From an uncultured archaeon (GTDB lineage Archaea > Asgardarchaeota > Heimdallarchaeia > Heimdallarchaeales > Heimdallarchaeaceae), in contig CAZJUB010000069.1 in the NCBI GenBank assembly GCA_964549075.1, positions 1 through 14,052 of the forward strand: DNA of 14,052 nucleotides, read 5' to 3'. The translations under genes were made by a program, and so were the position numbers. Of this stretch, positions 1 to 14,052 are shown in pieces; position 1 is the first letter of the stretch; each line of letters starts with the position of its first letter. The notes under the pieces were generated by a model. It ran no database searches. It saw nothing but the letters and a program-made list of their open reading frames with translations, and was not told the DNA's origin.

Positions 1-567
1 GAGAAGATTGAAGATCCATTAAGTAGATTCATCATGCACTCTATCAAACCTAAGCTCGAGTCTATCCTTTCTCCTCAAGAAAAAGAACAAGCATTTGAGT
101 TAGCTGATAAAATCATATCAGAGCAAATTGAACAAGCTAGTAAAAAAATTAGAACACAGATTCAACAAATATTAGATGAAGAATTTGTAGATGAGATAGA
201 AGAAGAGCAAGAAAGAAAAGAAGAAGACGAATTTATTGCTGAAGTCATAGGGAAATACGTACAAATTGTGGAGGAAAATCCAGAGGAAATTTTTGAAGAG
301 TCTCCAGATGATATAGAAGAATATCCTGAAATTGTCGCTGGAGCGATAGATCTATCTAAAACAGAAAATGAGGAAACTAAGATTACTGATTTTAACAAAA
401 TAAAAGAGCAATTGATTGAGAACAATTTCAATAAATATGTTCATAAAATCGAAGAAAAATTCTCGAATTTTCAAGACCAAGAGAAAGCTAAGGAATTATT
501 CAAACAAAGAATAAAACAAGTAATTGAAGATCATATTGATAAAATTAAAGCTAGCAAAATTAAGTAA
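1..567 (+). CDS. Acidic, probably helical hypothetical protein, 5'-truncated at the window edge
   Basis: Frame 1 is open from base 1 (EKIEDPLSRFI-MHSIKP...) to TAA at 565-567, so ATG 34 is probably internal. Very E/D/K/I-rich, no recognisable family motif. Confidence 0.75.
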   Translation, partial: EKIEDPLSRFIMHSIKPKLESILSPQEKEQAFELADKIISEQIEQASKKIRTQIQQILDEEFVDEIEEEQERKEEDEFIAEVIGKYVQIVEENPEEIFEESPDDIEEYPEIVAGAIDLSKTENEETKITDFNKIKEQLIENNFNKYVHKIEEKFSNFQDQEKAKELFKQRIKQVIEDHIDKIKASKIK

Positions 568-641
568 TAGTTACTAAAATAATTCGGCTTAGTAATAAAC
601 ACATCATTCAGAACATAGAGAGAAGAAAGATTATCTCTTTT

Positions 642-1385
642 TTAGAATTTATAAGGTATCTCATATTGTAACTTGTTTACTTGAAATTTCACATATTTGT
701 CATATCCAGCTTCAAGATTCCATCCAACTTCTACATAAAATGGCACTCTAACTCTATCAACCATTTGATAATCATAGTAATAACCAATCCAATCTTCTAG
801 TTCTTTATCTTTGTATCTTTTTGCTTCAAACTTAGTTGCTTGTCCTTTACTATTAAAATGGAATATCCCTTCAACTTCTATTTCATTGTCTGTGAAAATA
901 ACCTTAGCTGAATTTTCATCTGTTTCTTCCCATCTCAAATTATCAGATGGGAGTAATGCTGTAGGATACCAAGGTGTTTCCGATAACCACCTTAACAATT
1001 CTCCCTGATTCAATTCTGCACCTTTTTCATCGACTATTTTTATTAAGGAAAATAATCTGATTTGTAAATTTCCCTGTCCTTCAATATATCTGTCAGAGCC
1101 TGTAAATAATGGTAGTTTACCTCTCCATAGAAAACCTGGAGTCTCGGTAGTGAAATATTCTTCCCCCTTAATTTTAGACCATTTATTGTTAACTTTAAGT
1201 TCTCCTTTGTGTTTTAAGCGTACAAAACTAATATAGGAACATTGATCTGTTAAAGCATACCTAAAATATCTCTGAACTGGTTCAGGCAAATCTTTAATCT
1301 GTTCTAAAGAAAAGATTTTGTCAGTAATTTTATTTGAAACTGTAAATAATTTTTCTACTTCTTTATTGAATTTTTCTCTTTTCAA
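642..1385 (-). CDS. DUF6544-like hypothetical protein
   Basis: 247 aa with motifs LPEPVQRYFRYA, GEEYFT..PGFLW.G, ELNQGELLRWL.E.PWYPTALLP and EV.W.L..G...Y, which I recognise as DUF6544-like. TTG start preceded by GTGA; in-frame stop at 1404-1406 limits upstream extension. Confidence 0.8.
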   Translation of the reverse strand: MKREKFNKEVEKLFTVSNKITDKIFSLEQIKDLPEPVQRYFRYALTDQCSYISFVRLKHKGELKVNNKWSKIKGEEYFTTETPGFLWRGKLPLFTGSDRYIEGQGNLQIRLFSLIKIVDEKGAELNQGELLRWLSETPWYPTALLPSDNLRWEETDENSAKVIFTDNEIEVEGIFHFNSKGQATKFEAKRYKDKELEDWIGYYYDYQMVDRVRVPFYVEVGWNLEAGYDKYVKFQVNKLQYEIPYKF

Positions 1386-1495
1386 TTTATCACGTTTTAT
1401 ATTCTATAGCGAAAATGTGATTATTTAAGTCCTCGGATGTCATAGATTGGTAATTCCAAAGAATTTTAAGTGAGAAATTTTAGTGTTATATATTA

Positions 1496-1501
1496 AGGTG
1501 A
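1496..1501 (+). promoter_or_regulatory. Shine-Dalgarno site AGGTGA
   Basis: AGGTGA lies 4 nt before ATG 1506. The same hexamer precedes ATG 2042. Confidence 0.7.
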
Positions 1502-1505
1502 TAAA

Positions 1506-1982
1506 ATGAAAATTGTTAGTTTTTTGGGAGTTAAGGAGAATTTTGAATATCAGTGGTTTGATCATAAAGAGAAATATACTCTTGTTCAGTATATTGCTTT
1601 AGATGATAAAGGAAAACATGAGGTTGATTTAGGGTATACAGAGAGAGAAGCCTATGGTTTAAACAGAAAAAGAATAGTTGTCTTTATCGATAGTTATCCT
1701 TACACAGAATTTGTAGCTGCAGATGATTTTGATAAAACAGGAGAACTACTATCTGAGATCCGTTTGATCCAAGAAGACGAATATCTCGACATGTGTGAGT
1801 ATCCAAGTGAAGGAATACCAGCAATATATGCAAACTTTACTGTAGAAGGCTTACCAAATAGAATTAAAGCCAAAGGAGTTCATAATGCCTGGTCAGTAGT
1901 AGCAAATATAAGTGAGCATAATGAGATGATCGCGTTAGCATTTCTGAGAAAGAAGGAAAAAGAGATACACTCAAAAAAATAG
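1506..1982 (+). CDS. Hypothetical protein (158 aa, soluble)
   Basis: Long ORF in AT-rich DNA with a good SD and globular-protein composition. No family recognised. Confidence 0.85.
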   Translation: MKIVSFLGVKENFEYQWFDHKEKYTLVQYIALDDKGKHEVDLGYTEREAYGLNRKRIVVFIDSYPYTEFVAADDFDKTGELLSEIRLIQEDEYLDMCEYPSEGIPAIYANFTVEGLPNRIKAKGVHNAWSVVANISEHNEMIALAFLRKKEKEIHSKK

Positions 1983-2031
1983 ATTGAAATGGATGTAAAA
2001 TGCTTTAATCTTAGAAAACAAGTTTAAAGTA

Positions 2032-2037
2032 AGGTGA
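2032..2037 (+). promoter_or_regulatory. Shine-Dalgarno site AGGTGA
   Basis: AGGTGA lies 4 nt before ATG 2042. Confidence 0.7.
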
Positions 2038-2041
2038 TTAG

Positions 2042-2530
2042 ATGAAAAAAAATCTTTTCTTAGATATCGTTAAAGAGAATTATCTGGCTTTAATGAAGAT
2101 GTTGGAACAAACTATTTCTCTTTGTTCTGATGAGTTGTGGTCAGATGATTCTATAAATCCACATTTTTGGCAAGAAGTATATCATACAATTTATTATCTT
2201 GATTATTATTTCAGTGATGATTGGAAAAACAAACCTAACCATTTTGAGATTCCTGGTCATCTAAAAAAAATACCTGAAATGGTTCTTTCAAAGGAAGACC
2301 TTCAAGATTATCTAAATGAAGTTAGAGAAAAATGCATAAATCTCATTGACAATTTAACTGAAGATAAATTGCAGAAAAAAGATAGTTTCTATTGGACTGG
2401 AGGGACACTTGGTCATCGATTGATTTACAATATCCGTCATTCTCAACATCATATAGGTAAATTAAATTTCATTTTAAGATCTAGAGGGCTAGAAGTATCT
2501 ACGTGGGTTATAGATTCAACGGAGAAATAA
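2042..2530 (+). CDS. DinB/YfiT superfamily protein (putative metal-dependent thiol transferase or hydrolase)
   Basis: 162 aa, helical, with the DinB-type His triad: ...WQEVYHT... and RHSQHHIG (H-x3-H). Confidence 0.85.
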   Translation: MKKNLFLDIVKENYLALMKMLEQTISLCSDELWSDDSINPHFWQEVYHTIYYLDYYFSDDWKNKPNHFEIPGHLKKIPEMVLSKEDLQDYLNEVREKCINLIDNLTEDKLQKKDSFYWTGGTLGHRLIYNIRHSQHHIGKLNFILRSRGLEVSTWVIDSTEK

Positions 2531-2535
2531 GCAAT

Positions 2536-3309
2536 CTACTGGATCTTTTCTTTCTCAACTAGTTTGTGTATATTGTCAGAGTGATATGTTAATATTTTAC
2601 TTTTTAGAAGATAACAAGAAGTACCGTAAGGATGAATAAGATTCTGTGCTTCATAACATGTCACTATGGGTATTTTTCGAACTTGAATTTTTTCTTTTTC
2701 AGCATACTTTTCTATTGATTTGACCATTGCTGGAGTGTAAGGACATTGAAATGATGTATATATTTCAAATCCCTCAAATTCTTCAGTTTCTTTTTGGATT
2801 TCTTTTGTTTTGAACCTAGGTAAATCCACTGTAGAATCATTTTTTAGAACATACAATTCAAAAGATGGGGGATAAGAATCTACCTTCTCAAAGCCATGTT
2901 TGATGAACAATCTGGATTTGGGCAACCATGTTGTTTTAGCTGTCATTACAGCTACTCCTTTCATGCCTTCTGCATCCTTTAAACATTCTTTCAAAAGTTT
3001 AGAACCATAACCTTTACCTTTATGTTGACCTACTACCCAGATACAATGTATGACCATATATCCTTTAGCTTCCAACCCTCGCCAACAATACTCTCCTGGA
3101 ATATATTCTATGAATCCTCTGGAAGTTAGTTTTCCTCTTTCTTCAACCAGTAATAATTTGTATTTCAATCCCTCCTTAAACCTCTCCAATATCCATTCTA
3201 GTTTTGACTGGTATCCCTCTTCTTTTTGCTTTGATTTCTGACAGAACATGCCATATTGTGCTATATTCTCTTGTGTTATGTCAATGATTTTAAAGTTATC
3301 AGATTGCAT
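2536..3309 (-). CDS. GNAT-fold N-acetyltransferase with YoaP-like C-terminal domain
   Basis: GFIEYIPGEYCWR, IHCIWVVG, acetyl-CoA loop QHKGKGYGSKLL, C-terminal QCPY motif. Confidence 0.85.
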   Translation of the reverse strand: MQSDNFKIIDITQENIAQYGMFCQKSKQKEEGYQSKLEWILERFKEGLKYKLLLVEERGKLTSRGFIEYIPGEYCWRGLEAKGYMVIHCIWVVGQHKGKGYGSKLLKECLKDAEGMKGVAVMTAKTTWLPKSRLFIKHGFEKVDSYPPSFELYVLKNDSTVDLPRFKTKEIQKETEEFEGFEIYTSFQCPYTPAMVKSIEKYAEKEKIQVRKIPIVTCYEAQNLIHPYGTSCYLLKSKILTYHSDNIHKLVEKEKIQ

Positions 3310-3310
3310 C

Positions 3311-4357
3311 TCAGTCTATCCTTATATCGAAGTTTTTCAATAGCTCTTCTATCTGGAGTTTATATACACTTCCACCTCTATATCTTTTAAAACCCATTCT
3401 TTCATTTATTGAAAGCATAGGTGCATTTTCATCCGCATTATCAGTAATAATGTATTTAGCATTAGGATAGTTTTCTTTGATATAAAATAGCATTTGAGCT
3501 TTCAACCATTTCCCTAATCCTCTCCCTCGATATTTAGAGAGCACTCCTGTTAATTCTTGTTCAATTCTGTGTGATTCTCTCGGATCAAGTATTATCTCTG
3601 TCATTCCCGATATTCTTCCATCTTTTTCTCTTGAGATTAATGTATAAAATATCTGTCCAGCATCTTTATGTTGTTTTTCGATTTTTCTTCTTAACTCTCG
3701 ATCTATATCGACTTGTGTTTCCACTTCACCTATTGGAACAAGATGTGAGATCCTTGTATACATCTCGCAATATTCATCTATTATTTCTTCAGGACAATGA
3801 AAGAATGATTCAATAGTAACTCCTTCTGCTCTCTTTGGACCTTCATCTACCCATTTTTGCATAAGTTTCCAATCGACATCCTCAAAGTTTAATCGACTTT
3901 CTGAACCTTCAAGACTCAATTTTCCTCCATAACGTTCTAAAAAGAATCGTCCAGAATCATAATTAGTATAAACTTCAAAGGTTGTTTTACCTAAATCTTG
4001 CGCATGTTGAGCAACTACTTTGAGTAAAGCTGTCCCTATCCCTTTCCTATAATAGTCAGGATGAGTGACAATATTCATTTGAGCAATATGCTTATTTTGT
4101 TCATAACTAGATGCAGTTTTGCTGAAAACTCCAGAACCTGACCACCCTACTATCTTTCCTTCTGGCAAATAAGCTAACCATCGAGTAACATCAAAATCTG
4201 CCATATCAGCTTTCTGACGTTGAATAACAGCTTCTCTATTTGGAAGAGGATCATCAGGATGTTGATGTCTAAATACTGCTTCGTTATACTCGAAGTATAT
4301 TTCCCAAAACTCATCTGGAGCTTTTTTAGGATAGAATTCTTCTATTTTAAGGTCCAT
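3311..4357 (-). CDS. Tandem-domain GNAT family acetyltransferase
   Basis: Two acetyl-CoA loops (HPDYYRKGIGTALL; TGVLSKYRGRGLGKWLK) and a C-terminal NADENAPMLSINERMGF. Stop is 1 nt from the next gene's ATG. GAGTGA SD upstream. Confidence 0.9.
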   Translation of the reverse strand: MDLKIEEFYPKKAPDEFWEIYFEYNEAVFRHQHPDDPLPNREAVIQRQKADMADFDVTRWLAYLPEGKIVGWSGSGVFSKTASSYEQNKHIAQMNIVTHPDYYRKGIGTALLKVVAQHAQDLGKTTFEVYTNYDSGRFFLERYGGKLSLEGSESRLNFEDVDWKLMQKWVDEGPKRAEGVTIESFFHCPEEIIDEYCEMYTRISHLVPIGEVETQVDIDRELRRKIEKQHKDAGQIFYTLISREKDGRISGMTEIILDPRESHRIEQELTGVLSKYRGRGLGKWLKAQMLFYIKENYPNAKYIITDNADENAPMLSINERMGFKRYRGGSVYKLQIEELLKNFDIRID

Positions 4358-4422
4358 TTTAAGCTCACTCTATAACTGCTTTTTATAGTTTCGAATTCGT
4401 TATAGTACTTATAAGAATAGCG

Positions 4423-4467
4423 AAAAAAACTGAAAAAAGAAAGGAAAAAACAATAATGTTTTCCTTT
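4423..4467 (-). terminator. Hairpin plus oligo-U terminator of the surface-protein gene
   Basis: Inverted repeat aaaggaaaa (4440-4448) / ttttccttt (4459-4467) directly after the stop, followed on the minus strand by T6 and T7 runs. Confidence 0.55.
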
Positions 4468-7400
4468 TACTTTTTGTATTTAAATTTCTGTTTTAGACTA
4501 ATAAGAGGAATAATCACACAGAGACCTATCAACAAGAATCCCATAATTGGATTAAATTCTGGAACAACTACATTTACTGTAACAAACACTGTATCTGAGA
4601 CTGAATTCAAAACTAGGTCAGTTACATAAATTGTAAAGTTATAAACTCCTATATCTAAACCATCAACATCCAAAGTGTATTCTATATTGCTCATTCCTGT
4701 TAGATCAAGCGTTAAATATTCCTCACCATCTAGATATATGATCATTTCAGCTAGATTAATATCAGAAACTATCCATGTGATATTATTCTCTGCACTTCCA
4801 TAATCGTAGTTGATATCCTCTGGATGATTGATTTCTGGATTGGTAGTATCGATTGTAAATGTCCTTACTTCACTCCAGTTACTCCAGTTGCTTAAGTCAT
4901 CAGCTGTTCTCACTCGCCAATAATACATCCCATCTTCTAAAACCGGGGTTATATACGATGTAGCACCAGATGTATAATCTACAGCAACTGAACTGAAATC
5001 CCAAACATTGTCCACTTGTACTTGATAGAGCACTCCATCAATAACTGTATCCCACTCCAAATAAATGGTGTTGTCATTTGTTATGTTATCTTCGATAGGG
5101 TCAGTTAATGTTGGTGCAGTCGGACCAGTAGTGTCTACGGTAAAAATCCATATCTCACTCCATTCGCTCCAATTATCCAAAGTATCAGCTGCTCTTACTC
5201 TCCAGTAATATGTTCCATCAGCTAAAGCTGCAATCAATGTGTAAGCATTTGACGCAACTTCTACATCAATTATTAGTGTACCAAATGTATCTGTTGTTGA
5301 AACTTGGAATTGATAACTAGTCGCAGAAGCAACCATTAATACCAATAGTTGAGGAGTGTTGTCACTAGTACTTGTCGCATTAGCAGGACTATTCAAGGTT
5401 GGTTGATCTGGTGCTGTTGTATCAATGGTAAATGACCATATTGTACTCCATGATCCCCAGTTACCTGCTTCATCTCTTGCTCTTACCATCCAATAATAGT
5501 CTCCATCAGCTAAAACTGCCAAATCAAGAAATGTCTTACTTGTTATTTCAGCAATTAATGGTGATGCAAATAGATCATCTGTATCAACTAGAATTTGGTA
5601 CTCAACGGCGTCACTTAGGATATACCATTGTAATTGAGGTGTTGAATCATTTAATGCAACACTGTTTCCTGGAAGATATAGAGGAACTTGGTCAGGTCCA
5701 ACTGTATCAACTGTAAATTGGAAAACTTCGCTCCATCCTCCAATATTACCCGCTTGATCTATAGCTCTTATTCTCCAATAGTATACATCATCGCTTAGAA
5801 TTGATGTGGTATAGTTGGTATTTCCAATTATTAGATCAGTAACCACAATACTGAAACCTGCATCTGTACTTATCTGTATTTCATATTGATATCCACCAGT
5901 GGCAGGATCCCATTCTAAGAAAGGTGTATTATCATTTATTTGTGAGTCATCAGTTGGAGTAGTTGGTATAGCTGTACCAGGAGGTACTGTATCAACTGAG
6001 ATTAACCAAACAGTACTCCACGTTCCTACATTTCCTGCTCTATCTATAGCTCTTACTCTCCACCAATAATCCCCATCTGAAAATACTGTGGTGGGAGTAT
6101 AGTAAGTATTAGTAGAAGTACTCTGTAGAAATATCAAAGAGAAGAAAAGATCACGCGAAATTTGTATCTGATAAGTATAGGCTCCTGATGCAGTGCTCCA
6201 AGTAAAAGTTGGAGTATTGTCGTTAGTATAGGTGAAAGAACCTGGACTGGTTGGATTTGGTGTGCCAGGTGGAACAGTGTCTATATGTAGCTGCCATACT
6301 GAGCTCCAAGATCCCCAATTACCAATATCATCTTGTCCTCTTACTCGCCAATAGTATGTTCCATCTGGTAGTGTTGATGGAATATAATATGTTCCACTAG
6401 TTTGGATATCTTTTTCAGTAGTAGTAAATGATGGTGTTGTAGATACTTGGACCTGATATGTAACAGCTAATGACGTTACATCCCAATCTAAATAAGGTGT
6501 ATTATCGTTAGTGTAAGATCCACTTGAAGGAGATAAAAGTGTAGGCGCTGGAGGTACAGGTTTGTCTATTACATGGTATCTTATTGTACTCCACGGTGAT
6601 TCATTTCCCGCTTGATCTGTAGCTTTAACTCTCCAATAGTATAAACCATTTAATGTATCTGGAGCAGTAAAACTAGTTGCTGATGTAGTCACTACTCTTA
6701 ATAGTGAAGAGAAATCTGAAGTATAAGCAATTTCAAGTCTATACCTATAAGCTCCTGAAGATTCGAGCCAAGAGTAAGTTGGTGTGTAGTCAGTTGAGAT
6801 ACTCCCATGTTGTGGTGTGGATAATGTAACAACATCCGGCGGTACAGTATCTACTGTGAACCCCCATTTCTCACTCCATGGTCCATCGCCATCACTATTG
6901 TATCCTCTCACTCTCCAGTACCAATGTCGGTCATCTAAATGTGGAGAAGTGCATATACTTCCTGTAACAGTTCCATCAACTTCTGGTAATAAGAATAAAG
7001 TAGTAGTCGCAACTTGAACTCTGTAACCAGTAGCTCGTGGTACATCAGTCCAATCTAATATAGGTGTATCGTCATTGATATACTCTTCATTATCTGGAGA
7101 TAATAGTGTTGGAGCCACTGTAGGTGTTAAATCAACTGTAAATGACCAAGTTGCTGTCCAAGTATCCCAAGTGTGGGTAAAGTAATCTTGTTCTCTCACT
7201 CTCCAGTAATATGTATCACTTGGTAAAGATGTTGTAACAGTGTAATATGTGTTCATTCCTGTAAATACATAAACAATTGGCGAACTGAAATCTGAATTGT
7301 CGTCAATCTGGAGGCAGAAATCCATATATTCTCCTCCACCATTCCAATCCATATAGGGTGTCCTGTCAATTATTGTTGCTCCATTTGAAGGTGAAACTAG

Positions 7401-7748
7401 TGTTGCAACAGCGTTGATGCTTATAGAACTTCCTACTGGATCCTCTGCTTTGTTAGACGCTATTTCAATTTCATTTTTTGCTGTATCCTTCCCTGAGTCC
7501 ACAAAATCAACATCTGATTGTTGAATAATGTACTCTTCTTCTCCTCCTCCCTGCGAAAGGTATTCTTGAATATATGTACGAATATCTGTCTGTTGGGAAG
7601 ATTCTGTAGTACCTTCAGAACTACCCATTGTTAGATTGGTAAAAGATGGCACGATAATTATACTAATCAATATTAATGCTAGTACTCGTACTCGAAAAAT
7701 TCTCCCTTTTCCAATGTAACCTCTTCCTGAAAAATCTTTTTTTATCAT
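4467..7748 (-). CDS. Large cell-surface protein: signal/TM segment, nine FN3-like repeats, Ig-like domain, PEF-CTERM-like anchor
   Basis: Basic N-terminus plus hydrophobic VLALILISIIIVP; nine ~95-aa units; final Ig-like unit (P.D..Y..G...NITW...D...DGL..G.YNFTI.V.D); C-terminal VPEF, hydrophobic helix, KQKFKYKK. Confidence 0.9.
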   Translation of the reverse strand: MIKKDFSGRGYIGKGRIFRVRVLALILISIIIVPSFTNLTMGSSEGTTESSQQTDIRTYIQEYLSQGGGEEEYIIQQSDVDFVDSGKDTAKNEIEIASNKAEDPVGSSISINAVATLVSPSNGATIIDRTPYMDWNGGGEYMDFCLQIDDNSDFSSPIVYVFTGMNTYYTVTTSLPSDTYYWRVREQDYFTHTWDTWTATWSFTVDLTPTVAPTLLSPDNEEYINDDTPILDWTDVPRATGYRVQVATTTLFLLPEVDGTVTGSICTSPHLDDRHWYWRVRGYNSDGDGPWSEKWGFTVDTVPPDVVTLSTPQHGSISTDYTPTYSWLESSGAYRYRLEIAYTSDFSSLLRVVTTSATSFTAPDTLNGLYYWRVKATDQAGNESPWSTIRYHVIDKPVPPAPTLLSPSSGSYTNDNTPYLDWDVTSLAVTYQVQVSTTPSFTTTEKDIQTSGTYYIPSTLPDGTYYWRVRGQDDIGNWGSWSSVWQLHIDTVPPGTPNPTSPGSFTYTNDNTPTFTWSTASGAYTYQIQISRDLFFSLIFLQSTSTNTYYTPTTVFSDGDYWWRVRAIDRAGNVGTWSTVWLISVDTVPPGTAIPTTPTDDSQINDNTPFLEWDPATGGYQYEIQISTDAGFSIVVTDLIIGNTNYTTSILSDDVYYWRIRAIDQAGNIGGWSEVFQFTVDTVGPDQVPLYLPGNSVALNDSTPQLQWYILSDAVEYQILVDTDDLFASPLIAEITSKTFLDLAVLADGDYYWMVRARDEAGNWGSWSTIWSFTIDTTAPDQPTLNSPANATSTSDNTPQLLVLMVASATSYQFQVSTTDTFGTLIIDVEVASNAYTLIAALADGTYYWRVRAADTLDNWSEWSEIWIFTVDTTGPTAPTLTDPIEDNITNDNTIYLEWDTVIDGVLYQVQVDNVWDFSSVAVDYTSGATSYITPVLEDGMYYWRVRTADDLSNWSNWSEVRTFTIDTTNPEINHPEDINYDYGSAENNITWIVSDINLAEMIIYLDGEEYLTLDLTGMSNIEYTLDVDGLDIGVYNFTIYVTDLVLNSVSDTVFVTVNVVVPEFNPIMGFLLIGLCVIIPLISLKQKFKYKK
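4836..7406 (-). repeat. Nine tandem ~285-nt (~95-aa) FN3-like domain repeats, diverged at the DNA level
   Basis: Consensus P.L.SP......D.TP.L.W......Y.(V/I)Q.....F...........L.DG.YYWRVRA.D..GN...WS..W.F.(V/I)DT..P recurs nine times in 857 aa. Confidence 0.9.
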
Positions 7749-7800
7749 AATCTACCCTCGTTCTTACCTTGTAAGTCACCGAAATAATAAGAAAAGGTGG

Positions 7801-7857
7801 GTTTTAAATGTTCACATTCAAAGTTAAGAGCCATGTCAAGAGTGAACAAATTAAATA
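7801..7857. promoter_or_regulatory. Divergent promoter pair, each with GTGAACA next to a TATA-like box
   Basis: Plus strand: gtgaaca (7842-7848) then aattaaata. Minus strand: gtgaaca (7815-7809) then tttaaaac. Confidence 0.5.
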
Positions 7858-7889
7858 CCTACTTACTTTTTGATTTTAGAGGTTTCTAA

Positions 7890-8738
7890 ATGGAGACTTT
7901 TCCGAATTGTTTAGACTGTATCAAAAATGCTGCTGAAAGAACACTCAAAGAATTACAACTCGTATCTAAAGAAGAAGATAGGGTGATGAAGAAAGTTTTA
8001 GATTATTTAGACAATGCAAATCTTTCTCTAACACCAATGGAAATAGGTTTTGGAATGTTTGAAATAATTCGGCATGAAACTGGTGTAATAGATCCTCTAA
8101 AATCTCTAAAGAAAGAGTCAAATCACAATGCTCTGGAACTGGTTTCTAAAGCTAAAAGAATCATAGATGAAAGTGATGATCCACTTTATACAGCGCTTAA
8201 AGTTTCTATTGCAGGAAATATAATTGATTTTGGTGTAAAATCTGAATATAACCTCTCTGAAACACTAGATGAAGTGCTAGAGAAAGAGCCATTTATAGAT
8301 AACTATGAATTACTCGTGAGGGAATTATCAAAAGCTAAAACACTTACTTTTCTTGCTGATAATGCAGGAGAGATTGTCTTTGATAAACTGTTGCTTGAAA
8401 GAATAGTTAATTCTTATTCATTAGAAAAAATATTCTTGGTATTAAAGAAGTATCCTTTTGGAAATGATATCGTTGTTGAAGATATCTCTGATTTGAAATT
8501 CGAAGAAATACCAGGTCTTGAGATTATTTCTTTGAATAATCTTTTGAATAAGAATTATACAAAACAAATGAAAACTTTCATCGATCAAGCTGATGTAATT
8601 ATTGCGAAAGGTCAAGGAAATTTTGAATTATTATATGATGATCAATTCGGATTATTTTTCTTGTTCATAGTCAAATGTAATGTTGTCAAGGATATTTTAA
8701 AATGCGAAAAAGAAGACATCTTAATAGCTTTCCAATGA
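7890..8738 (+). CDS. DUF89/ARMT1-like damage-control metal-dependent phosphatase
   Basis: N-terminal CxxC (CLDC), GNIIDFG, LADNAGEIVFD, P..ND, IIAKGQGNFE, FLF.VKC.V motifs. Confidence 0.9.
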   Translation: METFPNCLDCIKNAAERTLKELQLVSKEEDRVMKKVLDYLDNANLSLTPMEIGFGMFEIIRHETGVIDPLKSLKKESNHNALELVSKAKRIIDESDDPLYTALKVSIAGNIIDFGVKSEYNLSETLDEVLEKEPFIDNYELLVRELSKAKTLTFLADNAGEIVFDKLLLERIVNSYSLEKIFLVLKKYPFGNDIVVEDISDLKFEEIPGLEIISLNNLLNKNYTKQMKTFIDQADVIIAKGQGNFELLYDDQFGLFFLFIVKCNVVKDILKCEKEDILIAFQ

Positions 8739-8767
8739 ATATCTATTGTCTCTGATCCAATAAATCT

Positions 8768-9718
8768 CTATAATTCTTTTACTACTGGGATTATTTCACT
8801 TCCAATAATTCTTAAAGGTTCTATCTCATGAACATTGGGCATATTGAAGATAACATGTTGACAACCAACATTACTTAGTTTTTTACAAAGAGACAGTACT
8901 TCTTTTGTTTTCATTGCTTCAGGATCAACTTCAATATAAGTGGTGACAGTTTTTTCTATCTCTTCATATGGCCTTCCCACATCCTCACAGTGTTTCTTTA
9001 GAACATTAAACTTGTGTTTTACACGATCAACAAATATATCCCATGTTATCCCTTCTCGAGTAAGATCTCCAGCATCTTTTAATGTTGTACCTATAACTAT
9101 ATTGCACGCATCTCCGTATCTAGCTACTAGCTTCAAAGTCTTTCTCTCTCCAGAACCTCCTATTAAAATTGGCGGGTGAGGTTTAGTGATAGGTGGTGGA
9201 TTATTCATAGGTTCTTGAAGCGTGTAAAATTTTCCTTTGAAGGGATCACTTTTCTTATAGTTGTACATCCTTTGAATAATTTTCAAGGTCTCTTCCAACA
9301 TCTCAAAACGAACTTTTAAAGAAGGAAATTTATAACCATAACCTACAGCTTCCCTTCCAAACCAACCTGCACCTAGACCTAAGTATGCACGTCCTTTTGA
9401 CAATACATCAAGTGTTGTGATCATCTTAACCAGCAACGCAGGATTTCTGAAAAAATTACATGTGACTTGAGCACCAAGTTTGATGGTTTTGGTTTTAGCA
9501 GCAAGATAAGCGATAGTAGTGTAAGCTTCTAACATCTCATCTTCAACAGGACCATGGATATATCCATAATGAGTACCAAGTTGAAAGATGTGATCCATAA
9601 CCCATATGCTGTAAAAACCTGATTGTTCTGCAGTTTGAGCAATTTCTGTAAGTGTGTCAGAGATATTTTCTGGACTTCCTGGCCAATGAAATTTACCTAT
9701 ATGTAATCCTACATGCAT
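8768..9718 (-). CDS. LLM-class (luciferase-like) flavin/F420-dependent oxidoreductase, Rv1855c-like
   Basis: WVMDHIFQ, MLEAYTT, FRNPALLVKMITTLDVLSKGRA.LGLGAGW, PPILIGGSGERKTLKLVARYGDACN. Confidence 0.9.
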   Translation of the reverse strand: MHVGLHIGKFHWPGSPENISDTLTEIAQTAEQSGFYSIWVMDHIFQLGTHYGYIHGPVEDEMLEAYTTIAYLAAKTKTIKLGAQVTCNFFRNPALLVKMITTLDVLSKGRAYLGLGAGWFGREAVGYGYKFPSLKVRFEMLEETLKIIQRMYNYKKSDPFKGKFYTLQEPMNNPPPITKPHPPILIGGSGERKTLKLVARYGDACNIVIGTTLKDAGDLTREGITWDIFVDRVKHKFNVLKKHCEDVGRPYEEIEKTVTTYIEVDPEAMKTKEVLSLCKKLSNVGCQHVIFNMPNVHEIEPLRIIGSEIIPVVKEL

Positions 9719-9848
9719 GTGATGTTGTAATCTTTCTCGCTTTAATTCTTTTTGCCAAATTTTTGAAGTATAATCTTGAGAATTTAATCTGGTTTCTCAT
9801 AATAGTTTTAAGTGTCTGATTATATCTTCTCAAATAGAAGTGATAAAA

Positions 9849-10784
9849 ATGATTAATACTGTTTTGGGACCGATTTCAGAAGAAGAGTTGGGTATAACCT
9901 TAATGCACGAACACATTGTCGTTGATATCAAAGGTGCAGACCGTGAGGAAAGAGAATATACAACAGAGGAAGTAGTAGAGTATGTTTTACCTTATTTGAA
10001 AGAAGTGAAAGATAAAGGTTGTCAGACAATAGTTGAAGCTACTCCTCTCGGTCTTGGAAGAGATTTAGATGTCTTAATTGAATGCTCTAAGAAATCAGGA
10101 TTAAATATCATCACCTGTACTGGAGCTTGGGATGGGGGTGATGTAAAAGGACTAAGTGTTCCAAAAATTATTAAAGAAAGCGAAATTGATGAAATAGCTG
10201 ATATTTGGACAAAAGAGTTTGAAGAAGGAATCGAAGGTGCAGGTATTAAACCTGGATACATCAAGTTAGCTCTAGGTGATGAAGGACAAATTTTCCCTCT
10301 GCAAGAAAAAATCCTTCGAGCTGGAGCCAGAACTAGTAAGAAGACAGGTATGATCATCCAATGTCATATCTGGGAGGCATTATCTGTACCTAAAGCAATT
10401 AAAATTTTAGAAGAAGAAAATCTACCTTATGACAGATTTATCTGGGTACATGCTGATGGGCAAATGGATATGGAAAAGATTCTAGAACTTGGTAAAAAAG
10501 GTATATGGTTACAGTTTGACGGAATTGCTACAACAGAAAATTACCAGAAGTATATACCTGCTTTGAAGAAATTGGAAGAAGAAAATCTTATCGCACAATT
10601 ACTTTTTGGACAGGATTCTGGTTCATTTTGGGTAAAACCAGATGATGAAGAATGGCCAATGAGACCTTACGTGAGATTCTTTAGAGATTTTGTTCCATAT
10701 TGCATGAAAGAAGGAATAGATGAGGGATTATTCAAGAAAGTCATTACAGAGAATTCAAGAAAGGCACTTACAATCAAAAAATAA
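9849..10784 (+). CDS. Phosphotriesterase/lactonase family amidohydrolase
   Basis: INTVLGPI, TLMHEH (HxH), EATP.GLGRD, GYIK (bridging Lys position), QCH, WVHAD, GQD. I prefer ATG 9849 to GTG 9840 because GAAGTGA then serves as the SD. Confidence 0.9.
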   Translation: MINTVLGPISEEELGITLMHEHIVVDIKGADREEREYTTEEVVEYVLPYLKEVKDKGCQTIVEATPLGLGRDLDVLIECSKKSGLNIITCTGAWDGGDVKGLSVPKIIKESEIDEIADIWTKEFEEGIEGAGIKPGYIKLALGDEGQIFPLQEKILRAGARTSKKTGMIIQCHIWEALSVPKAIKILEEENLPYDRFIWVHADGQMDMEKILELGKKGIWLQFDGIATTENYQKYIPALKKLEEENLIAQLLFGQDSGSFWVKPDDEEWPMRPYVRFFRDFVPYCMKEGIDEGLFKKVITENSRKALTIKK

Positions 10785-10832
10785 TTTAACAAATAAAGAG
10801 AAAAGAAGAAACTGATTTTTTTATTTGGTGAC

Positions 10833-10840
10833 TTTTATAA
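10833..10840 (+). promoter_or_regulatory. TATA box of the zinc-ribbon membrane protein gene
   Basis: TTTTATAA ends 26 nt before ATG 10867, the spacing expected for a leaderless archaeal transcript. Confidence 0.5.
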
Positions 10841-10866
10841 GTGTCTCAAACACACTTCAAACAGAA

Positions 10867-11268
10867 ATGATTTCTAATAGGCAAACCAATATTATCAAAG
10901 GTATTTCAGCAGGATTAATTCTTTTACTAGGTCTAGGATTGTTTTTTGCGTTTCAAAGAGGTCTTTTCGGAAATTCTTTTCCTTGGATACTGATAACTAT
11001 CATAGGTGGTGTAGTTGTTTTAATTCTATCTGGTATAATGATGATCCCAAGAGCAAGGATAAACAAACTTTCTAGAAGTCATGAAGTACGAACTGATAAA
11101 GATTATAGGATCTATCAACATCGACTGAATGAGATAGAGAAAGATTTTCAGCCTTCAGAAAAATACAGTAAAAAGATAGGGCAGAAAGTTCGATTTTGTG
11201 ATTACTGTGGAGTCAAACTTGAAAGTAATCTTGCTTTTTGTCCAAATTGCGGTCAGAAACTGGATTGA
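10867..11268 (+). CDS. Two-TM membrane protein with C-terminal zinc ribbon
   Basis: Two hydrophobic helices, then CDYCG-x9-CPNCG. I prefer ATG 10867 to TTG 10825 because of the TATA position. Confidence 0.85.
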   Translation: MISNRQTNIIKGISAGLILLLGLGLFFAFQRGLFGNSFPWILITIIGGVVVLILSGIMMIPRARINKLSRSHEVRTDKDYRIYQHRLNEIEKDFQPSEKYSKKIGQKVRFCDYCGVKLESNLAFCPNCGQKLD

Positions 11269-11520
11269 AATAACAATAAGTTTTTTGAACTTCAAGAAAA
11301 ACAAGGTCAATCTTTAAGTTTTTAAGCAAATTCAAAATACGAAGTTTCACTTCGATATCATTATTTATAAACACACATAGGTATAACGATTTGTAGAAGA
11401 TACGATTTGCAATTACAAGATATTTAGAGAAACAGCTTGAAAGGAACAAAAACTCAGCTTATTTAATAAATTTAATCTTTCAGCAATCGATTAACTACAA
11501 AAAACAACAAGGTAAGTATA

Positions 11521-11766
11521 ATGTCAAATAGAAATAGACAAAATAGTAATAGAAATAGTAATCGATCTTTTAGTAATAATCGATCAAATAATAGAGGCCG
11601 ATATGGTGGAAATAGATCAAGTTATGGTCAGAGAAAACCTGCAGAAATGCATACAGTAACTTGCTCAAAATGCGGAAAAGAAACAGAAGTTCCTTTCAAA
11701 CCTGATGGATCAAGACCAGTATATTGCAAAGAATGTTATCAACAAAATAAACCACGAAGATATTAA
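11521..11766 (+). CDS. CxxC-x17-CxxC domain protein with N/R/S/G-rich low-complexity N-terminus
   Basis: CSKCGKETEVPFKPDGSRPVYCKEC fits the CxxC-x17-CxxC family pattern including VPF.P...RPVYC. Confidence 0.92.
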   Translation: MSNRNRQNSNRNSNRSFSNNRSNNRGRYGGNRSSYGQRKPAEMHTVTCSKCGKETEVPFKPDGSRPVYCKECYQQNKPRRY

Positions 11767-11777
11767 GAATAGAAGAC

Positions 11778-11812
11778 TTTTCTTTTTATCTTAATGCTTT
11801 TTACTTTTTTTT
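11778..11812 (+). terminator. Oligo-T terminator tracts
   Basis: ttttcttttt, ttttt and T8 runs just after stop 11766. Confidence 0.5.
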
Positions 11813-11863
11813 CCTTTACACATTGCTAGTAAAATTTAAAAAATATTCATCATACTGTAAAAT

Positions 11864-12412
11864 ATGACCTCTTATATTGAAACACCTAAATGGCTAAGAA
11901 TTTTTAATATATTAGCAGGATTCATTATAGTTATCTTGGCAATCTTGAGTCTAGTTTTCATAAACGCGGATATACAGACTTTAATCATTGTCTTAGCTAT
12001 AGCATTGATAATAATGGGTATTTTCCGAATTCTAAATGGTGTTATGCAGAAATATCTCGAGTGGTACCAGAGAGTACTTAAAATCTCTGTGGGAATAATT
12101 ATCATACCAACCGCAATCGCAATCTGGGCTCTTTCAAACATAATACCTGGAAGACTGGTTTCTTTATTAGCTATCGTAATAATATTGAGTAGTATATCTA
12201 GAATAACCCTCGGTAGTATAGTTGAGGATTATCCAAACTGGTACAAAGTGTTTGTAATAGCCATAGGCTTATTAACAATTATTGCAGCAGGAATAGTTCT
12301 CCTCTTTCAATCAATCGCAGAACCAACAGTTGTTGCTTTATTAGCTGTTACTTTCATCTTTACTGGAACTGGATGGATTTATGCTGGATTCAAAAATATT
12401 GAAGAACCTTGA
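11864..12412 (+). CDS. HdeD/DUF308-like six-TM membrane protein
   Basis: Six hydrophobic helices as three repeated hairpins (PKWLRIFNILAG / EWYQRVLKISVG / PNWYKVFVIAIG). Confidence 0.8.
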   Translation: MTSYIETPKWLRIFNILAGFIIVILAILSLVFINADIQTLIIVLAIALIIMGIFRILNGVMQKYLEWYQRVLKISVGIIIIPTAIAIWALSNIIPGRLVSLLAIVIILSSISRITLGSIVEDYPNWYKVFVIAIGLLTIIAAGIVLLFQSIAEPTVVALLAVTFIFTGTGWIYAGFKNIEEP

Positions 12413-12443
12413 AATTAAAAGATTTTAAATGAGCCTAATCTCA

Positions 12444-12460
12444 TTCTTTTTTCTTTTTTT
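12444..12460 (+). terminator. Oligo-T terminator tract
   Basis: ttcttttttcttttttt about 30 nt after stop 12412. Confidence 0.5.
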
Positions 12461-12662
12461 ATATTAGTAATAGATTATTGTCTGACCAGTTTCTAGGCAG
12501 CCAGATTTATTATTCTAGTTCTAGCATTGGAATCTCTCAAGTTTTTCTTATCCCATTTTTAAGTTAATTTGATGAATTTTGCTGGTTTTCATTAGCTTTT
12601 TTGACTTTCTATAAGCTCGCTTTTATACATATTGCTTGCTTACTATTACTATCTAAACACTA

Positions 12663-12696
12663 CTATAGATACTTTTAATAGTTTTCTAATTAATTA
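12663..12696 (+). promoter_or_regulatory. Duplicated promoter block, copy 1
   Basis: ctatagatacttttaatagttttctaattaatta is 32/34 identical to 13153-13186 and contains TTTTAATA about 35 nt before ATG 12715. Confidence 0.75.
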
Positions 12697-12714
12697 AGTA
12701 TACAGTTGATAATA

Positions 12715-12975
12715 ATGGCTGAATCAGGTGCTGATGTTTGTGAAATTTGTGGATATACAACGAATAGTCATCTAGTCCACACTGCAGAAGGGCATATTTA
12801 TTGTTCGAAGCATTTTCTGCTCCATGTTTTAAATGATGAGATAGAAGAAGAGAAAATTAAACTGGAAGAAGAAAAGGTTAGATTAGAGGAAGAAAAGATC
12901 AAGCTTGAGGAAGAAAAACTTAAGTTAGAAGAAGAAAAACTTCGAGTGGAACGAGAAAAGAAACACCACAAATAG
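12715..12975 (+). CDS. Small CxxC-x17-CxxH zinc-finger protein with acidic heptad-repeat tail (paralogue A, 86 aa)
   Basis: CEICG...HLVH...YCSKH followed by (EEEKxxL)n. In-frame TTG at 12706 is an alternative start. A paralogue lies downstream. Confidence 0.85.
   Translation: MAESGADVCEICGYTTNSHLVHTAEGHIYCSKHFLLHVLNDEIEEEKIKLEEEKVRLEEEKIKLEEEKLKLEEEKLRVEREKKHHK
12844..12960 (+). repeat. Imperfect 21-nt coding tandem repeat, about 5.5 copies
   Basis: Encodes EEEKIKL, EEEKVRL, EEEKIKL, EEEKLKL, EEEKLRV, EREK, with synonymous differences between copies. Confidence 0.9.
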
Positions 12976-13152
12976 ACAAAATATGGAATTGGAATACAAA
13001 GAAGAACAGCGCAGTAGCGCATTTACCAACCTCTCCTTTTAAAGAGCTAACCTCTCGGATTTTTAAAAGCTCAATTACAACTTTTTTATATTTGATATGT
13101 ATAATGTTGATTTTATTACTCATTTTTGAAAATTATATATATAGGAACTAAG

Positions 13153-13186
13153 CTATAGATAGTTTTAATAATTTTCTAATTAATTA
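13153..13186 (+). promoter_or_regulatory. Duplicated promoter block, copy 2
   Basis: ctatagatagttttaataattttctaattaatta, 490 nt after copy 1, with TTTTAATA about 32 nt before ATG 13202. Confidence 0.75.
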
Positions 13187-13201
13187 GTTTTTTGTTTAAC
13201 T

Positions 13202-13378
13202 ATGTTTGTTGAAGATTGTGCTGAGGTTTGTGAAATTTGTGGATCTACAGCGTACAGACATCTGATTCATACAGCAGATGAAGAGTGCTATTTTACAAGT
13301 CATTATCTCATTAATGTTTTACACGAAAATGTAGAAAGAGATATTACCACGCTTGAGGAAGAAAAATATCACCATTAA
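13202..13378 (+). CDS. 58-aa zinc-finger-like microprotein (paralogue B; absent from the ORF track)
   Basis: Hand translation: MFVEDCAEVCEICGSTAYRHLIHTADEECYFTSHYLINVLHENVERDITTLEEEKYHH*. Aligns without gaps to paralogue A at 24/49 identities. Confidence 0.8.
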   Translation: MFVEDCAEVCEICGSTAYRHLIHTADEECYFTSHYLINVLHENVERDITTLEEEKYHH

Positions 13379-13478
13379 ACAAAAAATCTGCTGAAAATTG
13401 TAATATCTTTTTATTTTAAAGAATCATTATAAGAGCAGTTTGAGAAAAATTTTTATGACCTTTTCATAATTTTGATTC

Positions 13479-13751
13479 ATGGCTGTACCCGATGAAAAGA
13501 GAAAATTTAAGATATTATTGAGTTTTAGCCTCTCTTTTGCTATTTTAGGTGTATTATGCTTCAGTCTTTATACCATCCTTGAACCTTTTATAGCAGAAAT
13601 ACTCTCGATTTTACATAGAAACACTATTTATGCTCAGTATATTGTCCTTGGAGTTGGAGCAGGTTTAGTATTAATAGGTATTATAATAGGTATTTTTGCA
13701 TACAGAGAATGGAGAAGAAATAAAAAAACAATATACAACACCTTTGCATAA
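13479..13751 (+). CDS. Small two-TM membrane protein
   Basis: Two hydrophobic helices flanked by basic residues (KRKFK; RRNKK); TTTTTATG about 21 nt upstream. Confidence 0.75.
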   Translation: MAVPDEKRKFKILLSFSLSFAILGVLCFSLYTILEPFIAEILSILHRNTIYAQYIVLGVGAGLVLIGIIIGIFAYREWRRNKKTIYNTFA

Positions 13752-13873
13752 TCTTCCTATTGATCACAAATATGTTTTTGATTCCTATAAGTATCTGTAT
13801 TTATCTATACTTATCTGACTTCAGCTATTTTAATAACATTTCACTCATGTTTTCACCCCAACAATTATATTAG

Positions 13874-13917
13874 ATGAATATTTGATTATGAATAATTATT
13901 CATTGGAATTACTTCAT
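13874..13917. promoter_or_regulatory. Putative operator: perfect 16-bp palindrome with symmetric outer half-sites
   Basis: ATGAATAATTATTCAT at 13888-13903, plus ATGAA at 13874-13878 and TTCAT at 13913-13917, equidistant from the same dyad. Confidence 0.55.
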
Positions 13918-14052
13918 TACTTTGAATAAAATCACATTTAGATCGTGTTTAAATGATAACAAAGAAGAAAGTTATGAGAAAATTTGTTAAAGCAGTTTGG
14001 GTTTTCAACTGGTTTAATTCCTGTGGTTTTACTGAACTTGTACCTGTTGTGG

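Follow-up and report, generated by a model that had tools for sequence, protein, structure and literature searches.

A putative zinc-finger microprotein gene duplicated in tandem together with its promoter in a member of the Heimdallarchaeaceae

The window analysed in the current study is an entire contig of 14,052 nt (C69), part of a 3.23-Mb assembly of 217 contigs that is 89.7% complete and has an overall G+C content of 32.3%. Rfam and tRNA scans detected no RNA genes in the window. It carries two small genes, denoted A and B, each preceded by a 34-nt promoter block, and the relevant features are as follows:

nt 12663..12696, + strand: promoter block of A, identical to the block of B at 32 of 34 positions, with ATAGATA (12665-12671), the TATA-like TTTAATA (12674-12680) and the palindrome TAATTAATTA (12687-12696)
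nt 12715..12975, + strand: gene A, 86 aa from ATG, with a putative zinc-finger core (residues 1-43) followed by a predicted charged heptad helix
nt 12839..12961, + strand: 21-nt tandem repeat array that codes for the heptad tail of A (repeat search, TRF)
nt 13060..13087, + strand: T-runs between A and the promoter of B (T5, 13060-13064; T6, 13082-13087), candidate archaeal terminators for the A transcript
nt 13153..13186, + strand: promoter block of B, unchanged in a second strain, with ATAGATA (13155-13161), TTTAATA (13164-13170) and TAATTAATTA (13177-13186)
nt 13202..13378, + strand: gene B, 58 aa, of ancestral length and the faster-evolving paralogue

An alternative start for gene A is the in-frame TTG at nt 12706, the block of B contains a complete 12-nt palindrome, CTAATTAATTAG (nt 13176-13187), and a further T-run lies 3' of B (nt 13408-13412). 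A first-pass annotation of this DNA had placed two ORFs and their 34-nt blocks 490 nt apart, and these coordinates are correct. At the same offset of 490 nt the two units align without gaps from about nt 12600 to 12878. The 34-nt block has just two matches in the 3.23-Mb assembly when up to 3 mismatches are allowed (none for the reversed control), and the assembly holds two copies of the gene in total. Residues 1-54 of A align gap-free with residues 2-55 of B, with 25 of 54 identical (BLASTP, E 9e-16), a slightly longer alignment than the 24 of 49 counted earlier. Judged by their sequences, A and B are true paralogues. The statement that both proteins end in HH applies to B alone, as A ends in HHK. 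Gene B had also been described as unannotated, and it is indeed missing from the ORF track, most likely because its 58 aa fall below the default minimum of 60 aa (a listing with a minimum of 30 aa includes it); it is, however, present as P0008 in both of the public protein libraries searched, and A is found in one of them as P0037.

A family profile made from 15 sequences was searched against 1.84 billion cluster representatives and gave 30 matches at E <= 0.001, of which 9 are small (48-67 aa, covering the profile) and 21 are long. The three long matches inspected (P0010, P0013 and P0015) proved to be repeat proteins in which a ..NGKIYCIPH..VLEIDP.. motif aligns with the hairpin region of the profile alone, leaving its CxxC knuckle unmatched. 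On the strength of these 3 of 21, the long proteins were rejected as family members and treated as carrying a convergent motif. A word-indexed search of 5.8 billion proteins retrieved 13 clusters of 48-86 aa, among which A is the only one longer than 67 aa. Wherever the source of a member is named, it is Heimdallarchaeota, Heimdallarchaeaceae or Candidatus Heimdallarchaeum. In 15 of the 31 genomes of the same taxonomic family the gene is present (E <= 0.001), every frame being open without internal stops, and two matches within one genome were seen only in G000, the genome of the window, with the same picture when A was the query. In other families of the order and class, no match to A was better than E 0.017. 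An ESM Atlas search with B returned only unnamed clusters, at 0.93.

Across an alignment of 22 sequences, C9, C12, G13, Y29 and H33 are invariant, and H19, L20, H22, C30 and Y34 are nearly so. This gives the conserved signature C-x2-C-G-x16-C-x2-H, with a Cys/His site of the form C-x2-C-x17-C-x2-H that is likely to bind zinc. The net charge of members ranges from -10 to +2.8, with A at -7.9 (pI 5.4) and B at -10.0 (pI 4.7). When A, B and 13 relatives were compared with Pfam at E <= 10, only scattered sub-threshold matches to 14 families appeared. The best of these, DUF7900 on the tail of A (20.2 bits relative to a cut-off of 27), is probably compositional and was rejected. A finger of the TRASH/YHS/FCS/L24e type was also discarded, as none is among the 14 families listed for the 15 members, and L24e is missing among the fold-search matches listed. 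The profile found nothing meaningful among PDB sequences, the best hit being RNase A (E 0.012) with no single stretch past the threshold. The earlier remark that neither protein can be assigned to a named family thus still stands, with no Pfam match above threshold and no PDB sequence match for A or B. A search of the literature on Asgard and Heimdallarchaeota zinc fingers found no description of the family. Taken on its sequences, this is an uncharacterised family without a Pfam model, restricted to the Heimdallarchaeaceae.

The AF2 model of A (mean pLDDT 86.4) has strands at residues 20-22 and 28-30 and an unbroken helix from 31 to 85, and that of B (mean pLDDT 73.3) has the same topology, with strands at 21-23 and 29-31 and a helix at 32-56. 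In both models a knuckle (C9/C12) leads into a beta-hairpin and then the helix, at the N-terminus of which lie C30 and H33 (A numbering). With the last two ligands placed in the first helix turn, the modelled layout is that of a treble clef. Foldseek found no significant match in the PDB for either model (E >= 0.6). The top entries for both are GATA fingers (E 0.64 and 0.70, probability 0.87 and 0.69), weak matches that superpose with an rmsd of 1.9-3.1 A over 34-39 columns, followed by RING and LIM fingers. VIA-align, run over 48,161 chains, placed ZAD first (Z 3.9), followed by the Lsr2 dimerisation domain, CsfB, the ClpX zinc-binding domain and GATA1 (Z 3.2-3.8), with all scores tied in the noise range; the GATA match, at Z 3.2, is level with those of many other fingers. 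In each of the three structure searches the matches are weak, with treble-clef zinc fingers making up most of the top ranks.

GATA fingers have the motif C-x2-C-x17/18-C-x2-C, with four Cys ligands, and a basic region after the finger contacts DNA. The present family shares with GATA (PF00320) the 2/17/2 ligand spacing and, as modelled, the knuckle-hairpin-helix topology. It differs in the fourth position, where His33 is invariant, and B also lacks Cys30; moreover, A and B are acidic after the finger (LNDE...), where GATA proteins are basic. The PF00320 HMM has no match among 15 members at E <= 10, and the three places where it matches in the genome from which the window derives (E <= 10) are all outside contig C69. 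On three grounds, namely the missing GATA HMM match, the His at the fourth ligand position and the acidity of A and B, membership of the GATA family was rejected and the proteins are filed simply as treble-clef fingers.

The promoter block recurs outside this locus. The arrangement ATAGATA-N2-TTTAATA-N6-TAATTAATTA is found in fixed register upstream of A, B, the gene for P0038 (L043) and the family genes of G004 and G020, and 24 motif positions are invariant in all five of these subclade genes, which come from four genomes. With up to one mismatch, the pattern occurs at four places in the 31 family genomes, each directly upstream of a family gene, and its reversed control at none. Upstream sequences differ in the other subclades of the family, where the palindrome is absent. 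Exact copies of TAATTAATTA number 10 in the genome, compared with 37 expected under a first-order Markov model; as regards a wider regulon, the 8 sites remaining besides those of A and B have no common promoter context. The three elements would correspond to a BRE, a TATA box and an operator. As archaeal TATA boxes have their centre some 26-27 nt upstream of the transcription start, transcription would begin near nt 12703-12706 for A and nt 13193-13195 for B, with leaders of about 8-12 nt. The palindrome would then lie at about -17 to -8 relative to the predicted start, the usual place where an archaeal repressor blocks polymerase recruitment. The T-runs after A and after B suggest that the two genes are transcribed separately. 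Of the co-regulated module proposed in the first-pass annotation, the paralogy and the duplicated promoters are borne out, and because the promoters are duplicated, co-regulation of A and B is plausible from the sequence. A separate repressor and autoregulation by a product that binds DNA are equally compatible with a palindrome private to the gene.

The history of the pair can be followed in G020, in which the gene order matches that of the window (zf_Tbcl_2, DUF308 membrane protein, one zinc-finger gene, 90-aa membrane protein) and the flanking proteins are 71% and 80% identical to their counterparts. As this syntenic genome has a single copy in the same slot, the sequence comparison shows A and B to be a lineage-specific tandem duplication of a unit of about 490 nt, in which the promoter was copied along with the gene. 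In the copy-number and synteny comparison that had been proposed earlier, 15 of 31 genomes carry the gene, G000 alone has two copies, and G020 is syntenic. On the 2-kb contig that encodes P0038, there is also one copy, with different neighbours. P0038 (57 aa) and P0007 (59 aa), the nearest relatives, have in common an N-terminal xESxADVC extension and a short end, ...LEEQK-[YF]HK. Since these relatives are short, the ancestral form was short like B, and the tail of A is a later repeat expansion, which added about 30 residues. The view of B as a special short form is therefore reversed: its length is ancestral and typical of the family (48-67 aa), and it is A that is derived. In the tree (22 rows, 54 columns, with A trimmed to residues 1-56), 12 of the 19 inner branches are open, and a sister relationship of A and B is neither supported nor contradicted. 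A is nearer to P0038 (58% identity) than to B (46%), so that an older duplication followed by loss elsewhere is a possible alternative on the sequence evidence.

The two copies have diverged at the presumed metal site. Positions 28-30 read C-Y-C in both P0038 and P0007. Protein A has kept C30 and lost C28, while B has kept C28 and lost C30 (F at position 30); as aligned, each copy has lost the Cys ligand that the other retained. Cys28 is also present in many relatives. In B the helix His has shifted from position 37 to position 40, and its branch is the longest in the subclade (0.96, against 0.52 for A). Without C30 and H37, and with the longer branch and a lower model pLDDT, B may differ from A in how it binds metal or may bind none. 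Between A and B, dN is 0.36, dS 0.94 and dN/dS 0.38 (Nei-Gojobori, 54 codons).

A second strain, represented by Logan contigs from a different study (runs X7 and X9), covers nt 12437-13900 at about 98% identity. One of its contigs spans both genes, so that the tandem arrangement is no assembly artefact. None of the 20 runs listed for this DNA is an RNA run. Differences between the strains amount to 5/226 in the upstream intergenic sequence, 1/34 in the block of A (at an N position of the motif), 1/124 in the core of A (synonymous) and 9/177 in the spacer between A and B, while the block of B (0/34) and the coding sequence of B (0/177) are unchanged. The tail of A shows 6 substitutions together with a compensating 1-nt deletion and insertion; two of these changes are synonymous and the others are I62V, K63R, E65Q and K82R, and the number of heptads is the same. 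The invariance of B is significant relative to the spacer (Fisher p 0.0035) and to all intergenic DNA (p 0.019), but the variant-free tract runs from nt 13196 to 13505 and takes in 100 nt of non-coding DNA after B, so that 0/177 may reflect a tract of low diversity or recombination rather than selection on B. The earlier judgement that the frame of B is intact and not decayed agrees with the dN/dS ratio and with the absence of changes in the second strain, and B is probably maintained.

The tail of A is encoded by a repeat of period 21 (TRF, 4.7 copies, nt 12842-12939), and no 21-nt repeat array was found in other family members. At the protein level it consists of five [IVL][KR][LV]E[ER]EK heptads and a degenerate DEIEEEK, where B has a single LEEEK. 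Its description as a zipper does not hold. The hydrophobic residues are spaced 2,5 throughout residues 48-78 and form two seams about 154-200 degrees apart. The 3,4 spacing of a leucine zipper or canonical coiled coil is absent, and in any register the second a/d position is E or K, so that one of the a/d positions at most is hydrophobic. Residues 41-86 are 72% D/E/K/R, and these 46 residues contain 15 opposite-charge pairs at i+3 and 16 at i+4. Given the 2,5 spacing and the 72% charge, the tail resembles in sequence an ER/K single alpha-helix rather than a leucine zipper, and its composition is that expected of such helices (high E/K/R, with i+3/i+4 pairs over at least 30 residues). Designed single alpha-helices are reported to be built from 7-residue AEEEXXX repeats in which X is K or R (PMC5347031), and the tail has in common with ER/K helices (PMC5347031, PMC5812594) a 7-residue, EEEK-dominated K/R repeat, a high charge content and dense opposite-charge pairs. 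As in those helices, the tail of A is modelled as one uninterrupted helix (pLDDT 96-98). It differs in that each heptad carries two aliphatic residues (I/V/L and L), forming the sparse opposite seams, and in being terminal, as ER/K helices usually join two domains.

The reading we favour, with moderate confidence, is of a zinc microprotein specific to the family, with duplication of its gene and private promoter in the present lineage; both copies would be maintained and co-regulated, and an acidic zinc core would contact a protein, with A adding a stiff charged helix and B being tail-less. Each gene would have its own transcript, directed by a TATA box about 26 nt upstream of the start, and the palindrome would be the operator of a dimeric repressor that switches A and B together. 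Given how strongly acidic both proteins are, the zinc core would be a module for binding protein rather than DNA. The tail of A would act as a stiff, charged single helix, adding reach or a second contact surface without forming a dimerising zipper, and B could engage the same target without the action of the tail.

Comparable small proteins have been described in haloarchaea. In published reports, haloarchaeal C(P)XCG microproteins are treated as regulators of unknown mechanism (PMC6562870, PMC10716476, PMC11241148, PMC2253796), and HVO_0758 of Haloferax volcanii and Brz of Halobacterium are, as far as described there, likewise stand-alone proteins of less than about 70 aa with a single presumed zinc site, individually transcribed. 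There is no sequence relation to the present family, which is restricted to the Heimdallarchaeaceae and includes, in copy A, a protein of 86 aa. These haloarchaeal microproteins have two C(P)XCG motifs, in contrast to the one CxxCG and one YCxxH found here. Membership of the C(P)XCG group was accordingly rejected, with YCxxH as the second half-site and lengths of 86 aa for A and 58 aa for B.

Among the alternatives, it is unlikely that A and B form a long/short couple in which they associate or compete for a partner, with B titrating or antagonising A in the manner of dominant-negative microproteins. Their identical promoter architecture makes joint production probable, both copies have the conserved core and only one bears the tail, and the nearest analogues that combine a knuckle with a long helix are ZAD, the ClpX zinc-binding domain and CsfB (Z 3.4-3.9), which are dimerising or inhibitor modules. 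Yet 14 of the 15 gene-bearing genomes have one copy, so a two-protein module does not characterise the family. Known dominant-negative pairs have a short form that retains the dimerisation part, but here the part that differs, the tail, has no canonical dimerisation motif. A prediction of the A+B complex, made without controls, gave an ipSAE of 0.01 and a mark of 0.32, values that count neither for nor against binding.

Somewhat less probable is a DNA-binding autoregulator, in which a dimer of the finger would bind the TAATTAATTA of its own promoter. All five promoters have the palindrome unchanged, the tripartite motif occurs only at the family gene among the 31 genomes, the C-x2-C-x17-C-x2 spacing equals that of GATA, and GATA DNA-binding fingers lead the Foldseek results for both models. 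Set against this are the strongly acidic character of A and B (-7.9 and -10.0), which have no basic tail, the lack of any GATA HMM match at E <= 10, the non-significance of the fold matches, and the promoters of other subclades, which differ and lack the palindrome.

We attach a similarly low probability to B being a redundant duplicate, without a function of its own and heading for loss. Such a fate would suit a copy from which the near-invariant C30 and H37 are gone and which has the longest branch in the subclade and a pLDDT of 73.3 compared with 86.4, and no other of the 31 family genomes keeps a second copy. However, the 58-codon frame and the promoter of B have stayed intact over a synonymous divergence from A of about 0.9 (dN/dS 0.38), no change separates the strains over its 177 nt when the adjoining spacer has 9 in 177, and Cys28 and His40, found in other members, could stand in for the lost ligands.

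It is improbable that the Cys/His-rich core serves in metal handling, as a buffer or carrier that transfers zinc, nickel or copper. Most members have 7-12 Cys and His residues in 48-58 aa (minimum 6), with conserved His19, His22 and His37 besides the four presumed zinc ligands. The neighbours include small membrane proteins, DUF308 and the 90-aa protein with a sub-threshold match to Cation_efflux (E 0.003), and G004 has an MFS-type transporter next to the gene. Conservation of the extra His residues is not family-wide, though, with L017 and P0004 as exceptions, synteny varies among genomes, and there is no match to metal-related families. The boldest proposal, that an Asgard-only treble-clef finger with the exact spacing of eukaryotic GATA fingers binds its own private palindrome, located between TATA box and start site, and so autoregulates as an archaeal counterpart or distant relative of GATA, with long and short isoforms in this genome acting on the same operator, is very improbable.

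Zinc-finger microproteins of archaea, tandem duplication and repeat expansion are each of an already known kind, and the locus answers no long-standing question of Asgard biology alone. What it offers is a compact example of microprotein diversification, which combines tandem duplication of a gene along with its promoter, reciprocal loss of Cys ligands and the growth of a long charged helix from an expanding 21-nt repeat. The family defined here is marked by a clear zinc-ligand signature, its promoter is conserved between species, and for the biology of Asgard archaea it may represent a small regulatory unit with a defined candidate operator.

The palindrome TAATTAATTA, which is found in the promoters of both zinc-finger microprotein genes, A (nt 12715–12975) and B (nt 13202–13378), is scarce in the Heimdallarchaeaceae genome as a whole: dinucleotide content predicts 37 sites, but the genome has 10, including the one in each of these two promoters.

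Gene A is preceded by TTG-ATH-ATH, in frame with its ATG (nt 12706–12717), and the same arrangement precedes the orthologue P0038 (nt 322–333 of its contig, L043). As the two middle codons differ between A and P0038 only at synonymous Ile positions, the TTG at nt 12706 may be an alternative start of A. In a second strain, represented by Logan contigs from a different study, an A to G change at nt 12711 produces an in-frame ATG within this stretch. Further upstream, the second strain carries a 7-nt insertion at nt 12443, which adds one TTCTTTT unit to a T/C-rich tract 3' of the DUF308 gene.

Four long proteins matched in the family profile search (P0005, P0010, P0013, P0015) carry repeats of the form ..APNGKIYC[IV]PH..VLEIDP.., which resemble the hairpin and helix start of the family but are without the CxxC knuckle, and the likeness is probably a convergent hairpin motif. 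The top match to the GATA HMM (PF00320) in the genome is sub-threshold (19.9 bits, E 0.0025) and lies on another contig (C124, nt 5564–5647, minus strand), in a 54-aa open frame that is missing from an ORF list covering part of that locus; it has no relation to the A/B locus.

Three other genes of the window are listed below:

nt 4467–7748, minus strand: Ig-like multidomain protein, 1,093 aa, with six Big_13 and six Ig_Rha78A_N stretches

nt 10825–11268, plus strand: predicted membrane protein with C-terminal zinc-ribbon, 147 aa, matching several zinc-ribbon families below threshold (E ~1e-4)

nt 11521–11766, plus strand: zf_Tbcl_2 protein, 81 aa (PF23477, E 9.5e-20)

The first is probably a surface protein. 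The 147-aa protein is a further small zinc-site protein close to A and B. Orthologues of the 81-aa protein are rich in R, G, N and S at the N-terminus, and in this genome and two other Heimdallarchaeaceae (G004, G020) the zf_Tbcl_2 gene lies within about 1–1.3 kb of a gene of the A/B family, in varying gene order.
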